From sequence record NC_054914.1: a stretch of DNA of 64,000 bases. The stretch is one strand, 5' to 3'. The notes under the pieces are model-generated. The model was not told where the DNA came from, searched no databases, and saw only the letters and a list, made by a program, of their open reading frames with translations. This document shows, piece after piece, positions 1 to 64,000 of the stretch. Source of the stretch: Escherichia phage vB_EcoM-fFiEco06. Made by a program: the position numbers and the translations under genes. Numbering within the stretch: position 1 is the first letter of the stretch; each line of letters starts with the position of its first letter.

Positions 1-241
<241 letters not shown>

Positions 242-697
242 TTAAAAGAGGCTGTTCATTATTCGGTAAAGTGAAGGACCCATCACATATTGCCACTGAG
301 TACGAGGAATAAGAGCAAAAGCATCCATCTCTGGAATCATAACGCCATCTTTATTTTCAAAATAAGACTCGCAATGGCAATTTCTAAACATCTCATGCTC
401 TACTGGAATCGTATAATAAAATAACTGTAAGTCTTTATTACTAGAATATTTAAATACACCTAAGTCTTCTAGAAGGTCTGGATTATAATCGATAAAACCA
501 GTCTCTTCTGAGCATTCTCTTTTTGCAGCTTCCAGTGCATTCAAATCAGAACTTTCTACACGCCCCTTTGGAATATCCCAGCGATGTGCAATCATTCCAG
601 GTTTACGAGAACCGGTAACTCGTCCCATAAATAAATCTTTATCTTCTGTCATAAAGATAATACCAGCTGATAATGTTTTCATTTTAATTTCCTGCAT
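242..697 (-). CDS. nudE: Nudix hydrolase NudE (e.1)
   Basis: 151 aa; Nudix box GRVESSDLNALEAAKRECSEETG; position immediately downstream of e as in T4. Confidence 0.85.
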   Translation of the reverse strand: MQEIKMKTLSAGIIFMTEDKDLFMGRVTGSRKPGMIAHRWDIPKGRVESSDLNALEAAKRECSEETGFIDYNPDLLEDLGVFKYSSNKDLQLFYYTIPVEHEMFRNCHCESYFENKDGVMIPEMDAFALIPRTQWQYVMGPSLYRIMNSLF

Positions 698-1167
698 TCA
701 GTGATAAAGTTATTTAAATTTTGAGTATATTTCTTTTCATCAAAAATCTTTTGTTGTCTGCGTAAACGCCATGGCATTTCAATGAACATACGCCATATTC
801 CTGATAATACTGCTGCTGTAAAAATATTAACAAGTATAGTTAAAAGAACCCAATCTCCTATTCTGTCCATTGGATTTTTTATAAAAAAGTAAAATACGAA
901 CGATGATATAGGAAGACTAATGATATACCACAGAAGAACCTTCTTATCTGTGAACCAATCAGCATTCGTTAACTTAGCGCGACCGTTTTGAATACATACG
1001 AACTTATCATCTGTTACAGTAAATGGCTTAGCTGCTTGATATCCCATTCTAAACTCCCTAATCAACAAATTTTTCATATCTTCGGAACAACCATTCCAGT
1101 CAACTCTATCAACTGAAATGCCATCATCCCCATCATCTAAATCATACCAGCGAGTTTTTAAAATCAT
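679..1167 (-). CDS. hypothetical protein with 2 predicted TM helices (e.2-like block)
   Basis: 162 aa ORF, ATG start, stop overlaps nudE start region; hydrophobic segments LLWYIISLPISSFVFYFFI and WVLLTILVNIFTAAVLSGIW. Confidence 0.55.
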   Translation of the reverse strand: MILKTRWYDLDDGDDGISVDRVDWNGCSEDMKNLLIREFRMGYQAAKPFTVTDDKFVCIQNGRAKLTNADWFTDKKVLLWYIISLPISSFVFYFFIKNPMDRIGDWVLLTILVNIFTAAVLSGIWRMFIEMPWRLRRQQKIFDEKKYTQNLNNFITECRKLK

Positions 1168-1526
1168 TTAATTTTCCTACAATCACTCACAAACTCTTTC
1201 ATTGACTCATTTTCAATATAAGACATGTAGCTATTATATTCTTTTAATTGTATTTTGTAATCCTTTTTTCTTTGCCAATTTATTTTAAAATTATCATAAT
1301 GAAAATATAACATGGTACCAAAGAATGAAAATAATGAAATCGCTATAGTAAAACGAAGTTCACTCCAAACCTCTGTTATAATTACTGTGCCGTCGATATT
1401 TAAAATAAAACAGTCAATTAACAATCCAATAAGACTACCCGCAAGAGCTGTAAATACTGATACAGCAAGAATTAATAGTGCCTCAGGAAACGAATATTTG
1501 ACTTTATTTAGTTTTGGCTTTTGCAT
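1164..1526 (-). CDS. hypothetical small membrane protein
   Basis: 120 aa ORF, ATG start overlapping upstream stop; TM segments. Confidence 0.55.
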   Translation of the reverse strand: MQKPKLNKVKYSFPEALLILAVSVFTALAGSLIGLLIDCFILNIDGTVIITEVWSELRFTIAISLFSFFGTMLYFHYDNFKINWQRKKDYKIQLKEYNSYMSYIENESMKEFVSDCRKIK

Positions 1527-1900
1527 CGTGATTCCTTAACAAATTTCATAATTTCATCAAATTCATACATATCTAGCTTAAGCTGGTGTTCCTTTTTAAT
1601 CTTTTTACACTGAGCTTTCCAATCACGTACACGTTTACGATAATGTCTTCCTTGATACCAGTATCCTACCCAATTTACGGGTACTAATAAAAGTGGAACT
1701 ATTAATGGAAGAATTAGCATTAACACAAGTATTTCGCCAGAATCAATATCAGTCATAACATCTAAAACACCTCCAATAATCAATAGAATTACAAATGATA
1801 TGAGTATAACAGGACCTATTAACACATCAGTAGAAATTATCTGACGCTTTGGTTCATACTTCACAGGTTTACTTGGAAGGTATAGTGATGGTTTTGACAT
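1508..1900 (-). CDS. hypothetical membrane protein
   Basis: Track ORF 1508..1921 starts at TTG; first ATG with SD is at 1898-1900 (MSKPSLYLP...); long hydrophobic stretch. Confidence 0.5.
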   Translation of the reverse strand: MSKPSLYLPSKPVKYEPKRQIISTDVLIGPVILISFVILLIIGGVLDVMTDIDSGEILVLMLILPLIVPLLLVPVNWVGYWYQGRHYRKRVRDWKAQCKKIKKEHQLKLDMYEFDEIMKFVKESRCKSQN

Positions 1901-2483
1901 ATTCTCTACATTCCTTAACAAATTTTTCTAGTAATAAATCACTTTCAAAATTGGGATTTTCTACAAATTTATCAAAAAGATCATCAACAATAGTTAAGAT
2001 ATTCTTTTTACTAAGAATACGTTTATTTTCATGCTTCGTTTCAGAATCAACTATAAGAGTAAAGAAATATTTCTTGCCCTGAAATTTTACAGTAGTATCA
2101 ATATAAAATAAATTTGACTTTTGTAAATTACGTTTAAACCATGCGTCACTTAAACTATAAACACCGAGATAATCAAAATCGTCGTTTAAATAACAAACCG
2201 TCCATTCAGGAGAAATGAAATCAGTAAATTCAACATCAAAATCACACGTCAATGAATGAATTGATTCAATACTGTTAATGAGTATTCCAGGACGTATTAA
2301 AGACTTTTTACCTCTAGAAAATCTTCCGGAAAGGCTTTCATCAGTTTCATATGAAGACCCCCAATAGTAATTACGTCCTTCTGCCATGCGTTTAAGAGCA
2401 TTTAGTAATTGGTCTGGAACATCAACCTGTCTTTGGAACTCTTCAAACATTGAATTGAAATCACTTTGCATTTTCATTTTCAT
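1869..2483 (-). CDS. hypothetical protein
   Basis: 204 aa ORF, ATG start; dense minus-strand gene packing. Confidence 0.55.
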   Translation of the reverse strand: MKMKMQSDFNSMFEEFQRQVDVPDQLLNALKRMAEGRNYYWGSSYETDESLSGRFSRGKKSLIRPGILINSIESIHSLTCDFDVEFTDFISPEWTVCYLNDDFDYLGVYSLSDAWFKRNLQKSNLFYIDTTVKFQGKKYFFTLIVDSETKHENKRILSKKNILTIVDDLFDKFVENPNFESDLLLEKFVKECREYVKTITIPSK

Positions 2484-2504
2484 TCCTATTTACTCCAAGT
2501 ATAA

Positions 2505-2518
2505 GGGGCCGAAGCCCC
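2505..2518 (-). terminator. stem-loop GGGGC-UUCG-GCCCC (in minus-strand RNA); putative terminator or RNA stability element
   Basis: Perfect 5-bp GC stem with UUCG tetraloop between two minus-strand ORFs; no strong U-run. Confidence 0.45.
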
Positions 2519-2524
2519 TTATCA

Positions 2525-3118
2525 TTATTTCAGAGAATTAATGTATTCCTGAACATCGGCAGAGGTAGTTTCAACCCCAGAAATATTACCGTTAAAGGTT
2601 TCAACTCGAGCAAGGGTATCTTCAATATCAACCTTAGTCAGTGCTGCAATTTCAACTACATCATCAGCAGTACTAATTCCAAGGGCATTCGCTGCACGAG
2701 TTTCACGGATATATTCCAATTTAACCGCAAGTTCTTGACGAGCATCATCTAACTCAACTACTTTCTTGGCGATTTCAATTCGCATTTCAGCATAACCGTC
2801 AGCCTTAGTAGTCAACTGCTCAGCTGTTCGACGATATAGTAAACCGAGTTTAGCATGCATTGTTACATCTTGGCCTTCGGAAAGAAGTTTACGAATTTCA
2901 CGCTCTTTTGATTCGGCCTGTCGATTCTTTTCGATAACAAGTTCACGAATACGTTTTTCTTCGTTAATAGATTTAACAGAAGCAGTTTTTAGATCTTTAA
3001 TTTTATCAAGTAGTTTTGCTGCTGCAGCAGTATACTGTTCTTCGACAGATAGATTTTTAGCCATAGCAGAACCAAGTTTAGTGCGAATAAACTCAACAAT
3101 TTTCTTCAGTGTGTTCAT
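2525..3118 (-). CDS. alpha-helical coiled-coil protein, weak PspA/IM30-like character
   Basis: 197 aa; charged heptad-rich sequence ([41 protein letters not shown]); family assignment not verified. Confidence 0.55.
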
Positions 3119-3161
3119 AGTATTTCCTTAGGTTAATTGAGATTTAAAATCCATGAGAGTA

Positions 3162-3338
3162 TTATACTCCGGATAGTTTGTAAACTATTTCAACATCGCC
3201 TTTTGCTGCTTTATAACCTTCAGCCCAAGATACAACCGAGTTTTTATCCGAAGATTCAAATTCTGGCATTGGGCTTTCGCCAATGTTCACGCAGTATGTT
3301 TCTTCATTTTCGTCGAACCAAATAATTAAAGTAGTCAT
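3162..3338 (-). CDS. small hypothetical protein (58 aa), absent from ORF track
   Basis: ATG 3336-3338 preceded by GGAGAAA SD; MTTLIIWFDENEETYCVNIGESPMPEF...; fills an otherwise empty gap. Confidence 0.4.
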   Translation of the reverse strand: MTTLIIWFDENEETYCVNIGESPMPEFESSDKNSVVSWAEGYKAAKGDVEIVYKLSGV

Positions 3339-3407
3339 TTATTTCTCCGTTTTCTGTATTTGTTTTGATAAGTCTATAATAACACCGTCCTTGGCGTTTG
3401 TACACAA

Positions 3408-3676
3408 TTATTTCATATTATTGAAATATTCTTCTGCGATTTCATCGTTATCATGGTAAACTTTAGAAGACAGTTTAACATAACCTTCAGCAGTGAACAT
3501 GTTAATCACAACCTTTACAGTATACCACTGACCATCTTCATTACCCATTACTGCATAGGTTTCAAACATCGGATGGTCAGGACCGATAACTTTAATATCA
3601 TTCACTGTACGACCGAAATCTTCTGAAACACATTTCATAAAGAAGTTGAACAGTTCGCCGTAATTATCCATTTCAT
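3408..3676 (-). CDS. hypothetical protein
   Basis: Track ORF starts at TTG 3683; ATG at 3674-3676 with GGAG SD gives MDNYGELF... Confidence 0.5.
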
Positions 3677-3713
3677 TCTCCAAGTTGTTTTTGTATCAGT
3701 AGTTGATAGTTGT

Positions 3714-3743
3714 ATAGTACCATGGAAGAACAGGGATGTAAAC
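3714..3743 (-). promoter_or_regulatory. putative sigma70-type early promoter (-35 GTTTAC, 18-nt spacer, extended -10 TGGTACTAT)
   Basis: Minus-strand reading ...AAAACTGTTTAC-(18)-TACTAT; same architecture recurs at 4 other sites. Confidence 0.4.
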
Positions 3744-3877
3744 AGTTTTGTGAAAAAATTTTTTAAAAAGTTTTAGGGAATTCTAGGGCAGGGAGGGGCA
3801 ATTAAAAGATAGGATAATATATTATAAAGGGTAGAAACTAAATGATGTCTAGAGAGGCCCGGAAAGGCCTAGATACC

Positions 3878-3904
3878 AAAAAGCCCCAACCTTTTGGTCG
3901 GGGC
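3878..3904 (-). terminator. rho-independent terminator
   Basis: Minus RNA GCCCCGACC-AAAA-GGUUGGGGC followed by UUUUU; downstream of ORF 3913..4386. Confidence 0.6.
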
Positions 3905-3912
3905 TAAGAATG

Positions 3913-4386
3913 TTATTTGATTTGTTTAGCAGACCAAATGCGGTCTTTAATAATTTTTTGGATGTCTTCAACATACTCAAGAGAGTGAACATGTGGGTTA
4001 TCTTTGAAACTATAAGCACGAGCTAGCTTTTGGCCTTCAGTTTTGATTACTAAAAGCTCTTTAAGGATAGCTTCATATTTGGAGATAATTCCTTTAACAA
4101 TATTTTTCTCTTGTGTGACTTTAGGATCTGCTTTAGGAGCAGGTTTACCTGAAGCCTTTGCAAAAGCAGCTCCAGTAGCAACTAAACTTTTCCAAGCCAT
4201 ACTAACTGCATTCCCTGTAAATCCTTCGGCTTTCATATCACGAGCAAATTGGAATCGTGATTCATCGGAAGCATCTTTATAGGAATATTTACCCGCGGCA
4301 ATGGCAGCTTTTGCAACAGCTTGAATTTCAGTGCTAGATGCTTCATTTAACACCGCTTCATTTAAAAATTGAGTATATGATTTCAT
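3913..4386 (-). CDS. hypothetical protein with capsid-targeting-sequence-like N-terminus (candidate internal protein)
   Basis: 157 aa; N-terminus MKSYTQFLNE-A resembles the MKTYQEFIAE CTS with an L-x-E motif; AGGAAA SD; late-promoter motif upstream. Confidence 0.6.
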   Translation of the reverse strand: MKSYTQFLNEAVLNEASSTEIQAVAKAAIAAGKYSYKDASDESRFQFARDMKAEGFTGNAVSMAWKSLVATGAAFAKASGKPAPKADPKVTQEKNIVKGIISKYEAILKELLVIKTEGQKLARAYSFKDNPHVHSLEYVEDIQKIIKDRIWSAKQIK

Positions 4387-4422
4387 CTTATTTCCTGTTT
4401 TAATTCGGGGTTTTAATATACT

Positions 4423-4430
4423 TATTTATA
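4423..4430 (-). promoter_or_regulatory. late promoter motif TATAAATA
   Basis: Exact TATAAATA on minus strand about 40 nt upstream of ATG 4386. Confidence 0.4.
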
Positions 4431-4432
4431 CT

Positions 4433-4459
4433 AAAAAGCCCCAACCTTTCGGTCGGGGC
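4433..4459 (-). terminator. rho-independent terminator downstream of the tRNA/stable-RNA transcription unit
   Basis: Minus RNA GCCCCGACC-GAAA-GGUUGGGGC followed by UUUUU. Confidence 0.6.
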
Positions 4460-4511
4460 TAAGCCTTGCGGCAACCTTGTCGGGGTTCCACCTGCTAAGG
4501 CAAGTGTTTGT

Positions 4512-4776
4512 ACGAAACGCCGGGATTCGAACCCGGTTATTAAGCAGTTGACGCTACTCAATATTTTTAAAAGGCCATATCTCGACCATATCCGAACGTT
4601 CCGTCAAAAACGCTACTCGGCTTACGGCAAAGATATTTCCTCGAATCGATAATTCGGTGCGCCGTTTCTGCTGTGATATAAGGGGACATTAACAAAACAT
4701 AAAGATTTATTAATACCAGTCCTTAAACAGGGAACATCAGTCCGACGACTTGCCGGTAGCGACCCGGCTTCTTGTC
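4512..4776 (-). ncRNA. stable small RNA region (T4 RNA C / RNA D-like), including an RNA with a tRNA-like T-arm and acceptor stem
   Basis: No ORF; CCGGGTTCGAATCCCGG T-arm-like element at 4522-4538 (rc) flanked by pairing GAAACG/CGUUUC; position between tRNA-Arg and terminator as in T4; boundaries approximate. Confidence 0.4.
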
Positions 4777-4853
4777 TGGTCGAGGCAGTAGGGATCGAAC
4801 CTACGACCCAGGACTTAGAAGGTCCTTGCTCTTCCTTCTGAGCTATGCCTCGT
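4777..4853 (-). tRNA. tRNA-Arg (anticodon UCU)
   Basis: Cloverleaf folded by hand: acceptor CGAGGCA/UGCCUCG, anticodon loop CUUCUAA, T-loop GGTTCGATC, 3' CCA encoded. Confidence 0.85.
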
Positions 4854-4856
4854 ATT

Positions 4857-4931
4857 TGGCGGACGTGATAGGATTCGAACCTATAACCAATCGCTTAACA
4901 GGCGATCGCTCTGCCATTGAGCTACACATCC
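4857..4931 (-). tRNA. tRNA-Asn (anticodon GUU)
   Basis: Acceptor GGAUGUG/CACGUCC, D-stem GCUC/GAGC, anticodon stem AUCGC/GCGAU, loop CUGUUAA, T-arm AUAGG-TTCGAAT-CCUAU, CCA encoded. Confidence 0.8.
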
Positions 4932-4935
4932 AAAT

Positions 4936-5022
4936 TGGTGGGGAGTGGTGGAGTCGAACCACCCGAGTCGCAATGACAATGAATTTACAGTCCACACCGC
5001 TACCTCTACGGGATAACTCCCC
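4936..5022 (-). tRNA. tRNA-Tyr (anticodon GUA), type II with long variable arm
   Basis: Acceptor GGGGAGU/ACUCCCC, anticodon loop CUGUAAA, long variable arm, T-arm GGUGG-TTCGACT-CCACC, CCA encoded. Confidence 0.75.
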
Positions 5023-5031
5023 AAATTAATT

Positions 5032-5106
5032 TGGTGGCCCTGGGTGGAATTGAACCACCATCTGGCGATTATGAGTCGCTTGCTTGAACCTTCCAGCTAC
5101 AGGGCC
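5032..5106 (-). tRNA. tRNA with genomic anticodon CAU (T4 tRNA-Ile homolog by position; Met also possible)
   Basis: Acceptor GGCCCUG/CAGGGCC, anticodon loop CUCAUAA, T-arm GGUGG-TTCAATT-CCACC, CCA encoded; sits next to tRNA-Thr as T4 tRNA-Ile does. Confidence 0.75.
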
Positions 5107-5107
5107 T

Positions 5108-5183
5108 TGGTGCTGATTGACGGAATCGAACCGCCGACCTTCTCATTACAAGTGAGTTGCTCTACCTACTGAGCTAAATCAGC
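5108..5183 (-). tRNA. tRNA-Thr (anticodon UGU)
   Basis: Acceptor GCUGAUU/AAUCAGC, D-stem GCUC/GAGC, anticodon loop CUUGUAA, CCA encoded. Confidence 0.85.
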
Positions 5184-5188
5184 AAAAC

Positions 5189-5278
5189 TGGCGGAGGCGA
5201 TAGGATTTGAACCTATGAGTCGCCGGAGCGACTGCCGGTTTTCAAGACCGGTGCATTAAACCACTCTGCCACGCCTCC
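5189..5278 (-). tRNA. tRNA-Ser (anticodon UGA), type II
   Basis: Acceptor GGAGGCG/CGCCUCC, anticodon stem CCGGU/ACCGG, loop CUUGAAA, long variable arm, CCA encoded. Confidence 0.8.
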
Positions 5279-5280
5279 AG

Positions 5281-5354
5281 TCTCCGTGGCAGGATTTGAA
5301 CCTACGACATTCTGCTCCCAAAGCAGACGCTCTACCAAACTGAGCTACACGGAG
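5281..5354 (-). tRNA. tRNA-Pro (anticodon UGG)
   Basis: Acceptor CUCCGUG/CACGGAG, anticodon loop UUUGGGA, T-arm GUAGG-TTCAAAT-CCUGC; CCA not encoded. Confidence 0.85.
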
Positions 5355-5364
5355 TAAATTAAAT

Positions 5365-5438
<74 letters not shown>

Positions 5439-5443
5439 AAATT

Positions 5444-5530
5444 TGGTGCGAGAAGTGGGACTCGAACCCACAAGGAAATCATTCCGCAGCATTTTAAGTG
5501 CTGTGCCTTTACCAATTTGGCCATTCTCGC
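5444..5530 (-). tRNA. tRNA-Leu (anticodon UAA), type II
   Basis: Acceptor GCGAGAA/UUCUCGC, anticodon stem CAGCA/UGCUG, loop CUUAAAA, long variable arm, CCA encoded. Confidence 0.85.
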
Positions 5531-5531
5531 G

Positions 5532-5603
5532 CTGGGAATAAAGGACTCGAACCTTTGCATCCTGGAATCAAAATCCAGTGCCTTACCAACTTGGCTAATT
5601 CCC
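5532..5603 (-). tRNA. tRNA-Gln (anticodon UUG)
   Basis: Acceptor UGGGAAU/AUUCCCA, anticodon stem CUGGA/UCCAG, loop UUUUGAU, T-arm AAAGG-TTCGAGT-CCUUU; CCA not encoded. Confidence 0.85.
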
Positions 5604-5640
5604 AATTATTAACAAAGGCTCTTAAGCAAGAACCCTTGAT
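5604..5640 (-). promoter_or_regulatory. possible middle-type promoter (MotA-box-like TTGCTTAA plus TAATAAT) abutting tRNA-Gln 5' end
   Basis: Minus-strand CTTGCTTAAGAGCCTTTGTTAATAATTGGGAAT; spacing fits TGCTT box about -30 and -10 just before the tRNA 5' end; speculative. Confidence 0.25.
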
Positions 5641-5701
5641 GATAGAGGGTATTAATCAGTGCGATATGAGTTAATAATAACAAATAATTCTTAAAGCATA
5701 T

Positions 5702-5989
5702 TTACCATTTATAATAATACATATTTACGATGCATTCAAGACCCAAAGGATTCTTGAAAATATCATATTCAAGAGGACCTTTTTCTGTTTCAATAAAGAA
5801 ATCAAAATTTACTGTATTAAATTTACGTTCTTCCTTCACTAATTTAACTTGAGAAGATGAACGGTCAATGTAAACCTTTTCAACTTCAAAACATGTTAAA
5901 ATGCCATAATCATCAATCAAAGCTTTAGCCGCGTCTTGATCATATTTATATCCATTTTCAATGGATGATACTTTCGCATAAAGAATCAT
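5702..5989 (-). CDS. hypothetical protein
   Basis: 95 aa ORF, ATG start, upstream of tRNA cluster. Confidence 0.5.
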   Translation of the reverse strand: MILYAKVSSIENGYKYDQDAAKALIDDYGILTCFEVEKVYIDRSSSQVKLVKEERKFNTVNFDFFIETEKGPLEYDIFKNPLGLECIVNMYYYKW

Positions 5990-5991
5990 TA

Positions 5992-6390
5992 TCAGCCTTC
6001 ATCAACAATAGTGTGAGTATTAGCATTTACGATTTGCCACCAATCAAAGCGATTAGAATCCATCGGTTTGTTTTCATTTTCTTTGATAATGTCACGGAGT
6101 TCATCTTCAGAGAATGCTTTAGCAATTAAATCGGTATACCCACCACGGGGATAATAATTATCACCTGCAAACAAAAGGAAATTTACCTTCCCGGAAGCAA
6201 CATATGCTTCCTTAGGATACTTGTTTCCTGCGTGGTCAACCACTTCAATATAACGGTAAGGAATATCGGTTCTTTCAACCCATTGCCATGCCGCCGCAGG
6301 GGAATCGAAAGCATCTACACCTAAACGATTATCTTCATCTTTAGACGGATTATTTTCGTAATCCGCATATACATAATATTCAACGTTCAT
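5992..6390 (-). CDS. hypothetical protein
   Basis: 132 aa ORF, ATG start; stop 2 nt from next gene. Confidence 0.5.
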   Translation of the reverse strand: MNVEYYVYADYENNPSKDEDNRLGVDAFDSPAAAWQWVERTDIPYRYIEVVDHAGNKYPKEAYVASGKVNFLLFAGDNYYPRGGYTDLIAKAFSEDELRDIIKENENKPMDSNRFDWWQIVNANTHTIVDEG

Positions 6391-6575
6391 TATTCACCTT
6401 TAGAAATTTTATCCATAACAATAGCAATTAAACCAATTAAAAATGCTACTACAAGTGAAAAAACATTTTCTGCCGTAGTCAATAATCCGCATATAAATCC
6501 AACAAACATTGAAAAACTGAAAGCGGAAGCAGAAATTGCAATAGCAACATTTCGAATTAATTCACAACGTTTCAT
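6390..6575 (-). CDS. hypothetical small membrane protein
   Basis: 61 aa, almost entirely hydrophobic; GAGGAG SD; start/stop overlap with downstream ORF. Confidence 0.5.
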   Translation of the reverse strand: MKRCELIRNVAIAISASAFSFSMFVGFICGLLTTAENVFSLVVAFLIGLIAIVMDKISKGE

Positions 6576-6592
6576 TTTATTCTCCTCAGTAG

Positions 6593-6633
6593 TAGATAGG
6601 GTAATAGTATCACTACCCTATCTAAAAGTAAAC
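6593..6633 (-). promoter_or_regulatory. early promoter embedded in 11-bp perfect inverted repeat (-35 GTTTAC, extended -10 TGATACTAT)
   Basis: TAGATAGGGTA-loop-TACCCTATCTA hairpin 6593-6624 contains the -10; GTTTAC 18 nt upstream (6628-6633). Confidence 0.45.
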
Positions 6634-6867
6634 TTATTTTTTACGAAAAATTGATTTATTTTCTGCTGCCCATTTTTCAATAACTGCAGCAGGACCAGTA
6701 ACAACAATTTTATCACCGTAATCTTCTGCGGCGAGTTGACCGAAATTATCTAATGCATCACGAAGAACTCCATGAGGCATTTCACCCATTTTATCTTTCT
6801 TGCCAGTGTAAATAAACTCAACTTTTACATCAGCAGTTTCAGCAATAAATTCTTGGTAAGTTTTCAT
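6634..6867 (-). CDS. internal protein (IP) family member with capsid targeting sequence
   Basis: N-terminus MKTYQEFIAE-T is the T4 IP capsid targeting sequence (gp21 site after L/I-x-E); start taken at second ATG (6865-6867) with GGAAA SD; track start 6879. Confidence 0.65.
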   Translation of the reverse strand: MKTYQEFIAETADVKVEFIYTGKKDKMGEMPHGVLRDALDNFGQLAAEDYGDKIVVTGPAAVIEKWAAENKSIFRKK

Positions 6868-6893
6868 TTTGATTTCCATTTGGTTTTGTTTTG

Positions 6894-6931
6894 ATAGGGT
6901 AATAGTATCACAACTAAAACCCTATGTAAAC
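6894..6931 (-). promoter_or_regulatory. early promoter with degenerate hairpin (-35 GTTTAC, extended -10 TGTGATACTAT)
   Basis: Same GTTTAC-(18)-TACTAT spacing; followed by identical 30-mer gtaaacaactttgtgaaattattttaaatc also present at 7257-7286. Confidence 0.45.
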
Positions 6932-6943
6932 AACTTTGTGAAA

Positions 6944-7201
6944 TTATTTTAAATCTTCTAATCGTTTCTTCATCTTAGAGCCATTTTTAGCAATTTCTCC
7001 TGCATCGGAGCATAATGCTAAAAGTGCTTTAACTTTAGTTTGGTCTCCTTTAAAAGATGAAGGATCGACCGCAGCAGCAAGTTCTTTAATACGAGAGAAA
7101 AGACGCTCAGCTTCAGCTAAAGCCATTCCAAGCTTTACTTCCATACCGTGGGAAGATTCAGTGATAGTAGTTTTTGTAGCAAACTCTTTGAAAGTTTTCA
7201 T
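6944..7201 (-). CDS. internal-protein-like ORF with CTS-like N-terminus
   Basis: 85 aa; N-terminus MKTFKEFATKTTITE; AGGAAAA SD; lies in the ip locus next to 57B. Confidence 0.6.
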   Translation of the reverse strand: MKTFKEFATKTTITESSHGMEVKLGMALAEAERLFSRIKELAAAVDPSSFKGDQTKVKALLALCSDAGEIAKNGSKMKKRLEDLK

Positions 7202-7222
7202 TTTTATTTTCCTAATTAATTT

Positions 7223-7262
7223 TGATGAGGTAATAGTATCACTACCTCATCAGTATGTAAAC
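7223..7262 (-). promoter_or_regulatory. early promoter embedded in 10-bp perfect inverted repeat
   Basis: TGATGAGGTA-ATAGTATCAC-TACCTCATCA hairpin 7223-7252; loop identical to 6604-6613 but stem sequence differs with full compensation; GTTTAC at 7257-7262. Confidence 0.45.
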
Positions 7263-7274
7263 AACTTTGTGAAA

Positions 7275-7959
<685 letters not shown>

Positions 7960-7960
<1 letters not shown>

Positions 7961-8685
7961 TATAGTACCTTTAGTGTATTTTTAATTTTAGAAAAAAGTT
8001 CTTCAAGAGAACCATCGTTTGTAATTACTAAATCGCCATCACGAATTGGCAATCCAGCTTCTGTAATATGTGTATCATTGGATTTTTGACCAGGACGAAC
8101 TACATGAATTACTGTAGCACCCATCGCCCTAGCCGCATCCATTTCATGATCTTGACGGGTATCAGGAACGATATAATAATCATAACCTGAGTTAAATTTA
8201 TCAAGATAATCTAAAGCAAATAATTTTACCCAGTACATGCGGTCGAAGTTATTAACAATCAAATCCGTACCTAGGGCTTGCATCAGACGACGGACTGACC
8301 ATTGATCTTCAATATTATTTATAACGTCAATAATCTTGTTAAATGCTACGGAATTAACTGATTCTTGTCCTTCGTCATCAAAAACAAACACACCTTTAAT
8401 TGGGCTTTTACCATTAAGATAGCAAAATGCTTGTTCCATAATCGTGATTACTTCTAATTTAGTTAGATTTAAATTAGTCTCACGATCATAGTCAATTCCT
8501 TCAAACTCTTTACGAGTTAAGCAAGGATAGTCGGTATTTGCAGCAAATACTCCCCATGCATAAGCCAATGCATCCTTAATAGGACCAGCAAGTTGGTATT
8601 TAACTGCAGAATAATTGCTCATGATAAAATCAGCAGTAGTATCTTTTCCACTACGCTTTACACCGCTTAAAAAGATTAGTTTCAT
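7960..8685 (-). CDS. 1: gp1 deoxynucleoside monophosphate kinase
   Basis: 241 aa as in T4; P-loop GVKRSGKDT near N-terminus. Confidence 0.9.
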
Positions 8686-8734
8686 ATGTTTCTCCTCAAA
8701 TTTAGTTAAGATTATAACACATGAAACTGAAGCA

Positions 8735-9265
8735 TTAAACTTCCGCTATAATTTTTCCATCTTTTTCTACTTGAAAATACGTATAAGGAATCGTTGCTGT
8801 ACATACTAAAGCCGGGTCTGAATCTTCTGTGTAGCTAAATTCTACTTCAGATAGGTCAGAAACCCAAGGCTTATAAAAATTTATTGACATCACGATTTCA
8901 GTTTTGCTATTATCTAAAATGTAAAGCGTAATGTATTCAGGACCTGTTTTTTGGGCAGTATTTTCACCTGTAAGATAGTTGCTAGTTCCTAGCATCCATT
9001 CATACATTCCTATCCATGACTTAAGTTCTTCATCAACTATAAATCTCACGATGAGTGGATCGTACTCAAATGTAGCACCTGGACGTTGTGCTCGGCCCAG
9101 TCCAAACGGCCCAGTCACGGTATCAGTAACAGGTATTCTAATTCCTGGAATAGGAACTGACTGAGCATTTAAAGTAAAAGCAGATGTAGTATTACTATGT
9201 GGTATTGATACTACAAAGTTAGTTGTATTTGCTTGGTTAAAAATTTGTTGCAGTGCTTGCGACAT
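8735..9265 (-). CDS. 3: gp3 tail completion and sheath stabilizer protein
   Basis: Track ORF (203 aa) starts at TTG; ATG at 9263-9265 with GAGGAA SD gives 176 aa, the T4 gp3 length. Confidence 0.8.
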   Translation of the reverse strand: MSQALQQIFNQANTTNFVVSIPHSNTTSAFTLNAQSVPIPGIRIPVTDTVTGPFGLGRAQRPGATFEYDPLIVRFIVDEELKSWIGMYEWMLGTSNYLTGENTAQKTGPEYITLYILDNSKTEIVMSINFYKPWVSDLSEVEFSYTEDSDPALVCTATIPYTYFQVEKDGKIIAEV

Positions 9266-9371
9266 ATATTCCTCATAATGCTTTATAACTGTTGGTGGTA
9301 TAATGGGTCTAAGTCCCTTCCATTCAATTCCATTTAGAACAAACAACAGAAAAGAATGGAAGATAATAGAA

Positions 9372-10196
9372 TTAGATATTTGACCAGACTTTGTTTGCAG
9401 AGAAACGTTTTCCTTTTGAAACGAACTGCTGAAGTGGCATTAACACAACGTTCGCCCAGTCTTTCGGGGCGATTTCAACAAGGCTACCCATAATATTACC
9501 AGGTATATATGCCTTAATCATTTGGTCTGCACCCCTAAATCCTTTCACTTGACTCCAATCAATTTTTAATTTCGTTTTATTAGTAATAGTAGGTGTATTT
9601 GCATATTGCTTTAAAAGCTCTTCTAGAAACTGTTGACGAGCTTTAGGTGGAATATAGTGCAAGTTCAATCCGTACATTAAATTATGCTTACCTAAACCAA
9701 GGTAAATTATCAAAGGAAATTTATCCCAGTAAGGAAGAGTTTCCTTGTGTTTAGCATCATAAGCAAAAGCATATATTCGTCCCGGCTGCGGGCGAACAAC
9801 TTTATGTCCTTTTACTTGCTTAATAGTTTCAGCAAACCACTTTCTGGTTTTATTATTAATTGCTGCGCCTTCATTACGAATTTTATCGCGCAATGTTTGT
9901 CTGAATGAATTTATCATAAGCAGTTGTCTTTCTTGCTTATTGAGTTTATTCATTGGTTTTGATTCAAGCTTTTGAATCTTTTCAGCCGTTTTAATTCCTG
10001 AAGCATATTTTGACATTGCTGAAGTAAACGTAGAGTATTTGATTCCTCTTTCTTCAGCAAATTGCTTTCCTGTCATTCCTTTTGCTTTGGCCTTTTTATA
10101 TTCAAGACCTATCTGAATCCATTTCTTTTCGTTTAATGATTGCTTAACCTTTGGAACTTGGGGAGTGCTTTCATTAATTATTTGAAAAATAGCCAT
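9372..10196 (-). CDS. 2: gp2 DNA end protector protein
   Basis: 274 aa as T4 gp2; basic protein; synteny 3-2-4. Confidence 0.8.
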
Positions 10197-10648
10197 TATG
10201 CCCCCTTAAAGCCAAGAGCTCGTAATCCATCTTCTGTCAGAATTCTAAATTTTATTCCACGCTTTTCAGCTAAAGCTTGCGCTGCTTTCCATTTGTCGGT
10301 ATTAACAGAATATGTATAAATTTCATTCATAAATCTTTTCTTCGCTGCGGTTGTTAGATGTGCTGGTTTAACTGGTGGTTGTGTTTCTTTTTTAGGTTTT
10401 ATTTCAATAAAAAATTCTTGTCCAGAAGAATCTTTCATCCAAATATCCATGAAGTATCTACGTTTTTTCCCTTCTGCATTACAAAAATAAGGAATTACTG
10501 CTGTTTCACTACCCCATGCAATAATTTCTGGATTTTTATCTAACCATTCAAAAAAGAATTTTTCCCAATTTGATCTATACGTAATTTTTTTAGGGTCACC
10601 TCTATACTTTGATATATTTTTAGGAACCCATTTTCCAGAATATGCCAT
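10196..10648 (-). CDS. 4: gp4 head completion protein
   Basis: 150 aa as T4 gp4; start/stop overlap with gene 2. Confidence 0.8.
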
Positions 10649-10659
10649 TGGATTCTCCT

Positions 10660-10667
10660 TATAAATA
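10660..10667 (+). promoter_or_regulatory. late promoter TATAAATA for gene 53
   Basis: Exact TATAAATA 29 nt upstream of ATG 10696 in the divergent 4/53 intergenic region. Confidence 0.55.
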
Positions 10668-10695
10668 GATAATATATTTATAAACAGGAGGGCCC

Positions 10696-11286
10696 ATGCT
10701 CTTTACATTTTTTGATCCGATTGAATATGCGGCCAAAACGGTGAATAAAAACGCGCCGACTATTCCTATGACAGATATTTTTAGAAACTATAAAGACTAT
10801 TTTAAACGCGCTCTTGCGGGATACCGCTTACGTACTTATTATATCAAAGGTTCACCACGCCCGGAAGAATTAGCAAATACTATATATGGAAATCCACAGT
10901 TGTATTGGGTTTTATTGATGTGTAATGATAATTATGACCCGTATTATGGATGGATTACTTCACAAGAAGCAGCTTATCAAGCATCTATACAAAAATACAA
11001 AAATGTAGGTGGAGACCAAATAGTATATCATGTGAATGAGAACGGTGAAAAATTTTATAATTTAATATCATACGATGATAATCCATATGTTTGGTATGAT
11101 AAAGGTGATAAAGCTAGAAAATATCCTCAATATGAAGGAGCACTTGCTGCTGTTAATACGTATGAAGATGCTGTTCTTGAAAATGAAAAACTTCGTCAAA
11201 TAAAAATAATAGCAAAATCAGACATTAATTCATTTATGAACGACCTTATACGTATAATGGAGAAATCTTATGGAAATGATAAGTAA
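10696..11286 (+). CDS. 53: gp53 baseplate wedge subunit
   Basis: 196 aa as T4 gp53; AGGAGGG SD; precedes gene 5. Confidence 0.85.
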   Translation: MLFTFFDPIEYAAKTVNKNAPTIPMTDIFRNYKDYFKRALAGYRLRTYYIKGSPRPEELANTIYGNPQLYWVLLMCNDNYDPYYGWITSQEAAYQASIQKYKNVGGDQIVYHVNENGEKFYNLISYDDNPYVWYDKGDKARKYPQYEGALAAVNTYEDAVLENEKLRQIKIIAKSDINSFMNDLIRIMEKSYGNDK

Positions 11287-12997
11287 TAACCTTAATTGGT
11301 TTGTTGGTGTTGTTGAAGATAGAATGGACCCATTAAAATTAGGTCGTGTTCGTGTTCGTGTGGTTGGTCTGCATCCACCTCAAAGAGCACAAGGCGATGT
11401 AATGGGTATTCCAACTGAAAAATTACCATGGATGTCAGTTATTCAACCTATAACTTCTGCAGCAATGTCTGGAATTGGAGGTTCTGTTACTGGACCGGTA
11501 GAAGGAACTAGAGTTTATGGTCATTTTTTAGACAAATGGAAAACTAACGGAATTGTCCTTGGCACGTATGGTGGAATAGTTCGCGAAAAACCGAATAGAC
11601 TTGAAGGATTTTCTGACCCAACTGGGCAATATCCTAGACGTTTAGGAAATGATACTAATGTATTAAACCAAGGCGGAGAAGTAGGATATGATTCGTCTTC
11701 TAACATTATCCAAGATAGTAACTTAGACACTGCAATAAATCCCGATGATAGACCACTATCAGAGATTCCAACCGATGATAATCCAAATATGTCAATGGCT
11801 GACATGCTTCGCCGTGATGAAGGATTAAGACTAAAAGTTTATTGGGATACTGAAGGATATCCGACAATTGGTATTGGTCATCTTATCATGAAGCAGCCAG
11901 TTCGTGATATGGCTCAAATTAATAAAGTTTTATCAAAACAAGTTGGTCGTGAAATTACTGGAAACCCAGGTTCTATTACGATGGAAGAGGCGACGACTTT
12001 ATTTGAACGTGATTTGGCTGATATGCAACGGGACATTAAATCACATTCTAAAGTAGGACCAGTCTGGCAAGCTGTCAACCGTTCTCGTCAAATGGCGTTA
12101 GAAAATATGGCATTTCAAATGGGTGTTGGCGGTGTAGCTAAATTTAACACAATGTTAACTGCTATGTTAGCCGGAGATTGGGAAAAAGCATATAAAGCCG
12201 GTCGTGATTCATTGTGGTATCAACAAACAAAAGGCCGTGCATCCCGTGTTACCATGATTATTCTTACGGGGAATTTGGAATCATATGGTGTTGAAGTGAA
12301 AACCCCAGCTAGGTCTCTATCAGCAATGGCTGCTACTGTAGCTAAATCTTCTGACCCGGCTGACCCTCCTATTCCAAATGACTCGAGAATTTTATTCAAA
12401 GAACCAGTTTCTTCATATAAAGGTGAATATCCTTATGTGCATACAATGGAAACTGAAAGCGGACATATTCAGGAATTTGATGATACTCCTGGGCAAGAAC
12501 GATACAGATTAGTTCATCCGACTGGAACTTATGAAGAAGTATCACCGTCAGGAAGAAGAACAAGAAAAACTGTCGATAATTTGTATGATATAACCAACGC
12601 TGATGGTAATTTTTTGGTAGCCGGTGATAAAAAGACTAACGTCGGTGGATCAGAAATTTATTACAACATGGATAATCGTCTTCACCAAATAGATGGAAGC
12701 AATACAATATTTGTACGTGGCGATGAAACTAAGACAGTTGAAGGCAATGGAACTATCCTAGTTAAAGGTAATGTTACTATTGTAGTTGAAGGTAATGCTG
12801 ACATTACAGTTAAAGGAGATGCTACCACTTTAGTTGAAGGAAATCAAACTAACACAGTAAATGGAAATCTTTCTTGGAAAGTTGCTGGGACAGTTGATTG
12901 GGACGTTGGTGGTGATTGGACAGAAAAAATGGCATCTATGAGTTCTATTTCATCTGGTCAATACACAATTGATGGATCGAGGATTGACATTGGCTAA
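11270..12997 (+). CDS. 5: gp5 baseplate hub subunit and tail lysozyme (cell-puncturing device)
   Basis: 575 aa; MEMISNNLNWFVGVVEDRMDPLKLGRVRVRVVGLHPP OB-fold start; lysozyme domain LRLKVYWDTEGYPTIGIGHLI; C-terminal VxGxxxxx beta-helix repeats. Confidence 0.95.
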   Translation: MEMISNNLNWFVGVVEDRMDPLKLGRVRVRVVGLHPPQRAQGDVMGIPTEKLPWMSVIQPITSAAMSGIGGSVTGPVEGTRVYGHFLDKWKTNGIVLGTYGGIVREKPNRLEGFSDPTGQYPRRLGNDTNVLNQGGEVGYDSSSNIIQDSNLDTAINPDDRPLSEIPTDDNPNMSMADMLRRDEGLRLKVYWDTEGYPTIGIGHLIMKQPVRDMAQINKVLSKQVGREITGNPGSITMEEATTLFERDLADMQRDIKSHSKVGPVWQAVNRSRQMALENMAFQMGVGGVAKFNTMLTAMLAGDWEKAYKAGRDSLWYQQTKGRASRVTMIILTGNLESYGVEVKTPARSLSAMAATVAKSSDPADPPIPNDSRILFKEPVSSYKGEYPYVHTMETESGHIQEFDDTPGQERYRLVHPTGTYEEVSPSGRRTRKTVDNLYDITNADGNFLVAGDKKTNVGGSEIYYNMDNRLHQIDGSNTIFVRGDETKTVEGNGTILVKGNVTIVVEGNADITVKGDATTLVEGNQTNTVNGNLSWKVAGTVDWDVGGDWTEKMASMSSISSGQYTIDGSRIDIG

Positions 12998-13031
12998 TAT
13001 ACTTCCAATGAGCGCTGATTTAGGAGAATCC

Positions 13032-13526
13032 ATGGAAGGTTCTTCTATCGACGTCACCTTTACCGCTCAATTAGAAACAGGTGAAACGTTAGTATCTATA
13101 AATATAACTAGTTACGAAGAAACTCCTGGGGTTTTAGTAGAAGAAAATCGCTTATACGGAACATATGAATCTGTGTTTGGATTTGGAAATGACGCGTTGA
13201 AATATCGTTTAGGCGATGAATTTAAAACTGCTGCTTCATGGGAAGAACTTCCTACTGATTCTGATACTCAGTTGTATTTATGGAAAGCTCCTCAAAACCT
13301 CCAGAAGACATTCACTTACGAAGTAACATTAATATATGACTACCAAGAACAAAGTGAATCTGGAGGTTCTGGCAGTAATTCTAGGTCATCTTCTGATACT
13401 ACTGAACCGACAGATCCTCCTGCTCCAGTAAGAAAAACTCTCGTTAAAAATTATACTAAAACTATAGTTGGAAATTGGAGTCGTTGGGCTAATAAATTAA
13501 GAAGCTATGTGTATGAGAGGTCATAG
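13032..13526 (+). CDS. 5.1: gp5.1-like hypothetical protein
   Basis: Track ORF starts at TTG 12969; ATG 13032 has AGGAGAA SD; start uncertain. Confidence 0.5.
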
Positions 13527-13820
13527 ATGTCAGGATTAAGTTATGATAAATGTGTTACTGCTGGTCATGAAGCATGGCCTCCAACAGTTGTGAATGCTAC
13601 ACAAAGTAAAGTATTCACTGGAGGAATTGCTGTTCTCGTAGCAGGTGATCCAATTACAGAACATACAGAAATTAAAAAGCCATATGAAACACATGGCGGA
13701 GTGACACAACCCAGAACTTCTAAGGTATATGTCACTGGAAAGAAAGCTGTTCAAATGGCTGATCCAATATCATGCGGTGATACTGTGGCTCAGGCATCAT
13801 CTAAAGTATTCATTAAATAG
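13527..13820 (+). CDS. 5.4: gp5.4 PAAR-repeat spike tip protein
   Basis: 97 aa; PAAR-like motifs ([19 protein letters not shown]); immediately follows 5.1. Confidence 0.8.
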
Positions 13821-13828
13821 GATTTAAA

Positions 13829-15811
13829 ATGGCAAATACCCCTGTAAATTATCAATTAACAAGAACAGCAAATGCTATTCCCGAGATATTCGTCGGGGGT
13901 ACGTTTGCTGAAATAAAACAAAACCTCATTGAATGGCTTAATGGCCAAAATGAATTTTTGGATTATGATTTTGAAGGCTCAAGATTAAACGTTCTGTGTG
14001 ACCTTTTAGCTTATAATACATTGTACATTCAACAGTTTGGTAATGCTGCTGTGTATGAAAGCTTTATGCGTACTGCTAACTTACGAAGTTCAGTTGTTCA
14101 AGCTGCACAAGATAACGGATATTTACCTACTTCAAAATCCGCTGCGCAGACCGAAATTATGTTAACATGCACCGACGCATTGAATAGGAATTACATTACT
14201 ATTCCTCGCGGAACTCGCTTTTTAGCATATGCAAAAGATACTTCTGTTAATCCATATAACTTCGTTTCTACCGAAGACGTTATTGCTATTCGTGATAAAA
14301 ATAACCAATATTTTCCGCGTTTAAAATTGGCCCAGGGACGTATAGTAAGAACTGAAATCATTTATGATAAATTAACACCTATTATCATTTATGATAAAAA
14401 TATTGATAGAAACCAGGTTAAATTATACGTTGATGGAGCAGAATGGATTAACTGGACAAGAAAGTCAATGGTTCATGCTGGTTCTACATCGACAATTTAC
14501 TACATGCGTGAAACTATTGATGGAAATACTGAATTCTATTTTGGTGAAGGTGAAATTTCTGTTAATGCTTCTGAAGGAGCTTTGACCGCTAATTATATCG
14601 GAGGTCTTAAACCTACTCAGAACTCTACGATTGTTATTGAGTACATCAGTACTAATGGTGCTGACGCGAACGGAGCAGTCGGATTTTCATACGCAGATAC
14701 ATTAACAAATATAACTGTCATCAATATTAATGAAAATCCAAACGATGACCCAGATTTTGTTGGGGCAGATGGCGGCGGTGATCCAGAAGATATTGAGCGT
14801 ATCCGCGAATTGGGTACTATTAAACGCGAAACCCAGCAACGCTGCGTAACTGCGACTGACTATGATACATTCGTTTCAGAGAGATTTGGTTCTATTATTC
14901 AAGCAGTTCAGACTTTCACTGATTCTACTAAACCTGGTTATGCATTTATTGCTGCTAAACCTAAATCAGGTCTGTATTTAACTACTGTACAGCGTGAAGA
15001 TATTAAAAATTATCTCAAAGACTATAATTTAGCTCCTATTACGCCATCAATTATTTCTCCTAATTATCTTTTTATTAAGACTAATTTAAAAGTCACATAT
15101 GCTTTAAATAAGCTGCAAGAATCCGAACAGTGGCTCGAAGGTCAAATAATTGATAAAATTGATCGTTATTATACCGAAGACGTAGAAATTTTTAATTCAT
15201 CTTTCGCTAAATCTAAGATGTTGACATATGTAGATGATGCAGATCATTCTATCATTGGCTCATCAGCGACAATTCAAATTGTTCGTGAAGTACAAAACTT
15301 CTATAAAACGCCTGAAGCAGGTATTAAATACAATAATCAAATAAAAGATCGTTCTATGGAATCTAATACGTTTTCATTTAATTCTGGACGAAAGGTTGTA
15401 AATCCTGATACTGGTTTAGAAGAAGATGTATTATATGACGTTCGCATAGTATCAACAGACCGAGATTCTAAAGGAATTGGTAAAGTTATTATTGGTCCAT
15501 TTGCTTCTGGCGATGTTACAGAAAATGAAAACATTCAGCCATATACAGGCAACGATTTTAACAAATTAGCAAATTCTGATGGACGCGACAAATACTATGT
15601 TATCGGTGAAATAAATTATCCAGCTGATGTGATTTATTGGAATATCGCTAAAATTAATTTAACATCTGAAAAATTTGAAGTTCAGACCATCGAATTATAT
15701 TCTGACCCAACCGATGATGTTATCTTTACTCGCGACGGTTCACTGATTGTATTTGAAAATGACTTACGTCCACAATACTTAACTATCGATTTGGAGCCTA
15801 TATCACAATGA
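13829..15811 (+). CDS. 6: gp6 baseplate wedge subunit
   Basis: 660 aa as T4 gp6; synteny. Confidence 0.9.
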   Translation: MANTPVNYQLTRTANAIPEIFVGGTFAEIKQNLIEWLNGQNEFLDYDFEGSRLNVLCDLLAYNTLYIQQFGNAAVYESFMRTANLRSSVVQAAQDNGYLPTSKSAAQTEIMLTCTDALNRNYITIPRGTRFLAYAKDTSVNPYNFVSTEDVIAIRDKNNQYFPRLKLAQGRIVRTEIIYDKLTPIIIYDKNIDRNQVKLYVDGAEWINWTRKSMVHAGSTSTIYYMRETIDGNTEFYFGEGEISVNASEGALTANYIGGLKPTQNSTIVIEYISTNGADANGAVGFSYADTLTNITVININENPNDDPDFVGADGGGDPEDIERIRELGTIKRETQQRCVTATDYDTFVSERFGSIIQAVQTFTDSTKPGYAFIAAKPKSGLYLTTVQREDIKNYLKDYNLAPITPSIISPNYLFIKTNLKVTYALNKLQESEQWLEGQIIDKIDRYYTEDVEIFNSSFAKSKMLTYVDDADHSIIGSSATIQIVREVQNFYKTPEAGIKYNNQIKDRSMESNTFSFNSGRKVVNPDTGLEEDVLYDVRIVSTDRDSKGIGKVIIGPFASGDVTENENIQPYTGNDFNKLANSDGRDKYYVIGEINYPADVIYWNIAKINLTSEKFEVQTIELYSDPTDDVIFTRDGSLIVFENDLRPQYLTIDLEPISQ

Positions 15812-18800
15812 CAGTAAAAGCACCTTCAGTCACTAGTCTCAGAATTTCCAAGTTATCCGCAAATCAGGTGCAAGTACGCTGGGATGACGTTGGTGCTAAT
15901 TTCTACTATTTTGTAGAAATCGCTGAGACAAAAACGAACTCGGGGGAAAATCTCCCGAGTAATCAATACAGATGGATTAACTTAGGATATACTGCAAATA
16001 ACAGCTTCTTTTTTGATGATGCTGACCCATTGACATCATACATTATCAGAGTAGCTACAGCTGCGCAAGATTTTGAGCAGTCTGATTGGATTTATACCGA
16101 AGAGTTTGAAACTTTTGCTACAAATGCTTATACATTTCAAAACATGATTGAAATGCAATTAGCCAATAAATTCATTCAGGAAAAATTTACTCTTAATAAT
16201 TCTGATTATGTTAATTTTAACAATGACACTATAATGGCTGCATTGATGAATGAATCATTTCAATTCAGCCCATCGTATGTTGATGTTTCATCAATAAGTA
16301 ATTTTATTATTGGTGAAAATGAGTATCATGAAATACAAGGTTCTATTCAGCAAGTATGTAAGGATATTAACCGAGTTTATTTGATGGAATCAGAAGGAAT
16401 TCTATATCTTTTTGAGCGCTATCAACCTGTAGTTAAAGTATCCAATGATAAAGGACAAACCTGGAAAGCCGTAAAGCTCTTCAATGACCGTGTAGGATAT
16501 CCTTTATCTAAGACAGTATATTACCAATCTGCGAACACAACATACGTTCTAGGATACGACAAGATTTTCTATGGCCGTAAATCGACTGACGTTAGATGGT
16601 CAGCAGATGATGTCAGATTCAGTTCGCAGGATATAACATTTGCTAAACTTGGCGACCAGTTACATTTAGGATTTGATGTAGAAATCTTTGGTACTTATGC
16701 GACTTTACCAGCGAATGTATATCGTATAGCTGAAGCCATTACTTGTACGGATGATTATATCTATGTTGTTGCCAGAGATAAAGTTAGATATATAAAAACG
16801 AGCAATGCACCTATAGATTCTGATCCATTATCTCCAACATATTCGGAAAGGCTATTTGAACCTGATACAATGACTATAACTGGAAATCCTAAAGCAGTAT
16901 GCTATAAAATGGATTCTATTGGTGATAAAGTTTTTGCTCTTATTATCGGTGAAGTTGAAACATTAAATGCTAATCCTAGAACGTCAAAAATAATTGATTC
17001 TACTGATAAAGGAATATATGTTTTAAATCATGACACAAAAACGTGGAAAAGAGTTTTTGGCAACACTGAAGAAGAAAGAAGACGTATTCAACCTGGGTAT
17101 GCGAATATGTCAACTGATGGTAAATTAGTTTCTCTATCTTCGAGTAATTTTAAATTTTTAAATGATAACGTTGTTAATGACCCTGAAACTGTAGCAAAAT
17201 ATCAGTTAATCGGTGCCGTTAAATATGAATTTCCTCGTGAATGGTTAGCTGATAAGCATTATCATATGATGGCATTTATAGCAGATGAAAAGTCTGATTG
17301 GGAAACTTTTACGCCTCAGCCAATGAAATACTATGCAGAACCATTCTTTAACTGGTCTAAAAAGTCTAATACACGGTGCTGGATAAACAACTCTAATAGA
17401 GCTGTAGTAGTTTATGCTGATTTAAAATACACTAAAGTTATAGAAAATATTCCGGAAACATCACCAGATAGATTAGTTCATGAATACTGGGATGATGGTG
17501 ATTGTACGATAGTAATGCCAAATGTTAAATTCACGGGATTTAAAAAATATGCGTCTGGGATGCTTTTTTATAAATCTTCTGGTGAAATAATTTCTTATTA
17601 TGATTTTAACTATCGTGTGAGAGATACAGTAGAAATTATTTGGAAGCCGACTGGAGTATTTTTAAAAGCATTTTTACAAAACCAAGAGCATGAGACTCCT
17701 TGGTCGCCAGAAGAAGAGCATGGATTAGCTGACCCTGATTTAAGACCATTAATTGGCACAATGATGCCTGATTCTTATTTGTTGCAGGATTCGAATTTTG
17801 AGGCATTTTGTGAAGCATATATTCAATATCTTTCTGACGGATACGGAACTCAGTATAATAATTTACGAAATTTAATTCGTAATCAGTATCCACGAGAAGA
17901 GCATGCGTGGGAATATTTGTGGTCAGAGATATATAAAAGAAACATTTATTTAAATGCTGACAAACGTGATGCTGTTGCAAGATTTTTTGAATCACGTAGT
18001 TATGATTTTTATTCTACTAAAGGAATTGAAGCATCATACAAATTTCTTTTTAAAGTTCTTTATAATGAAGAAGTTGAAATTGAAATTGAATCTGGAGCTG
18101 GTACTGAATATGATATAATCGTTCAATCTGATTCTTTGACTGAGGATTTAGTAGGACAAACGATTTATACAGCTACAGGAAGATGTAATGTTACTTATAT
18201 AGAAAGAAGTTATTCTAATGGTAAATTGCAATGGACCGTGACTATACATAATCTTTTGGGGCGTTTAATAGCAGGGCAAGAAGTTAAAGCAGAAAGACTC
18301 CCTAGTTTTGAAGGCGAAATTATTCGTGGAGTTAAAGGAAAGGATTTGCTTCAAAACAATATAGACTATATTAATAGAAGTAGATCATACTATGTAATGA
18401 AAATTAAATCCAATTTACCTTCTTCCCGCTGGAAATCTGACGTTATTCGTTTTGTTCATCCAGTAGGATTTGGATTTATAGCAATTACCCTTTTAACGAT
18501 GTTTATTAATGTTGGTTTAACTCTTAAACATACAGAGACTATAATTAATAAATACAAAAACTATAAATGGGATTCTGGATTGCCTACTGAATATGCTGAT
18601 AGAGTAGCTAAATTAACTCCAACCGGTGAAATTGAGTATGATTCAGTAACAGGCGAAGCAATTTATGAGCCTGGCCCAATGGCTGGTGTAGAATATCCTC
18701 TTCCTGATGACTATAATGCTGAAAATAATAATTCAATATTTCAAGGTCAATTGCCGTCTGAACGACGTAAATTAATGAGTCCCCTATTTGATGCTTCTGG

Positions 18801-18906
18801 AACAACATTTGCGCAATTTAGGGATTTAGTTAATAAACGTCTAAAAGATAATATAGGAAATCCAAGAGACCCTGAAAATCCAACACAGGTTAAAATAGAT
18901 GAATGA
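15808..18906 (+). CDS. 7: gp7 baseplate wedge initiator
   Basis: 1032 aa as T4 gp7; ATGA overlap with gene 6. Confidence 0.9.
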   Translation: MTVKAPSVTSLRISKLSANQVQVRWDDVGANFYYFVEIAETKTNSGENLPSNQYRWINLGYTANNSFFFDDADPLTSYIIRVATAAQDFEQSDWIYTEEFETFATNAYTFQNMIEMQLANKFIQEKFTLNNSDYVNFNNDTIMAALMNESFQFSPSYVDVSSISNFIIGENEYHEIQGSIQQVCKDINRVYLMESEGILYLFERYQPVVKVSNDKGQTWKAVKLFNDRVGYPLSKTVYYQSANTTYVLGYDKIFYGRKSTDVRWSADDVRFSSQDITFAKLGDQLHLGFDVEIFGTYATLPANVYRIAEAITCTDDYIYVVARDKVRYIKTSNAPIDSDPLSPTYSERLFEPDTMTITGNPKAVCYKMDSIGDKVFALIIGEVETLNANPRTSKIIDSTDKGIYVLNHDTKTWKRVFGNTEEERRRIQPGYANMSTDGKLVSLSSSNFKFLNDNVVNDPETVAKYQLIGAVKYEFPREWLADKHYHMMAFIADEKSDWETFTPQPMKYYAEPFFNWSKKSNTRCWINNSNRAVVVYADLKYTKVIENIPETSPDRLVHEYWDDGDCTIVMPNVKFTGFKKYASGMLFYKSSGEIISYYDFNYRVRDTVEIIWKPTGVFLKAFLQNQEHETPWSPEEEHGLADPDLRPLIGTMMPDSYLLQDSNFEAFCEAYIQYLSDGYGTQYNNLRNLIRNQYPREEHAWEYLWSEIYKRNIYLNADKRDAVARFFESRSYDFYSTKGIEASYKFLFKVLYNEEVEIEIESGAGTEYDIIVQSDSLTEDLVGQTIYTATGRCNVTYIERSYSNGKLQWTVTIHNLLGRLIAGQEVKAERLPSFEGEIIRGVKGKDLLQNNIDYINRSRSYYVMKIKSNLPSSRWKSDVIRFVHPVGFGFIAITLLTMFINVGLTLKHTETIINKYKNYKWDSGLPTEYADRVAKLTPTGEIEYDSVTGEAIYEPGPMAGVEYPLPDDYNAENNNSIFQGQLPSERRKLMSPLFDASGTTFAQFRDLVNKRLKDNIGNPRDPENPTQVKIDE

Positions 18907-19903
18907 TTCAAGTGTTATCTATCGTGCGATAGTTACTTCAAAATTTAGAACAGAAAAAATGCTGAATTTTTATAATTCAATTGGAAGTGGTCCGGATAAA
19001 AACACTATCTTTATCACATTTGGAAGATCAGAACCGTGGTCATCAAATGAAAATGAGGTGGGCTTTGCCCCACCTTATCCAACCGATTCTGTATTAGGCG
19101 TAACTGACATGTGGACGCATATGATGGGAACAGTAAAAGTTCTTCCATCAATGCTTGATGCTGTTATTCCTCGCAGAGATTGGGGAGATACTAGATATCC
19201 GGATCCATACACATTTAGAATTAACGATATTGTAGTGTGTAACTCAGCTCCTTACAACGCTACTGAATCAGGCGCAGGCTGGTTAGTATATCGTTGTTTA
19301 GATGTTCCTGATACTGGAATGTGTTCAATCGCATCTTTAACTGATAAGGATGAATGCCTTAAATTAGGCGGAAAATGGACACCTTCTGTTAGGTCAATGA
19401 CTCCTCCTGAAGGTCGAGGAGATGCTGAAGGAACAATTGAACCTGGGGACGGGTATGTATGGGAATATCTTTTTGAGATTCCACCCGATGTATCTATAAA
19501 TAGATGCACGAATGAATATATCGTAGTTCCTTGGCCTGAGGAATTAAAAGAAGACCCGACTAGATGGGGATATGAAGATAATCTCACTTGGCAGCAAGAT
19601 GATTTTGGATTAATTTACCGGGTTAAGGCAAATACTATCCGTTTTAAAGCATATTTAGATTCAGTTTATTTTCCTGATGCTGCATTGCCAGGAAATAAAG
19701 GATTTAGACAAATATCAATAATCACGAATCCTCTTGAAGCTAAAGCTCATCCAAATGACCCAAACGTTAAAGCTGAAAAGGATTATTATGACCCAGAAGA
19801 TTTAATGAGGCATTCGGGCGAAATGATTTATATGGAAAATAGGCCACCTATTATTATGGCAATGGATCAAACAGAAGAAATCAATATTCTGTTTACATTT
19901 TAA
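18899..19903 (+). CDS. 8: gp8 baseplate wedge subunit
   Basis: 334 aa as T4 gp8; overlaps gene 7 end. Confidence 0.9.
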   Translation: MNDSSVIYRAIVTSKFRTEKMLNFYNSIGSGPDKNTIFITFGRSEPWSSNENEVGFAPPYPTDSVLGVTDMWTHMMGTVKVLPSMLDAVIPRRDWGDTRYPDPYTFRINDIVVCNSAPYNATESGAGWLVYRCLDVPDTGMCSIASLTDKDECLKLGGKWTPSVRSMTPPEGRGDAEGTIEPGDGYVWEYLFEIPPDVSINRCTNEYIVVPWPEELKEDPTRWGYEDNLTWQQDDFGLIYRVKANTIRFKAYLDSVYFPDAALPGNKGFRQISIITNPLEAKAHPNDPNVKAEKDYYDPEDLMRHSGEMIYMENRPPIIMAMDQTEEINILFTF

Positions 19904-19908
19904 ATTAA

Positions 19909-19933
19909 GGGAGCCCATGGGCTCCCTTTTTTC
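19909..19933 (+). terminator. rho-independent terminator after gene 8
   Basis: GGGAGCCCATGGGCTCCC hairpin followed by TTTTTTC. Confidence 0.65.
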
Positions 19934-19935
19934 TT

Positions 19936-19943
19936 TATAAATA
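19936..19943 (+). promoter_or_regulatory. late promoter TATAAATA for gene 9
   Basis: Exact motif 25 nt upstream of ATG 19968. Confidence 0.55.
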
Positions 19944-19967
19944 TTATAAACTCATAAGGAAACCGCT

Positions 19968-20834
19968 ATGTTCATTCAAGAACCAAAGAAATTGATTGAT
20001 ACCGGCGAAATTGGTAACGCTTCTACTGGTGATATCTTATTCGACGGTGGTAATAAAATTAATAGTGATTTTAACGCAATTTATAATGCGTTTGGCGATC
20101 AGCGTAAAATGGCAGTAGCAAATGGCACTGGAGCAGATGGTCAAATTATCCATGCTACTGGGTATTATCAAAAACACTCTATTACAGAGTACGCAACTCC
20201 AGTGAAAGTTGGCACTAGACATGATATTGATACCTCTACTGTAGGTGTTAAAGTTATTATTGAAAGAGGCGAACTCGGCGATTGTGTTGAATTCATTAAC
20301 TCTAATGGATCAATATCAGTTACTAATCCTTTAACAATTCAAGCTATTGATTCAATTAAAGGTGTTTCAGGTAATTTAGTAGTAACTAGCCCATATAGTA
20401 AAGTAACTTTACGCTGTATTTCATCTGATAATTCTACATCGGTTTGGAATTATTCTATTGAAAGTATGTTTGGACAAAAGGAATCACCAGCTGAAGGTAC
20501 ATGGAATATTTCTACATCCGGATCAGTTGATATTCCACTATTTCATCGCACTGAATACAATATGGCTAAATTGCTAGTTACGTGCCAATCAGTAGATGGA
20601 AGAAAAATTAAAACAGCAGAAATAAATATTCTTGTGGATACTGTTAATTCAGAAGTTATTTCTTCTGAGTATGCTGTCATGAGAGTTGGAAATGAAACAG
20701 AAGAAGACGAGATTGCTAATATTGCATTTAGTATTAAAACCAACTATGTAACGGCGACTATAAGTTCTTCTACCGTTGGCATGAGAGCAGCAGTTAAAGT
20801 TATCGCTACGCAGAAAATCGGGGTGGCTCAATAA
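19968..20834 (+). CDS. 9: gp9 baseplate wedge, long tail fiber socket
   Basis: 288 aa as T4 gp9. Confidence 0.9.
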   Translation: MFIQEPKKLIDTGEIGNASTGDILFDGGNKINSDFNAIYNAFGDQRKMAVANGTGADGQIIHATGYYQKHSITEYATPVKVGTRHDIDTSTVGVKVIIERGELGDCVEFINSNGSISVTNPLTIQAIDSIKGVSGNLVVTSPYSKVTLRCISSDNSTSVWNYSIESMFGQKESPAEGTWNISTSGSVDIPLFHRTEYNMAKLLVTCQSVDGRKIKTAEINILVDTVNSEVISSEYAVMRVGNETEEDEIANIAFSIKTNYVTATISSSTVGMRAAVKVIATQKIGVAQ

Positions 20835-22639
20835 TGAAACAAAATATTAATATCGGTAATGTTGTTGATGATGGTACCGGTGACTACCTGCGTAAAGGTG
20901 GTATAAAAATAAATGAAAACTTTGATGAACTTTATTATGAACTTGGCGATGGAGATGTTCCATATTCAGCCGGTGCCTGGAAAACTTATAATGCTTCATC
21001 TGGTCAAACATTAAAAGCTAAGTGGGGAAAATCATACGCTATTAATACCTCTTCTGGAAGAGTAACTTTACAACTTCCTAAAGGAACTGTTAATGATTAT
21101 AATAAAGTAATTAGAGCTAGGGATGTATTTGCAACATGGAACATTAATCCAGTTACTTTAGTAGCTGCTTCTGGAGATACAATTAAAGGGTCGTCATCAT
21201 CGGTTGAAATTAATACTCAATTTAGTGATTTAGAGCTCGTTTATTGCGCTCCAGGACGTTGGGAGTATGTCAAAAACAAACAAATTGACAAAATTATTAG
21301 TTCAGATATTAGTAATGTAGCACGTAAAGAATTTTTAGTCGAAGTTCAAGGACAAACGGACTTTTTAGATGTTTTCCGCGGAACTAGCTATAATGTTAAT
21401 AACATCCGAGTAAAACACCGTGGTAATGAATTATATTACGGCGATGTATTTAGTGAAAACAGTGACTTTGGCTCTCCTGGGGAAAATGAAGGAGAATTGA
21501 TTCCTCTTGATGGATTTAATATTAGGTTAAGACAGCCTTGTAATATTGGTGACACTGTTCAAATTGAAACATTTATGGATGGTATATCACAATGGAGAAG
21601 TTCATATACAAGACGCCAAATAAAAGTATTAGATTCAAAATTAACGTCAAAAACTTCTTTAGAAGGAAGTATTTACGTTACTGATTTATCAACAATGAAA
21701 TCAATTCCATTCTCTGCATTTGGATTAATTCCTGGAGAACCTATTAATCCTAATTCTCTTGAAGTTCGTTTTAATGGAATTTTACAACAACAAGCTGGAA
21801 CAGCAGGATATCCTCTGTTTTTGTGTGAAGGTGCTAACTCAGATACGCAAGCAGGATGTATATCTCTTGGTGGTGAATGGAAAGAATCGAACACAGATTA
21901 TTCTATAGAATATGAAGATGGAAAACCTGTCAGTCTTTTATTTGATAGAAAATTTGAATCAGGTGATATAATCGTTATAACATGGTTTAATAATGATTTA
22001 GGAACTCTTTTAGAAAAAGATGACATTATTGAATTAACTGATGACCGTTATGTTAGTAAAGGATCATCTACCGAAGTTACTGGTGATGTAGCCTTAACAG
22101 ATTTTGATAAAATCGGTTGGCCAAATGTTGAAAAAGTTGATTCTTATACTAGAACGTATAATTCAATATCATCTATTTTCGATAGCATTTATCCTGTAGG
22201 TTCAATTTATGAAAATGCTATAAATCCAAATAATCCGGTGACTTATATGGGATTTGGTTCATGGAAATTATTTGGTAAAGGACAAGTTTTAGTAGGATGG
22301 AATGATGATGTTACGGATCCAAACTTTGCTTTAAACAATAATGATTTAGATTCTAGCGGAAATCCTTCACATACTGCCGGTGGAACAGTTGGAACAACAT
22401 CGGTGACACTTGAGAACGCAAATCTTCCTGCGACTAAAACTGATGAAAAAGTTTTAATTGAAGATGAAAACGGATCAGTTATTATTGGAGGTTGTCAATA
22501 TGACCCAGACGAAACTGGTCCTATATATACAAAATATCGTGAAGACTACGCAACAACAAACTCTTCACATACTCCTCCTACTAATATTAGTAATATTCAA
22601 CCGTCTATTACTGTATACCGTTGGATAAGGATTGCATAA
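20834..22639 (+). CDS. 10: gp10 baseplate wedge subunit and tail pin
   Basis: 601 aa (T4 gp10 602); start overlaps gene 9 stop. Confidence 0.9.
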
Positions 22640-23298
22640 TGAGTTTACTTAATAATAAAGCGGGAGTTATTTCCCGCTTAGCAGATTTTCTTGGTTTTAG
22701 AACTAAGAAAAATGATATTTCGGTTATGAATAATCAGCCAGTAGGCGCTGTAACAATTTCACAAATAGCAAAAGGTTTTTATGACCCGAATGTAGAATCT
22801 GCTATCAATGATGTTAGAAATATGGCAGAGCAACCGGTTGGAGCTGTATTAGTTAATATAAGCGGCGTATCTCCTACTGGCGTGCAACAAACCGACTATT
22901 GGTCATTTGAAGGAACTGTTACTGATACTTCAGTCAAATCAGGTGACCCAGTTATTGTTAACATGTTTGGTATTCCAGTTAAAGCTACTAATGGAATGAC
23001 TTCAATTGAATTTACTAGTGCCGTTAGAATAGCTCTACAGGAAATGGTTGTAAAATTTATTGCAATTGATTCATTTGAAGACCATCCTACCATAGGAAAT
23101 AAAATACAAGTTAAGTATTTAGATAACCAAGAACATATCTTAGAACAATACTCTGATAAAGGAATTACTTTCAAACAGGAAATAATTTCTCCTTCTAAAC
23201 CTGGGTATGGAACTTGGCAATTATTAGGTGCGCAAACTGTTACGCTAGATAGTCACACACAACCTACAGTATTTTATTATTTTGAGAGAGTAGCATGA
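22639..23298 (+). CDS. 11: gp11 baseplate wedge subunit, short tail fiber attachment
   Basis: Track start is TTG 22621; ATG 22639 (TAATG overlap with gene 10) gives 219 aa [20 protein letters not shown]..., matching T4 gp11. Confidence 0.9.
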
Positions 23299-24845
23299 GT
23301 AACAATACATATCAGCACGTATCAAATGAATCAAAATATGTTAAATTCGATCCTACTGGATCGAATTTTCCTGGCACTGTTACGACAGTACAGTCTGCAT
23401 TATCAAAAATAAGTAATATCGGCGTAAATGGTATTCCTGATGCAACTATGGAAGTTAAAGGAATAGCAATGATTGCGTCAGAGCAAGAGGTTTTAGATGG
23501 AACTAATAATTCTAAAATCGTTACACCAGCTACATTAGCAACAAGATTATTGTATCCAAATGCTACTGAAACTAAATATGGTTTAACGCGTTATTCAACA
23601 AATGAAGAAACATTAAAAGGCTCAGATAATAATTCATCAATAACACCACAAAAACTGAAATACCACACTGACGATGTGTTCAAAAATAGATATTCGTCTG
23701 AGTCATCAAACGGGGTTATTAAAATATCATCTACACCTGCAGCTTTGGCTGGAGTTGATGATACTACTGCGATGACTCCGCTAAAAACCCAAAAACTTGC
23801 AATAAAATTAATTTCGCAAATAGCTCCTTCAGAAGACACTGCAACAGAATCGGTGAGAGGAGTAGTTCAATTATCTACTGTTGCACAAATTCGTCAAGGA
23901 ACTCTCCGCGAAGGATATGCAATTTCCCCGTATACCTTTATGAATTCTGTTGCAACACATGAATATAAGGGTGTTATACGCCTAGGAACGCAGACTGAAA
24001 TTAATAATAATTTGGGTGGTGTTGCAGTAACAGGTGAAACACTAAATGGTCGAGGAGCTACCGGTTCTATGCGTGGAGTAGTTAAATTAACGACGCAAGC
24101 CGGTATTGCCCCTGAAGGTGATAGCTCTGGAGCATTAGCATGGAACGCAGATGTAATTAATACTCGTGGTGGACAAACTATTAATGGTTCTTTAAATTTA
24201 GACCATCTTACAGCAAATGGAATTTGGTCACGCGGTGGAATGTGGAAAAATGGCGATCAACCTGTTGCCACTGAAAGATATGCGTCCGAACGAGTTCCGG
24301 TTGGAACTATTATGATGTTTGCGGGTGATTCAGCACCTCCAGGTTGGATTATGTGTCATGGTGGAACCGTGTCAGGTGACCAATTTCCTGATTATAGAAA
24401 CGTAGTTGGAACAAGATTTGGTGGCGATTGGAATAATCCTGGCGTTCCTGATATGCGGGGTCTTTTCGTCAGAGGAGCCGGCACAGGCGGTCATATTTTA
24501 AATCAACGTGGACAAGATGGCTATGGAAAGGATAGACTGGGCGTAGGATGTGACGGAATGCATGTTGGTGGTGTTCAGGCACAACAAATGTCATACCATA
24601 AACATGCTGGTGGTTGGGGTGAATATAACAGAAGTGAAGGCCCATTTGGCGCGTCAGTTTATCAAGGATATCTTGGAACTAGAAAATATTCCGACTGGGA
24701 TAATGCTTCATACTTCACTAATGATGGATTTGAATTAGGTGGACCGAGAGATGCTCATGGTACACTTAATCGTGAAGGATTAATTGGTTATGAAACTAGA
24801 CCATGGAATATATCATTAAACTATATTATTAAAGTTCATTACTAA
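23295..24845 (+). CDS. 12: gp12 short tail fiber
   Basis: 516 aa; [28 protein letters not shown]...; C-terminal receptor-binding region. Confidence 0.9.
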
Positions 24846-24854
24846 GGATTACAA

Positions 24855-26312
24855 ATGATTGAATTAAAAGAGTTACCTTTTGTTGATAGCGTTCCTGACG
24901 AAGGTCAGGAACGTATTTCATGGATTAAAAATGGTGAAGAAATATTAGGAGCTAGTACTAAGTATGGAAATGATGGATCAATGAATAGACCAATTGTTTC
25001 CGTGTTTAAAAACGTCGAAGTTCTTGATGAAAATGTGGGAATTCTTAAAACTGCCATTGAAACATCACAGAAAGATATTAAAACAATTCAAGGAGTTTTA
25101 GATGTATCAGGAGATATAGAAGCACTATCGCAGATCAGTGTTAATAAAAATGACATATCGAATTTAAAGACACTTACCAGTGAACACACTGATATATTAA
25201 CTGGAACTAATAATACAGTTGACAAAATTATTGCTGATATAGGTCCATTTAATGATGAAGAAAACTCTGTTTATAGAACAATTAGAAATGATTTATTGTG
25301 GATTAAACAGGAATTAGGACAATATTCTGGCCAAGACATTAACGGTCTTCCTGTTGTTGGTAATGCTAGCACAGGAATGAAACACAGAATAATAACAAAT
25401 AGTACATTATTATCTTCACAGGGCATTCGTTTAAGCGAATTAGAAAATAAATTTACTGAATCTGACGTAGGATCATTAACTGTTGAAGTTGGTAAATTAC
25501 GTGATGAACTTGGTAATAAACCAGTAGATTTTGGGCCAAATATTTATAATAGATTAAACACCATAGATGATAAACAAACTTTAATAATTTCTGATATAGC
25601 AGAAATTAAATCTTCTATTGGATACCCAGAAAATGTTTCTATAATAACAGAAATTAATAATAACAAAAGTAGCATTGAAGCTATTAATAATGAATTAAAT
25701 CAGAGTGAAGGTGTTAAACAGCGCTTAACGGCTATTGAAACTTCTATAGGTTCAGATGATATTCCTTCTAGTATTAAAGGAAAAATTAAAAATCACACAA
25801 CTTCTATTGAGTCTTTAAACGGAATTGTTGGTGAAAACACTTCGTCTGGTTTAAGAGCGAATGTTTCGTGGTTAAATCAAATTGTTGGAACTGACTCCAG
25901 CGGAGGACAACCGTCTCCTTCTGGATCTCTATTAAATAAAGTTTCAGTGCTTGAAGGAGAAGTTTCAGTTTTAAACAATAATGTTCAAAATATACAAGTT
26001 GAAATAGGAAATAATAGAACAGGAATTAAAGGTCAAGTTATTGAACTTACTTCACTTATAAATGGAAATAATCCTGACGGATCAACTGTTGAAGAACGAG
26101 GATTAACTAATTCTATAAAAACGAATGAAACCAACATTGCGGCAGTCACACATGAAGTAAATACAGCTAAAGACAATATATCCTCTTTACAGAGCAGCGT
26201 TCAAGCTCTACAAGAAGCAGGTTATATTCCTGAAGCTCCAAAAGATGGCCAAGCTTACGTTCGTAAAGACGGCGAATGGGTACTACTTTCTACCTTTTTA
26301 TCACCAGCATAA
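24855..26312 (+). CDS. wac: fibritin (whisker antigen control, wac)
   Basis: 485 aa coiled coil; C-terminal foldon [27 protein letters not shown]. Confidence 0.93.
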
Positions 26313-26315
26313 CAT

Positions 26316-26340
26316 GGGGCCGCAAGGCCCCAAAGGATTT
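26316..26340 (+). terminator. stem-loop GGGGCC-GCAA-GGCCCC after wac, weak U-tract
   Basis: Perfect 6-bp GC stem directly after wac stop. Confidence 0.45.
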
Positions 26341-26343
26341 TAA

Positions 26344-28045
<1,702 letters not shown>

Positions 28046-28086
28046 TAAATATTATAAACTAATTAAAGCCCAGATTAGGAGAAATC

Positions 28087-31227
<3,141 letters not shown>

Positions 31228-31255
31228 TATTAAAGCATATTAAAGAGGATTAAAA

Positions 31256-33235
31256 ATGACTTTATTATCTCCGGGCATTGAGCTCAAAGAAACTACGGTT
31301 CAAAGCACCGTGGTTAATAACTCTACTGGTACAGCAGCTTTGGCCGGTAAATTCCAGTGGGGTCCTGCTTTTCAGATTAAACAGGTTACAAACGAAGTAG
31401 ATTTAGTTAATACTTTTGGTCAACCTACAGCTGAAACTGCTGACTATTTTATGTCTGCGATGAATTTCTTGCAGTACGGAAATGACTTACGAGTAGTTCG
31501 TGCTGTTGATAGAGATACCGCTAAAAACTCATCGCCAATTGCTGGTAATATTGAATACACAATTTCTACCCCAGGTAGTAACTATGCGGTTGGAGATAAA
31601 ATCACGGTCAAATATGTTTCAGATGATATTGAAACTGAAGGTAAAATTACTGAAGTAGACGCAGATGGAAAAATTAAGAAAATTAATATTCCTACTGCAA
31701 AAATTATCGCTAAAGCGAAAGAAGTCGGTGAATATCCGGAATTAGGTTCTAACTGGACTGCGGAAATTTCTTCGTCTTCCTCTGGTTTAGCTGCAGTAAT
31801 AACTCTTGGAAAAATTATTACTGATTCTGGTATTTTATTAGCTGAAATTGAAAATGCTGAAGCTGCTATGACAGCAGTTGATTTTCAGGCAAATCTTGAA
31901 AAATATGGAATTCCAGGAGTAGTAGCTCTCTATCCAGGCGAATTAGGCGATAAAATTGAAATTGAAATCGTATCTAAAGCTGACTATGCGAAAGGCGCTT
32001 CTGCATTACTGCCAATTTATCCAGGTGGTGGTACTCGTGCATCTACTGCCAAGGCAGTATTTGGATATGGGCCGCAGACTGACTCACAGTACGCTATTAT
32101 AGTTCGTCGAAATGATGCTATTGTTCAAAGCGTTGTTCTTTCAACTAAGTGTGGTGAAAAAGATATTTACGATAGTAACATCTATATCGATGACTTTTTC
32201 GCAAAAGGTGGTTCAGAATATATTTTTGCAACTGCACAAAACTGGCCAGAAGGATTCTCTGGAATTTTAACTCTTTCTGGTGGATTATCATCAAATGCTG
32301 AAGTTACAGCAGGAGATTTGATGGAAGCTTGGGACTTCTTTGCTGACCGTGAATCTGTTGACGTTCAACTGTTTATTGCGGGTTCTTGTGCCGGTGAATC
32401 TTTAGAAACAGCATCTACTGTCCAAAAACACGTCGTTTCAATTGGAGATGCTCGCCAAGATTGCTTAGTATTGTGCTCACCACCGCGTGAAACTGTTGTT
32501 GGAATTCCTGTAACTCGTGCAGTAGATAATTTAGTTAACTGGAGAACTGCGGCAGGTTCATATACTGATAATAACTTTAATATTAGTTCAACCTACGCAG
32601 CAATTGATGGTAACTACAAATATCAGTATGACAAATATAATGATGTAAATCGTTGGGTTCCATTAGCAGCTGACATTGCTGGTTTATGCGCGAGAACTGA
32701 TAACGTTTCTCAGACTTGGATGTCTCCAGCTGGTTATAATCGTGGTCAGATTCTTAACGTTATTAAACTTGCTATTGAAACTCGCCAAGCTCAGCGCGAC
32801 CGTTTATATCAAGAAGCTATCAACCCAGTAACTGGTACAGGTGGTGATGGTTACGTATTGTATGGTGATAAAACAGCTACTTCTGTTCCTTCTCCATTTG
32901 ATCGTATTAACGTTCGTCGTCTGTTTAATATGTTGAAAACGAATATCGGACGTAGTTCAAAATATCGTTTGTTCGAATTAAACAACGCGTTTACTCGTTC
33001 ATCATTCCGCACAGAAACTGCCCAATACTTACAGGGAATTAAAGCTCTCGGTGGAATTTATGAATATCGTGTAGTTTGCGATACAACAAATAACACTCCG
33101 TCAGTAATTGATAGAAATGAGTTTGTTGCAACATTCTACATTCAACCGGCTCGTAGTATAAATTATATCCAACTTAATTTCGTCGCAACTGCTACTGGTG
33201 CAGATTTTGATGAGTTAACTGGTCTTGCAGGTTAA
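31256..33235 (+). CDS. 18: gp18 tail sheath protein
   Basis: 659 aa as T4 gp18. Confidence 0.95.
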   Translation: MTLLSPGIELKETTVQSTVVNNSTGTAALAGKFQWGPAFQIKQVTNEVDLVNTFGQPTAETADYFMSAMNFLQYGNDLRVVRAVDRDTAKNSSPIAGNIEYTISTPGSNYAVGDKITVKYVSDDIETEGKITEVDADGKIKKINIPTAKIIAKAKEVGEYPELGSNWTAEISSSSSGLAAVITLGKIITDSGILLAEIENAEAAMTAVDFQANLEKYGIPGVVALYPGELGDKIEIEIVSKADYAKGASALLPIYPGGGTRASTAKAVFGYGPQTDSQYAIIVRRNDAIVQSVVLSTKCGEKDIYDSNIYIDDFFAKGGSEYIFATAQNWPEGFSGILTLSGGLSSNAEVTAGDLMEAWDFFADRESVDVQLFIAGSCAGESLETASTVQKHVVSIGDARQDCLVLCSPPRETVVGIPVTRAVDNLVNWRTAAGSYTDNNFNISSTYAAIDGNYKYQYDKYNDVNRWVPLAADIAGLCARTDNVSQTWMSPAGYNRGQILNVIKLAIETRQAQRDRLYQEAINPVTGTGGDGYVLYGDKTATSVPSPFDRINVRRLFNMLKTNIGRSSKYRLFELNNAFTRSSFRTETAQYLQGIKALGGIYEYRVVCDTTNNTPSVIDRNEFVATFYIQPARSINYIQLNFVATATGADFDELTGLAG

Positions 33236-33243
33236 TTGATTAT

Positions 33244-33264
33244 GGGGCTTCGGCCCCTATTCTC
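33244..33264 (+). terminator. stem-loop GGGGC-UUCG-GCCCC plus U-rich tail after gene 18
   Basis: Perfect hairpin 33244-33257 followed by TATTCTC. Confidence 0.55.
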
Positions 33265-33274
33265 GAGGAAACAA

Positions 33275-33880
33275 GTGATTATTTCTAAGTTTGTTACAAT
33301 AAAACCAAGAAATCATTCAAAAATGTGGTCGACAATTCTGGGATATAAAGTATCATATCATGATACAGTATCTGTTCCAATAGAATTAATGCCAAAGAAT
33401 AGTAATAAAATAGTTGACGCTAAATGTGATTTGTGTGGTATTAAATTTAGTAGAAGCATTCAGCTTTTAAATAGAACACCCACGCATGCATGTAGAAAAT
33501 GTAGCATTAAACAAGTTGCTATTAAAAATTCGGAAGTTCAATCTGGAATAAGTAGACCATGGCAAAGAGGTGATAAACATCCTCGATGGACTGGTAAAAG
33601 AAAAGAGTTTGCATTATATGCTAGTAGAGTTCATTCTATAACTAAGTCAGCTAAAATAAGAAAAATCTGGTCAAAATGGCCAAATGCTGATAAAATAGGA
33701 GTGTGTGGTGTAGAAGGTGCTTACCAGCTTGATCATAAGGTATCTATCAAATATGGATTTGATAATTTAATTCCGCCGGAAATTATAGCAAGCGTAAAAA
33801 ATTTAGAAATAATCACTTGGGAATCTAACCGAGAAAAGTCAAAAAGAAATAGCGTAGATCTTTGGGATTTACTAGAATGA
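33275..33880 (+). CDS. putative HNH-family (His-Me finger) endonuclease with CxxC...CxxC zinc-ribbon; candidate free-standing homing endonuclease
   Basis: GTG 33275 with GAGGAA SD 4 nt upstream (track TTG start 33236 lies inside the terminator hairpin); CDLCG...CRKCS; QLDHKVS...NLIPPE...NLEIITWESNREKSKR resembles the (D/H)H..N..N HNH core. Confidence 0.6.
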   Translation: MIISKFVTIKPRNHSKMWSTILGYKVSYHDTVSVPIELMPKNSNKIVDAKCDLCGIKFSRSIQLLNRTPTHACRKCSIKQVAIKNSEVQSGISRPWQRGDKHPRWTGKRKEFALYASRVHSITKSAKIRKIWSKWPNADKIGVCGVEGAYQLDHKVSIKYGFDNLIPPEIIASVKNLEIITWESNREKSKRNSVDLWDLLE

Positions 33881-33906
33881 TTCTAAAGGCCTGTTTCGGC
33901 AGGCCA

Positions 33907-33914
33907 TATAAATA
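33907..33914 (+). promoter_or_regulatory. late promoter TATAAATA (distal) for gene 19
   Basis: Exact motif directly after hairpin. Confidence 0.4.
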
Positions 33915-33965
33915 CACTATATCCTTAATTCTTTAATTCTATATGCCCTAGGTTAAACATAGGGA

Positions 33966-33973
33966 TATAAATA
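33966..33973 (+). promoter_or_regulatory. late promoter TATAAATA (proximal) for gene 19
   Basis: Exact motif 15 nt upstream of ATG 33988. Confidence 0.45.
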
Positions 33974-33987
33974 CTACAGAGGCTAAT

Positions 33988-34479
33988 ATGTTTGTAGATG
34001 ATGTAACACGAGCGTTTGAATCTGGTGATTTTGCTCGACCTAACTTATTCCAAGTAGAAATTTCTTATCTTGGACAAAATTTTACATTCCAATGTAAAGC
34101 CACTGCTTTACCAGCTGGTATTGTAGAAAAAATTCCAGTCGGATTTATGAACCGTAAAATTAACGTAGCAGGCGATCGTACATTCGATGACTGGACTGTT
34201 ACAGTAATGAACGATGAAGCTCATGATGCTCGCCAGAAGTTTGTTGATTGGCAAAGCATTGCTGCTGGTCAAGGAAACGAAATTACTGGTGGAAAACCTG
34301 CAGAGTATAAAAAGAGCGCTATTGTTCGTCAATATGCTCGTGATGCTAAAACAGTAACAAAAGAAATTGAAATTAAAGGTCTGTGGCCTACTAACGTGGG
34401 TGAACTTCAATTAGATTGGGATTCAAACAATGAAATCCAAACCTTTGAAGTAACTCTTGCTCTCGATTATTGGGAATAA
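33988..34479 (+). CDS. 19: gp19 tail tube protein
   Basis: 163 aa as T4 gp19. Confidence 0.9.
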   Translation: MFVDDVTRAFESGDFARPNLFQVEISYLGQNFTFQCKATALPAGIVEKIPVGFMNRKINVAGDRTFDDWTVTVMNDEAHDARQKFVDWQSIAAGQGNEITGGKPAEYKKSAIVRQYARDAKTVTKEIEIKGLWPTNVGELQLDWDSNNEIQTFEVTLALDYWE

Positions 34480-34511
34480 AATGAATGGGGAGAAATCCCC
34501 ATCCTGCTTAA

Positions 34512-36136
<1,625 letters not shown>

Positions 36137-36137
<1 letters not shown>

Positions 36138-36376
36138 TGGAAGGTTTAATTGAAGCTATTAAATCAAACGACCTCGTAGCCGCTCGTAAATTATTTGCTG
36201 AAGCCATGGCTGCAAGAACGACTGATTTAATTAAAGAAGAAAAAATCGCTATCGCTCGTAATTTCTTAATCGAAGGTGAAGAACCTGATGACGAGGATGA
36301 TGACGAAGACGAAGATAGTGATGATAAAGACGACAAAAAAGACAAAGACTCTGACGAAGACGAGGATGATGAATAA
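36137..36376 (+). CDS. 67: gp67 prohead core protein
   Basis: 79 aa with acidic C-terminal tail [28 protein letters not shown]. Confidence 0.85.
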
Positions 36377-36801
36377 TGCTTCTGATCCCTGAAACTCATG
36401 AATTAGTTCTCGAGAATGTCGAAGCACTTATTCCTGAAGCACAGGGTCGCTTTGACGAATTGTCTTCTGCTTTAAATAAAGACGATATAAATACAATTGT
36501 CGAGAATATGCTTGATGATGAAACTGATTTAGCGGTTGCATTAGCTTCTATTAATGAAAATATGCCGTTAAATGAATTTATCGTTAAACATGTTTCTGCC
36601 CGTGGTGAAATTACTCGCACTAAAGATCGCAAAACCCGCGAACGTAATGCATTTCAAACTACCGGGTTGTCTAAAGCAAAACGTAGACAAATTGCTCGTA
36701 AAGCTACCAAAACGAAGATTGCCAATCCAGCAGGTCAATCTCGTGCTCAGCGTAAGCGTAAAAAAGCTCTTAAACGCCGTAAAGCATTAGGATTAAGCTA
36801 A
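36376..36801 (+). CDS. 68: gp68 prohead core protein
   Basis: 141 aa as T4 gp68; ATGA overlaps on both sides. Confidence 0.85.
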
Positions 36802-37439
36802 TGAATGAACCCCAATTACTAATTGAAACTTGGGGTCAACCTGGCGAAATTATTGATGGCGTACCAATGCTTGAATCTCATGATGGAAAAGACTTAGGTT
36901 TAAAACCGGGTTTATACATCGAAGGAATATTCATGCAAGCGGAAGTTGTCAATAGAAATAAACGTCTTTATCCAAAACGTATATTAGAAAAAGCGGTAAA
37001 AGACTATATTAATGAGCAAGTTTTAACTAAACAAGCTCTCGGAGAATTAAATCATCCTCCACGCGCTAATGTTGACCCGATGCAAGCCGCTATCATTATA
37101 GAAGATATGTGGTGGAAAGGAAATGACGTATACGGACGAGCTCGTGTTATTGAAGGTGACCACGGTCCTGGAGATAAATTAGCAGCTAATATTCGTGCCG
37201 GATGGATTCCAGGAGTTTCTTCTCGTGGATTAGGTTCATTGACTGACACAAATAAAGGTTATCGTATCGTAAACGAAGGATTCAAATTAACTGTAGGTGT
37301 TGATGCAGTATGGGGTCCAAGTGCTCCAGATGCATGGGTAACTCCTAAGGAAATTACCGAATCACAGACGGCTGAAGCCGATACAAGTGCCGATGACGCC
37401 TATATGGCTCTCGCAGAGGCCATGAAAAAAGCGTTATAA
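36801..37439 (+). CDS. 21: gp21 prohead core scaffold protein and protease
   Basis: 212 aa as T4 gp21; synteny 20-67-68-21-22-23. Confidence 0.9.
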   Translation: MNEPQLLIETWGQPGEIIDGVPMLESHDGKDLGLKPGLYIEGIFMQAEVVNRNKRLYPKRILEKAVKDYINEQVLTKQALGELNHPPRANVDPMQAAIIIEDMWWKGNDVYGRARVIEGDHGPGDKLAANIRAGWIPGVSSRGLGSLTDTNKGYRIVNEGFKLTVGVDAVWGPSAPDAWVTPKEITESQTAEADTSADDAYMALAEAMKKAL

Positions 37440-37469
37440 ATATTATTATCTAAACAACAGGACTACAAA

Positions 37470-38279
37470 ATGCTTAAAGAACAACTGATTGCCGAAGCGC
37501 AGAAAATTGATGCTTCCGTTGCTCTTGATAGTATTTTCGAATCAGTTAATATTTCTCCGGAAGCAAAAGAAACTTTCGGCACTGTATTCGAAGCTACCGT
37601 CAAGCAGCACGCCGTTAAATTAGCTGAATCTCATATCGCTAAAATTGCTGAAAAAGCAGAAGAAGAAGTAGAAAAAAATAAAGAAGAAGCAGAAGAAAAA
37701 GCTGAGAAGAAAATCGCTGAGCAAGCTTCTAAATTCCTTGACCATCTTGCAAAAGAATGGCTCACTGAAAATAAATTAGCAGTAGATAAAGGTATCAAAG
37801 CCGAACTGTTTGAATCCATGCTTGGTGGATTGAAAGAGCTCTTCGTTGAACACAACGTTGTTGTTCCAGAAGAATCAGTTGATGTTGTAGCTGAAATGGA
37901 AGAAGAACTGCAAGAACATAAAGAAGAATCAGCTCGTCTGTTCGAAGAACTCAATAAGCGTGACGCATATATCAATTATGTGCAGCGTGAAGTGGCATTG
38001 AGCGAAAGTACTAAAGATCTGACTGAGTCTCAAAAAGAAAAAGTCTCTGCTCTGGTCGAAGGTATGGATTATTCAGATGCATTCTCAAGTAAATTGAGTG
38101 CAATCGTAGAAATGGTGAAGAAATCTAATAAAGATGAAAGCACTATTACTGAGAGTATAAATACTCCTGATACTGAAGCAGCCGGACTGAATTTCGTCAC
38201 TGAAGCTGTAGAAGATAAATCTGCACAAGGTGCAGAAGATATTGTAAGTGTATATGCGAAAGTCGCATCTCGTTTCTAA
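37470..38279 (+). CDS. 22: gp22 prohead core scaffold protein
   Basis: 269 aa, highly charged helical (KAEEEVEKNKEEAEEKAEKK). Confidence 0.9.
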   Translation: MLKEQLIAEAQKIDASVALDSIFESVNISPEAKETFGTVFEATVKQHAVKLAESHIAKIAEKAEEEVEKNKEEAEEKAEKKIAEQASKFLDHLAKEWLTENKLAVDKGIKAELFESMLGGLKELFVEHNVVVPEESVDVVAEMEEELQEHKEESARLFEELNKRDAYINYVQREVALSESTKDLTESQKEKVSALVEGMDYSDAFSSKLSAIVEMVKKSNKDESTITESINTPDTEAAGLNFVTEAVEDKSAQGAEDIVSVYAKVASRF

Positions 38280-38297
38280 TTTTAAAGGTTAACACAA

Positions 38298-39863
38298 ATG
38301 ACTATCAAAACTAAAGCTGAACTTTTGAACAAATGGAAGCCATTACTGGAAGGTGAAGGTTTACCGGAAATTGCTAATAGCAAACAAGCGATTATCGCTA
38401 AAATCTTTGAAAACCAGGAAAAAGATTTCCAGACAGCTCCGGAATATAAAGACGAAAAAATTGCTCAGGCATTCGGTTCTTTCTTAACAGAAGCTGAAAT
38501 CGGTGGTGACCACGGTTACAATGCTACCAACATCGCTGCAGGTCAGACTTCTGGAGCAGTAACTCAGATTGGCCCAGCTGTTATGGGTATGGTACGTCGT
38601 GCTATTCCTAACCTGATTGCTTTCGATATTTGTGGTGTTCAGCCAATGAACAGCCCGACTGGCCAGGTATTCGCACTGCGCGCAGTATATGGTAAAGACC
38701 CAATCGCTTCCGGTGCTAAAGAAGCATTCCACCCAATGTATGGTCCAGATGCAATGTTCTCTGGTCAGGGTGCTGCTAAGAAATTCGCTGCTTTGAAAGC
38801 AAGTGATACTCTTGAAGTCGGAACTATTTACACTCACTTCTTCCAGGAAACTGGTACAGTATATCTGCAAGCTACAGCAGCTAAACAAATTGATTCAGGC
38901 GCATCTGACGCAGACAAATTAGATGCTGAAATTAAGAAACAAATGGAAGCTGGTGTACTGGTAGAAATCGCTGAAGGTATGGCTACTTCTATCGCTGAAC
39001 TTCAAGAAGGTTTTAACGGTTCTACCGATAACCCGTGGAATGAAATGGGCTTCCGTATCGATAAACAAGTTATCGAAGCTAAATCTCGTCAGCTGAAAGC
39101 TGCTTACTCTATTGAATTAGCACAAGACCTCCGCGCTGTTCACGGTATGGATGCTGATGCTGAACTGTCTGGTATTCTGGCTACAGAAATTATGCTGGAA
39201 ATCAACCGTGAAGTTGTTGATTGGATTAACTACTCCGCTCAGGTTGGTAAATCTGGTATGACCCTGACTCCGGGTTCTAAAGCTGGTGTATTTGACTTCC
39301 AGGACCCAATCGATATTCGTGGTGCTCGCTGGGCAGGTGAATCCTTTAAAGCTCTGTTGTTCCAGATTGACAAAGAAGCAGTTGAAATTGCTCGTCAGAC
39401 TGGTCGCGGCGAAGGTAACTTCATTATCGCTTCCCGTAACGTAGTTAACGTTCTGGCTTCAGTTGATACCGGCATTTCTTATGCTGCACAAGGTCTGGCT
39501 ACTGGCTTTAACACTGATACTACCAAGTCAGTATTTGCTGGTGTTCTGGGTGGTAAATACCGTGTATATATCGACCAGTATGCTAAACAGGATTATTTCA
39601 CCGTAGGTTATAAAGGTCCGAACGAAATGGATGCTGGTATTTACTATGCTCCATATGTAGCTCTGACTCCGCTGCGTGGTTCTGATCCGAAGAACTTCCA
39701 ACCGGTAATGGGATTCAAAACTCGTTACGGTATCGGTATCAACCCATTTGCAGAATCCGCTGCTCAGGCTCCGGCTTCTCGCATCCAGAGCGGTATGCCT
39801 TCTATTCTGAATAGCCTTGGTAAAAACGCTTACTTTAGACGTGTATATGTTAAAGGTATCTAA
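38298..39863 (+). CDS. 23: gp23 major capsid protein
   Basis: 521 aa; AEIGGDHGYNATNIAAGQTSGAVTQIGPAVMGMVRRAIPNLIAFDICGVQPM. Confidence 0.97.
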   Translation: MTIKTKAELLNKWKPLLEGEGLPEIANSKQAIIAKIFENQEKDFQTAPEYKDEKIAQAFGSFLTEAEIGGDHGYNATNIAAGQTSGAVTQIGPAVMGMVRRAIPNLIAFDICGVQPMNSPTGQVFALRAVYGKDPIASGAKEAFHPMYGPDAMFSGQGAAKKFAALKASDTLEVGTIYTHFFQETGTVYLQATAAKQIDSGASDADKLDAEIKKQMEAGVLVEIAEGMATSIAELQEGFNGSTDNPWNEMGFRIDKQVIEAKSRQLKAAYSIELAQDLRAVHGMDADAELSGILATEIMLEINREVVDWINYSAQVGKSGMTLTPGSKAGVFDFQDPIDIRGARWAGESFKALLFQIDKEAVEIARQTGRGEGNFIIASRNVVNVLASVDTGISYAAQGLATGFNTDTTKSVFAGVLGGKYRVYIDQYAKQDYFTVGYKGPNEMDAGIYYAPYVALTPLRGSDPKNFQPVMGFKTRYGIGINPFAESAAQAPASRIQSGMPSILNSLGKNAYFRRVYVKGI

Positions 39864-39878
39864 TCTTTGACGATTTAA

Positions 39879-39906
39879 GGGACCTTCGGGTCCCTTTAGT
39901 TGTTTT
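39879..39906 (+). terminator. rho-independent terminator after gene 23
   Basis: GGGACC-UUCG-GGUCCC followed by T-rich run. Confidence 0.65.
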
Positions 39907-39911
39907 TATGG

Positions 39912-39919
39912 TATAAATA
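39912..39919 (+). promoter_or_regulatory. late promoter TATAAATA for gene 24
   Basis: Exact motif 28 nt upstream of ATG 39947. Confidence 0.55.
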
Positions 39920-39946
39920 AATCATATAAACCAAAAGGAAAGCGCA

Positions 39947-41230
39947 ATGGCTAAAATCAACGAACTTCTGCGCGAATCAACCACAACGAATAGCAACTCA
40001 ATCGGTCGCCCAAATCTCGTTGCTTTGACTCGCGCTACCACTAAATTAATATATTCTGACATTGTAGCAACGCAAAGAACTAATCAACCTGTTGCTGCTT
40101 TTTATGGTATCAAATACCTTAACCCGGATAACGAATTTACATTTAAAACTGGTGCTACTTACGCTGGCGAAGCTGGGTATGTAGACCGAGAACAAATCAC
40201 AGAATTAACAGAAGAGTCTAAATTAACTCTCAATAAAGGCGATTTATTCAAATATAATAATATCGTTTATAAAGTATTAGAAGATACACCATTTGCTGAT
40301 ATTGAAGAAAGCGATTTAGAATTAGCTCTTCAGATTGCAATCGTTCTTTTAAAGGTTCGTCTATTTTCTGATGCTGCAGTAACAAGCAAATTTGAAAACT
40401 CTGATAGCGAAATTGCGGATGCTAGATTCCAGATTAATAAATGGCAAACCGCAGTTAAATCTCGTAAACTTAAAACTGGTATCACAGTTGAATTAGCACA
40501 AGATTTAGAAGCAAATGGATTCGATGCTCCTAATTTCTTGGAAGATTTGCTTGCAACTGAAATGGCAGATGAAATCAATAAAGATATTCTGCAGTCTTTG
40601 ATTACAGTGTCAAAACGCTATAAAGTTACAGGAATTACTGATACTGGATTCATTGATTTGAGTTATGCATCTGCACCTGAAGCTGGTCGTTCATTATACC
40701 GAATGGTGTGTGAAATGGTTTCACATATCCAGAAAGAATCAACTTATACAGCAACGTTCTGTGTTGCTTCAGCTCGTGCCGCTGCGATTCTTGCTGCATC
40801 AGGTTGGTTAAAACATAAACCAGAAGATGACAAATATCTTTCACAAAATGCCTACGGGTTCTTAGCTAATGGTTTACCGCTTTATTGCGATACCAACAGT
40901 CCATTAGATTATGTAATCGTTGGCGTAGTAGAAAATATTGGTGAAAAAGAAATTGTTGGATCAATTTTCTATGCTCCGTATACAGAAGGTCTTGACTTAG
41001 ATGACCCTGAACATGTAGGTGCATTTAAAGTTGTAGTTGATCCAGAAAGTTTGCAGCCATCTATCGGTTTATTAGTTAGATATGCTTTATCTGCAAATCC
41101 TTACACTGTAGCAAAAGATGAAAAAGAAGCAAGAGTAATTGATGGTGGAGATATGGATAAAATGGCGGGTCGTTCAGATTTGTCTGTTTTATTAGGTGTT
41201 AAGCTACCAAAAATTATCATTGATGAATAA
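39947..41230 (+). CDS. 24: gp24 capsid vertex protein
   Basis: 427 aa as T4 gp24; HK97-like fold, paralog of gp23. Confidence 0.9.
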   Translation: MAKINELLRESTTTNSNSIGRPNLVALTRATTKLIYSDIVATQRTNQPVAAFYGIKYLNPDNEFTFKTGATYAGEAGYVDREQITELTEESKLTLNKGDLFKYNNIVYKVLEDTPFADIEESDLELALQIAIVLLKVRLFSDAAVTSKFENSDSEIADARFQINKWQTAVKSRKLKTGITVELAQDLEANGFDAPNFLEDLLATEMADEINKDILQSLITVSKRYKVTGITDTGFIDLSYASAPEAGRSLYRMVCEMVSHIQKESTYTATFCVASARAAAILAASGWLKHKPEDDKYLSQNAYGFLANGLPLYCDTNSPLDYVIVGVVENIGEKEIVGSIFYAPYTEGLDLDDPEHVGAFKVVVDPESLQPSIGLLVRYALSANPYTVAKDEKEARVIDGGDMDKMAGRSDLSVLLGVKLPKIIIDE

Positions 41231-41233
41231 AAC

Positions 41234-41258
41234 AAAGGGACCGAAAGGTCCCTTTTTA
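41234..41258. terminator. bidirectional terminator between gene 24 (+) and rnlB (-)
   Basis: AAA-GGGACC-GAAA-GGTCCC-TTTTT, symmetric A/T runs. Confidence 0.65.
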
Positions 41259-41259
41259 T

Positions 41260-42264
41260 TTAACTTACCAATTCAATCCAAGCCGGACGAAGTACATCTT
41301 GTACCATTTTAACTAATTCCTTCTTAATCAAAGAAGGATTATCCGCTTGAGTTAGAGTAATACCTTCACGAGAAGTTTCTTCCAAAATATCTTGAACAGT
41401 TAGCCCCATCACCTTTCCAAAATCTTTTGGACCAATTTCACCAATTTTAGAAATAACGTTATTTACTCGGTTCAGTGTAACGTAACAAGCTAAAATTCCA
41501 ACCAATTTGTTATCAGCTTCTGACAGTTCAACTTTAGCTTTAATAGGCTTATCAGACTTTTTCTTTTCACTAAATTTAGAGTTCTTGCATTTGATAGCTA
41601 CGCGATTGCCATTAGGCATCCAAGAAGGATAACAAGGTTTCAATACATATCCTTCAGCGGTAAATACTTCGCCTTTTACTTCAGCATTCCAAACGCATTT
41701 ATTTGCATCAACTAATCCAGCATGGTCTACCGTAAAATTATAATCCTGGACGACAGAATCTAAATCATTTGGCAATTTAATAAGTTCTTCAAATTTACCG
41801 CGACCTAAAAGTGGAGCCATTTTAAATTTAAATGTATTGCAGAATGATTCCATCATATAATCATCGACATAAGTCACATCACCACTTTCTGTAGTAACAA
41901 TAATGTCAAATACATAAAAATCTTTATCGCCATAATCGACATTCTTCTGAATGCCAGATCCAGCGAATTCGCCAAAAACTTGATAAGATACAACCGCTGA
42001 AGTTTCCATAATATCTTGTACTGCTTTAATGGAATCAGAGTAATTCTTCAAAATAATTTCATACCCAAAGAAATCTTCAGCAGGAAGAATAGGACCAGTG
42101 CGTTTAGCGCAAGTTACTTTATCACGCTCAATAATCAATGAGAAATTTGTGCCGTGAATCTTTTCACGAGCTACCCACTCCCCACCAGTCAATCCCAAGC
42201 TATAAAGTTTTTCAATAAATTTAGAGTTGTAATGATTTTCAAGACTGCTATACTTTTTAAACAT
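41260..42264 (-). CDS. rnlB: RNA ligase 2 (RnlB)
   Basis: 334 aa; nucleotidyltransferase motif I EKIHGTN; T4 Rnl2 length. Confidence 0.9.
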
Positions 42265-42273
42265 AATTAATCC

Positions 42274-42552
42274 TCAAAATGTAATTTCTAACCAATCACC
42301 ATCACGCTGATCACTATTGACTTTAAAGCTAAATCCTTCTTTTCTCAGCCAATCACCAATTTCTTCAGTAATCAATTTATCGCGAGCAGTACAATAATAA
42401 CTAAAATATGTTTTACCTTGTTCAGCTGCTTTATTAGCAAGTTCCGAAAAATCTTTAATAAAACACTCTAGCTTAAACTGTTTACTTTTAAGTGCTTTTT
42501 CGCGTAATCGATTAGCAAAAGATTCATTTTCATAAAGATCATACTGTTCCAT
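42274..42552 (-). CDS. hypothetical protein (24.2-like position)
   Basis: 92 aa ORF, ATG start. Confidence 0.5.
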   Translation of the reverse strand: MEQYDLYENESFANRLREKALKSKQFKLECFIKDFSELANKAAEQGKTYFSYYCTARDKLITEEIGDWLRKEGFSFKVNSDQRDGDWLEITF

Positions 42553-42754
42553 TTTTCACCTTTTTATTGATATGTCTTTTTCTATAGACAACTTTTTCTC
42601 GAGTTTCAAATTTATTCTTAGCAGTCATAGCTCGAGCCCATAATACAGCCACTTCTTTCGCCTGTAAGTTTAATTCACGAGCAATTTCAATGAATGACTT
42701 TCCAGACTCATGAAGAGTAAACACCACAACCTCAGTTCTCATAATCAATCTCAT
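42539..42754 (-). CDS. small putative helix-turn-helix protein (24.3-like position)
   Basis: 71 aa; SGKSFIEIARELNLQAKEVAVLWARA resembles an HTH. Confidence 0.5.
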   Translation of the reverse strand: MRLIMRTEVVVFTLHESGKSFIEIARELNLQAKEVAVLWARAMTAKNKFETREKVVYRKRHINKKVKNGTV

Positions 42755-42823
42755 GTTATCGAGTTGATGCCATTATATACATCATTTTCTGAGTATGTTT
42801 TGTGTGCTTTCAAAATGAAGAAA

Positions 42824-42837
42824 GGGGCCGAAGCCCC
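42824..42837 (-). terminator. terminator hairpin after hoc (minus RNA GGGGC-UUCG-GCCCC then UUUCUUCAUUUUG)
   Basis: Perfect hairpin plus U-rich tail on the minus strand. Confidence 0.55.
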
Positions 42838-42855
42838 TTATGATTATGATTATGA
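42838..42855. repeat. hexanucleotide tandem repeat (TTATGA)x3 abutting hoc stop codon
   Basis: ttatgattatgattatga read directly; a fourth degenerate unit TTATGG contributes the hoc stop. Confidence 0.7.
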
Positions 42856-43986
42856 TTATGGATAGGTATAGATGATACCAGTTTCTAAAGCAGTTTTATG
42901 AATGATGTATCCATTGCGTGATTCTTGAACATCAACTTCTGGATAGTCTTTCATCATCTTCTGAAGAGTGTAACGATGCAGGTAGTATTTACTGTCTGGA
43001 TCTTCAGTTTTCCAATCTTTACCTTCTTCGGTCATTTTTTGGATTTCATCCATAACCCACCAACCGCACCAGATATAAGCTGAAGTACGATGTGGAAGAG
43101 GATGAACATAAGGCAATTCACCTTCTGGTTCTGGAGCAACTTTATCAGTTACCTGAACTTGACCTTCTGCTGTAATAGTTTTGCTATCGTAATCAGTTGC
43201 AGTAACGACAGCAGTAACTTCAATAGTTTGACTTCCAACAGATGAGGTATCGACAGTATATACGTTAGTTGACCCTTCTACAGGAGAAGAATCTTTCTTC
43301 CATGAGTAAGTAATTTGTGCTTCTTCTGGAGCACCCGTAACATTAGCCGTAAATGTAGCCGAAGCATCTTGCTGAACGTTAATAGAAGGAGGAGTCAATG
43401 TAACCTGTAGATTCATTGTTTTCTTATTAACAGTCAATGATACTTCATTAGAAGTAACTTCCTTTTCATTGTAATTTTCTGCAGTTACTTGCGCTACACA
43501 CTTAACTGTTTTAGCTCCAACTGTGGTAGGAGTATAGTTAAATGTAGTAGTAGTTTCTCCATCGACCAGAGAACCGTCAACATACCACTGATACGTAGCA
43601 GACGCTCCTGGTGGCTGTGAATCCAAGGCAGCAGTAAATTGAACTGGGGTTCCAATTACTCCGGCAGCAGGATTAGCAGGAGTTACGGCTAAGGTGGTCG
43701 TTTGTGTCTTATTTTGAACTGTGATAGTTGTAGTAGCTTCTGCTGTTTCAGCATCAGTATCTGGAACTGTATTTGTTGCAACTACTTTAATAGTCTTTTG
43801 TCCAGCAGGTCCTTTTAATACATAATCAAAAGTTGCTTCAGCTCCATCTTGTGGAGCATCATCTACAGTCCAAGCATATGTAATAGTTCCGCCTCCAGTT
43901 TCACCACTGGGTGTAGCAGTAAACTGCTTAGTTTCATCAATAACCCCTGTCGGTGTTTTAGGAGTTATATCAACTGTAAAAGTCAT
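42856..43986 (-). CDS. hoc: Hoc highly immunogenic outer capsid protein
   Basis: 376 aa as T4 Hoc; repeated Ig-like segments rich in T/V/Y. Confidence 0.9.
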   Translation of the reverse strand: MTFTVDITPKTPTGVIDETKQFTATPSGETGGGTITYAWTVDDAPQDGAEATFDYVLKGPAGQKTIKVVATNTVPDTDAETAEATTTITVQNKTQTTTLAVTPANPAAGVIGTPVQFTAALDSQPPGASATYQWYVDGSLVDGETTTTFNYTPTTVGAKTVKCVAQVTAENYNEKEVTSNEVSLTVNKKTMNLQVTLTPPSINVQQDASATFTANVTGAPEEAQITYSWKKDSSPVEGSTNVYTVDTSSVGSQTIEVTAVVTATDYDSKTITAEGQVQVTDKVAPEPEGELPYVHPLPHRTSAYIWCGWWVMDEIQKMTEEGKDWKTEDPDSKYYLHRYTLQKMMKDYPEVDVQESRNGYIIHKTALETGIIYTYP

Positions 43987-43995
43987 AAGTTATCC

Positions 43996-44676
43996 TTATT
44001 TTAATGTTACGAAAGAAGAGTTGCGTGTTTCACGAATTAAAACTGATCCGTCACGGTTAATGTAATAAATTAAGCTAAATAAAGTTTGGTGTGCTGACGC
44101 ATGTTCAAAACTAGTTGGGTGAGATTTCCAATCAGGAGTTTCAGCAATCCATTGATAAATCCACCAAGGAACAGTACAGAATCCTGGATTTTTTCCAATC
44201 AACTGAAGATTCGGGCTAAAGTTTTCCGGAAGAGTAAATACAGACGGCTTTTCAGATTCAATAATCTCAGCTACAGCCTGTTCAAATTTTTCTTCAACAA
44301 ATGGAGTATCTTCAATCAAAACATCGGTATTTTCAGGAATTTTATCTGTTTCTACTACTTCAATTTTAATGTCAGATTTAACCGGAGAATCAATCAAAAG
44401 TGCTGCTTCTGGATTGACTTCTTCATCGTCATATTTTAACCCCTCTGCAGCATCAGCAGCATCAATTAAGTCTTTAATAGATAACCCATCAGTCTCCGGC
44501 ATAGGTTCACTAGCGAGCTTCTGGAGGGCTTCTTCAATATCAACAACGATATTATCAAAAGATTTATTCTTTTTGACCTTTATACCAAACTGTTCAGCAT
44601 ATTCAGCTAATTTAGCTTTAGCTTCTTTGTTATCATCAAGAGCCTTCAGCTCTGCAATATAATCTTTATCTATCAT
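43996..44676 (-). CDS. inh: Inh inhibitor of prohead protease
   Basis: 226 aa as T4 Inh; position between hoc and uvsW. Confidence 0.8.
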   Translation of the reverse strand: MIDKDYIAELKALDDNKEAKAKLAEYAEQFGIKVKKNKSFDNIVVDIEEALQKLASEPMPETDGLSIKDLIDAADAAEGLKYDDEEVNPEAALLIDSPVKSDIKIEVVETDKIPENTDVLIEDTPFVEEKFEQAVAEIIESEKPSVFTLPENFSPNLQLIGKNPGFCTVPWWIYQWIAETPDWKSHPTSFEHASAHQTLFSLIYYINRDGSVLIRETRNSSFVTLK

Positions 44677-44689
44677 AATATTTCCTCAG

Positions 44690-44697
44690 TATAAATA
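44690..44697 (+). promoter_or_regulatory. TATAAATA late promoter motif upstream of uvsW
   Basis: Exact motif 29 nt upstream of ATG 44727. Confidence 0.4.
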
Positions 44698-44726
44698 TAG
44701 ATATATTTATTACATGGTATTTAGAC

Positions 44727-46238
44727 ATGACTGACATTAAAGTACATTTTTATGATTTTAGTCACGTGAGAATTGATTGTGAAGAAAGTACATTTCATGA
44801 ACTCCGTGATTTCTTTAGCTTTGAAGCTGATGGGTATCGTTTTAATCCGAAGTACAAATATGGCCACTGGGATGGACGAATTCGTCTTTTAGATTATAAT
44901 CGCCTTCTTCCATTCGGTTTAGTCGGGCAAATTAAAAAGTTCTGCGATAACTTTGGCTATAAAGCCTGGATTGACCCACAGATTAACGAAAAAGAAGAAT
45001 TATCAAGAAAAGATTTTGATGAATGGCTTTCTAAATTAGAAATCTATTCAGGAAATAAAAGAATTGAACCGCATTGGTATCAAAAAGATGCAGTGTTCGA
45101 AGGATTAGTTAATCGTCGTAGAATTCTTAATCTTCCAACATCCGCAGGTAAATCTTTAATTCAAGCTTTGCTTGCTCGGTATTATTTGGAAAATTATGAA
45201 GGCAAAATTCTTATTATTGTTCCAACAACTGCTCTGACAACTCAGATGGCTGATGACTTTGTTGACTATCGTTTATTCAGTCATGCAATGATAAAGAAAA
45301 TCGGTGGTGGAGCATCAAAAGATGATAAATATAAAAATGATGCACCGGTCGTTGTTGGTACATGGCAAACTGTAGTAAAACAACCGAAAGAATGGTTCTC
45401 ACAGTTTGGAATGATGATGAATGATGAATGTCATCTTGCTACAGGAAAAAGTATTTCATCTATCATATCAGGTTTAAATAACTGCATGTTCAAATTCGGT
45501 TTGTCTGGTTCATTACGTGATGGCAAAGCCAATATCATGCAGTATGTTGGAATGTTCGGTGAAATATTTAAGCCAGTAACGACTTCTAAGTTAATGGAAG
45601 ATGGACAAGTAACTGAGCTAAAAATTAATAGTATTTTTCTTCGCTATCCCGATGAGTTCACTACTAAATTAAAGGGAAAAACTTATCAAGAAGAAATAAA
45701 AATTATTACGGGGCTTAGTAAAAGAAATAAATGGATCGCTAAATTGGCTATTAAGCTTGCACAAAAAGATGAAAACGCTTTTGTCATGTTTAAACATGTA
45801 TCGCATGGTAAAGCTATTTTCGATTTAATTAAAAATGAATACGATAAAGTTTATTACGTATCAGGGGAAGTTGATACCGAAACCCGCAATATAATGAAAA
45901 CCTTAGCTGAAAATGGTAAAGGAATAATTATAGTAGCTAGTTATGGTGTATTTTCTACTGGTATTTCAGTTAAAAATCTGCATCACGTTGTTTTAGCGCA
46001 CGGTGTTAAATCAAAAATCATTGTATTACAAACAATCGGTCGTGTATTACGTAAGCATGGTTCTAAGACAATAGCAACCGTCTGGGACCTCATAGATGAT
46101 TGTGGCGTTAAGCCAAAATCTGCTAATACGAAAAAGAAATACGTTCATTTGAACTATCTTTTAAAACACGGCATTGATCGTATTCAGCGCTACGCAGATG
46201 AAAAATTTAATTACGTAATGAAAACAGTTAATTTATAA
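44727..46238 (+). CDS. uvsW: UvsW DNA/RNA helicase (SF2)
   Basis: 503 aa; Walker A LPTSAGKS, DEAH-like MMNDECH. Confidence 0.92.
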   Translation: MTDIKVHFYDFSHVRIDCEESTFHELRDFFSFEADGYRFNPKYKYGHWDGRIRLLDYNRLLPFGLVGQIKKFCDNFGYKAWIDPQINEKEELSRKDFDEWLSKLEIYSGNKRIEPHWYQKDAVFEGLVNRRRILNLPTSAGKSLIQALLARYYLENYEGKILIIVPTTALTTQMADDFVDYRLFSHAMIKKIGGGASKDDKYKNDAPVVVGTWQTVVKQPKEWFSQFGMMMNDECHLATGKSISSIISGLNNCMFKFGLSGSLRDGKANIMQYVGMFGEIFKPVTTSKLMEDGQVTELKINSIFLRYPDEFTTKLKGKTYQEEIKIITGLSKRNKWIAKLAIKLAQKDENAFVMFKHVSHGKAIFDLIKNEYDKVYYVSGEVDTETRNIMKTLAENGKGIIIVASYGVFSTGISVKNLHHVVLAHGVKSKIIVLQTIGRVLRKHGSKTIATVWDLIDDCGVKPKSANTKKKYVHLNYLLKHGIDRIQRYADEKFNYVMKTVNL

Positions 46239-46253
46239 GGGCTTCGGCCCTTT
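46239..46253 (+). terminator. stem-loop GGGC-UUCG-GCCC after uvsW
   Basis: Hairpin plus TTT; overlaps RBS of uvsW.1. Confidence 0.45.
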
Positions 46254-46263
46254 GGAGAAAAAG

Positions 46264-46494
46264 ATGTTACTAGAATTTAAACAATTTCTTTATGAAGCTT
46301 CTATTGATGAATTTATGGGTAAAATTGCCTCTTGTCAAACATTAGAAGGTTTAGAAGAACTTGAAGCTTATTATAAGAAAAGAGTTAAAGAAACTGAATT
46401 AAAAGATACTGATGACATCTCAGTCAGAGATGCTTTGGCAGGAAAAAGAGCTGAATTAGAAGATTCAGACGATGAAGTAGAAGAAAGCTTTTAA
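46264..46494 (+). CDS. uvsW.1: UvsW.1
   Basis: Track TTG start 46252; ATG 46264 with GGAGAAAAAG SD gives 76 aa, the T4 UvsW.1 length. Confidence 0.8.
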   Translation: MLLEFKQFLYEASIDEFMGKIASCQTLEGLEELEAYYKKRVKETELKDTDDISVRDALAGKRAELEDSDDEVEESF

Positions 46495-46549
46495 ATTAAA
46501 AAAGGCCCAACCAAAAAGGAAGGGCCAAAACTATAGACTAAAGGTCACA

Positions 46550-46717
46550 CTATAGCAAAAGTTGCGTTTCATTTAATTGTTCTTCCGAACTTTCTGAAAC
46601 TGGTAGTTCTTTAATGTAATTATAGCAAGGCCCAGGATGTACAGGACCTTTGTCTGTTTCAACAACCAATGCAGAATCGATTGGAGTTTTACAGACAACA
46701 CAAATCTTATCTGACAT
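46550..46717 (-). CDS. small Cys-containing hypothetical protein (55 aa; uvsY.-2-like position), absent from ORF track
   Basis: ATG 46715-46717 with GGAGACAA SD and TATAAATA motif (46743-46750, minus) upstream; MSDKICVVCKTPIDSALVVETDKGPVHPGPCYNY... Confidence 0.45.
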   Translation of the reverse strand: MSDKICVVCKTPIDSALVVETDKGPVHPGPCYNYIKELPVSESSEEQLNETQLLL

Positions 46718-46745
46718 GATTGTCTCCTCTGAATTATATATCTAT

Positions 46746-46970
46746 TTATACAACTCTCATATGCATATCAATGCCCATATCTTTAGAATAAAAATATTCA
46801 TCAAGATATCCGGCAAATTTTCCTTTAATATAAAGAACATCTTCACCGCACGGGTGGTCGGCCAGGATACGAATATCCTGACGCTTGAGATTATACTTTT
46901 TCATTAAGAATTGAATTTCCGTTTCGAATTCTTCTTCATAATTAAAAGCATCATCAATGCTATATCTCAT
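46746..46970 (-). CDS. hypothetical protein (uvsY.-1-like position)
   Basis: 74 aa ORF; start overlaps uvsY stop. Confidence 0.55.
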   Translation of the reverse strand: MRYSIDDAFNYEEEFETEIQFLMKKYNLKRQDIRILADHPCGEDVLYIKGKFAGYLDEYFYSKDMGIDMHMRVV

Positions 46971-47383
46971 TATTTTCCAGCCTCAAATGCTCGCATGTCT
47001 TGAATATGCTTAATAGCAAATCCACGTGATTTAATAGCATCAAGAGCTCCGCTACAGAAATCTAATAAAATCCCCCAATACTGTAACGAGGTATCAACCT
47101 TTAAAACATCCTTATCAGCTGATAGAACTGTCTTCATTTCTGATTTCTCGTAACGATCCATACTAAATTCATCACCATCTCCTCGTCCCGAGTAGTAGTC
47201 TAATTTAGCTTTAAGAGCAACTTTTTTCTGTGCATCAATTCTAAGCATTTCCTTTTTAATACTTGAATGCTTATTAAGCCATTTACTATATAACATCACA
47301 TTATTAGCTGCTTCATACTGTAATTTAGTCGAATCTATAAATACATCTTTCTTCAATTCTTCTTGAAGATCTTCTAATCTCAT
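46970..47383 (-). CDS. uvsY: UvsY recombination mediator protein
   Basis: 137 aa as T4 UvsY; MRLEDLQEELKKDVFIDSTKLQYEAANNVMLY. Confidence 0.9.
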   Translation of the reverse strand: MRLEDLQEELKKDVFIDSTKLQYEAANNVMLYSKWLNKHSSIKKEMLRIDAQKKVALKAKLDYYSGRGDGDEFSMDRYEKSEMKTVLSADKDVLKVDTSLQYWGILLDFCSGALDAIKSRGFAIKHIQDMRAFEAGK

Positions 47384-47449
47384 ATTGTTCTCTATTCAAT
47401 TGTTATTGGATGGACTTAGATTCATTATACCACGTTTATACGTGAAGCA

Positions 47450-47848
47450 TTATACTCTATTACTGGAAGCCAGTTGTAGTTTTATCTGCTCAATATCATC
47501 AGGGTTATCGATGACTGAAAAGCGTATTTCTACTATCAAAGTATAATCATCATAAACCGGTATTACATTAACTGCTAATTTATCAATACGTGGCTCATAG
47601 TTTCTTACTGCGCTTTCGATATTACGCTCAACCGTGTCAGCAGTAAGAGGAGTCATATTCTCAAAAAGTTGGTCAGATAAATCGCATCCAAATTCAGGGT
47701 CAAACGGTCTTGAACCTTTTCTTGTTGTAATAATTCCTAAAAGACTATTTTTAATTGACCTTAATCCAAGTGATCTTGAAACGTCTTTGTTCCAATCCAT
47801 TTTCATCTCTGGGTCAATATCAGAATAAAGCTTATTAATATTTGCCAT
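47450..47848 (-). CDS. 25: gp25 baseplate wedge subunit
   Basis: 132 aa as T4 gp25. Confidence 0.9.
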   Translation of the reverse strand: MANINKLYSDIDPEMKMDWNKDVSRSLGLRSIKNSLLGIITTRKGSRPFDPEFGCDLSDQLFENMTPLTADTVERNIESAVRNYEPRIDKLAVNVIPVYDDYTLIVEIRFSVIDNPDDIEQIKLQLASSNRV

Positions 47849-48474
47849 TACAATAGCTCAAAGAATTCTTTGAGTCCTCTTATTACATGAGCGTGAGTTT
47901 TTCCACACTCTGGACATTTAATTGGAACAGCCAAATAAACAGTAGGCTTTAAAAGCATATCTTTTATAGCTACAATATCTGACTCTGCGATGATAGAATA
48001 TAAATCTTCCAGTTCTTTTTCATTTAAGTCTTCAACTGGAATGCTTTCACCGTTAGCATGAATCGTTTCTATACATGATACTATCATGTGGGCTATATTT
48101 TTATCATCAAAAATTTTAGGGTAATGGAATTTAATTTTAATGTCACCCAGTGTATACCAGAGGTCTTCTGGTGCATCTATTTGTGTATGTAATAGATTTA
48201 TATGGGTTGGTATTTCAGTTCCACAGGTGCACTTCCAGGAGTTTTCGTGATTAACTTCTCCAAGAGAATGCGCCCATAAATGAATCAGTAATAGTTCTGA
48301 TTCTTGGCGGTTTAAATCTTTTGCATTTGTACAGTCTTTGATTAGCTTTTTAACAATCTCTTCTACTGAACCATTCTTTTTAGCAGTAATAAGTTCTAGA
48401 TATTCTTTAAGAGTAAATGCGCGACAGTTGATTATTTTAGAACCAACTCTCACATCAAATTTGTATTCATACAT
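47848..48474 (-). CDS. 26: gp26 baseplate hub subunit
   Basis: 208 aa as T4 gp26. Confidence 0.85.
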
Positions 48475-48495
48475 ATTTAGCTCCTTTATTTATCA

Positions 48496-48507
48496 TATTT
48501 ATAAATA
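48496..48507. promoter_or_regulatory. overlapping divergent late promoters in palindrome TATTTATAAATA (gene 26 on minus, gene 51 on plus)
   Basis: TATAAATA on both strands sharing 4 nt, 18-22 nt from each start codon. Confidence 0.5.
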
Positions 48508-48524
48508 GAATAAAAGGAGCATCT

Positions 48525-49277
48525 ATGGCAAACATTATTCGTTGTAAATTACCAGATGGTGTTCATCGTTTTAAACCATTTACGGTAGAAGATTATCGAG
48601 ATTTTTTGTTAGTTCGAAACGATATAGAACATCGGTCACCACAAGAACAAAAAGAAGTAATTGCTGATTTAATTGCTGATTATTTTGGAGACTATCCAAA
48701 GACTTGGCAACCATTTATATTTTTGCAGGTATTTGTAGGTTCAATAGGTAAAACTAAAGTACCGGTCACATTTGTATGTCCAAAATGTAAAAAAGAAAAG
48801 ACAGTTCCATTTGAAATATATCAAAAAGAATTAAAGGAACCTGTTTTTGATGTAGCTAATGTTAAAATTAAATTAAAGTTTCCTTCTGAGTTTTATGAAA
48901 ATAAAGCAAAGATGATTACTGAAAATATTCATTCTGTTCAAGTAGATGAAATATGGTATGATTGGAAGGAAATTAGCGAGTCCAGTCAAATAGAACTAGT
49001 TGACGCCATCGAGATAGAAACATTAGAAAAAATTCTCGATGCAATGAATCCTATTAATTTAACATTGCACATGTCGTGTTGTGATAAGTACATTAAAAAA
49101 TACACTGATATAGTAGATGTGTTTAAGCTATTAGTTAATCCAGATGAGATATTTACTTTTTATCAAATTAATCACACGCTTGTAAAAAGTAATTATAGCT
49201 TAAATTCAATAATGAAAATGATTCCTGCCGAGCGCGGATTCGTATTAAAACTGATTGAGAAGGATAAACATCAATGA
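48525..49277 (+). CDS. 51: gp51 baseplate hub assembly catalyst
   Basis: 250 aa (T4 gp51 249). Confidence 0.85.
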
Positions 49278-50446
49278 GTATGTTACAACGTCCTGGATAT
49301 CCAAATCTCAGCGTTAAATTATTTGAGAGTTATGACGCTTGGAGTAATAATAGATTTGTTGAATTAGCTGCTACTATTACCACATTAACTATGCGTGACT
49401 CTCTTTATGGTCGAAATGAAGGAATGCTACAATTTTATGATTCTAAAAACATCCATACAAAAATGGATGGAAATGAAATAATTCAGATTTCTGTAGCTAA
49501 TGCAAATGATATTAATAATGTTAAAACACGAATTTATGGATGTAAGCATTTTTCCGTGTCAGTAGATTCAAAAGGCGATAACATCATTGCTATTGAATTG
49601 GGAACTATTCATTCTATAGAAAATCTTAAATTTGGTAGACCATTTTTCCCTGATGCCGGTGAATCTATAAAAGAAATGCTTGGTGTCATTTATCAAGACC
49701 GTACATTATTAACTCCAGCAATAAATGCTATAAATGCTTATGTTCCTGATATTCCATGGACTAGCACATTTGAAAACTATTTGTCATATGTCAGAGAAGT
49801 TGCTCTAGCTGTAGGAAGTGACAAATTTGTATTTGTATGGCAAGACATCATGGGAGTTAACATGATGGACTATGATATGATGATAAATCAAGAACCATAT
49901 CCAATGATTGTAGGTGAGCCAACTTTAATAGGTCAATTCGTCCAAGAATTGAAATATCCATTAGCATATGATTTTGTTTGGTTGACTAAATCAAACCCGC
50001 ATAAACGTGATCCAATGAAAAATGCTACTATCTATGCTCATTCGTTTTTAGATTCTTCACTGCCAATGATTACTACAGGAAAGGGTGAAAACTCTATTGT
50101 AGTGTCAAGGTCAGGTGCTTATTCTGAAATGACTTATAGAAATGGCTATGAAGAAGCTATTCGTCTTCAAACTATGGCGCAATATGATGGCTATGCTAAA
50201 TGTTCTACTGTCGGTAATTTTAACTTGACTCCTGGTGTTAAAATTATTTTTAATGATAGTAAAAACCAATTTAAAACAGAATTTTACGTTGATGAAGTTA
50301 TCCATGAATTATCAAATAATAATTCAGTAACTCATCTATATATGTTCACTAATGCGACGAAACTGGAAACAATAGACCCAGTTAAGGTTAAAAATGAATT
50401 TAAATCTGATACTACCACTGAAGAAAGTAGTTCTTCCAATAAGTAA
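49274..50446 (+). CDS. 27: gp27 baseplate hub subunit
   Basis: 390 aa (T4 gp27 391). Confidence 0.9.
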
Positions 50447-50927
50447 TAAAGAAGTTTCTATTCCTAAGATGGGTCTTAAACATTATAACATTTTAAAAGA
50501 TGTTAAAGGTCCTGATGAAAATTTAAAACTTCTTATTGATTCTATTTGTCCGAATTTATCACCGGCAGAAGTTGATTTCGTTTCCATTCATTTATTGGAA
50601 TTTAATGGAAAGATTAAATCCCGTAAAGAAATAGATGGTTATACTTATGACATTAATGATGTTTATGTGTGCCAAAGATTAGAATTTCAATACCAAGGAA
50701 ATACATTTTATTTTAGACCTCCTGGAAAATTTGAGCAATTTTTGACAGTAAGCGATATGTTATCTAAATGCTTGCTTAAGGTCAATGATGAAGTTAAAGA
50801 AATTAATTTTCTTGAGATGCCAGCATTTGTTTTAAAATGGGCAAATGATATTTCTACAACTTTAGCAATTCCTGGCCCTAATGGTCCAATAACCGGAATT
50901 GGCAATATTATTGGATTATTTGAATGA
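50394..50927 (+). CDS. 28: gp28 baseplate hub distal subunit
   Basis: 177 aa as T4 gp28; 53-nt out-of-frame overlap with gene 27. Confidence 0.85.
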
Positions 50928-52696
50928 AAAAGCCACAAGAAATGCAAACGATGCGTAGAAAAGTTATTTCAGATAATAAACCAACACAGGAAGCGGCTAA
51001 ATCCGCTTCTAATACTTTATCTGGTCTTAATGACATTTCTACAAAATTAGATGATGCTCAAGCTGCCTCTGAATTAATAGCTCAGACTGTTGAAGAAAAA
51101 TCAAATGAAATAGTTGGAGCAATTGATAACGTTGAAAGCGCAGTGAGTGATACTACTGCCGGTTCTGAGTTAATTGCCGAGACTGTTGAAATTGGCAATA
51201 ATATCAATAAAGAAATAGGCGAATCACTCGGAAGCAAATTAGATAAATTAACGAGTTTATTAGAACAAAAAATTCAAACAGCTGGAATTCAACAGACTGG
51301 AACGAGTTTAGCAGTAGTCGAAAATGCTATTCCTGTTAAAGTCGTCGAGGATGATACAGCTGAATCTGTGGGTCCTTTATTACCGGCTCCTGAAGCAGTT
51401 AATAATGATCCTGATGCTGATTTTTTCCCTACTCCTCAGCCAATTGAACCAAAACAAGAGTCTCCAGAAGAGAAGCAAAAAAGAGACGCATTTAACTTAA
51501 AATTATCTCAAGCTTTAGATAAATTAACAAAGACAGTTGATTTCGGATTTAAGAAATCTATTTCAATTACTGATAAAATATCTAGCATGCTATTTAAGTA
51601 TACCGTCAGTGCTGCTATTGAAGCTGCTAAAATGGTTGCATTGATAATGGCTGTTGTTATTGGAATAGACCTGCTGATGGTTCATTTTAAATACTGGTCA
51701 GATAAATTTTCAAAAGCCTGGGATTTATTTAGCACTGATTTTAAAACTTTCTCAAGCGAAACAGGAACTTGGGGCCCTTTATTACAAAGCATCTTTGAAT
51801 CTATTGATGAAATTAAAAAGTTCTGGGAAGCTGGAGATTGGGGCGGATTAACAGTAGCTATTGTTGAAGGGCTTGGAAGTGTTCTTTATAATTTAGGAGA
51901 GCTTATTCAATTAGGTATGGCTAAATTATCTGCAGCAATTCTTCGAGTCATTCCTGGCATGAAGGATACTGCTGATGAAGTAGAAGGAAGAGCATTAGAA
52001 AATTTCCAAAATTCTACTGGAGCATCTCTTAATAAAGAAGACCAAGAAAAAGTAGCAAATTATCAAGATAAACGAATGAATGATGATCTTGGCCCAATAG
52101 CAAAAGGATTAGACAAAATTGCGAACTGGAAAACTCGTGCATCTAACTGGATTCGTGGTGTAGATAATAAAGAAGCATTGACTACTGACGAAGAACGTGC
52201 AGCAGAAGAAGAAAAATTAAAACAACTTTCACCGGAAGAAAGAAAAAATGCTTTAATGAAAGCTAATGAAGCTCGTGCTGCGATGATTCGTTTTGAAAAA
52301 TATGCTGATTCAGCTGATATGAGCAAAGACTCGACAGTTAAATCAATTGAAGCTGCTCATGAAGACCTTAAAAAACGAATGAATGATCCGGATTTAAATA
52401 ATTCACCAGCAGTTAAAAAAGAACTTGCTTCTAGATTTGCTAAAATTGATGCCACTTATCAAGAGCTCAAGAAAAATCAACCTGAAGCAAAACCTGAAAC
52501 TTCTGCTAAATCACCAGAAGCAAAACAGGTCCAGGTGATTGAAAAGAACAAAGCACAACAAGCTCCTGTTCAACAAGCATCTCCTTCAATCAATAATACT
52601 AATAATGTTATTAAGAAAAATACTGTCGTTCATAATATGACACCTGTCACAAGCACAACTGCTCCTGGTGTATTTGGTGCGACGGGAGTTAATTAA
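50924..52696 (+). CDS. 29: gp29 baseplate hub subunit / tail length determinator
   Basis: 590 aa as T4 gp29. Confidence 0.9.
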   Translation: MKKPQEMQTMRRKVISDNKPTQEAAKSASNTLSGLNDISTKLDDAQAASELIAQTVEEKSNEIVGAIDNVESAVSDTTAGSELIAETVEIGNNINKEIGESLGSKLDKLTSLLEQKIQTAGIQQTGTSLAVVENAIPVKVVEDDTAESVGPLLPAPEAVNNDPDADFFPTPQPIEPKQESPEEKQKRDAFNLKLSQALDKLTKTVDFGFKKSISITDKISSMLFKYTVSAAIEAAKMVALIMAVVIGIDLLMVHFKYWSDKFSKAWDLFSTDFKTFSSETGTWGPLLQSIFESIDEIKKFWEAGDWGGLTVAIVEGLGSVLYNLGELIQLGMAKLSAAILRVIPGMKDTADEVEGRALENFQNSTGASLNKEDQEKVANYQDKRMNDDLGPIAKGLDKIANWKTRASNWIRGVDNKEALTTDEERAAEEEKLKQLSPEERKNALMKANEARAAMIRFEKYADSADMSKDSTVKSIEAAHEDLKKRMNDPDLNNSPAVKKELASRFAKIDATYQELKKNQPEAKPETSAKSPEAKQVQVIEKNKAQQAPVQQASPSINNTNNVIKKNTVVHNMTPVTSTTAPGVFGATGVN

Positions 52697-52704
52697 GGAA
52701 TAAT

Positions 52705-53799
52705 ATGGCAATTGTTAAAGAAATAACTGCTGATTTAATTAAAAAGTCCGGTGAAACAATTTCAGCCGGACAGAGTACTAAATCAGAAGTAGGAACTAAA
52801 ACATACACAGCCCAGTTTCCAACTGGGCGTGCTAGTGGTAATGACACTACAGGGGACTTCCAGGTAACAGATCTATATAAGAATGGATTATTATTTACTG
52901 CATACAATATGTCATCTAGGGATTCTGGAAGTCTTAGAACGATGAGATCTAACTACTCTTCTTCATCTTCGAGTATTTTACGTACAGCCAGAAACACTAT
53001 CAGTAATACAGTATCAAAACTATCAAATGGACTAATATCAGATAATAATTCAGGAACAATAAGTAAAGTTCCTGTTGCAAATATTCTTTTACCTAGATCT
53101 AAATCTGACGTCGATACGTCATCACATAGATTTAATGATGTTCAAGATAGTCTTATTACAAAAGGTGGAGGTACTGCTACTGGTGTGCTAAGCAATATGG
53201 CTTCAACCGCAGTATTTGGAGCGCTGGAAAGTATAACACAAGGTATAATGGCTGATAATAATGAACAGATTTATACGACAGCCAGAAGCATGTACGGCGG
53301 TGCTGAAAATAGAACTAAAGTGTTCACTTGGGATTTGACTCCGCGCTCAACAGAAGATTTAATGGCTATTATTAATATCTATCAGTATTTTAACTATTTT
53401 TCTTACGGTGAAACTGGTAAATCTCAATATGCTGCTGAAATAAAAGGATATTTAGATGAGTGGTACCGTTCTACTTTTATTGAGCCGTTAACTCCAGAAG
53501 ATGCAGTTAAAAATAAGACGTTATTTGAGAAAATGACATCGAGTTTAACTAACGTTCTTGTAGTTTCAAACCCGACAATTTGGATGGTGAAAAACTTTGG
53601 TGCAACATCTAAGTTTGATGGAAAAACGGAAATATTCGGTCCATGTCAAATCCAGAGTATCAGATTTGATAAAACACCTAATGGTAACTTTAACGGATTA
53701 GCTATTGCTCCAAATCTCCCTAGTACATTTACTCTCGAGATTACTATGAGAGAAATTATCACGTTAAACCGTGCTTCTTTATATGCGGGGACTTTTTAA
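52705..53799 (+). CDS. 48: gp48 baseplate tail tube cap
   Basis: 364 aa as T4 gp48. Confidence 0.9.
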   Translation: MAIVKEITADLIKKSGETISAGQSTKSEVGTKTYTAQFPTGRASGNDTTGDFQVTDLYKNGLLFTAYNMSSRDSGSLRTMRSNYSSSSSSILRTARNTISNTVSKLSNGLISDNNSGTISKVPVANILLPRSKSDVDTSSHRFNDVQDSLITKGGGTATGVLSNMASTAVFGALESITQGIMADNNEQIYTTARSMYGGAENRTKVFTWDLTPRSTEDLMAIINIYQYFNYFSYGETGKSQYAAEIKGYLDEWYRSTFIEPLTPEDAVKNKTLFEKMTSSLTNVLVVSNPTIWMVKNFGATSKFDGKTEIFGPCQIQSIRFDKTPNGNFNGLAIAPNLPSTFTLEITMREIITLNRASLYAGTF

Positions 53800-54764
53800 T
53801 GTATTCTTTAGAGGAATTTAATAATCAAGCAATAAACGCAGATTTCCAACGTAATAATATGTTCAGCTGTGTTTTTGCTACAACTCCATCAACTAAAAGC
53901 TCTTCGTTGATAAGTTCAATTAGCAACTTTTCTTATAATAACTTGGGCCTAAATTCAGATTGGTTAGGATTAACTCAAGGCGATATTAATCAGGGAATTA
54001 CTACGCTAATTACAGCTGGCACACAAAAACTGATAAGAAAATCAGGGGTTAGTAAATATCTTATTGGTGCCATGAGTCAACGTACAGTTCAAAGTTTATT
54101 AGGCTCATTTACAGTTGGTACATATTTAATTGACTTCTTTAACGTGGCATATAACTCATCTGGATTGATGATATACTCTGTAAAAATGCCAGAGAATAGA
54201 TTATCCTATGAAACTGACTGGAACTATAATTCTCCTAATATTCGTATAACTGGGAGAGAATTAGACCCTTTGGTTATTTCATTCAGAATGGATTCAGAAG
54301 CTTGTAACTATCGTGCAATGCAAGACTGGGTTAACGCTGTTCAAGACCCAGTAACTGGATTGCGTGCTTTGCCGCAAGATGTCGAGGCAGATATTCAGGT
54401 TAATCTTCATTCTCGCAATGGATTACCACATACTGCGGTGATGTTCACTGGATGCATTCCAGTGTCCGTAAGCGCTCCTGAGTTATCATATGATGGAGAT
54501 AACCAAATAACTACATTTGATGTTACTTTTGCGTATAGAGTGATGCAGGCTGGAGCAGTTGATAGACAAGCTGCCCTTGAATGGCTTGAATCTGCTACTA
54601 TAAATGGTATTCAAAGCGTTCTCGGAAATAGTGGAGGTGTTACTGGACTATCTAATTCGCTTTCACGACTTAGTAGATTAGGGGGAACTGCAGGAAGCAT
54701 TTCAAATATTAATACTATGACAGGAATTGTCAATTCGCAGAGTAAAATATTAGGAGCAATATAA
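53799..54764 (+). CDS. 54: gp54 baseplate tail tube initiator
   Basis: 321 aa (T4 gp54 320). Confidence 0.9.
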   Translation: MYSLEEFNNQAINADFQRNNMFSCVFATTPSTKSSSLISSISNFSYNNLGLNSDWLGLTQGDINQGITTLITAGTQKLIRKSGVSKYLIGAMSQRTVQSLLGSFTVGTYLIDFFNVAYNSSGLMIYSVKMPENRLSYETDWNYNSPNIRITGRELDPLVISFRMDSEACNYRAMQDWVNAVQDPVTGLRALPQDVEADIQVNLHSRNGLPHTAVMFTGCIPVSVSAPELSYDGDNQITTFDVTFAYRVMQAGAVDRQAALEWLESATINGIQSVLGNSGGVTGLSNSLSRLSRLGGTAGSISNINTMTGIVNSQSKILGAI

Positions 54765-54768
54765 CAAT

Positions 54769-54795
54769 GGGGACCTTTCGGTCCCCATATTTTTA
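54769..54795. terminator. bidirectional terminator between gene 54 (+) and minus-strand ORF
   Basis: GGGGACC-TTTC-GGTCCCC followed by ATATTTTTATTT. Confidence 0.65.
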
Positions 54796-55083
54796 TTTAC
54801 GGAATGAAATGAAAGCAGAAACTGAAGCAACTAAACTGTCTTCAATATAAACTTCAATTTTTACCGGAGCTTCTGACTCAAATTTACCTGTTACTACACC
54901 TTGGAAAATACTTTCAGTCTGTTCTGGCTTTGAAAAATTTTCAGAAGGAAAAATTCCGAACTTTTTATCTGTTCCAAAAATTTTGATAAATTCATCGTAA
55001 ACTGCTTCATTAAAAGCATTATCAGCAGGAATAACTCCTTCAACTACAAGTTCTTGACCTAAAAAGCGCAAAGAAGATTTCAT
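54793..55083 (-). CDS. hypothetical protein
   Basis: 96 aa ORF, ATG start; early-promoter-like element upstream. Confidence 0.5.
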   Translation of the reverse strand: MKSSLRFLGQELVVEGVIPADNAFNEAVYDEFIKIFGTDKKFGIFPSENFSKPEQTESIFQGVVTGKFESEAPVKIEVYIEDSLVASVSAFISFRK

Positions 55084-55114
55084 TTTGTGTTCCTCATGTT
55101 ATGTCAGTAAGACT

Positions 55115-55144
55115 ACTATAACACAACACGAGGGACTTGTAAAC
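55115..55144 (-). promoter_or_regulatory. putative early promoter (-35 GTTTAC, 18-nt spacer, TGTTATAGT)
   Basis: Same GTTTAC/extended -10 architecture as ip-locus promoters; lies over the 3' end of the alt-like gene. Confidence 0.4.
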
Positions 55145-57201
55145 TACATTTTGAACTTTTTAGACATTCCGTTGATGTTAACCAAAGAAGTCAAGATTTG
55201 AGAAACTTCATTTTCCTCTTCTTTTGATTCTTCTACAAGGAATTGATTAAATCCAGCCATTGGACGAACTTCACCAGTTTCCATTAGATGGTCTCCATCA
55301 TATACTGATTCTTCTAATTGTTCAGAAGGAGGAACGATTGTACCTTCGATTAGATACTTGTTATAAGCAGTTTCTTTCATAAAGTACGTACTTACTTTAT
55401 TAATCTTCAGTAAAATTCCACGTGGTAGAATAACTTCAGCTTCTGATGGAAATCCTGATAAATGACCTGGAACGATAACTTTGATTCGCTCAGCTCCTTT
55501 AATTACCATACCCACGCTAGTTTCTGCATCTTCATTAGCATATGTAGAATGACTACCCATATGCATCAAATCTTCTGCATCAACGGAACCTTCTCCTTCA
55601 CCAGAAAATACTGCGCCGGAATCATCTAGAGCCATATAGTTTTTACCATGCTCACCGAAGATATTTGGTTTAAGCGATGTGGATACGAAGTTCTTGAAAT
55701 AGAACATTTTATTTTCAATGTTATGACGCAAAGTTTTAAAGGTAACTTCTTGCCCACGGTAAAGTGTAGTTCCTGGAGGAAGAACTGATCCTTTGGCAAA
55801 GGCAGAATCTAACGTCTCGATGTGCTTAATAGCTCGTTCCATGTATTCTTCACGGGTAGAATCTGGTTTACCCAAAAGGAACGAGTTCATTTCAACATAT
55901 GAATCTGCACAATAATCTTCAATTACATCAGATTCAGCCTGAGTCAGTCCTTTTGGAGCTACTTCGGTGCTTGCGTATTCATATGCCTGGGCAGCAGATT
56001 CATTAATCAATTTATAAATGCCATTCATTACAAATTGAATAATAGCTGTCTTTTCATCTGGTGTGGTTTTAGAACCTTTAACTAAATCATTAATAATTTT
56101 CTTAATAACATCAAAGCTATTAGAAATATTAATGTCAGCAAGATCGCTTAAAATTTTATCAGTTTTATAATCAAAGAATTCTTTATTCTTTAAATATTCT
56201 TGAGAACCTTGATATGTTATATCGCTCTGCAACTTGATAGATGGATCACGTAAACGTGCATGGGCCAATGCAATATGATTTCGGAAGCTTTCTAGTTCAT
56301 AATCGCTAGATTTAAAACGAGAAGCACTTCTCATACCACCGATAGCTCCTTTGCTGAAGTTTGAACCAATCTGGATAACGCCAGAGTTCATTGGTCCTTC
56401 TGCTTTATATACCGGAACTTTAGATTCAAACTCTTGATATTTCTTGGCAGCGAAGCTATCACCCTGTAGCGAAGCATCGACAGTAGAATATTGAGCTTGT
56501 GCTGCTAATCGACGACTAATTTTAGTTTTCTGAATAACAGCTTGGTCCGTGCGCTTATCATTTTCTAAAGCAATAGAAGCAGCAACAGCGACAGCTTTAG
56601 GAACAGCATTTCCTGTTTTAACGTCTACATAAACATCACCGACCTTTGATTCAACTTTTGTGAATAACTCAGTTGAAATGGGAGGTACACCTGGAATGTC
56701 TTCTAAATTGGCATTTTTACGGTAAACCATAATATATGCGTACTTTTTATCGTAATCCCAGATTTCCTTTAAAAGAACATATCGACCTGCTCCTTTAGTA
56801 CGTACTAAACGGTCAGCAATAACTTGCATTTGACGAGCTGCGCCATTTGTTTTACTCTTTAGTACACGGAATAAGCACGCGTCAATTTTATACTGCTTCA
56901 TTGTTTGAAGAGCAGTATCAAAAACGGCATTAATGACACCAATTGGATTTCCACCCAAGTTTTTAAGCTTAACTAATGATAGTTTCTCATTAACACCTAT
57001 CATTACGATATGCATCATTTTATCGCCTGGCTTAACGTTTTTATTCGTATCACCACCAGAGGTGTATGTACAAAATCTAAATCCAGGAAGCACGCTTTCT
57101 TCGCCGGCTTGAATAGCAAAAATTTGTGGTATTTTATGCTTAGGATTTAAGTTAACAACCGGCGCCGAAGCGCCGTCAAATAATTCTGTAATAAGTTCCA
57201 T
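55144..57201 (-). CDS. Alt-family ADP-ribosyltransferase paralog (distal copy)
   Basis: 685 aa; N-terminal region near-identical in blocks to the upstream copy; R-S-E ART signature TLYRGQ / NFVSTSL / EAEVILPRG. Confidence 0.8.
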   Translation of the reverse strand: MELITELFDGASAPVVNLNPKHKIPQIFAIQAGEESVLPGFRFCTYTSGGDTNKNVKPGDKMMHIVMIGVNEKLSLVKLKNLGGNPIGVINAVFDTALQTMKQYKIDACLFRVLKSKTNGAARQMQVIADRLVRTKGAGRYVLLKEIWDYDKKYAYIMVYRKNANLEDIPGVPPISTELFTKVESKVGDVYVDVKTGNAVPKAVAVAASIALENDKRTDQAVIQKTKISRRLAAQAQYSTVDASLQGDSFAAKKYQEFESKVPVYKAEGPMNSGVIQIGSNFSKGAIGGMRSASRFKSSDYELESFRNHIALAHARLRDPSIKLQSDITYQGSQEYLKNKEFFDYKTDKILSDLADINISNSFDVIKKIINDLVKGSKTTPDEKTAIIQFVMNGIYKLINESAAQAYEYASTEVAPKGLTQAESDVIEDYCADSYVEMNSFLLGKPDSTREEYMERAIKHIETLDSAFAKGSVLPPGTTLYRGQEVTFKTLRHNIENKMFYFKNFVSTSLKPNIFGEHGKNYMALDDSGAVFSGEGEGSVDAEDLMHMGSHSTYANEDAETSVGMVIKGAERIKVIVPGHLSGFPSEAEVILPRGILLKINKVSTYFMKETAYNKYLIEGTIVPPSEQLEESVYDGDHLMETGEVRPMAGFNQFLVEESKEEENEVSQILTSLVNINGMSKKFKM

Positions 57202-57204
57202 GAT

Positions 57205-59262
57205 TTATCCTTGAACGAACTTGTAAGGCATGTTTGCAATATCTATACAAGACGCAATAATTCCAAGAGATGATTCTACTTTCTGTTTAACGTTTGATGA
57301 AACAAATGATGTAAAGTCAACTCTGTCTTCTATTTCAATATCACCTGTCATTGCAACTACTTCGCCGGTTTCCATTAGACGGTCACCGTCATAAATTACC
57401 GATTCGGTGAGTTCTTCTGTGGTCATAACTTCAGCTTGAATAAGCTTGTTGTTAGTTTTAACTGTTCCATCATTGTAAGATGCATCGGTTATTTTATTAA
57501 CTTTGACCATTAATCCACGTGGCAAAATGACTTCCATTTCATTTGAAGGTGCTAAACTTCCACCTGGTAAAACAACATTGACTTTATCAGCCCCAGTAAT
57601 AACCCATCCAATTCCAACTAAATTATCGCTAGAATTTACTAGTCCTTCATCAGTTTTATCAATAGAAACACTTAAACGCTTTTCGTCTGGTAAAACACCC
57701 ACAGATGAATCAGTCATCCAGGTACCAAAAATATTTGGATATAATGATGTTGACACAAAATTTCTAAAATAAAAAACTCGATTTTTTACCAGTGCTTCAT
57801 ATATTGAAGGTAACATTCGTTGTGAACGATACAAAGTAATACCTTTTGGTAATCGTTCACCATTTTTAAAGGCAGAATCTAAATTATCAATAGCTTTTTC
57901 TATATCAGATGCTGTCAAAATACTTGTACGCTCATCTGGATTATATAATCCCAAAAGAGCGTTATTTATGTCTACATATCCTGAACTTACGTATTCACGA
58001 ATTCCGCGTTTTTGTGCCGGTGTGTATTTAGATGAATCTTTATTTTCGACTATAGGATGTAGTGACCATCCAGCGGTAAGAGCATATCCACGCAATTCTC
58101 TTCGAATAATCTTTGTTTTTATTGCATTCCAAGAATTTTGTACTAACTCATTCGCAGCATCTTGATTTAAATGCGAATGCTTGTTAATGTTTCTTTCTAA
58201 CCAAGCACCTTTATATTTTTCTAAAGTATCATCAACTATAGAAGCAATAGTTTCTAAAGTTTTTATTGAAGTAATAGATTCTTTTCGTAATCTTTCTAAA
58301 GCTTTATTTTTTATTTCTGCATTAACATCAGATTCTTTATCTTCAGGAATTATAGAAGCTTCTCTGAATGCCATTCCAGCTGTAACACTACTAAGAGCAT
58401 TCTCTAATGCAAATCCTGAAGTAGAAATAACAGTTAATTCATTAGCGTCAGAAATTAAAGGAGCGTCAGCAGGTTTATTTAATTCTGCTGCTGAAGCCTC
58501 AAATTTTTGAAACATCGGCGTTTCAAATCTAGAAGATTCCAATGATTGACTTTGCGCAATTGCTCTACGGGAAATTTTAACTTTAACGATTACAGCTTGG
58601 TCAGAACGTTTATCATTTTCTTGCGCAATAGATGCTGCAATTGCCTCATTTTTAGTTACTTGAGCTCCAGTATCTTTATTGATATAAACATCACCGACCT
58701 TCGATTCAACTTTAGTAAAGAGCTCAGTACTAATTTCCGGAACTCCCGGAATGTCTTCTAGTGATACATTTTTGCGATGTATAAGAATATATGCATACTT
58801 TTTATCGTAATCCCAGAGTTCCTTAAGAAGGACATATCTGCCACCTGAACGACTACGGATAAGTCTATCAGCAATAACTTGAATTTGTCGAGCTTGACCA
58901 GCGGTTTTAGACTTAAGAATACGAAGCATACAGGCATCAATTTTATACTGACGCATTGTTTGCATCGCAACAGTAAAAACTGAATTGATATAATTAATTG
59001 GGCTTGGACCAAGACCTTTTAATTTAGCAATTGAACCTTTAGCAGTTAATGTAAAAGGAACAATATGCATCATTTTATCGCCCATCTTTAAATCGCGATT
59101 AGTATCACCTCCAGATGTATAGGTACATAAACGAAAGCCTGGTTGTTCAATTGCATCATCAACATGAACTGAAAAAATTTGCGGTATTTTCTTCTTTGGA
59201 TTTAAGTTTGTAATCGGAAGAGTAGTATCTTCGTCAAATAATTCTGTAATAAGTTCCATCAT
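57205..59262 (-). CDS. alt: Alt ADP-ribosyltransferase (promoter-proximal copy)
   Basis: 685 aa (T4 Alt 682); R-S-E signature TLYRSQ / NFVSTSL / EMEVILPRG; late promoter and GAGAGG SD upstream; which copy is orthologous to T4 alt is not resolved. Confidence 0.8.
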   Translation of the reverse strand: MMELITELFDEDTTLPITNLNPKKKIPQIFSVHVDDAIEQPGFRLCTYTSGGDTNRDLKMGDKMMHIVPFTLTAKGSIAKLKGLGPSPINYINSVFTVAMQTMRQYKIDACMLRILKSKTAGQARQIQVIADRLIRSRSGGRYVLLKELWDYDKKYAYILIHRKNVSLEDIPGVPEISTELFTKVESKVGDVYINKDTGAQVTKNEAIAASIAQENDKRSDQAVIVKVKISRRAIAQSQSLESSRFETPMFQKFEASAAELNKPADAPLISDANELTVISTSGFALENALSSVTAGMAFREASIIPEDKESDVNAEIKNKALERLRKESITSIKTLETIASIVDDTLEKYKGAWLERNINKHSHLNQDAANELVQNSWNAIKTKIIRRELRGYALTAGWSLHPIVENKDSSKYTPAQKRGIREYVSSGYVDINNALLGLYNPDERTSILTASDIEKAIDNLDSAFKNGERLPKGITLYRSQRMLPSIYEALVKNRVFYFRNFVSTSLYPNIFGTWMTDSSVGVLPDEKRLSVSIDKTDEGLVNSSDNLVGIGWVITGADKVNVVLPGGSLAPSNEMEVILPRGLMVKVNKITDASYNDGTVKTNNKLIQAEVMTTEELTESVIYDGDRLMETGEVVAMTGDIEIEDRVDFTSFVSSNVKQKVESSLGIIASCIDIANMPYKFVQG

Positions 59263-59282
59263 AGCCTCTCTAGTGTTTATTC

Positions 59283-59290
59283 TATTTATA
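59283..59290 (-). promoter_or_regulatory. late promoter TATAAATA for the alt pair
   Basis: Exact motif 21 nt upstream of ATG 59262 on the minus strand. Confidence 0.5.
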
Positions 59291-59295
59291 AAATT

Positions 59296-59313
59296 AAAGG
59301 CCCGAAGGCCTTT
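59296..59313 (-). terminator. stem-loop AAAGGCC-CGAA-GGCCTTT between 59312..59500 ORF and alt
   Basis: Palindromic hairpin with flanking A/T runs. Confidence 0.45.
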
Positions 59314-59500
59314 AATAATCTAGTGGTAAGAGAGTACGGTATATTTCAAACTTTGGACCTTTTTCATAGGCATCAAATGTTTCTGTGAATTTATTATAAG
59401 CGTATGCATCTACAAATTCGAGAATGACTTGTGATACAGAAGTAGAAACATCTCCACCTTCTTTTTGAGCAATGACAATTGTTTCTAAGTAAGCTTTCAT
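59312..59500 (-). CDS. hypothetical protein
   Basis: 62 aa ORF; start overlaps gene 30 stop (ATGA). Confidence 0.5.
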   Translation of the reverse strand: MKAYLETIVIAQKEGGDVSTSVSQVILEFVDAYAYNKFTETFDAYEKGPKFEIYRTLLPLDY

Positions 59501-60960
59501 AAACCAGTTACCTCATGAAAATCACCAAATACATCCTCGAATGTATTAGCTTTAGTTTTATCTTCACGCAAACGAATCGCAATCGGAAGAAATAATTTAA
59601 CGTAATCAGTGCGGCCATCAGATTTTAACCAACCGTTGCATTCGCACTCTAGAATTTTTCCAATATAATAATTTTGGTTTTCCATAATGCGAGTACGGTC
59701 AAGTTCATGCGATTTTACACCGGCTTTATCTTTTAAGCCTGAACCAGCATTTACTTTAATTTTTCCACACTCTGACTCAAGAATAAATCCACCTGCTTTA
59801 GTAGGGTCTTTACGGTGAGGATAAATTCCTACAATTTTTAAATCAACATCAATTACTTCTTTAAATTTATAGAGATTTTTTGAACGAGCATTTTCCCATA
59901 ATCCATCGATATTTTTGAGAATAATACCTTCAAGACCTTGGTCAATATACTTTTTATAAATTACCTTGGCTTCGTCTAGGTTATTTACTACCTGGTTTTC
60001 AATTAAAATTACTTTATCATAGCCTGATGTCATTTGTTCTAGTTTAGAAAAACGTACATCATATTTCAAACGAAATGCAGGAAGACCGTATATTTCTACC
60101 AACGGTACATAATCCCAGACCTGAAACTTCATGCATTGTGCTTCTTTTTCAGAAATGGTTCCCTTTAAAGATTTATTGGCGATGCCATTAGATGCAGTAC
60201 GTGATTCAGCTACTTCGGCGAATTCTTTAGCTTTACTGTTTTCAGGATAAGCATCAAAAAGAAAATCTAGGCCTTCTGGCTCCTTTTCAACTTGCTCATG
60301 GTATACCAATTCGCCATCAATTAACACACCTTCTGGATGAATCTGGCGAGCTTCTGCAGTCATTTTGATTAACTCTTCTTTGAGAAGATCTAATCCTAGA
60401 TATTCATTACCAGCTCGTGATAAAAGACGAACATCATCTAATTCATCACCTCTGACTTCAGCAAAGCACCGAGCTCCATCAGCTTTTAATTGGGCAAAGG
60501 CTGGAAATTTGATATTCTTGCTAATGCCTTTTTCATCATAAGAACTTGCCAGCATTTGAGGTTGTTCAGGAATTAAACCTGGCCAAACTTTGTTTGCAAT
60601 AGATACTGATGCACCGCATTCAAGGTCTCGCATCATCACCCGACGCAAAACTTCAACATCATCTTTTTTACCGTCAGCAATATATCCAGTCAATTCCTCA
60701 ATTGCCGCATTTCCAGTCAATTTCCGAGTAGCTAATGTGAATTCAATGAAGTCAAGCATATCGGTAAGAGTCAACATTCCAAAACTCTGGGTAGCAATAC
60801 CAGGTTTAGGCCATTTCTTGATATAATACTGTAACCCACGAGAATAAGTTAGACGATATACTCGTTTAAGCAATTCATTATCTTTATTCTTTTCAAGAAT
60901 TGCTTGCTTCTGCTTAGTTGAACCAATAGATGCTATTTTGTTCAGAATTTTAAGAATCAT
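59497..60960 (-). CDS. 30: gp30 ATP-dependent DNA ligase
   Basis: 487 aa; MILKILNKIASIGSTKQKQAILEKNKDNELLKRVYRLTYSRGLQYYIKKWPKPG; adenylation motif KADGARC. Confidence 0.97.
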   Translation of the reverse strand: MILKILNKIASIGSTKQKQAILEKNKDNELLKRVYRLTYSRGLQYYIKKWPKPGIATQSFGMLTLTDMLDFIEFTLATRKLTGNAAIEELTGYIADGKKDDVEVLRRVMMRDLECGASVSIANKVWPGLIPEQPQMLASSYDEKGISKNIKFPAFAQLKADGARCFAEVRGDELDDVRLLSRAGNEYLGLDLLKEELIKMTAEARQIHPEGVLIDGELVYHEQVEKEPEGLDFLFDAYPENSKAKEFAEVAESRTASNGIANKSLKGTISEKEAQCMKFQVWDYVPLVEIYGLPAFRLKYDVRFSKLEQMTSGYDKVILIENQVVNNLDEAKVIYKKYIDQGLEGIILKNIDGLWENARSKNLYKFKEVIDVDLKIVGIYPHRKDPTKAGGFILESECGKIKVNAGSGLKDKAGVKSHELDRTRIMENQNYYIGKILECECNGWLKSDGRTDYVKLFLPIAIRLREDKTKANTFEDVFGDFHEVTGL

Positions 60961-61226
60961 TGTTCATCCTTTAGAGTTTGGTTTACAGCTCTATTATAAA
61001 TCAATTCATCATTAAGCTCAGTCAAAGACTTGTGGTACGTGGTTCTAACTTTATTTCCTTGCATCCAGTGCTTGACGTAAATGAAACCTTGCTCTACACA
61101 TTTTTTAAAAATTCGTTCGTCTTTTTGAGCTCGGAATTCTGGATTGCATCTAAAAAATTGATTTACGTGACCGTAATCACGTGTAGTATTACCTTCATTT
61201 TCATAAATAGTGTGAACGACAAACAT
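60957..61226 (-). CDS. hypothetical protein (30.1-like position)
   Basis: 89 aa ORF overlapping gene 30 start. Confidence 0.5.
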   Translation of the reverse strand: MFVVHTIYENEGNTTRDYGHVNQFFRCNPEFRAQKDERIFKKCVEQGFIYVKHWMQGNKVRTTYHKSLTELNDELIYNRAVNQTLKDEQ

Positions 61227-62062
61227 TAGAATGCTCCTTGAAAAATATTATCACCACTAGTAGGTCTATTATACAAATACTCTATGCCACCGGGTTTAAT
61301 ATAGTTCCATGTCTGAAACGGATGCGTCTGATATGGATGATATAGATTATAAGGATTAAATCCAGGAGTTCTCCAGGTAGTGTTCCAAGGAAAAGAATCG
61401 TTTTTAATCATCTTTTCAATTACATCTTTTATAGCTTTTTCACTATCAAAACTTTCTTTATTTTCATTCGATGGAAAAAGCTTATTCTCTACATCATTCC
61501 ATGTATAAACTCGCTGTGCAGTTTTTGGAATACTGTCACGCTCCCCTCGAGCCATCCAATAAACAGGAACATTTAATATTTCACTCGCATGATCGCAGTG
61601 GTGAGCGAGATCGTCAATATAACAAATTACGTTATATTTCTCTTTTGCCTTTTTGAACAACTCTTCTTTTGAAGAATCATGACCACACATCAATACTTCT
61701 GAGAAGGCACCAGGAAAAAGAGCATTCAAATTAAATTGACGATTCAGCAGAGCGTCAATAGAATCACCCAGTGCTGTAACAGCTACAAAATTATAATCTT
61801 CTTTTAATTTGTTAATTACACACAGGGCATCTTTATATGGAGACAAATAGCGAATAAAATCTGAACGATTATACTTTTCGATTAATTTAACACCAAGTTC
61901 TTCATCGCAATTAAAGAGCTTACCAGGAGAAATAAATTTTTCGTCCTGAATCATTTTTAAAATATGTTCCAACGGAAGATTATATTTTTGGGCAAAATAA
62001 GGAAGGCCCGATTGCCAGCTTAAACACACCCCGTCAATATCAGTCAAAATAGTAGGCTTCAT
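61226..62062 (-). CDS. putative HAD-superfamily phosphatase / 5'(3')-deoxyribonucleotidase-like protein
   Basis: 278 aa; HAD motif I ILTDIDGV near N-terminus, motif II FVAVTALG, motif IV ICYIDDL; assignment by motif only. Confidence 0.5.
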   Translation of the reverse strand: MKPTILTDIDGVCLSWQSGLPYFAQKYNLPLEHILKMIQDEKFISPGKLFNCDEELGVKLIEKYNRSDFIRYLSPYKDALCVINKLKEDYNFVAVTALGDSIDALLNRQFNLNALFPGAFSEVLMCGHDSSKEELFKKAKEKYNVICYIDDLAHHCDHASEILNVPVYWMARGERDSIPKTAQRVYTWNDVENKLFPSNENKESFDSEKAIKDVIEKMIKNDSFPWNTTWRTPGFNPYNLYHPYQTHPFQTWNYIKPGGIEYLYNRPTSGDNIFQGAF

Positions 62063-62523
62063 AGAGAGTCTCTTAATAGGTTTAACACATCAATAAATTC
62101 AGCTTCGGTTAGTATTGTATCATCTTTTGTTAGACCACTAGCCATGCTATGCTTCAAAATTTTTCCTTTAGAGGCTTGTAAGGCATCACGAAACCCCTTG
62201 TTTTGAATCGCTGCTTCAAAATATGCATTTGTATACAACTCTTTCCATGCTGCAGAGTATCTTGAAAAGGGAATTCCAAGCCAGAAAAGCGTCCCACGGT
62301 CCGCAGCTCTTGCATAAGCTCTTCCACTTTGCTGGGCGGCCAAGCCGGAGAGCCCAAATATACGTTTTTGTTGTTCAACATTTTTCACCTTGCATCCTTG
62401 GAGGAATCCTTCAAGACCTCCGAATTGAATACCATCCATGACGAAAGGCCATTGGGCGAAATTACTTAATGCACACGATGGCCATCTAAAATTGCTTCTA
62501 ATCTCTAACTCAGACATTTTCAA
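62059..62523 (-). CDS. putative NADAR/YbiA-like domain protein
   Basis: 154 aa; ALSNFAQWPFVMDGIQFGGLEGFLQGCKV resembles YbiA-family core (FSNF..WP...DG.....EHYFQAQKF); motif-level only. Confidence 0.5.
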   Translation of the reverse strand: MKMSELEIRSNFRWPSCALSNFAQWPFVMDGIQFGGLEGFLQGCKVKNVEQQKRIFGLSGLAAQQSGRAYARAADRGTLFWLGIPFSRYSAAWKELYTNAYFEAAIQNKGFRDALQASKGKILKHSMASGLTKDDTILTEAEFIDVLNLLRDSL

Positions 62524-62716
62524 TACTTATAATTTCAACATCAGCCCAATGACCATAGCAAGGAAGACGAAATTCAACTGGCCAGTTAGGGTCCTTTTCT
62601 AATATAATAGACTTAACTTGTGGTTCTTCATGTTCATCAGTATACGGATTTTTATCTGTTACTTTATATGTGACCTTAATGTACTGAATTCCAAAAATCT
62701 TATTAATTATATTCAT
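62510..62716 (-). CDS. hypothetical protein
   Basis: 68 aa ORF in tightly packed operon. Confidence 0.45.
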   Translation of the reverse strand: MNIINKIFGIQYIKVTYKVTDKNPYTDEHEEPQVKSIILEKDPNWPVEFRLPCYGHWADVEIISIENV

Positions 62717-62910
62717 ACTAATTCCTTTAATCCGTAAATAGGAGACAATTCATCACCCATACGAAGGTCTTCATTTCCATCTACCCAGGAAACAATATAA
62801 GCCTCTTTTATTTGAATACCACTCCATTTAAATGGAGGTAGAACCTTAGAAATTAATCCAGGTATACCAACTCCCTTTAATTCAACAGTTTGACCTAAAA
62901 AGAATTTCAT
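62713..62910 (-). CDS. hypothetical protein
   Basis: 65 aa ORF, ATGA overlaps on both sides. Confidence 0.45.
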   Translation of the reverse strand: MKFFLGQTVELKGVGIPGLISKVLPPFKWSGIQIKEAYIVSWVDGNEDLRMGDELSPIYGLKELV

Positions 62911-63197
62911 TAGAACCTCATCTGAAAGCCATGCGATTTAACATTACCGCCGCCAATATCAGAAATATTAATTTCACGCGCAATTGAAGGGTCAATGTCA
63001 ATTTCACGATTGAGTTTAGTGATAGCTAAAGTATCGCGCCCATTTACTGTACGGAACTCTAGAGGACAAACCACATTAACGTAGTTTTTAATCGATTCAC
63101 TGGTAGGTTGCAAATGAGCAGGAAGATCTTTAGGCGCCTTAGAGAAAACTACTTCGCAGAAGTTTTTACGAGTATCAAAATAAGTAGTCATAAACAT
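62910..63197 (-). CDS. hypothetical protein
   Basis: 95 aa ORF. Confidence 0.5.
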   Translation of the reverse strand: MFMTTYFDTRKNFCEVVFSKAPKDLPAHLQPTSESIKNYVNVVCPLEFRTVNGRDTLAITKLNREIDIDPSIAREINISDIGGGNVKSHGFQMRF

Positions 63198-63214
63198 AGT
63201 ATTTTCCTCAGTAA

Positions 63215-63228
63215 GGGGCCGAAGCCCC
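63215..63228 (-). terminator. stem-loop GGGGC-UUCG-GCCCC (minus RNA)
   Basis: Identical hairpin to 2505-2518 and 42824-42837; intergenic. Confidence 0.45.
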
Positions 63229-63238
63229 TCATTTTATT

Positions 63239-63604
63239 TTAAATATCAAATTCGTTAAGAACTACATCAAAGATTGCTTCAAGATGCTCAGGTTTAGCTC
63301 TGTTACTCAGAATATGACGAATCCAAGTTTTAACCAAAAGCTTGCGATTAGCGCCATTCCAGCAAGGATGAGTCCCTAAATCGCGTTGACGGAAATCATC
63401 ATCCAGAGCGATTTTAAAGTTGGAACCTTCCATTGTGATTGAAACCGTGATACCGTTTTCAAATCGCATATAAACGTAATTAGGAGTCATATACTGTTCA
63501 ATTTCGCATACTGAACCATTTTGATGTTTCCAAAGGCAGATGGTATCAATAGAACCTGTAATACCATTAGAAACATATTTACGTTCAAAGTTAATGTAGT
63601 TCAT
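63239..63604 (-). CDS. hypothetical protein
   Basis: Track TTG start 63616; ATG 63602-63604 with GGAGAA SD gives 121 aa. Confidence 0.5.
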   Translation of the reverse strand: MNYINFERKYVSNGITGSIDTICLWKHQNGSVCEIEQYMTPNYVYMRFENGITVSITMEGSNFKIALDDDFRQRDLGTHPCWNGANRKLLVKTWIRHILSNRAKPEHLEAIFDVVLNEFDI

Positions 63605-63629
63605 TTTATTCTCCAAGATGTTTAATTGC

Positions 63630-63669
63630 GGTACAGGTATATAATATCATGTCCTGTACCAAAGTAAAC
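63630..63669 (-). promoter_or_regulatory. early promoter embedded in 8-bp inverted repeat (-35 GTTTAC, 17-nt spacer, -10 TATTAT)
   Basis: GGTACAGG...CCTGTACC hairpin 63630-63660 contains the -10; GTTTAC at 63664-63669. Confidence 0.4.
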
Positions 63670-63673
63670 TATT

Positions 63674-63925
63674 TTATGCAACTTTAATCCAATTATCTAA
63701 ATTTAATTCACCTTTGGCTTTCATTTTTTCAATCAAGAGGTCAGCGGTAATACGACCATTTTGATACCACGTAACATCTTCAGAGTAACCAGTTTCTTTA
63801 TCTTCATAAGTCTCACAGCGAATTTTACCAAGAATCAAAGTTTTTAATTCGTATGTATCTCCAGTAAAAAAGTTAGTTAACATTATTTTCCAAGAGAAAT
63901 CATCAGAAGGACCTTCAGGAGTCAT
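63674..63925 (-). CDS. hypothetical protein
   Basis: 83 aa ORF; no clear SD, start uncertain. Confidence 0.4.
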   Translation of the reverse strand: MTPEGPSDDFSWKIMLTNFFTGDTYELKTLILGKIRCETYEDKETGYSEDVTWYQNGRITADLLIEKMKAKGELNLDNWIKVA

Positions 63926-64000
63926 ACAATCTACAAATTCAAATTGTTCTTTATATAAATGCCACTGAAGTTCTTTAGTTTCGATAGCTTTATAGCCGTC

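Follow-up and report, generated by a model that had tools for sequence, protein, structure and literature searches.

A candidate capsid-targeted internal protein gene in the variable e.8-rnaC interval of a Tequatrovirus

The locus and its genomic context

The DNA analysed here (hereafter the window) is a stretch of 64,000 nt from the Tequatrovirus Escherichia phage vB_EcoM-fFiEco06 (NC_054914.1). Comparison of its ORFs with the T4 annotation places it on the segment of the T4 map that extends from nudE across the tRNA cluster as far as ipI, 57B/57A and genes 1, 3, 2, 4, 53 and 5. Escherichia phage vB_EcoM-fHoEco02 and several other phages match positions 3600-4700 with 100% identity, and the fHoEco02 record, which continues the window exactly at both ends, was used as a near-identical whole genome.

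The ORF considered here (157 aa, positions 3913..4386) and the features around it are listed in Table 1. It is separated from the tRNAs by homologues of T4 rnaC and rnaD, for which Rfam has no family, its matches being tRNAs only. Beyond the tRNAs lie two ip-locus ORFs, both located behind early-type promoters that are almost the same (TTTACA-17-TACTAT with a TG) and lie inside stem-loop modules. The other classical ip slot, between denV and e, is empty in fHoEco02, where e follows directly after denV; elsewhere it holds ipII and ipIII (in T4) or Ip4 (in RB14 and ASO78A). As ASO78A also carries a homologue of the 157-aa ORF, Ip4 and this ORF are not mutually exclusive.

Table 1. Coordinates of the candidate gene, its signals, its predicted protein parts and the neighbouring features (window positions; a slash marks a predicted cleavage site)
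Feature	Position	Strand	Remarks
157-aa ORF, candidate internal protein	3913..4386	minus	stop codon 3913-3915; start MKSYTQFLNEAVLNEASS; PHROG 2280, function unknown
Shine-Dalgarno AGGAAA	4396..4391	minus	4 nt before ATG at 4386; read from the sequence
T4-type late promoter, exact TATAAATA	4430..4423	minus	36 nt from ATG; begins 2 nt past the terminator T-run
Upstream intrinsic terminator	4460..4437	minus	-20.3 kcal/mol, z -3.85; ends the tRNA/rnaC transcription unit; left-hand copy of the cassette repeat
Downstream intrinsic terminator	3905..3882	minus	-19.5 kcal/mol, z -4.3; second repeat copy, right-hand end of the cassette
CTS-like propeptide MKSYTQFLNE, codons 1-10	4357..4386	minus	predicted gp21 cleavage after Glu10 (L-N-E/A)
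AVLNE, codons 11-15	4342..4356	minus	second L-N-E/A site; from sequence and alignment indel
Residues 16-75, conserved three-helix N-terminal domain (GKYSYKD...SRFQFARDMKAEGF...AWKS)	4162..4341	minus	helices 18-30, 41-53, 59-71; pLDDT 81-90
Residues 76-90, Lys/Pro/Ala-rich linker (AKASGKPAPKADPKV)	4117..4161	minus	predicted disordered; pLDDT 56 for residues 81-90
Residues 91-157, C-terminal helical hairpin	3916..4116	minus	only generic helical-hairpin fold matches
Homologues of T4 rnaC/rnaD	about 4461-4770		between the 157-aa ORF and the tRNAs
tRNA cluster, 10 tRNAs	4777-5604		between the 157-aa ORF and the two ip-locus ORFs
ip-locus ORF, starts MKTYQEFIAE	6634..6867		PHROG 'internal virion protein'
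ip-locus ORF, starts MKTFKEFATKTTITE	6944..7201		PHROG 'internal head protein'
Early-promoter/stem-loop modules	6902-6945 and 7233-7275		flank the ip-locus genes

A late transcription unit between two terminators

The initial annotation had described a reading frame of 157 aa with the N-terminus MKSYTQFLNE-AVLNE, situated on the far side of the tRNA cluster from the ip locus, provided with an AGGAAA Shine-Dalgarno sequence and an exact late promoter 40 nt upstream, and flanked by two near-identical terminators. This description holds throughout: translation of the ORF yields that N-terminus, the tRNAs do intervene, ribosome-binding and promoter sequences are found where they had been placed, and both terminators are supported by their stems and folding energies. 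Each terminator has a 10-pair stem with 7 G-C pairs, closed by a loop of 4 nt and followed by a T-run, and the only difference between the two is one loop base.

The exact motif TATAAATA occurs 25 times in the window as compared with 9.9 +/- 3.2 times in shuffled sequences, and is thus enriched, as T4 late promoters predict; in front of the 157-aa ORF it takes the -10 place at a short distance before the start codon, as in a late unit, and no sigma-70-like site was found from the upstream terminator to the ATG. The homologue in UFV13 has the same upstream layout as the window (terminator, TTTTTAG, TATAAATA). That of Klebsiella phage KpV477, which belongs to another genus (Jiaodavirus), follows an unrelated terminator hairpin, again with TTTTTAG and, at about 40 nt from the ATG, an exact TATAAATA; this gene lies directly downstream of the tRNA cluster, which is its position in the window too, and another terminator stands behind it. 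In JK45, AATAAATA is found in place of TATAAATA. By its predicted signals, the 157-aa ORF is an insulated, late-only transcription unit, which would fit a protein required during prohead building. The same property counts against an assignment to the Ip proteins in one respect, as the ip-locus genes of the window have early-type promoters whereas this ORF has a late one only.

An N-terminus resembling the T4 capsid targeting sequence

The first 10 residues of T4 IPIII suffice to package foreign proteins, and amber-suppression mutagenesis of IPIII in the Black laboratory, as summarised in a review, has attributed targeting mainly to residues 4 and 7 of this capsid targeting sequence (CTS) and processing to residues 8 and 10 (PMC9026906). 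MKSYTQFLNE presents both targeting residues, Y4 and F7, and homologues retain Y/F4 and F7. It also contains a gp21-type processing site (L8-N9-E10/A11), the homologues reading FL-x-E with mostly A, G or S as the next residue. The second site, L13-N14-E15/A16, derives from an imperfect 15-nt tandem duplication (TTTTTAAATGAAGCG / GTGTTAAATGAAGCA, 12/15 identical), and shorter alleles lack it, the alignment having an indel of 4-5 residues at this place.

For all 491 ATG-initiated window frames of 50 aa or more, positions 2-10 were scored with BLOSUM62 against the T4 sequence MKTYQEFIAE. The 157-aa ORF, with a score of 25 (z 4.3), ranks joint second of the 491, the remaining top places being occupied by the two ip-locus ORFs, and the next unrelated frame scores 15. 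Two regular expressions for the tag match 2 of 493 window frames, namely this ORF and the 77-aa Ip. In a whole-genome set made up of the window and three pieces of fHoEco02, the pattern ^MK[ST][YF]..F is found in 4 of 1305 frames, which are the two ip-locus ORFs, the 157-aa ORF and a homologue of T4 61.1 (MKTYKEFIKED, L009), so that the tag is rare among the proteins of this phage, with the 61.1 homologue as a caveat. A looser expression additionally picks up UvsW.1 (MLLEFKQFLYEA, window 46264..46494) and an internal ATG of gene 2. The frame at 46264..46494 had been considered as the prohead core protein gp67, an assignment that was rejected since it directly follows the UvsW helicase gene and matches PHROG 1143, which identifies it as UvsW.1. 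Since the 61.1 homologue carries the motif, UvsW.1 carries it in the looser form, and neither is a known head protein, the motif alone is no proof of packaging.

Five of the 10 tag positions depart from the canonical MKTYQEFIAE (S3, T5, Q6, L8 and N9), and position 6, a Gln in the window allele, is a Glu in most homologues, whose N-termini include MKSYAQFLNE, MKTYNEFLNE, MKSYAEFLTE, MLEYSEFLKE and MKFKEFLAE. The tag persists in homologues whose identity has dropped to 40%, whereas the spacer behind it varies by whole-codon indels. In the AlphaFold model, residues 4-15 have a pLDDT below 50 and precede a confident helical domain, as a propeptide would be expected to look.

The N-terminal likeness to the T4 CTS exceeds chance. 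The match to the Ip tag with its L-x-E cleavage context, as initially annotated, is borne out both by the score and by the presence of Y4, F7, L8 and E10, and the suggested comparison with the T4 internal proteins reveals common tag positions and a body devoid of similarity beyond residues 1-10. The proposal of an additional CTS-bearing ORF as a candidate injected internal protein thus finds support wherever sequence can test it. On this evidence, the phage would possess three tag-bearing candidates for head cargo, namely the two small ip-locus proteins and the larger, basic product of the 157-aa ORF. The 61.1 homologue is a question mark among such candidates.

The protein body and its homologues

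The mature form would have a mass of 15.5-16 kDa and a pI of 9.5-9.6, and is all-helical in the model (mean pLDDT 75 for the 157-aa protein); it is thus small and basic, as are the T4 internal proteins, whose pI values are 9.56 (IPII), 9.65 (IPIII) and 9.02 (IPI). Its conserved core reads ASSSDV.AAA..A..AGKYSYKD..ESRFQFARDMKAEGF in the alignment. Residues 16-75 are all that it has in common with the homologues of Klebsiella and Yersinia phages, in which a different C-terminal domain replaces residues 91-157. Searches of Pfam, NCBIfam and PDB sequences with the 157-aa protein returned nothing, fold searches with its model gave no fold relatives pointing to a function, and no likeness to any known inhibitor of type IV restriction was found, either in sequence or in fold.

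Homologues were detected by tblastn in 510 phage records, from phages of Escherichia, Shigella, Yersinia, Salmonella and Citrobacter and from 38 Klebsiella phages. They are full-length in most of these records (Tequatrovirus, Mosigvirus-like, Jiaodavirus and Yersinia phages), and protein searches recovered full-length relatives down to 40-49% identity. One further full-length homologue (P0015), which begins MLKFNEFLAE, came from an exhaustive HMMER search over 1.84 billion representatives; four long repetitive proteins from the same search (P0017-P0020) were discarded as spurious, their match being due to a repeated 'AAGSYSYKAF'-like motif. The homologue is annotated as hypothetical in all 60 of the sampled records that carry it, and other names seen were likewise all 'hypothetical', apart from a UniRef entry of Klebsiella phage KPKp that calls it 'Internal head protein'. 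Truncated or frameshifted versions exist (P0006, P0008, P0014 and P0025), and the KpV477 gene has an in-frame stop; alleles of this kind (P0006, P0008, P0014, KpV477) show that the phages can do without the gene, at least under laboratory conditions. Taken as a whole, ORF 3913..4386 is a real, conserved gene.

A variable slot between e.8 and rnaC

The gene occupies the interval between e.8 and rnaC. This slot contains no gene in T4 and T2, where a single copy of the terminator stands at the exact place of the cassette. The flank of the T4 terminator on the rnaC side is that of the upstream copy in the window, and its flank on the e.8 side is that of the downstream copy; since these two flanks enclose the window cassette from outside, positions 3906-4436 represent a clean indel bounded by a direct repeat of roughly 30 nt, and comprising the late promoter, the ORF and one terminator copy. 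Occupancy was surveyed in 60 evenly spaced records among those matching the T4 junction: the junction is uninterrupted in seven of them (two T4 records, T2, VEc74, F2, BP32 and N2), and about 20, RB51 among them, have a window-type insertion of roughly 556 bp.

In RB14 and RB69, the slot is filled by another ORF of 187 aa (RB14ncORF136c, split into ORF148c/149c in RB69), which starts MKTYAEFLTE/AAKLPSE and is found in 165 records. Both ORFs belong to PHROG 2280, and the possibility that they are true homologues was considered and rejected, as the alignment is limited to the tag, covering residues 1-11 by BLASTP and 1-10 by hhalign. Alleles of the same slot therefore have a common tag and unrelated mature parts, as is the case for Ip proteins. 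The two ORFs may also occur in tandem (in UFV13, ES21 and KarlGJung), with the shared terminator at each junction. A common tag, unrelated bodies and variable occupancy together form the pattern that marks ip loci. The 157-aa ORF lies outside both recognised ip loci (denV-e and 57B-tRNA.4), a difference that concerns location and not mechanism, and the slot is best read, on these sequence comparisons, as a third, polymorphic ip locus, in which cassettes may be gained, lost and stacked via recombination at the shared terminator. The indel relative to T4 and T2, the polymorphism of this slot and the empty denV-e slot of fHoEco02 go beyond the initial annotation.

Such an exchange would recall the PeSL cassettes of T4-type phages, reportedly composed of an early promoter and a stem-loop that flank a shuffled gene (Arbiol et al. 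2010). The window cassette is of another kind, as its junction repeat consists of an intrinsic terminator, with a late promoter coming next: the logic, recombination at a shared regulatory hairpin, is the same, and the element is different.

Likeness to known internal proteins

Like the product of the 157-aa ORF, the T4 proteins IPI-III start with a CTS-type tag that has Tyr/Phe4, Phe7, Ile/Leu8 and Glu10 and an L/I-x-E/A context for cleavage; in both cases the (predicted or known) mature protein is small and basic, its gene is non-essential and lies in a variable region, and adjoining alleles share the tag only. The 157-aa protein differs from them by the lack of any sequence or fold similarity past residues 1-10, by its late promoter only, by its divergence at half of the tag residues, and by its place between e.8 and rnaC; its packaging is putative. 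The T4 proteins Ip1, Ip2 and Ip3 have only the leader sequence in common, and each inhibits a distinct GmrSD enzyme, the pairs being Ip1/GmrSD-CT596, Ip2/GmrSD-ECOR21 and Ip3/GmrSD-ECOR17 (PMC12373910).

The closest counterpart by position is the 187-aa protein of RB14 and RB69, which shares with the 157-aa protein the slot, the kind of tag, the approximate size, the pI (9.5), the hypothetical annotation and the PHROG, but has an unrelated body, a different downstream terminator of its own, and GATAAATA as upstream motif with no exact TATAAATA. Ip4 and Ip5 (in RB14, T2, T6 and other T-evens), like the two ip-locus ORFs of the window, are CTS-bearing accessory ORFs known by their tag alone, as is the 157-aa ORF; unlike the latter, they belong to classical ip loci and are labelled internal head or virion proteins in PHROG, and the two in the window have early-promoter/stem-loop modules upstream instead of a terminator and a late promoter.

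A further parallel is Bas37_0260, a protein of the ipI locus with the same motif, which inhibits McrBC (bioRxiv 10.1101/2025.11.20.689424). This is also an Ip-type protein from a phage other than T4 that was found by its N-terminal motif, in this case with a demonstrated type IV target; it comes from a different locus, and the likeness is one of description.

From a late gene to a probable injected protein: proposed model and alternatives

We consider it probable that ORF 3913..4386 encodes a new T-even internal head protein of the Ip type, in a third ip slot. Following this reading, the gene would be transcribed late only, from its own TATAAATA promoter, with terminators insulating it on both sides. 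The 10-residue tag, through Tyr4 and Phe7, would dock the protein on the scaffolding core of the prohead, where the prohead protease gp21 would cut it off after Glu10 and/or Glu15 (L-N-E/A), leaving the predicted mature N-termini AVLNEASSTEIQAVAK (from Ala11) and/or ASSTEIQAVAK (from Ala16). The resulting basic protein, of about 15.5-16 kDa, would reside within the packaged DNA and be ejected into the cell together with it. By T4 precedent, we are reasonably confident of packaging, cleavage and injection taken jointly.

In the cell, the protein might specifically inhibit a host defence that attacks modified DNA on entry; analogy points to a type IV restriction enzyme, the leading guess because Ip1-3 each block one GmrSD variant and the Bas37 protein blocks McrBC. 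An anti-restriction role of this kind, which the initial annotation named, after IPI, as an example only, is an analogy that we put forward tentatively. Literature searches found nothing on this protein, be it virion proteomics, cleavage or phenotype, although the slot may figure in the study of Repoila et al. 1994, which is said to be the original survey of ip loci. A paper on fPS-65 and fPS-90 contained no match to proteomics terms (PMC7917993).

Among the packaged fates, the main alternative is that the protein enters the head by its tag and serves there as a bulk, basic structural or charge-balancing component, which would neutralise and organise the DNA in replacement of the missing IPII, IPIII or Ip4. 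The empty denV-e slot of fHoEco02, which leaves this phage with two small ip-locus proteins and the present one, is compatible with such a function, as are the basic, Lys-rich composition of the mature protein with its KPAPKADPK linker, the contacts that lysines of internal proteins make with DNA phosphates in T4 heads (PMC3012670), and an identity of 40-58% in the N-terminal domain across genera, which is above what is usual for ip genes engaged in an arms race. Nevertheless, T4 can assemble heads when any one internal protein is missing, and for each of the three a specific restriction target is known (PMC12373910), the co-occurrence of Ip4 and the ORF in ASO78A excludes a strict complementarity, and T4 and T2 manage without the gene, so that we hold a structural role to be unlikely.

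Another possibility is that the protein is made late as an accessory protein of the cytoplasm and never packaged; the tag would then be left over from recombination with ip genes, or be an amphipathic start that arose by convergence. The CTS-like starts of the 61.1 homologue and, more loosely, of UvsW.1, neither of them known in heads, lend this some weight, together with a location in neither of the recognised ip loci (PMC12373910) and with a case for packaging that is built from sequence. Yet the tag persists in homologues at 40% identity in which the C-terminal domain has changed, and the slot's other, unrelated protein has it as well; moreover, given that the first 10 residues of IPIII package foreign proteins (PMC9026906), proheads could hardly keep out a late protein with Y4, F7, L8 and E10, and an unpackaged product appears improbable. 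Finally, that there is no functional gene at all, the frame being due to chance or to a decaying intergenic remnant, might be argued from the truncated and frameshifted alleles and the KpV477 stop, but is hardly conceivable in view of the many full-length homologues, indels among them that are whole codons, the gene's own Shine-Dalgarno sequence, promoter and terminator, and the AlphaFold confidence given above, and sequence conservation has effectively refuted it already.

Returning to the preferred reading of an Ip-type protein, it can be extended to the slot as a whole. The e.8-rnaC interval would then be a third ip locus housing at least two unrelated families of late, capsid-targeted proteins in terminator-bounded cassettes, each of them injected to block a host defence for which no counter is known, for example an unassigned variant of GmrSD or of another type IV enzyme, and it would have been overlooked because it is empty in T4 and T2. 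This extended scenario is speculative, and we regard it as doubtful.

Implications

Internal proteins of T-even phages are already known, and what is new here is another (putative) member and a new location. In 2025, the three internal proteins of T4 were established as specific inhibitors of different GmrSD type IV enzymes (PMC12373910), and a protein from the ip locus of a T4 relative as an inhibitor of McrBC (bioRxiv 10.1101/2025.11.20.689424); following these findings, every new tag-bearing protein becomes a candidate for a new pair of defence and counter-defence. The functional study of Ip1-3 speaks of 'two Ip loci' (PMC12373910), and surveys confined to those loci miss both the 157-aa family (about 510 records) and its 187-aa slot-mate (165 records), which lie outside them and are hypothetical in nearly all annotations.

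The presence of the ORF in many therapeutic and typing phages, and its absence from T4 and T2, offer a natural gain-of-function comparison. The variant tag MK(S/T)Y.(E/Q)FL.E also broadens the known sequence space of the CTS, which is used as a cargo-loading tag for T4 heads, with a modest practical gain because the principle is already known. The main interest of the locus lies in a testable anti-defence candidate and in the evidence that it provides for a third ip locus.

Resemblances to the capsid targeting sequence beyond the slot and the ip loci

Two further ORFs begin with residues resembling the capsid targeting sequence (CTS) and lie outside the slot between e.8 and rnaC and outside the ip loci. 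In fHoEco02, the near-identical reference genome, the homologue of T4 61.1 (HE2_033, PHROG 1823, function unknown) starts with MKTYKEFIKED, and its BLOSUM score of 37 against the T4 CTS places it nearer to that sequence than the 157-aa ORF. This gene belongs to the early gene 61 operon. Either its product is a further unrecognised packaged protein, or it is a sign that the motif is not confined to head proteins. UvsW.1 (PHROG 1143), with the N-terminus MLLEFKQFLYEAS, is similar to the tag (F..FL.EA) only when the pattern is relaxed. This similarity is probably a coincidence, but it reduces the trust that can be placed in the motif taken alone.

Composition and shortened members of the family

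PHROG 2280 scores both the 157-aa and the unrelated 187-aa slot proteins at E < 1e-50 each, whereas alignment of the two proteins is confined to the 10-residue tag. The family appears to be composite, joined through the tag and through mosaic members. Several phages carry versions of the 157-aa protein that end directly past the Lys/Pro linker and retain the tag and N-domain only (the homologues P0006, P0008, P0014 and P0025, and Klebsiella phage KpV477). In P0006 and P0014, out-of-frame tails start near the GAGAAAAAT run (window site at about 4100-4112, minus strand), while KpV477 has an in-frame TAA (L008:9229-9231). These shortened versions could reflect real dispensability, domain-level modularity, or sequencing errors.

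Promoter modules and neighbouring loci

The early-promoter modules (aatttcacaaagttgTTTACA...gtgaTACTATtacc) are almost identical, enclose an inverted repeat, and look like PeSL-like shuffling junctions of the e.8 and ip-locus gene loci. At one of these loci, the automatic ORF call (6634-6879, minus strand) begins at an upstream ATG (MEIKMKTYQEF...), but both the tag and a PHROG match that covers residues 5-81 point to the ATG at 6867 as the true start.

Features of the ip loci, tRNA region and tag-like ORFs (window coordinates unless prefixed)
Feature	Coordinates	Strand	Location
Early-promoter modules	3714-3742, 6902-6945, 7233-7275	-	upstream of e.8 and each ip-locus gene
Early-promoter module	6600-6632		as above
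58-aa ORF, RB14ncORF134c/RB69ORF145c type	3162-3338	-	position of T4 e.7
rnaC and rnaD homologues (T4 species 1 and 2 stable RNAs)	4461-4770	-	between cassette and tRNA-Arg
tRNA cluster, 10 genes including tRNA-Asn and tRNA-Tyr	4777-5604	-
UvsW.1, small ORF	46264-46494	+	immediately 3' of UvsW helicase ORF
HE2_033, 54 aa	L009:18556-18720	-	fHoEco02, outside window

The rnaD-like part of the stable RNA region has diverged more from T4 than the rnaC-like part, and Rfam has no family for either homologue. The tRNA cluster lacks segB, the homing endonuclease gene that splits the eight tRNAs of T4. In fHoEco02, the classical ip slot between denV and e, which lies immediately to the left of where the window begins (L010:13641-13701), is empty, in contrast to T4, where it holds ipII/ipIII, and to RB14 and ASO78A, where it holds Ip4. 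The substitution of T4 e.7 by the 58-aa ORF in the window is one more allelic replacement within the same hyperplastic region.

Follow-up and report, generated by a model that had tools for sequence, protein, structure and literature searches.

What lies between the last tRNA gene and the terminator of the tRNA cluster of a T4-type phage? The question arises in a 64-kb stretch of DNA (the window) from a Tequatrovirus (T4-type) phage, where the minus-strand sequence at 4512-4776 adjoins the 3' side of tRNA-Arg(UCU). An initial annotation had described this interval as a stable-RNA region compatible with the species 1 and species 2 RNAs (RNA C and RNA D) of T4, and had named a comparison with T4 rnaC and rnaD as a check. 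It had also called the function of these RNAs unclear, with which the literature agrees: it is given as unknown in three papers (PMC3014915, PMC9697503, PMC12685909).

The rnaD and rnaC genes downstream of tRNA-Arg

The sequence 4430-4790 was compared by blastn with 50,697 phage records, 804 of which matched, nearly all of them T4-like phages of enterobacteria. Identity over the interval was 100% in Escherichia phages vB_EcoM-fHoEco02 and PM133, 98.9% in RB3 and 92% in T4. Right after tRNA-Arg, the T4 RefSeq record (NC_000866) carries rnaD ('species 2 RNA', 71053-71171) and rnaC ('species 1 RNA', 70908-71046), and both genes are likewise annotated in the RB3 record (AJ884578), after the same ten-tRNA cluster as in the window. 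These annotations were carried over through an alignment (A1). The rnaD orthologue (~120 nt, 26 homologues) maps to 4775..4655 on the minus strand, with its 3' end at 4656 by the T4 and at 4655 by the RB3 annotation; it is followed by an AAUUA spacer (4654..4650) and by the rnaC orthologue at 4649..4509 (139-141 nt; 4649..4511 by the T4 and 4648..4509 by the RB3 annotation), all on the same strand. The comparison with T4 yielded full-length matches for both genes. The window rnaC is 98.6% identical to that of T4 (137/139), being the same gene apart from two substitutions, and 100% identical to that of RB3 (140/140); for rnaD the values are 83.5% and 97.5%, respectively. An rnaC model (R1) detected one copy in the window, at 164.5 bits, and the gene order tRNA-Arg, rnaD, rnaC, terminator is common to the window, T4 and RB3. 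Given this end-to-end alignment with annotated genes, the reading as species 1 and 2 RNAs is correct, borne out by homology and synteny with T4 and RB3. Judged by sequence, the interval almost certainly encodes two known small stable non-coding RNAs of T4, rnaD and then rnaC, and the limits first proposed for it, 4512-4776, agree with the mapped genes to 1-3 nt.

Upstream of rnaD, ARAGORN located a minus-strand run of ten tRNA genes (5604..4777), nine of them confirmed by Rfam, in the order Gln, Leu, Gly, Pro, Ser, Thr, Met(CAU), Tyr, Asn and Arg(UCU). The last of the ten, tRNA-Arg(UCU), occupies 4852..4777 on the minus strand (Rfam tRNA score of 65.8 bits), which confirms that the interval lies downstream of it. 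Its encoded CCA ends at 4777, and a single base, G4776, precedes the rnaD 5' end at 4775. Downstream of rnaC, a structured 3' trailer of small hairpins (4508..4461, minus strand), conserved in Tequatrovirus and Dhakavirus, leads into a Rho-independent terminator of the tRNA-rnaD-rnaC operon at 4460..4432, with the sequence AGCCCCGACC-GAAA-GGUUGGGGCU followed by UUUUU. The 83-nt fold of 4512..4430, terminator included, had a z-score of -3.7. The strong terminator expected from the initial annotation was thus found as a 10-bp GC-rich hairpin with a T-run (4460..4437), ~50 nt past the end of the interval and separated from it by the trailer.

Between tRNA-Arg and rnaD no promoter-like site was found. 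T4 late-promoter motifs (TATAAATA) occur upstream of the cluster at 5950..5943 and downstream of the terminator at 4430..4423. With no promoter-like site after tRNA-Arg and a terminator after rnaC, rnaD and rnaC would be co-transcribed with the ten tRNAs as the 3' end of a minus-strand operon. In T4, the tRNAs and the species I and II RNAs derive from a single primary transcript of ~1.75 kb (PMC2330249), and a northern blot revealed T4 RNAC as a discrete species that builds up late in infection (PMC9697503).

The predicted fold of rnaC

Homologues of rnaC were collected from blastn matches in other genera (Mosigvirus RB69; Karamvirus ZX13, KaAlpha and myPSH1140; Kanagawavirus PEi20 and Q7622; Winklervirus Kc304), from pattern scans of IMG/VR and from one metagenome pattern scan. 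A MAFFT alignment (A2) contained 23 distinct sequences, or 24 once a further copy, L045, was added, from at least five genera. RNAalifold and the single-sequence minimum free energy (MFE) structure agree on a four-way junction, and the MFE z-score is -3.6. In alignment A2, 98.3% of the cells are paired and 17 pairs show compensatory change, compared with 5.4 +/- 1.3 in shuffled alignments (0/500) and 3-6 when the register was slid. A model-fitted alignment (A4), which leans towards the model, gave compensatory change in 23 of 44 pairs and up to 98.7% of cells paired; over the two alignments, shuffling yielded 5-6 compensatory pairs. Covariation thus supports, and at the level of sequence shows, a predicted 141-nt 'giant cloverleaf' built on a four-way junction.

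With U4649 taken as nt 1, the minus-strand elements of this cloverleaf are as follows. The acceptor-like stem P1 pairs nt 2-8 with nt 131-137 (4648..4642 with 4519..4513; CGAUUCG/CGUUUCG, 7 bp); its tandem U.U is invariant, and the adjoining pair 3 covaries between A-U (13 sequences) and G-C (10-11). Arm 1 (nt 9-78; 4641..4572) is a 70-nt interrupted hairpin in the position of the D-arm, with many compensatory pairs. An A/U-rich single-stranded linker (nt 79-86; 4571..4564) connects it to arm 2 (nt 87-112; 4563..4538), a 10-bp hairpin in the position of the anticodon arm with 4-7 covarying pairs. The invariant unpaired AAAAU at 4567..4563 spans this boundary, its last U forming the first arm 2 pair in the single-sequence MFE structure. 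The T-arm (nt 114-130; 4536..4520) reads CCGGG-UUCGAAU-CCCGG; this is the T-arm-like element recognized in the initial annotation, and it is the sole match to its pattern in 64 kb, where 0.02 would be expected. The molecule ends in an invariant 3' tail, UACA and not CCA (nt 138-141; 4512..4509). Homologues are 140-143 nt long even though the arm 1 sequence is replaced, and these lengths imply frame-breaking indels, in support of a non-coding nature.

The middle pair of the T-stem covaries (GC/UA/AU). In copies with a canonical T-loop, variation is confined to positions 57 and 59, as in real tRNAs. A non-canonical loop, UGCAUUC or UGCAUGC, is found in Winklervirus and in some (Q7622-type) Kanagawavirus copies, so classical T-loop recognition cannot be universal. 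In a separate observation, an unpaired GG in rnaC (4576-4575) is changed to CG in exactly those copies whose T-loop is UGCAU(U/G)C. A contact between this GG and the T-loop, like that of the tRNA elbow, was considered and set aside: the coincidence may go back to a single event in evolution, and the G can also serve to lengthen stem P2.

The initial annotation had closed the T-arm with a GAAACG/CGUUUC helix. The complementarity exists, between GAAACG at 4668..4663, inside rnaD, and CGUUUC at 4519..4514, but the comparative data contradict it. GAAACG persists in phages that have no rnaC, namely IME08 (Dhakavirus) and Providencia phage PSTCR6. In three genera without rnaD (Karamvirus, Kanagawavirus and Winklervirus), CGUUCC stands in the 3' strand, and the 5' strand of rnaC has changed in compensation from CGAUUCG to CGGUUCG. 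It is thus with the 5' strand of rnaC itself that the rnaC 3' strand changes in step, and the helix that actually closes the element is predicted to pair 4648..4642 with 4519..4513; by this sequence comparison, the 5' partner of the acceptor-like helix is the sole error of the first reading. Another candidate was a tRNA-Sec-like fold, pairing ACGGAACG (rnaC nt 46-53) with CGUUUCGU, which a 16.6-bit Rfam match had suggested. It was contradicted as well: in Karamvirus-type rnaC the change of U135 to C is accompanied by the anti-compensatory change of G49 to A, which breaks the helix, and KaAlpha and PEi20 rnaC lack it altogether.

The most constant parts of rnaC include two unpaired hexamers. 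The apical loop of arm 1, UUGACG (4607..4602, minus strand), and the 6-nt loop of arm 2, CGUCAA (4553..4548), are invariant in all 24 distinct rnaC sequences, while the stems beneath them vary (GCGUU/AACGU, GUAG/CUGC in KaAlpha or GCAU/AUGC in PEi20 under the arm 1 loop; GUAG/CUGC, or GUGA/UCGC in L045, under the arm 2 loop). The same IMG/VR loci came up in a scan with both loops left unspecified, so that the invariance is not an effect of ascertainment. The two loops are perfect Watson-Crick complements with a duplex energy of -5.5 to -7.5 kcal/mol. In KaAlpha the apex of arm 1 is an inverted copy of arm 2, and the complementarity reaches 19 bp and becomes the MFE structure.

From the perfect complementarity of two invariant loops we infer a possible 6-bp kissing contact between them, a contact beyond the reach of covariation because neither loop ever varies. 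Alternatively, each loop could be read separately by a protein or by another RNA. With ~30 bp-equivalents in arm 1 and 10 bp in arm 2, an intramolecular kiss would call for a sharp hinge in arm 1. The proposed kissing contact has parallels in the complexes of the HIV-1 DIS and of ColE1 RNA I/RNA II, in which two hairpin loops of 6-7 nt are likewise perfect Watson-Crick complements, and the extended duplex of KaAlpha resembles the isomerisation from kissing complex to duplex in those systems. Unlike in HIV-1 DIS and ColE1, both complementary loops of rnaC lie in one molecule, and the contact could be intramolecular or intermolecular.

Known RNA families, rnaD and distribution of the two genes

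Searches of the window and four other lineages against Rfam release 15, at gathering and at permissive E-value thresholds, returned no rnaC or rnaD family, and ARAGORN called no tRNA or tmRNA in 4509-4775. The best tRNA-type score on rnaC was 16.6 bits, for tRNA-Sec, compared with a gathering score of 47. The architecture nevertheless resembles that of canonical tRNA (RF00005) in its four-way junction and in the 7-bp acceptor stacked on a 5-bp T-stem with a 7-nt loop, which in rnaC is UUCGAAU (U54 U55 C56 A58). Its placement in tRNA arrays with tRNA-like spacing is a further likeness. In contrast to tRNA, rnaC is 141 nt long, has a 70-nt arm in place of the D-arm and a tandem U.U in the acceptor, and carries in arm 2 a 10-bp stem with the 6-nt loop CGUCAA, without U33, where tRNA has a 5-bp stem and a 7-nt loop; its tail is UACA, whereas tRNA ends in CCA. 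As it is called by no detector and has neither an anticodon loop nor CCA, rnaC is not a member of the tRNA family.

Two further families share parts of this plan. As in the tRNA-like domain of tmRNA, the paired 5' and 3' ends of rnaC form an acceptor beside a T-arm, with a large insert. The likeness is one of topology only: rnaC has no G3.U70, CCA, tag reading frame or pseudoknot series, and the sole tmRNA-type Rfam signal on it was permuted-tmRNA, at 10.1 bits on the T-arm. YrlA (RF02553) is a non-coding RNA of bacteria and phages with a tRNA-mimicking module. Its termini build the Ro/Rsr-binding stem, leaving the tRNA-like part in the interior, whereas those of rnaC make up the acceptor stem. 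The YrlA covariance model gave no match on rnaC, in the window or in the other lineages searched; its only match (19 bits compared with a gathering score of 69) fell on the tRNA-Asn/tRNA-Arg junction.

For rnaD, 26 distinct homologues were compared. They share a 7-nt leader, followed in the window by a predicted 5' hairpin at 4768..4752 (minus strand; GCCGG-GUCGCUA-CCGGC) of 5 bp with an invariant 7-nt loop, whose closing pair covaries (AU in 16, GC in 7 and GU in 3). A plus-strand 'terminator' predicted over the bases of this hairpin was judged spurious. A predicted terminal helix, GUCGUCG (4749..4743) with CGGCG(C)AC (4664..4657), closes a long irregular stem that contains the invariant internal loops GACUGA/GAAA and CCC and ends in one of three interchangeable apical modules. 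K-turn and sarcin-ricin readings of the GACUGA/GAAA loop were rejected on inspection, as it fits neither consensus. The 3' end is CACCA in T4, RB3 and PSTCR6, CACCG in the window and CACAG in other copies. T4 and RB3 rnaD share with the window copy the start 2 nt after the tRNA-Arg CCA, the 5' hairpin, the terminal helix and the internal loops, and the differences between the T4 and window copies cluster apically in the long stem. In the alignment, 97.9% of cells are paired, and 5 pairs are compensatory compared with 3.0 in shuffles (18/500) and 0-1 in slid controls; the MFE z-scores, -0.2 to -1.5, are weak. Support for this predicted rnaD structure is modest to moderate.

The two genes also occur apart. 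In the Dhakavirus IME08, tRNA-Arg and rnaD are followed directly by the trailer and terminator, with rnaC cleanly absent, and Providencia phage PSTCR6 has rnaD without rnaC, between tRNA-Arg and tRNA-Ile. Conversely, rnaC is placed between tRNA-Trp, 5 nt upstream, and tRNA-Gly, 3 nt downstream, in Karamvirus; it precedes tRNA-Trp in Winklervirus and follows tRNA-Met in Q7622, and in PEi20 it stands between ORFs, more than 600 nt from any tRNA. This comparison of gene orders shows rnaC and rnaD as separate modules, apparently exchanged among the tRNA arrays of the Tevenvirinae, and from its placement within them at tRNA-like spacing, rnaC behaves as one more unit of the array. No cellular rnaC was found: of the 25 loci that a pattern scan picked out of 185,579 genomes, none was recognized by the rnaC model (top score 15 bits, E = 0.57), and the rnaC/rnaD interval had no blastn match in 5,426 E. 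coli genomes.

Biogenesis and possible functions of rnaC and rnaD

Processing of the tRNA type is a likely route to both RNAs, which would be cut out of the transcript by the enzymes that mature the tRNAs. For RNase P, a 12-bp stack of acceptor and T-stem that carries a T-loop suffices as a minimal substrate. As rnaC has such a coaxial 12-bp stack and a canonical T-loop, its 5' end is probably made by RNase P, and the same cut would also release rnaD, whose own 5' end would come from the 3' maturation of tRNA-Arg; exonucleases would finally shorten both RNAs as far as their terminal helices. Against cleavage by RNase P, the UACA tail of rnaC is without the RCCA contact used by the bacterial enzyme. 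If the two loops kiss, they would lock the arms of rnaC into a compact body.

Without an anticodon loop, and with UACA rather than CCA at its end, rnaC cannot decode. The action that we favour for it is that of a stable, non-decoding tRNA mimic or decoy, which would occupy or titrate a factor recognizing the acceptor/T-arm half of tRNA, a role put forward tentatively and with rather low confidence. Candidate targets would include host nucleases directed at tRNA, host defence proteins, and enzymes that process or modify tRNA, and the benefit of such mimicry would be host-dependent and non-essential. T4 deletions of the tRNA region grow on laboratory hosts. For its part, rnaD is an independent module and probably a protein-binding RNA. 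In the T4-like phage BW1, the only SNP common to three lines evolved on the semi-permissive host ECOR34 is in rnaD (PMC12685909), which hints at a host-specific function. To the whole explanation, comprising two known RNAs, tRNA-type biogenesis, an rnaC cloverleaf with a kiss, tRNA-mimic action and rnaD as a protein-binding module, we assign a probability of roughly 0.55.

Several other explanations were weighed against this one. That the interval encodes small proteins is so improbable as to be negligible: several matching GenBank records do carry 'hypothetical protein' CDS features here, but the only ORFs in 4512-4776 are of 24-53 aa and all have TTG starts, in keeping with the first reading of the interval as free of credible ORFs. 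Homologues moreover differ by indels of 1-2 nt, and substitutions are paired across stems with no codon-position pattern. It is also very improbable that the two genes are decayed tRNAs, functionless pseudogenes carried along with the cluster. The cloverleaf topology and T-arm of rnaC, its weak tRNA-Sec-like Rfam score (16.6 bits) and its position in tRNA arrays would all fit such an origin, but 98% of pairs are preserved through compensatory substitutions in at least five genera, and the invariant loops, together with identities to T4 of 98.6% for rnaC and 83.5% for rnaD, argue for purifying selection.

The two genes might instead act in cis, as processing or stability modules whose main task would be to shield the 3' end of the polycistronic tRNA precursor from exonucleases and to set the sequence of its processing steps, the RNAs being by-products without a function in trans. 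In Tequatrovirus rnaD and rnaC are indeed the last genes of the operon, right ahead of the terminator, with ends set by neighbouring tRNA processing sites, and no function has been reported (PMC3014915). We consider this unlikely to be the explanation, given that rnaC lies in mid-array in Karamvirus and Winklervirus and, in PEi20, between ORFs and far from any tRNA (>600 nt). A mere cap would have no need of unpaired hexaloops, a tandem U.U, AAAAU and UACA that are invariant across genera, or of a length fixed at 140-143 nt despite the replacement of arm 1. Lower still is the probability that we give to regulation in trans by base pairing, with the single-stranded hexamers or linkers pairing with phage or host mRNAs. 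The invariant unpaired segments of rnaC and the late accumulation in infection (PMC9697503) are compatible with it, but the two best-conserved loops complement each other and so are not free seeds, and six nucleotides make a short seed. E. coli genomes gave no match at blastn sensitivity, and the ends of the RNAs are processed helices without the terminator-type U-tail usual for Hfq-dependent sRNAs.

Both rnaC and rnaD are already known as objects, and the interval is in that sense a known feature. What is added here are exact coordinates, a corrected acceptor helix, a covariation-backed fold for rnaC, the invariance and mutual complementarity of its loops, and the modular way in which the two genes are distributed, with which their function is now easier to test. 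Neither RNA has a family in Rfam release 15, and spurious 'hypothetical proteins' are annotated at this place in many genome records. A more speculative extension of the mimic reading, which we think improbable as a whole, is that rnaC locks itself through the 6-bp loop contact, as a compact two-stack body or as head-to-tail multimers, to serve as a phage counter-measure, decoying or inhibiting a host factor or defence nuclease that reads the acceptor/T-arm half of tRNA, with rnaD as a second exchangeable RNA of the same arsenal. If true, a place for rnaD in such an accessory arsenal would explain the convergent SNP of BW1 on a semi-permissive host.

Sequence shared by the two arms of rnaC

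The two long hairpin arms of the cloverleaf-like rnaC fold (arm 1, 4572..4641; arm 2, 4538..4563; minus strand) contain an identical 9-nt string, GAGUAGCGU, at 4617-4609 and 4558-4550 on the minus strand. In each arm, the string is located immediately 5' of the apical loop. Since both arms contain GAGUAGCGU, a duplication origin of the arms, or sequence exchange between them, is suggested. In the rnaC of KaAlpha (Karamvirus), the apex of arm 1 repeats arm 2 in inverted orientation.

Candidate tRNA-derived elements beside rnaC in other phages

In Kosakonia phage Kc304 (locus L012), a tRNA match scoring 36 bits with Rfam was detected at 454-525, directly upstream of rnaC. This element, which was not called by ARAGORN and is not annotated in the record, may represent a tRNA that is degenerate or unusual. 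A conserved non-coding segment (AAUUUAUGAUUUGUGUGGUGAAAUUUG...) lies directly 3' of rnaC and is common to Kanagawavirus Q7622 and PEi20 (locus L013, 676-760; loci L015/L008), running on in Q7622 into a T-arm-like hairpin, CCUGG-UUGGUAC-CCAGG. No tRNA was called there, and this may be another tRNA-derived RNA.

Terminator repeats and tRNA content around the locus

Analysis of the region downstream of rnaC revealed a 36-nt direct repeat with 94% identity between its copies (window 3873-3908 and 4428-4463), both of which are the operon-type terminator hairpin in minus-strand orientation. Between them lies a minus-strand 157-aa ORF (4386..3913) assigned to phrog_2280, which has its own late-promoter motif, TATAAATA (4430..4423). 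The repeats and the enclosed ORF look like a terminator-to-terminator gene cassette. The content of T4 differs at this position, with e.8 following after ~285 nt. A plus-strand terminator-like site reported by the terminator scan at 4752-4768 was rejected as a terminator, as it is the rnaD 5' hairpin in reverse complement with a T-rich run after it.

Among the tRNA genes, tRNA-Tyr and tRNA-Asn are present in this phage and in RB3, where T4 instead carries segB. The minus-strand gene called tRNA-Met(CAU) (window 5032-5106) occupies the position of T4 tRNA-Ile. The T4 gene likewise encodes a CAU anticodon, which reads AUA after modification. Naming the gene of this phage "Met" is probably an annotation artefact.

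Annotation of rnaD and rnaC in deposited genomes

Among the blastn matches, many deposited T4-like genomes (e.g. MG781191, ON528745 and PV245934) carry one to three "hypothetical protein" CDSs over the rnaD/rnaC interval, and rnaC or rnaD is annotated in only a few. These CDSs probably reflect systematic misannotation of a non-coding locus. In the study of phage BW1, evolved on the semi-permissive host ECOR34, rnaC was described as "located upstream of rnaD", and two locations were given for the SNP within rnaD, "at position 41" and "in the 3' end" (PMC12685909). The transcription order in T4, RB3 and the window is rnaD followed by rnaC, and the place of the BW1 SNP within the rnaD structure therefore needs re-mapping.

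Follow-up and report, generated by a model that had tools for sequence, protein, structure and literature searches.

Tandem full-length alt genes in Escherichia phage vB_EcoM-fFiEco06 encoding two divergent ADP-ribosyltransferases of the Alt family

Organization of the alt locus

The window, a 64,000-nucleotide stretch of DNA from Escherichia phage vB_EcoM-fFiEco06 (NC_054914.1), showed 100% identity to the Tequatrovirus Escherichia phage vB_EcoM-fHoEco02. On its minus strand, two 685-residue open reading frames follow each other, here termed copy 1 (upstream) and copy 2 (downstream). The first-pass annotation had described them as lying head-to-tail and 3 nucleotides apart, and both the coordinates and the junction TAA-atc-ATG were confirmed. 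The locus comprises the following features.

57205..59262, minus strand: alt gene of T4 allele type (copy 1), with 685 codons if counted from the first ATG and 684 if counted from the second
55144..57201, minus strand: copy 2, a full-length second Alt paralogue of 685 residues
57202..57204, minus strand: 3-nucleotide spacer (atc) between the copy 1 stop codon TAA and the copy 2 ATG
59283..59290, minus strand: match to the T4-type late-promoter consensus, TATAAATA, 20 nucleotides upstream of the first ATG of copy 1
59296..59313, minus strand: hairpin AAAGGCC-TTCG-GGCCTTT followed by AATTTT, read directly in the sequence; its T-run is short, and the consensus scanner therefore did not list it
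55115..55143, minus strand: candidate sigma-70/T4-early-like promoter TTTACA-17-TATAGT with a TG extension, 10/12 matches, by consensus only
54793..55083, minus strand: alt.-3, the downstream neighbour (96 residues, DUF5498), not an Alt paralogue
54767..54788, both directions: bidirectional hairpin terminator separating alt.-3 from the convergent gene 54

Copy 1 begins with two ATG codons in tandem. The second is annotated as the start in GenBank MG781191 (684 residues) and the first in the T4 record MZ375356. An AAGGA Shine-Dalgarno sequence is embedded in the end of copy 1, and the 3-nucleotide spacing recurs identically in T2, BF15, REP3, PE37 and T4 (alt/alt.-1) as well as in the three-gene array of QL01. 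Consensus scanning agreed with the proposal that a single late promoter stands ahead of the pair: the TATAAATA match at 59283-59290 was the only one on the minus strand from 48.5 kb to the end of the window, and no such site was found between the two copies. Over the whole window, 25 TATAAATA sites were counted versus 9.9 expected. The element is presumed to be one promoter serving both alt copies. The hairpin just before it looks like a terminator closing the upstream ligase/alt.1 transcription unit, and the early-like promoter lies directly past the stop codon of copy 2, upstream of alt.-3.

Regional divergence and the ADP-ribosyltransferase domain

Comparison of the two products by BLASTP gave 41% identity (E 2e-158), which was unevenly distributed: 68% over residues 1-238, 20% over 239-418, 46% over 419-512, 22% over 513-552 and 36-40% in the remainder. 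With 68% in the first segment and 20-46% beyond it, the earlier description of a conserved N-terminal third and a diverged remainder is accurate. The loop between the STS and ExE motifs (22% identity) is 12 residues longer in copy 2 than in T4 Alt. Among copy 2 orthologues, residues 239-418 and 513-552 carried most of the substitutions (9-10 variable sites per 100 residues versus 1-4 elsewhere), and the same two segments distinguish T4-type from T2-type Alt alleles; the ADP-ribosyltransferase (ART) core, residues 419-515, was the least variable segment. Relaxed constraint on non-catalytic regions would also be expected to produce this pattern of divergence, without a change of target.

Synonymous divergence between the paralogues was 1.2-1.36 in all regions, i.e. 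synonymous sites were saturated, pointing to an old duplication rather than an assembly artefact or recent gene conversion. For the N-terminal modules, a dS of 1.19 together with a dN of 0.27 likewise indicated constraint at the protein level and not gene conversion. The longest word common to the two genes was 28 nucleotides, at the start codon, and not one exact 31-mer was common to them. The modules, domains and catalytic codons are located as follows; arrows mark mapped (T4 Alt) or predicted cleavage positions of the prohead protease gp21.

58549..59262, minus strand: copy 1 N-terminal module, residues 1-238, holding an ITE↓L gp21 site (E7 codon 59242-59244)
56494..57201, minus strand: copy 2 N-terminal module, residues 1-236, 68% identical to that of copy 1, holding an ITE↓L site (E6 codon 57184-57186)
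57418..58140, minus strand: copy 1 ART domain, Pfam match over residues 375-615
Minus strand: copy 1 catalytic codons R479 (57826-57828), S504-T505-S506 (57745-57753), E575 (57538-57540) and E577 (57532-57534)
55342..55965, minus strand: copy 2 ART domain, Pfam match over residues 413-620
Minus strand: copy 2 catalytic codons R482 (55756-55758), S507-T508-S509 (55675-55683), E587 (55441-55443) and E589 (55435-55437)

Both products matched the PF03496 ADPrib_exo_Tox profile above its gathering score of 23.4 bits, copy 1 with 120.9 bits and copy 2 with 72.3 bits. PHROG 802 was matched over the full length by copy 1 (E 1e-261) and by copy 2 (E 2e-255); copy 2 additionally matched PHROGs 23015 and 15247, to which T4 alt.-1 and alt.-2 belong (E 1e-38 to 1e-40), and its homologues carry the precomputed Pfam family PF26846 'Tevenvirinae_ADPRT'. 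The catalytic motifs read TLYR479, S504-T-S506 and E575-M-E577 in copy 1 and TLYR482, S507-T-S509 and E587-A-E589 in copy 2. The claim that both copies keep an intact R-S-E triad context held on proper alignment, in which R, S-T-S and E-x-E were invariant in six paralogues from two genera and in 20 homologues (alignment A2). The R and E-x-E motifs also aligned with LTVYRR and EYEVLL of CdtA. After checking of the numbering, E589 of copy 2 was found to align with E577 of T4 Alt, and exchange of this residue (E577A) abolishes ADP-ribosylation by T4 Alt (PMC11404850).

An AF2 model of copy 2 was of moderate quality, with a pLDDT of 71 overall and 80-90 across most of the ART core, low confidence over residues 628-663 and the variable loop 516-555 unmodelled. 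In Foldseek searches with this model the top matches were Vis, Certhrax, CDTa, C3bot, VIP2 and iota Ia, all with probability 1.00 and with E-values of 2e-7 to 1e-4. Both copies are thus Alt/VIP2-family ADP-ribosyltransferases of the R-S-E clade by profile and motifs, and copy 2 is so by its modelled fold as well.

Relatives of the pair and its state in T4

Copy 1 is 98% identical to T4 Alt and occupies the same position after alt.1. Whether T4 carries the second copy had been left open in the first-pass annotation, and alignment settled the point: T4 holds only a deleted and frameshifted remnant, Alt.-1 plus Alt.-2. Across T4 alt and the start of copy 2, the alignment of T4 with the window showed 95.9% identity. 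T4 is collinear to position 56854 and resumes at 55163, the missing segment being the following.

55164..56853, minus strand: copy 2 body absent from reference T4, 1,690 bp, about codons 117-679

The deletion junction lies in a CTAAA(G/A)AGT microhomology, and a 1-nucleotide deletion in an A-run splits the remaining sequence into alt.-1 (61 residues) and alt.-2 (67 residues). These two frames (PHROGs 23015 and 15247) run collinear with copy 2 from codon 1 to about codon 117 and rejoin it at the last few codons, i.e. they are a remnant of the copy 2 gene; whereas T4 lacks the 1,690 bp and is frameshifted, the window has the intact ancestral-type gene. The comparison indicates that laboratory T4 has secondarily lost copy 2. 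The T4-type junction was present in 90 phage records.

The body of copy 2 was found in 400 phage records at a coverage of at least 80%. GenBank names it 'alt.-1' (T2), 'Alt-like RNA polymerase ADP-ribosyltransferase' or 'hypothetical protein'. The T2 protein alt.-1 (AYD82791.1, 685 residues) and the 'Alt-like' proteins, annotated in duplicate, of the RefSeq genomes SHFML-11, PYPS2T and fPS-65 are copy 2 orthologues with 98-99% identity, and the T2-type and RefSeq Tequatrovirus orthologues share position and 3-nucleotide spacing with the window. In T2, BF15, REP3 and PE37, the partner of copy 2 is a different allele of copy 1 (697 residues, 72% identical), the N-terminal module of which matches that of copy 1 at 100% identity, the remainder of the gene having diverged. 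The window, unlike these four phages, joins a T4-type Alt with an intact copy 2. Single-gene hybrid loci retaining only the copy 2 body also exist, and swapping of effector-body cassettes was seen among alt loci. Because T4 grows well without copy 2 and such hybrid loci exist, copy 2 is dispensable on at least some hosts.

Tandem Alt paralogues likewise fill the ligase-to-gp54 interval of the Dhakaviruses QL01 and JS10, as a three-gene array instead of the two genes in the window, with genes 3 nucleotides apart in QL01 and sequences 33-51% identical to those of the window. The third QL01 gene (gene 199) showed 51% identity to copy 2 and 33% to copy 1. Sequence comparison identifies it as the copy 2 orthologue and the first QL01 gene as the copy 1 orthologue, and it places the duplication before the split of Tequatrovirus and Dhakavirus. 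The tandem arrangement itself is already known, being common, annotated and in print (PMC1524935; PMC13600099). Nolan et al. (2006) noted alt duplications in RB49 and 44RR (PMC1524935), and the paralogues of SHFML-11 and 6phi13, 43% identical, have been described as probably functionally diverged (PMC13600099, 2026), so that a reading of the pair as functionally divergent has also been given before.

Copy 2 resembles T4 Alt in length, full-length collinearity (PHROG 802), the R, STS and ExE motifs (with a counterpart of E577), the ITE and L-x-E↓S sites and the putative late-promoter operon. It differs from T4 Alt in having only 42% identity overall, with a helical middle domain (20%) and an STS-ExE loop (22%) that are effectively unrelated in sequence. 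By sequence and position, copy 1 is assigned as the orthologue of T4 Alt, and copy 2 as a paralogue (42%) that is orthologous to T2 alt.-1 and QL01 gene 199; neither the name 'Alt' nor an RNA polymerase target should therefore be assumed for copy 2. The toxins C3bot, Vis, Certhrax, CDTa, iota Ia and VIP2 (PF03496) have the fold and the R-STS-ExE active-site arrangement in common with the Alt family. They are secreted bacterial proteins with eukaryotic or other targets, whereas Alt proteins carry in addition an N-terminal module specific to phages, a helical domain and propeptides for packaging into the capsid.

Processing signals and proposed functions

T4 gpAlt is an NAD+-arginine ADP-ribosyltransferase that is present at about 40 copies per head and is ejected with the DNA. 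Its cleavage sites lie at ITE-6 near the N-terminus and at LTE-619, the latter mapped by mass spectrometry (PMC5694885), and an L/I-x-E rule has been described for gp21 cleavage (PMC9026906). Equivalent sites occur in both proteins of the window. The N-termini read (M)MELITE↓LFD in copy 1 and MELITE↓LFD in copy 2, with E6 invariant. Near the C-termini, LTE↓SVIYDGD of copy 1 corresponds to LEE↓SVYDGD at residues 629-631 of copy 2, where E631 is invariant in alignment A2.

57403..57405, minus strand: E620 codon of copy 1, counting from the first Met, P1 of LTE↓S, equal to the LTE-619 site of T4 Alt
55309..55311, minus strand: copy 2 E631 codon, P1 of LEE↓S aligned with LTE↓S of T4 Alt; predicted C-terminal processing site

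The low confidence of the AF2 model over residues 628-663, around E631 of copy 2, is consistent with an exposed linker. As both copies keep the ITE and L-x-E↓S sites and have a late-promoter-like site in common, it is plausible that both are injected from the virion. The searchable literature yielded no experiment on copy 2, virion proteomics included; what is proposed here for its activity, its place in the virion, its processing and its targets is therefore drawn from analogy with T4 Alt.

We consider it likely that the locus is a two-gene late operon, that its products are two paralogous members of the T4 Alt family, both of them catalytically competent mono-ADP-ribosyltransferases of the arginine type (R-S-ExE), processed by gp21 and injected, and that copy 2 acts on different or partly overlapping targets. 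Each protein would start with a propeptide of 6-7 residues and continue with a conserved N-terminal module (about 235 residues), a divergent helical middle domain, a C3/VIP2-like ART domain and, at the C-terminus, a second propeptide of about 55-65 residues. Both would be made late from a common transcript, enter the prohead core via their common N-terminal part, be trimmed by gp21 at ITE↓L and L-x-E↓S, leave the head together with the DNA and, in the next host, move ADP-ribose from NAD+ onto arginines of host proteins. Copy 1 is the classic Alt, which in T4 has RNA polymerase alpha among its targets. Because neither the middle domain nor the region of the pre-ExE loop of copy 2 is related in sequence to its counterpart in copy 1, the target set of copy 2 is most likely different or only partly overlapping. 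The proposal in the first-pass annotation of different substrate-recognition surfaces fits the data, given that divergence concentrates in the helical middle domain and the STS-ExE loop. Overall, those points of the first-pass interpretation that are open to sequence comparison were borne out.

That copy 2 might instead be a decaying duplicate, a pseudogene in the making or the product of a collapsed or duplicated assembly is brought to mind by the decayed remnant in T4 and by the GenBank record sb4, in which both alt genes are fragmented. In sb4, however, the ligase and gp48 genes are broken as well, which indicates that the record suffers from sequencing error. The dN/dS of copy 2 was 0.03-0.055 at a dS of 0.16-0.28 and that of copy 1 was 0.03-0.08; purifying selection on copy 2 is strong and equal to that on Alt itself. 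Its 685-codon frame is intact in T2, BF15, REP3 and PE37, in agreement with the earlier rejection of decay. Assembly duplication is excluded by the absence of a common 31-mer, a dS above 1 and the occurrence of the pair in about 400 independently sequenced records, and the low protein identity of the copies speaks against it too. Decay and artefact are thus refuted, their combined probability being negligible. A redundant pair, in which both proteins are packaged and active on one common set of host targets, RNA polymerase alpha Arg265 among them, and copy 2 adds only dose or robustness, would accord with catalytic motifs, N-terminal module and processing sites that are the same in kind, with one promoter for both and with the ability of T4 to manage without copy 2. 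We regard it as unlikely in view of the 20-22% identity in the middle domain and pre-ExE loop, the maintenance of distinct paralogue lineages since before the Tequatrovirus/Dhakavirus split and the separate strong purifying selection on each copy; duplicates that merely add dosage usually become homogenised or disappear.

It is very improbable that copy 2 serves mainly as a structural or core part of the prohead, or as a non-injected enzyme acting late within the cell, its ART activity then being secondary. Alt has been portrayed as a protein of the head core as well as an enzyme (PMC11404850, discussion), and it is the non-catalytic N-terminal module that the paralogues conserve best. T4 Alt is, however, non-essential for assembly (PMC5694885), and the gp21 sites at both ends of copy 2 mirror those of the ejected protein. 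R, STS and ExE were invariant in 20/20 homologues and the ART core was the least variable part of the orthologues, which argues that catalysis is what selection maintains.

Taking the two-transferase proposal further, copy 2 may be a fourth host-takeover ART of the T-even phages, co-injected with Alt and directed at other host targets, possibly a defence or stress-response factor; we hold this extension tentatively, at somewhat less than even odds. The textbook picture of T4 comprises three ARTs, Alt, ModA and ModB. If the extension is true, this picture would under-describe most Tequatroviruses, because T4 is without copy 2. An accessory role in an arms race would also explain the presence/absence polymorphism of copy 2 (intact in about 400 records, deleted in T4), the exchange of cassettes and the hybrids with the copy 2 body only.

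The tandem alt pair and the deletion within its second copy in T4

The presence of a tandem pair of full-length alt genes was confirmed: the upstream gene (copy 1, the T4-type allele) and a downstream paralogue (copy 2, named alt.-1 in T2) lie on the minus strand, and the ORF lengths, the three-nucleotide spacer, the promoter coordinates and the peptide blocks quoted in the first-pass annotation all match the sequence. The minus-strand order is DNA ligase (gene 30), alt.1, a hairpin, TATAAATA, copy 1, copy 2, a promoter-like site, alt.-3 and a terminator; beyond these lie baseplate genes 54 and 48, in convergent orientation.

Features of the alt locus in the window
59312-59500, minus: alt.1, 62 aa, between ligase and alt
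59296-59313, minus: UUCG-tetraloop hairpin, after alt.1 and before the late promoter
59283-59290, minus: late-promoter consensus TATAAATA, by sequence match
57205-59262, minus: copy 1, ORF
three nucleotides: spacer between copy 1 and copy 2
55144-57201, minus: copy 2, ORF, 685 aa
55115-55143, minus: strong early-type promoter-like site, TTTACA-17 nt-TATAGT with TG extension
54793-55083, minus: alt.-3
54767-54788: bidirectional terminator, after alt.-3

A single late-promoter consensus stands ahead of the pair. The early-type promoter-like site follows directly after the stop codon of copy 2; thus, alt.-3 probably has its own early transcription, separate from the late alt operon. Along its entire length, the alt.1 product aligns with Pfam PF24647 'Phage blade protein' (E 2e-29). 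Across segment 54700-59600, the window matches Escherichia phage vB_EcoM-fHoEco02 (MG781191.1, Tequatrovirus) at 100% identity and dozens of further T-even phages at 98-99%.

Whether T4 carries the second copy had been left open in the first-pass annotation. It does not: in reference T4, Alt is followed by Alt.-1 (61 aa), Alt.-2 (67 aa) and Alt.-3, and copy 2 is represented by a deleted and frameshifted remnant. T4 and the window are collinear between window positions 59354 and 56854 (95.9% identity), and the T4 sequence picks up again at 55163. The deletion comprises 1,690 bp, approximately codons 117-679 of copy 2, and its junction sits in CTAAA(G/A)AGT microhomology. In addition, alignment of T4 (L002:4553-4938) with window 57040-57050 placed the split between Alt.-1 and Alt.-2 at the loss of one nucleotide in an A-run (AATAAAAACG in the window versus AATAAAACG in T4). 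From its sequence context, this frameshift is of the homopolymer-slippage type and additional to the deletion. The segment deleted in T4 is present in 400 phage records (at least 80% coverage), and the T4-type junction was found in 90 records, among them the natural isolates HY03 and slur08.

Dhakavirus QL01 has an array of three alt genes; copy 2 shares 51% identity with the third of these, versus 33% for copy 1. The closer relationship of copy 2 to that gene shows the alt duplication to be old. In the QL01 array (L008:864-7124), the tandem Alt paralogues measure 694, 681 and 707 aa and are spaced 3 nt apart. As in the window, the array occupies the interval from ligase to gene 54, and the 3-nt distance from stop codon to start codon is kept across genera.

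Divergence, selection and active sites

Copy 1 and copy 2 are 41% identical (BLASTP, E 2e-158). Identity varies along the proteins: 68% in residues 1-238, 20% in residues 239-418, 46% in the first part of the ADP-ribosyltransferase (ART) domain, 22% in loop 513-552 and 36-40% beyond. The longest exact word common to both genes is 28 nt and no 31-mer is shared; assembly duplication, which the first-pass annotation had wanted excluded, was therefore ruled out, and the same arrangement in 400 independent records likewise shows the duplication to be real. Recent gene conversion of the conserved N-terminal third was also rejected. Synonymous divergence is saturated throughout (dS 1.19, 1.36 and 1.32 by thirds), the N-terminal third being no exception, and dN in that third is just 0.27. 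Thus, the likeness of the N-terminal modules is upheld by constraint at the protein level.

Pseudogenisation of copy 2 is contradicted by its pairwise dN/dS values (Nei-Gojobori; window, T2, BF15, REP3 and PE37), which range from 0.031 to 0.055 at dS 0.16-0.28 and are indistinguishable from those of copy 1 (0.030-0.080). The earlier view that copy 2 is not a decaying duplicate is borne out by these values. The few amino-acid differences among its orthologues fall mainly in two segments, the helical domain and loop 516-555, with 9-10 variable sites per 100 residues as against 1-2 in the N-terminal module and the ART core. By its dN/dS and this pattern of substitution, copy 2 is a maintained gene with the catalytic core as its most constrained part. 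Shigella phage sb4 (PQ666542.1) was left out as a divergent orthologue, because both of its alt genes, its ligase gene and its gene 48 are each split into several ORFs. This suggests indel sequencing errors rather than biology.

Both products score above the Pfam PF03496 threshold and match PHROG 802 'Alt-like RNA polymerase ADP-ribosyltransferase' along their whole length. Homologues of copy 2 bear the precomputed Pfam family PF26846 'Tevenvirinae_ADPRT', and NCBIfam yielded no model for either copy. The motifs R, S-T-S and E-x-E do not vary among 20 homologues or among six paralogues taken from two genera. Counted from the first Met, the catalytic residues are R479, S504-S506, E575 and E577 in copy 1 and R482, S507-S509, E587 and E589 in copy 2; E589 aligns to the second Glu of copy 1, E577, whose replacement by Ala in T4 Alt abolished ADP-ribosylation (PMC11404850). 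The proposed intact R-S-E triad is accordingly present in both copies and invariant among the 20 homologues.

For copy 2, an AlphaFold2 model computed on an alignment of 20 sequences (mean pLDDT 71) predicts an alpha/beta N-terminal domain (~15-225), a helical domain (~240-470) and the ART domain, with low confidence only in loop 516-555 and segment 628-663. Foldseek searches of the PDB with the whole model gave matches to Vis, Certhrax, CDTa, C3bot, VIP2 and iota Ia, all to the ART domain and none to the N-terminal module. By sequence, the PDB contained no match for copy 2, only a marginal CdtA match for copy 1, and no Alt structure.

Probable exchange of effector bodies and predicted processing

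T2, BF15, REP3 and PE37 have a 697-aa allele in place of the T4-type allele seen as copy 1 in the window. The N-terminal 238 residues of the two alleles are identical (dS 0.08), residues ~250-575 differ strongly (dS 0.7-0.9, dN 0.2-0.57), and near-identity returns over the last ~110 residues. The copy 1 body lies at 57205-58560; the T2 locus used for comparison is L003:1404-3497. The T4-type body was found in only 173 of ~516 matching records. By these comparisons, mosaicism among Tequatroviruses extends to the canonical alt gene itself.

In proteins P0003-P0006, derived from metagenomes, an N-terminal module of the copy 1 type is joined to a 97-99% copy-2-type body. Hybrid genes were located on two Logan contigs, both short-read assemblies, at L010:4001-6055 (SRR24155011) and L009:4001-6061 (SRR19633722). 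On the former, a 65-kb contig, the hybrid is the sole alt gene between alt.1 and alt.-3. Because the breakpoints differ between the contigs (~nt 540 in the 65-kb contig versus ~nt 660 in the second), the hybrids look like products of unequal recombination between the homologous N-terminal modules of tandem paralogues, as far as short-read assemblies can tell. The hybrids support modular evolution of the alt locus, of which it is a clear case, with a common, conserved capsid-delivery module joined to exchangeable effector bodies.

T4 Alt is present at ~40 copies per head, and the prohead protease gp21 cuts it at ITE-6 and LTE-619, as mapped by mass spectrometry, taking off 63 C-terminal residues (PMC5694885). 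The recognition rule of gp21 is L/I-x-E (PMC9026906). Both sites are present in copy 1. Copy 2 has MELITE|L at its N-terminus, and each residue of LEE|S at 629-631 aligns with its counterpart in LTE|S; neither E6 nor E631 varies, and the model is disordered around the predicted C-terminal site. We infer that copy 2 would be packaged, processed and ejected like T4 Alt. LME|T within YDGDxLMETGE was considered as the C-terminal site and rejected: it is invariant, but the mapped T4 site, LTE-619, precedes it by ten residues (PMC5694885). LME may serve as an additional gp21 site.

Prior knowledge and the position of T4

The finding is not new. GenBank and RefSeq contain many records that annotate the pair as two 'Alt-like RNA polymerase ADP-ribosyltransferase' genes, and the fHoEco02 record notes similarity of residues 1-54 to T4 Alt.-1. 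In 2006, Nolan et al. described ORFs of RB49 and 44RR, together with alt.-1 and alt.-2 of T4, as alt duplications of the paralogous kind (PMC1524935). A 2026 paper on phages 6phi13 and SHFML-11 gave the same reading, proposing functional divergence of two paralogues 43% identical (PMC13600099). A literature search found no experimental work on the second paralogue, neither on its function nor by virion proteomics, and a Nat Commun 2025 paper on injected Ip proteins does not treat Alt. The interpretation put forward in the first-pass annotation, two active injected enzymes with different substrate recognition, is supported to the extent that sequence comparisons can probe it.

Nearly all knowledge of phage ADP-ribosylation of host proteins derives from T4. 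Here T4 is the exception: ~400 sequenced relatives, T2 included, keep an intact, strongly constrained second Alt paralogue, and 90 records have the T4-type deletion. In therapeutic and environmental T-even phages, a fourth enzyme would be expected beyond the T4 repertoire of Alt, ModA and ModB.

MG781191 assigns gene 30.3, which lies three genes upstream of ligase, to the NADAR superfamily. Converted from the GenBank record (L001:10360-10818), its window position is ~62059-62517 on the minus strand. NADAR is an ADP-ribose-processing domain. If that role holds here, an ADP-ribose-removing type of domain would be encoded near the two ADP-ribosyltransferase genes.

What the first reader, a model, noticed from the sequence alone, without database searches (positions are those of the whole stretch)
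61226..62523. NADAR/YbiA-like and HAD-like ORFs in the operon between ligase and the Alt ARTs
ORF 62059..62523 has the YbiA/NADAR-type core (LSNFAQWPF.MDG...GLEGFLQGCKV). ORF 61226..62062 has HAD motifs I, II and IV (DIDGV, VAVTALG, YIDDL). NADAR-family enzymes are linked to ADP-ribose and nucleotide-derivative hydrolysis. Their position, co-oriented with DNA ligase and two ADP-ribosyltransferases, suggests a nucleotide or ADP-ribose processing module, possibly counter-defence or repair related. Both assignments are by motif only.
Basis: inference. Interest (0 to 1): 0.55.

Follow-up and report, generated by a model that had tools for sequence, protein, structure and literature searches.

The report
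T4 AdfN NADAR plus HAD phosphatase
The two genes are the T4-type phage genes 30.3 and 30.2: 30.3 is AdfN, a published enzyme that strips defensive ADP-ribose marks off phage DNA, and 30.2 is an uncharacterised nucleotidase-like phosphatase that appears to work independently of it.

Summary
The window is a Tequatrovirus (T4-like) genome. Both ORFs are real and the quoted motifs are present.

**ORF 62059..62523(-) is gene 30.3, adfN.**
- It is 95% identical to T4 gp30.3 and matches PF08010 at E 3.6e-67.
- The predicted fold matches the three solved NADAR structures.
- E36, K43, H123 and the C-terminal helix are intact.
- The true start is probably ATG 62517.

**ORF 61226..62062(-) is gene 30.2.**
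- It is 97% identical to the T4 protein and has no published function in the searched literature.
- It is a C1-capped HAD phosphatase with all four catalytic motifs conserved: D8/D10, T96, K132, D150/D151.
- It is a divergent relative of the 5'(3')-deoxyribonucleotidase family NT5C (hhalign 99.85%).
- It carries a variable disordered tail.

**The "module" reading is not supported.**
- NADAR lies next to 30.2 in 22 of 78 loci.
- 60 of 80 NADAR loci lack 30.2.
- T4 transposon data show 30.2 is dispensable against DarTG1.
- Instead, 30.2 stays beside DNA ligase in 66 to 73 of 78 loci.

Overall the finding is ordinary and largely already explained.

The parts
62059..62517 (-). Gene 30.3 / adfN: a 152-aa NADAR-family DNA ADP-ribosylglycohydrolase. 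The open frame extends to TTG 62523.
   Evidence: PF08010 E 3.6e-67. 95% identical to T4 gp30.3. AF2 pLDDT 92.6. Foldseek top three hits are YbiA 2b3w, G. lovleyi NADAR 8bat and Phytophthora NADAR 8bau. Function of the T4 orthologue is in PMC11825919.
62389..62469 (-). NADAR core motif, residues 17-43 (LSNF...GLEGFLQGCK), containing catalytic E36 (62410-62412) and K43 (62389-62391).
   Evidence: S18, N19, F20, E36, G37, F38 and Q40 are invariant and K43 is at least 90% conserved in 43 homologues. This region aligns to YbiA in a profile search, E 0.0057. E36A and K43A impair T4 AdfN.
62149..62151 (-). H123 in the last beta-strand, the histidine that marks the phage gp30.3 subtype of NADARs.
   Evidence: Invariant in A3. 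Lies in strand 120-123 of the model. The subtype-defining role is stated in PMC11125620.
62065..62106 (-). C-terminal helix of AdfN (residues 138-151). It is intact here, whereas RB69 loses it through a frameshift.
   Evidence: Helix 138-151 in the model. Full-length alignment to T4. Truncation reduces activity.
61226..62062 (-). Gene 30.2: a 278-aa HAD-superfamily phosphatase of the NT5C-like clade, plus a disordered tail.
61478..62062 (-). HAD core plus C1 helical cap (residues 1-195). Motif I is DIDGV at 62027-62041. The cap is residues 16-86. Motif II is VAVTALG at 61766-61786. Motif III is K132 at 61667-61669. Motif IV is YIDDL at 61607-61621.
   Evidence: pLDDT is above 90 over residues 1-190. 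D8, D10, G11, K132, D150 and D151 are invariant and T96 is at least 90% conserved. D8, D10, R108, K132 and D151 are still invariant in relatives at 22-40% identity.
61229..61477 (-). Variable C-terminal tail of gp30.2, rich in Trp, Pro and Tyr and predicted disordered (residues 196-278). It carries the short motif IEYLYNRPT (61259-61285).
   Evidence: pLDDT is below 50 for 223-235, 239-257 and 269-278. The tail is absent or different in many homologues. The motif is found in 17 of 100 homologues and nowhere else in the window.
62154..62381 (-). Internal out-of-frame ORF 30.3' (75 aa), annotated in T4.
   Evidence: The ORF is present. The T4 record annotates 30.3' as an internal translation in another frame. 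Not tested here.
59497..60960 (-). Gene 30, ATP-dependent DNA ligase. It is the gene that gp30.2 stays linked to across T4-like phages.
   Evidence: PF01068 E 1.9e-32. Ligase lies within 6 kb of gp30.2 in 73 of 78 loci and within 600 nt in 66 of 78.
60957..61226 (-). Gene 30.1 (DUF3045), between 30.2 and ligase.
   Evidence: PF11243 E 1.1e-63. T4 annotation.
62510..62716 (-). Gene 30.4 (68 aa), upstream of adfN and overlapping its start by 8 nt.
   Evidence: phrog_2042. Junction sequence. It is the second significant hit in the T4 DarTG1 transposon screen.

Best explanation
These are two independent enzymes that happen to be neighbours in the early-gene run 30.6 -> 30 of a T4-type phage. The reading frames in that run abut or overlap.

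**Gene 30.3 is AdfN.**
- It is a stand-alone NADAR-fold hydrolase.
- In T4, this enzyme cuts ADP-ribose off guanine bases that the host DarT1 toxin puts on phage DNA. That lets replication proceed in DarTG1 hosts.
- The copy in this window is full length with the catalytic Glu36, Lys43 and His123. It is inferred to be active, and the phage is inferred to be DarTG1-resistant.

**Gene 30.2 is a Mg2+-dependent phospho-monoesterase of the HAD superfamily.**
- It has a C1 helical cap.
- The inferred mechanism is the standard HAD one. Asp8 forms the phospho-aspartyl intermediate. Asp10 acts as general acid/base. Thr96 and Lys132 hold the phosphate. Asp150 and Asp151 hold Mg2+.
- Its closest relatives are 5'(3')-deoxyribonucleotidases (NT5C). 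The most likely substrate is therefore a (deoxy)nucleoside monophosphate, stacked against the conserved Trp16. That would make it a nucleotide-pool enzyme of the replication and nucleotide-metabolism gene set.
- It is not part of the AdfN pathway.

**Shown versus inferred.** Shown here: identity, fold, motif conservation, gene-neighbourhood statistics and the published phenotypes. Inferred: that this copy of AdfN is active, and the chemistry and substrate of gp30.2.
For: **gp30.3**
- PF08010 at E 3.6e-67, and 95% identity to T4 AdfN with no truncation.
- Catalytic and subtype residues are conserved in 43 homologues.
- A profile search hits YbiA.
- The AF2 model has pLDDT 92.6. Its only confident PDB matches are the three NADAR structures.
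- T4 AdfN removes ADP-ribose from DNA in vitro, is needed against DarTG1, and E36A/K43A impair it (PMC11825919).
- Guanosine-ADPr hydrolysis by T4 gp30.3 was shown independently (PMC11125620).
- Transposon insertions in 30.3 are lost on DarTG1 hosts, log2FC -7.25.

**gp30.2**
- Motifs I-IV are invariant or nearly so in 35 close homologues. D8, D10, K132 and D151 are still invariant in 34 distant relatives.
- The AF2 core has pLDDT above 90.
- Foldseek gives 71 PDB hits at E<=1e-3, and all 50 listed are HAD-fold proteins. The best TM-scores are to deoxyribonucleotidase-like 3bwv and to cdN/mdN.
- The top PDB profile hit is cdN 2jao, aligning DxDGV..W/F.SGL.
- Family members weakly hit PF00702, HAD_2 and NT5C.
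- Distant members pass the NT5C gathering score.
- hhalign of the family against those members gives 99.85% probability, E 1e-30, over 193 columns.

**Independence of the two genes**.
Against: - gp30.2 itself has no Pfam or NCBIfam hit, so its placement in NT5C rests on transitive homology.
- No phenotype is known for 30.2 in LB, in M9, or on RnlAB or DarTG1 hosts.
- A general dNMP phosphatase seems counter-productive for a phage that recycles host dNMPs, so the true substrate may be narrower or different.
- T4 AdfN works fully only during T-even infection, and the factor it needs is unidentified. Redundancy could hide a contribution from 30.2.
Confidence: 0.8

Rival explanations
1. gp30.2 and gp30.3 form one ADP-ribose processing module. 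AdfN releases ADP-ribose from DNA, and the HAD enzyme processes the product or potentiates AdfN. It would then be the unidentified T-even factor that AdfN needs for full activity.
For: The two genes overlap by ATGA and are co-oriented. They are adjacent in Tequatrovirus, Mosigvirus-like and several Aeromonas/Acinetobacter-type loci (22 of 78). AdfN-T4 does need an unknown T-even factor. Both genes are found in about 1450-1500 phage records with the same host spectrum.
Against: In T4 on a DarTG1 host, 71 transposon sites in 30.2 give log2FC -0.12, p 0.61, against -7.25 for 30.3. 60 of 80 NADAR loci have no gp30.2 within 6 kb. 40 of 78 gp30.2 loci have no NADAR within 6 kb. In 8 genomes the two genes are about 60 kb apart. 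Distant gp30.2 relatives have no NADAR neighbour.
Confidence: 0.06
2. gp30.2 is a partner of the DNA ligase. It could be a DNA-end 3'-phosphatase that heals nicks before sealing, or a nucleotidase tethered to the ligase or replisome through its disordered C-terminal tail.
Against: The enzyme has a full C1 cap (residues 16-86). That is typical of small-molecule HAD phosphatases, whereas polynucleotide phosphatases are capless (established knowledge of the superfamily). Outside Straboviridae-type contigs the relatives sit beside clamp loader, PhoH and kinase genes with no ligase, so the linkage may only be inherited synteny. T4 already has PseT for 3'-phosphate ends. Ligase is essential but 30.2 is not.
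Confidence: 0.1
3. gp30.2 is a catalytically dead or non-phosphatase HAD-fold protein, such as a dehalogenase-like hydrolase or a scaffold.
For: Several top structural hits are haloacid dehalogenases and epoxide hydrolases. No phenotype is known.
Against: The second Asp of motif I (D10) marks phosphotransferases rather than dehalogenases, by established knowledge of the superfamily. It is invariant, as are K132 and D151, down to 22% identity. That indicates selection on phosphoryl-transfer chemistry.
Confidence: 0.04

Closest known systems
AdfN-T4 (T4 gp30.3), anti-DarT factor NADAR (Johannesman et al. 2025, PMC11825919)
   Same: An orthologue: 144 of 152 residues identical, the same length, the same genomic position between 30.4 and 30.2, with E36, K43, H123 and the C-terminal helix all present.
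   Different: Eight substitutions, none at the conserved or catalytic columns. Activity of this particular allele has not been tested.
DarG1 / DarT1-associated NADAR antitoxins (Geobacter lovleyi NADAR, PDB 8bat) and Phytophthora NADAR (8bau)
   Same: The same fold (Foldseek probability 0.99) and the same chemistry on guanine-ADP-ribose according to the papers.
   Different: Sequence identity is only 16-18%. The phage protein lacks the N-terminal extension of DarG1 and has His where these have Asp in the last strand. It is an orphan with no DarT partner. T4 AdfN does not rescue uninfected cells from DarT1.
E. coli YbiA (PF08719 NADAR, PDB 2b3w)
   Same: The best structural match (Foldseek E 3.8e-5, TM 0.69) and the only PDB sequence-profile hit.
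   Different: YbiA has Glu in the last strand and is a housekeeping enzyme of riboflavin metabolism according to PMC11825919. The window protein hits PF08010, not PF08719.
5'(3')-deoxyribonucleotidases, Pfam NT5C PF06941 (human/mouse cdN 2jao and 2i7d, mdN 1q92, S. epidermidis 3bwv)
   Different: 14-20% identity. The window protein itself does not reach any Pfam threshold. It has an extra 80-residue disordered tail and family-specific invariant residues (S18, R108, N111, R172). Its substrate is unknown.
T5 Dmp deoxynucleoside-5'-monophosphatase
   Same: A phage-encoded dNMP phosphatase, so a possible functional analogue. It shares a DxDGT-type motif I.
   Different: No detectable homology beyond that motif (hhalign probability 2%). 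Dmp has no Pfam hit.
T4 PseT (polynucleotide kinase/3'-phosphatase), HAD phosphatase domain (PDB 1ltq)
   Different: Only the 126-residue core aligns. PseT's phosphatase is capless and acts on polynucleotide ends, whereas gp30.2 has a C1 cap.

Membership tests
Phage gp30.3-type NADAR (PF08010; AdfN) | Sequence match to the family model above the curated threshold | tested here: met
   224.9 bits against a cutoff of 36, E 3.6e-67, covering the whole 138-position model.
Phage gp30.3-type NADAR (PF08010; AdfN) | NADAR fold | tested here: met
   AF2 pLDDT 92.6, pTM 0.88. The three NADAR structures in the PDB are the top three Foldseek hits (probability 0.99-1.00), and nothing else is above probability 0.1.
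Phage gp30.3-type NADAR (PF08010; AdfN) | Catalytic Glu and Lys (E36, K43 in T4 numbering) | tested here: met
   Both are present. E36 is invariant and K43 is at least 90% conserved in 43 homologues. The residues are defined in PMC11825919.
Phage gp30.3-type NADAR (PF08010; AdfN) | Histidine in the last strand (Glu in YbiA, Asp in BC4488/DarG1 types) | tested here: met
   H123 is invariant and lies in strand 120-123. The criterion comes from PMC11125620.
Phage gp30.3-type NADAR (PF08010; AdfN) | Intact C-terminal helix (lost in the DarTG1-sensitive RB69 allele) | tested here: met
   Full-length 152 aa ending LLRDSL as in T4. Helix 138-151 is present in the model.
Phage gp30.3-type NADAR (PF08010; AdfN) | Hydrolysis of guanine-linked ADP-ribose on DNA, and protection from DarTG1 | not testable with these tools
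   Shown for the 95%-identical T4 protein. Inferred for this allele.
HAD superfamily phosphatase | Rossmann-like HAD core fold | tested here: met
HAD superfamily phosphatase | Motif I DxDx(T/V) with nucleophile Asp and Asp+2 general acid/base | tested here: met
   D8-I-D10-G-V. D8, D10 and G11 are invariant in close homologues, and D8 and D10 in distant ones.
HAD superfamily phosphatase | Motif II Thr/Ser, motif III Lys, motif IV acidic pair | tested here: met
   T96 is at least 90% conserved (Ser in a few). K132 is invariant. D150 and D151 are invariant in A2, and D151 is invariant in A4.
HAD superfamily phosphatase | Mg2+-dependent phosphomonoesterase activity | not testable with these tools
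   No biochemical data were found for gp30.2 in the searched literature.
5'(3')-deoxyribonucleotidase family (Pfam NT5C, PF06941) | Score above the Pfam gathering threshold | tested here: not met
   The window protein has no NT5C hit even at E<=1. Only 5 of 35 close homologues hit NT5C weakly, best E 1.2e-4.
5'(3')-deoxyribonucleotidase family (Pfam NT5C, PF06941) | Full-length homology to proteins that are members | tested here: met
   The gp30.2-family profile finds P0312 at E 1.3e-22. P0312, P0348, P0355 and P0367 score 26-40 bits against NT5C, above the 24.8 cutoff. hhalign of A2 against 13 relatives with an NT5C hit on record (four re-scored here above the cutoff) gives 99.85%, E 1.1e-30, over 193 columns.
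5'(3')-deoxyribonucleotidase family (Pfam NT5C, PF06941) | C1 helical cap with an aromatic residue after motif I | tested here: met
   The cap helices span residues 16-86, between strand 1 and strand 2. W16 aligns with the Phe of 'DGVLADFESGL' in cdN 2jao and is at least 90% conserved. Its base-stacking role is inferred from established knowledge of cdN/mdN.
5'(3')-deoxyribonucleotidase family (Pfam NT5C, PF06941) | Preference for dNMP substrates | not testable with these tools
   No assay is available.
Proposed NADAR-HAD functional module | Conserved gene adjacency across lineages | tested here: not met
   The genes are adjacent in 22 of 78 gp30.2 loci. gp30.2 lies within 6 kb in 20 of 80 NADAR loci. 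In 8 genomes they are about 60 kb apart.
Proposed NADAR-HAD functional module | Shared phenotype (both needed against DarTG1) | tested here: not met
   Published T4 transposon data give 30.3 log2FC -7.25 (adjusted p 0) and 30.2 log2FC -0.12 (p 0.61).

The most novel reading that the evidence does not exclude
gp30.2 is not a generic pool nucleotidase but a dedicated companion of the T4-type DNA ligase. It would be either a nick-end or nucleotide phosphatase recruited through its variable disordered tail. This would explain why it is the one small gene of the hyperplastic 30-31 region that stays next to ligase in 66 to 73 of 78 loci, even after local rearrangement. A weaker variant is that it is a redundant potentiator of AdfN. 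Neither is excluded by the evidence, but the C1 cap, the loss of the ligase linkage outside Straboviridae-type contigs and the null DarTG1 phenotype make both unlikely.
Probability: 0.12. Interest if true: 0.45.

Novelty: already known. Interest (0 to 1): 0.2.

Why it matters
**AdfN.** Nothing new follows from the NADAR gene. It confirms that this phage carries an intact anti-DarTG1 gene, so it should plaque on DarTG1 hosts where RB69-like alleles fail. That is useful only for annotation or for choosing phages.

**gp30.2.** The modest value here is a firmer annotation of a gene found in about 1450 sequenced phages and usually labelled hypothetical. It is a catalytically intact NT5C-like HAD phosphatase, tightly linked to the ligase gene and dispensable under all screened laboratory conditions. 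It is therefore a defined target for a substrate screen.

**The missing AdfN co-factor.** The analysis makes gp30.2 an unlikely candidate for the unidentified T-even factor that AdfN needs. It points to 30.4 as something worth checking instead.

Tried and rejected
- **Direct searches with gp30.2.** Pfam and NCBIfam gave nothing meaningful. A single-sequence PDB search gave only E about 1. Profiles and structure prediction were needed.
- **First structure job.** I rebuilt the alignment without it.
- **T5 Dmp as a relative of gp30.2.** Rejected: hhalign probability 2%, with only motif I aligned.
- **Fusion proteins in the gp30.2 family as function hints.** P0253 (591 aa), P0315 (660 aa), P0207 and P0245 showed no Pfam domain in the extra parts.
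- **Locus search with the distant-member alignment A4.** It failed because no stretch was conserved enough. I used a protein search plus contig look-ups instead.
- **Literature on gp30.2.** Three searches found nothing on its function.
- **A phenotype for 30.2 in the HIDEN-SEQ tables.** None in the reference library or the RnlAB, DarTG1 and M9 sheets. The RexAB, DarTG2, CFE299, CFE331 and Mokosh sheets were not read. One supplement text search failed on tab-separated text.
- **Promoter and terminator scan of 59-64 kb.** Counts were at background, and no terminator was found on the coding strand between 30.6 and gene 30.
- **Search for the gp30.2 tail motif elsewhere in the window.** None found.
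Full report
**What the window is.** The 1.9 kb around the finding is 99.9% identical to Escherichia phage vB_EcoM-fHoEco02 and matches 726 phage records, mostly Escherichia and Shigella T4-like phages. Comparison with the annotated T4 record gives the minus-strand gene order here:
- two alt genes
- alt.1
- gene 30 (DNA ligase)
- 30.1, 30.2, 30.3 (with the internal ORF 30.3')
- 30.4, 30.5, 30.6, 30.7

The finding's two ORFs are therefore T4 genes 30.3 and 30.2.

**Observation check.** Both ORFs and all the quoted motifs are present. They are far beyond chance: PF08010 at E 3.6e-67 for gp30.3 and phrog_420 at E 4.3e-93 for gp30.2. Two refinements apply:
- The 30.3 start is most likely ATG 62517, giving 152 aa as in T4, rather than TTG 62523.

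The genes are tightly packed. On the minus strand, 30.4/30.3 overlap by ATGTCTGA, 30.3/30.2 by ATGA and 30.2/30.1 by TAATG. 30.1 and gene 30 overlap by 4 nt by coordinates. No terminator-like site lies on the coding strand between 30.6 and gene 30, and promoter-like matches are at background.

**gp30.3 is AdfN.**
- The protein is 95% identical to T4 gp30.3 over all 152 residues.
- In an alignment of 43 homologues down to 35% identity, S18, N19, F20, E36, G37, F38, Q40, H123, T134 and T137 are invariant, and K43 is at least 90% conserved.
- The AlphaFold2 model is confident (pLDDT 92.6).
- Its only confident Foldseek matches in the PDB are the three NADAR structures: YbiA 2b3w, Geobacter lovleyi NADAR 8bat and Phytophthora NADAR 8bau.

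The function is published:
- Johannesman et al. (Nat Commun 2025, PMC11825919) renamed T4 30.3 as adfN. They showed that it removes ADP-ribose from DarT1-modified DNA and is needed for T4 to resist DarTG1. It depends on E36 and K43. It is inactivated in RB69 by a frameshift that removes the C-terminal helix.
- Toxins 2024 (PMC11125620) showed independently that T4 gp30.3 hydrolyses guanosine-ADP-ribose. That paper defines the phage subtype by a histidine in the last strand. H123 here fits that definition.
- A T4 transposon screen (bioRxiv 10.1101/2025.11.20.689424) found 30.3 insertions lost on DarTG1 hosts, log2FC -7.25.

The allele in this window is full length with all these residues, so I infer it is active.

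**gp30.2 is a HAD phosphatase of the NT5C-like clade.** The protein is 97% identical to T4 gp30.2. I found no published function for it. Direct Pfam and NCBIfam searches are empty.

Motif conservation:
- In 35 homologues down to 35% identity, D8, D10, G11, W16, S18, R108, N111, K132, D150, D151 and R172 are invariant, and T96 is at least 90% conserved.
- In 34 more distant relatives at 22-40% identity, D8, D10, R108, K132 and D151 remain invariant. W16, T96 and N111 remain at least 90% conserved.

These are HAD motifs I to IV. They include the Asp+2 residue that distinguishes phosphotransferases from dehalogenases, which is established knowledge of the superfamily.

Structure:
- The AlphaFold2 model has pLDDT above 90 for residues 1-190.
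- It shows a Rossmann-like core with a six-helix insertion (residues 16-86) straight after motif I. That is a C1 cap.
- Foldseek finds 71 PDB hits at E<=1e-3, and all 50 listed are HAD-fold proteins. The best target-normalised TM-scores and lowest rmsd go to deoxyribonucleotidase-like 3bwv (0.70) and to the cytosolic and mitochondrial 5'(3')-deoxyribonucleotidases (0.63-0.66, rmsd 4.3-4.8 Å).

Sequence evidence for the subfamily:
- The family profile's top PDB hit is cdN 2jao (E 0.024). The alignment runs through 'DGVLADFESGL' against 'DGVlvkWqSgL', which puts the conserved W16 opposite the cdN Phe.
- Five of 35 members hit Pfam NT5C weakly.
- An exhaustive profile search finds 1410 representatives at E<=1e-3.
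- Four of the distant relatives pass the NT5C gathering threshold over the whole model.
- hhalign of the T4-like family against 13 relatives with an NT5C hit on record gives 99.85% probability, E 1.1e-30, over 193 columns.

gp30.2 is thus a divergent relative of the 5'(3')-deoxyribonucleotidases. It does not itself meet the Pfam membership threshold.

The T5 dNMP phosphatase Dmp is not detectably related.

Residues 196-278 form a predicted disordered tail rich in Trp, Pro and Tyr. The tail is absent or replaced in many homologues and carries lineage-specific short motifs such as GTGIEYLNRQPT.

**Are the two genes a module?** Three lines of evidence say no.

1. *Neighbourhoods of gp30.2.* In 78 viral-contig loci holding a gp30.2 homologue, a NADAR gene lies within 6 kb in 38 and is adjacent in 22. 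An ATP-dependent ligase lies within 6 kb in 73 and within 600 nt in 66.
2. *Neighbourhoods of the NADAR.* In 80 loci holding a gp30.3-family NADAR, only 20 have gp30.2 within 6 kb. In eight genomes the two genes are about 60 kb apart. In three of the four such loci examined (L134, L147, L109), the NADAR sits in the variable region flanked by homologues of the window's acb1 (57B) gene. That is another stretch of accessory anti-defence genes. The fourth locus, L104, had no matching flanks.
3. *Phenotype.* In the T4 transposon screen on a DarTG1 host, 30.2 (71 sites) has log2FC -0.12, p 0.61, whereas 30.3 has -7.25 (sheet identity confirmed).

30.2 is also non-essential on K-12 and shows no phenotype on RnlAB hosts or in M9 medium.

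Both genes occur in about 1450-1500 phage records with the same host spectrum. That only shows that each is widespread in Straboviridae.

gp30.2 is therefore unlikely to be the unidentified T-even factor that AdfN-T4 needs for full activity.

**What gp30.2 probably does.** The conserved phosphoryl-transfer residues, the C1 cap and the NT5C relationship point to a small-molecule phosphomonoesterase. A (deoxy)nucleoside monophosphate is the most likely substrate. This is inference.

The persistent linkage to ligase is notable. It survives rearrangement in L075, L077, L078 and L160. In more distant large phages, however, the relatives sit by clamp-loader, PhoH and kinase genes without a ligase. 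I read the context as general DNA and nucleotide metabolism rather than a specific partnership with ligase. A ligase-associated role remains the most interesting reading that the evidence does not exclude.

**Novelty and verdict.**
- The NADAR half is an already characterised gene.
- The HAD half is an uncharacterised but recognisable enzyme. Some database records already call it 'putative phosphatase', 'haloacid halogenase' or '5'(3')-deoxyribonucleotidase'.
- The functional-module interpretation is not supported.
- Interest is low.

The useful residue of the work is a firmer annotation of gp30.2, its ligase linkage, and evidence that it is not needed for AdfN-based defence against DarTG1.

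Noticed in passing
window 62510..62716 (-), gene 30.4: In the published T4 DarTG1 transposon screen, 30.4 is significantly depleted alongside adfN in the part of the table read (log2FC -1.79, adjusted p 0.014; 30.5 is -3.0 but not significant). 30.4 lies directly upstream of adfN and overlaps its start by 8 nt. This may be a polar or translational-coupling effect, or 30.4 may be a candidate for the unidentified factor that AdfN needs. The preprint does not discuss it.
   Followed up: partly
window 55144..57201 (-) and 57205..59262 (-): There are two intact tandem Alt-type ADP-ribosyltransferase genes of 685 aa each, 41% identical to each other and both hitting PF03496. The ligase-proximal copy is 98% identical to T4 Alt. 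At the position of the second copy, T4 has only the decayed fragments alt.-1 and alt.-2.
   Followed up: partly
L134, L147, L109 (about 6001-6450 in each); syntenic to window 2.5-7.7 kb: In Klebsiella/Enterobacter-type T4-like genomes the gp30.3-family NADAR gene is not next to 30.2. It lies in the variable region flanked by homologues of window ORFs 7275..7733 (Acb1, anti-CBASS, PF23474) and 2525..3118. The NADAR therefore behaves as a movable anti-defence cargo gene.
   Followed up: partly
window 61229..61477 (-), C-terminal tail of gp30.2: The tail after the HAD domain is predicted disordered, rich in Trp, Pro and Tyr, and very variable between lineages. It carries recurring short motifs: GTGIEYLNRQPT-like in 17 of 100 homologues, LRAYY- or LRASF-like C-termini in others, and no tail at all in about 40% of homologues. 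It could be a docking element. No partner was tested.
   Followed up: partly
window 62154..62381 (-): The out-of-frame internal ORF 30.3' (75 aa, ATG start) that T4 annotates inside 30.3 is also open here. Whether it is expressed or conserved beyond what the overlapping adfN frame imposes was not examined.
   Followed up: no
protein P0015 (302 aa, metagenome contig of 1378 nt): One homologue joins a gp30.2 HAD domain to a gp30.1 (DUF3045, PF11243) C-terminal part in a single ORF. This is either a natural fusion of the two neighbouring genes or a frameshift or assembly artefact.
   Followed up: no
window 63214..63229: A perfect GC-rich palindromic hairpin (AGGGGCCGAAGCCCCT) lies in the 41-nt gap between 30.7 and 30.6. 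It is the only sizeable intergenic gap in the 30.7 -> 30 gene run.
   Followed up: no
PMC11125620, Methods: That paper lists its T4 phage NADAR construct as 'gp30.3; residues 1-208', whereas T4 gp30.3 is 152 aa. The construct may include tag residues or come from another phage. This matters only for comparing the in vitro data.
   Followed up: no

Follow-up and report, generated by a model that had tools for sequence, protein, structure and literature searches.

A predicted early promoter of gene 30.7 nested in a stem-loop of conserved structure in a T4-like Escherichia phage

Upstream of gene 30.7 of Escherichia phage vB_EcoM-fFiEco06, a predicted early promoter is nested in a stem-loop whose evolution suggests selection on its pairing. 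We consider it fairly probable that this element is a T4-type promoter-early stem-loop (PeSL) whose selected stem serves as RNA-level punctuation of read-through transcripts. The element is a rediscovery of an already published class, a correct one since it matches the PeSLs described before, and it is ordinary for T4-like phages. Our additions are modest: the compensatory evolution at 30.7, the sense-strand bias of the hairpins, their lack of U-tracts, the two geometries in which they occur and an exact cassette boundary. The window referred to below is the whole stretch of 64,000 nucleotides (sequence record NC_054914.1) that was analysed. All element coordinates are given in window numbering, and the element is read on the minus strand. 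On that strand it lies within the 69 bp that separate the homologues of T4 genes 30.8 and 30.7, and its parts and neighbours are the following.

63669-63664, minus strand: -35 hexamer GTTTAC, matching the T4 early-promoter consensus.
63663-63647, minus strand: spacer of 17 nt.
63660-63653, minus strand: 5' stem arm GGTACAGG, part of the 17-nt spacer, 5' of the predicted start site.
63649-63641, minus strand: extended -10, with TG at 63649-63648, one base, and TATTAT at 63646-63641, in the hairpin loop.
63637-63630, minus strand: 3' stem arm CCTGTACC, containing the predicted transcription start at ~63634.
63614-63611, minus strand: Shine-Dalgarno (SD) sequence GGAG, followed by AAUAAAA, a RegB-type cleavage context.
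63604, minus strand: ATG of gene 30.7.
63239-63604, minus strand: gene 30.7 (121 aa; Pfam PF06919 Phage_T4_Gp30_7, E 1e-52), the predicted target gene of the promoter.
63674-63925, minus strand: 3' part of gene 30.8 (Pfam Phage_30_8), with stop codon TAA at 63676-63674; a divergent allele compared with T4.

The sequence-only reading of this DNA had described GTTTAC, a spacer of this size and a -10 inside a perfect inverted repeat upstream of the open reading frame at 63239-63604, and this arrangement was confirmed in the sequence. The arms GGTACAGG and CCTGTACC form a perfect 8-bp inverted repeat, and the 15-nt loop between them holds the -10. The order GTTTAC-N17-TGA-TATTAT contains every part of a T4 early promoter, namely the -35, a spacer of 17-18 nt and an extended -10 of the form TGn TAnnnT; T4 early promoters have a -35 consensus of GTTTAC, at -36 to -31 (PMC1524935), and the early-promoter consensus was also taken from PMC2988021. 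The start at ~63634 was predicted from the geometry of the -10, seven bases past it. Directly 5' of the -35 and overlapping the stop codon of 30.8 there is an A/T-rich stretch, CATAAAATA, which is a candidate UP-like element. Nearly the same element is present in T4 at ~129,918-129,880, with identical -35, arms and -10; over the promoter, stem and leader the two phages show few scattered base differences, which fall in the loop, the leader and the SD spacing. In T4, the 30.7 mRNA is an early transcript, detected 2 min post-infection, with a RegB site within its SD (PMC9409239). Judged by its sequence, the feature is a host sigma-70 promoter that fits the T4 early consensus and serves gene 30.7 as its early promoter. 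The T4 GenBank record carries no promoter features, and a literature search for 30.7 and 30.8 returned nothing directly on the two genes; for T4 as a whole, 150 start sites are given in a dRNA-seq preprint (10.1101/2024.04.04.588121).

Folding of the 41-nt hairpin gave a minimum free energy (MFE) of -12.3 kcal/mol (z = -3.46), and the 30.7 hairpins of relatives reached -16 to -18.6 kcal/mol. The RNA predicted to be initiated at the promoter (63634-63595) folded with 0 kcal/mol and presented an unstructured leader with an unpaired SD. When an 86-nt read-through RNA was folded, the SD and AUG of 30.7 remained unpaired as well. In the same fold, at 63620-63669, the -35 box GUUUA paired with UAAAC of the leader and lengthened the helix, a pairing that is not kept in all relatives. 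A search of 63000-64000 with Rfam covariance models, at E up to 1, matched no family. A separate hairpin of the GGGGC-UUCG-GCCCC tetraloop type was observed at 63214-63229, directly 3' of the 30.7 stop codon; its T-run is present on the plus-strand side only, and on the early-gene strand it looks stabiliser-like rather than terminator-like.

The same reading had also proposed that the design is a phage-wide class of elements and not a repeat local to the ip locus. A motif scan of the window returned 8 matches to GTTTAC-N16-18-TANNNT where 2.7 were expected; none of 100 shuffles reached 8, and all 8 matches were on the minus strand. For the genome-wide search, the whole genome (167,064 bp) was rebuilt from the window and three fetched loci. 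The record MG781191.1, that of the Tequatrovirus vB_EcoM-fHoEco02, is 100% identical to the last kilobase of the window, and a position in it equals the window position + 63990. Genome-wide, 34 sites, all on the early-gene strand, had a GTTTAC box (no more than one base off), N16-18, TGn and TAnnnT in this order, together with an SD and a start codon no further than 60 nt downstream. A hairpin of -12 kcal/mol or lower bracketed the -10 at 17 of these 34 predicted early promoters, hairpins initially classed as covering the SD but weaker than -12 kcal/mol being left out of the 17.

Could the inverted repeat be a product of chance, or a neutral quasi-palindrome beside a real promoter? Perfect inverted repeats of at least 8 bp are common overall (77 in the 64-kb window), and the MFE of the 30.7 element is unremarkable against the window-wide background, at only the 13th percentile of 60-nt windows, a comparison that is a weak test for an AT-rich element and in place of which bracketing-stem and chimera tests were used. 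For any given hexamer in this genome, the empirical probability of being tightly bracketed by a perfect stem of at least 8 bp is 0.006, yet such a stem was found at 5 of the 34 predicted early promoters (binomial p = 2e-6). Chimeras that joined the upstream half of one promoter to the downstream half of another had a mean MFE of -8.4 to -9.4, compared with -13.0 for the real promoters (permutation p < 5e-5). A split at the start site under-scores hairpins in which the 3' arm lies just past the -10, and the test was repeated with the split within the -10. Since the real pairs folded better than the chimeras, the pairing is specific and is not a by-product of the promoter consensus. Stem sequences are diverse among the promoters, and GGTACAGG is not a dispersed repeat. 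The proposal of a phage-wide class was thus supported by the strong hairpins at half of the promoters, by the diversity of their stems and by the chimera test. The 30.7 element was confirmed as real and non-random; chance or a neutral quasi-palindrome, contradicted by the chimera test and by arms that stay conserved, with compensatory changes, amid varying neighbouring sequence (see below), is disfavoured and to us hardly credible.

The strong hairpins occur in two geometries. Eight of the 17, including that of 30.7 and those of three ip-locus promoters, have the -10 in the loop and leave the SD free; in the remaining nine, among them alt.-3, gene 1, regB and alc, the 3' arm lies over the SD or the AUG. 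Predicted early promoters in the window other than that of 30.7 include the following.

7223-7262, minus strand: ip5 early promoter; 10-bp stem TGATGAGGTA/TACCTCATCA with the -10 in the loop; -17.4 kcal/mol, z = -6.25.
6894-6931, minus strand: ip6 early promoter; 7-bp stem ATAGGGT/ACCCTAT around the -10; -13.7 kcal/mol, z = -3.8.
6593-6633, minus strand: trna.4 early promoter; 11-bp stem TAGATAGGGTA/TACCCTATCTA around the -10; -18.5 kcal/mol, z = -4.64.
55089-55144, minus strand: alt.-3 early promoter; long hairpin with the 3' arm paired with the SD GAGG; -23 kcal/mol, z = -4.97.
8678-8740, minus strand: gene 1 promoter, GTTTAA-N18-TGn-TATAAT; hairpin with the 3' arm paired with the AUG; -17.1 kcal/mol, z = -4.28.
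3714-3743, minus strand: e.8 early promoter; no significant hairpin, z = -0.63.

Two of these sites, 3714-3743 and 55115-55144, had earlier been taken as hairpin-free versions of the design. This description holds for the e.8 promoter but not for the second site, which lies in the -23 kcal/mol hairpin with its 3' arm over the alt.-3 SD. At gene 1 (dNMP kinase) the hairpin comprises 13 bp, and its inner helix, beyond the pairing with the gene's own AUG, includes the SD. Hairpins of -20 to -24 kcal/mol with 3' arms over the SD were seen outside the window at MG781191.1 positions 61,084 (the regB promoter), 7,640, 51,379 and 164,524; the SD of regB itself is among those covered in this way. A further match at 3156-3185 (minus strand), GTTTAC...TACTCT inside ORF HE2_131, has no TGn and carries TATAAT just 13 nt past GTTTAC, and is probably not an early promoter.

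The regions upstream of gp30.7 homologues were gathered from IMG/VR and GenBank phages. A first protein-anchored search yielded close relatives only, and tblastn together with an alignment-based search reached other genera. The two arms do not vary among T4-, RB69- and Dhaka-like phages, in contrast to the loop and the leader; a G.U occurs in the stem of one sequence. Marfa-like phages carry the stem GGTGTAGGAGTA/TACTCTTACACC, and one further locus (L043) the stem GGTGAGGGTCT/AGACTCTCACC. When these two types were aligned with the T4 type, 95.6% of cells were paired and 5 of the 11 pairs had changed on both sides; the observed score was reached by none of 500 shuffles, and shifting the partner columns abolished the pairing. 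Unrelated stems were found at the same position in ZX14-like phages (a perfect stem of 13 bp) and, with yet another sequence, in Roth01-like phages. Moon, Melville and Pet-CM3-4 share a 10-bp stem, CTCCGTTGTA/TACAACGGAG, the 3' arm of which is the SD, and a fully compensated variant of this stem, CTCCGAGGTT/AACCTCGGAG, is present in L057. The 5' arm begins 2-3 nt past GTTTAC in all stem types compared, and G.U pairs on the sense strand were found in three independent 30.7 lineages. Quasi-palindromes can be corrected by templated mutation without selection; the compensatory evidence here amounts to about six lineages. On this pattern of change we read the 30.7 stem-loop as being under selection, with its structure conserved and its sequence not.

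A comparison of strands bears on the level at which the stem acts. The sense strand folded better than the antisense strand in 19 of 20 strong hairpins, and the mean difference (sense minus antisense) was -5.7 kcal/mol for strong hairpins versus -0.5 for random genomic windows and -1.5 for chimeras; the sense-strand bias in folding is partly compositional. The sole exception was the 30.7 element of this phage, in which the antisense fold is more stable (-15 to -16 versus -12.3 kcal/mol for the sense fold) because of a C.A mismatch that is absent in T4. The bias across the hairpins points to a role at the RNA level. At the 30.7 locus alone the strand of action is not settled, since that element is the exception to the bias.

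The exception also speaks for a palindrome acting on the DNA itself, whether as an operator bound by a dimeric protein, for example one of early-promoter shut-off or recombination, or as a promoter-modulating cruciform. The inverted repeat, with 8 perfect base pairs and its centre at the -10, would suit such a role, the mechanism of early-promoter shut-off is not understood (PMC3014915), and the authors who defined PeSLs speculated on a recombination protein that binds the stem. However, the arms differ wholly in sequence among promoters and genera while their pairing is kept, which argues for a structure and not for a sequence-specific site, and the loops vary in length between 4 and more than 30 nt. 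A G.T on one strand would moreover be an A.C mismatch in the other arm of a cruciform, and the sense strand is favoured in all but one of the 20 strong hairpins. We regard action at the DNA level as very unlikely.

Gene 30.8 is co-oriented with 30.7 and has its own early promoter ~430 bp upstream. A terminator scan between the 30.8 and 30.7 promoters detected no terminator-like site, and longer transcripts should therefore carry both arms of the stem. Because transcripts from the 30.7 promoter itself are predicted to start within the 3' arm, the stem would form only in sense read-through RNA that comes from upstream.

As first proposed for PeSLs, the stem-loop would be a terminator or attenuator that isolates a promoter-plus-ORF cassette from upstream transcription. 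One RB49/phi1 stem-loop did reduce lacZ expression about as much as rrnB T1 (PMC2839356), and the 30.7 element, a stem-loop between two small co-oriented ORFs that each have their own promoter, is placed as an intrinsic terminator could be. The sequence of the hairpins argues against this function. None of the 17 strong hairpins, 30.7 included, is followed by a U-rich tail: the first 8 nt past the stem contain no more than 3 U in any of them, and the majority of tails are A-rich. At 30.7 the tail is CAAUUAAA (2 U in 8 nt), and where an intrinsic terminator has a GC-rich stem, a short loop and a U-tract, this element has a stem of moderate GC content, a 15-nt loop and no U-rich tail. The terminator scan flagged no site at the 30.7 hairpin, and the stems analysed here have a higher AT content than the experimentally tested G(n)/C(n) ones. 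Since it lacks a U-tract, we do not take the 30.7 stem for a classical terminator, and termination or attenuation seems to us an unlikely function of the element.

Another way in which the hairpin could act in RNA is by masking the translation of 30.7 on read-through transcripts, as hairpins do in T4 e, soc, 49 and I-TevI, a mechanism documented for late promoters (PMC3014915). Pairing of the 3' arm with the SD GGAG is seen in the orthologous promoters of Moon, Melville, Pet-CM3-4 and L057, and two elements of the window, at 55144 and 8740, likewise have the SD or AUG covered by the 3' arm. The 3' arm of the 30.7 stem, however, stops 15 nt short of the SD in this phage as in T4 and, as described above, neither the SD nor the AUG pairs in the read-through fold. 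For 30.7 itself, we judge masking of its start to be highly improbable.

Alignment with T4 showed 95-100% identity upstream of the 30.8 start and downstream of the -35 of 30.7, and 35-55% identity across the 30.8 ORF, in a comparison that covered 63673-64043. The identity switches at the -35 of the 30.7 promoter and just past the 30.8 promoter. On this alignment the 30.7 promoter marks an exact recombination boundary, and the 30.8 ORF has been swapped for another allele than that of T4. The location is thus the one known for PeSLs, a plastic region before small ORFs without known function and near indels or replacements, with 30.8 replaced between two early promoters. The genes of the 30.1-30.9 cluster are annotated as hypothetical ORFs, and Moon, Marfa and others have an extra ORF upstream. 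Around a constant promoter and hairpin, relatives combine three types of upstream sequence with four types of leader. In L053 (IMGVR_UViG_2974754850_000001) the 3' arm CCTGTACCACCCAA is retained, and the 5' arm and everything upstream are replaced, which looks like a recombination joint within the promoter; the upstream half of L053 is itself preceded by a strong GC hairpin with a T-run. A whole cassette of promoter, hairpin and SD was found in two copies: the 54 nt from GTTTAC to GAGGA of alt.-3 (window 55091-55144, minus strand) recur identically upstream of alc, outside the window at MG781191.1 ~134,896-134,949 (locus L064), 15.8 kb away. A comparison of the alt.-3 and alc copies detected no similarity on either side of the 54-nt stretch. 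Breakpoints, shuffled types and a repeated cassette fit the published role of such elements as linkers in cassette exchange, as far as sequence comparison can indicate.

PeSLs were defined in RB49 and phi1 by Arbiol et al. 2010 (PMC2839356), with promoter and terminator activity for selected elements, and were extended by Comeau et al. 2014 (PMC4122927) to the T4/PST pair, with the consensus TTTACW-N17-TAYWAT. Like these, the 30.7 element unites an early promoter with a stable stem-loop in a single intergenic element, which precedes an SD, a start codon and a small non-essential ORF. The T4/PST consensus fits it, it adjoins a replaced gene cassette, and its stem is at the positions most common for phi1 stems, between -35 and -10 or overlapping the -10 (PMC2839356). 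It differs in that stems of the PST/T4 pair have been reported to lie immediately upstream of the promoter and to have the form AGNA/TCNT, whereas the 30.7 stem brackets the -10, and in that its lack of a U-tract leaves the terminator half of the PeSL definition unsupported by sequence. The same design at T-even ip loci, in which a T4 early promoter is combined with an AT-rich stem that varies in size, is credited to Repoila et al. 1994 by both later papers (PMC2839356, PMC4122927), through which we cite it. Three examples of that design are present in the window at 6593-7262; the 30.7 stem differs from them in sequence, and its locus is ~56 kb away. The hairpins of T4 e, soc, 49 and I-TevI are a textbook case in which an internal late promoter is part of a hairpin that hides the SD or AUG on long transcripts (PMC3014915). 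They share with the 30.7 element a helix whose 5' strand is upstream of the internal promoter's start, so that only transcripts from a distal promoter fold. Their promoters are late ones (TATAAATA) and their 3' arms cover the SD or AUG, unlike the 30.7 element with its early promoter and free SD; alt.-3, gene 1 and the Moon-type 30.7 orthologues have the SD/AUG covering in common with them.

The mechanism that we favour for the 30.7 stem remains punctuation of read-through RNA. E. coli RNA polymerase would start at ~63634, within the 3' arm, and messages from the gene's own promoter would consequently be without the 5' arm. Their leader and SD would be open, and they would be translatable and cut by RegB at GGAG as in T4. 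Transcripts from the 30.8 promoter and beyond would contain both arms and would form the hairpin just past the 30.8 stop codon, ~17 nt before the RegB site. Cleavage by RegB occurs at GGAG in early SDs and is blocked by RNA structure; after the cut, the upstream fragment is degraded from its 3' end (PMC3014915). The hairpin could protect the 3' end of the 30.8 message after RegB has cut at the 30.7 SD, a role suggested by the geometry and by this published RegB biology; alternatively, it could insulate against or attenuate read-through. Where the 3' arm pairs with the SD or AUG, as in other lineages and at other promoters, the hairpin would mask translation. At the DNA level the conserved block of ~40 bp formed by promoter and hairpin would serve as a homology patch for the exchange of gene cassettes.

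A strong promoter and a recombination joint thus appear to be packed, together with an RNA structure, into about 40 bp between small accessory genes. In the published view the stem is a terminator and the whole unit is a shuffling linker. Exact cassette boundaries at promoters support the linker role; the terminator role is questioned because of the missing U-tracts and the sense-biased folding, and the evidence points instead to control of read-through messages. The observation is of relevance mainly to T4 specialists and to promoter annotation in the many sequenced T4-like phages. We advance one broader idea tentatively and with some doubt: about half of T4-type early promoters may lie in sense-RNA hairpins that form only in transcripts from upstream, and these hairpins may constitute a systematic post-transcriptional code, other than termination, for the promoter from which a message originated. 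If this were true, hairpins of the type that covers the SD would mask both translation and RegB cleavage, and those with the -10 in the loop, including that of 30.7, would protect or insulate the upstream cistron.
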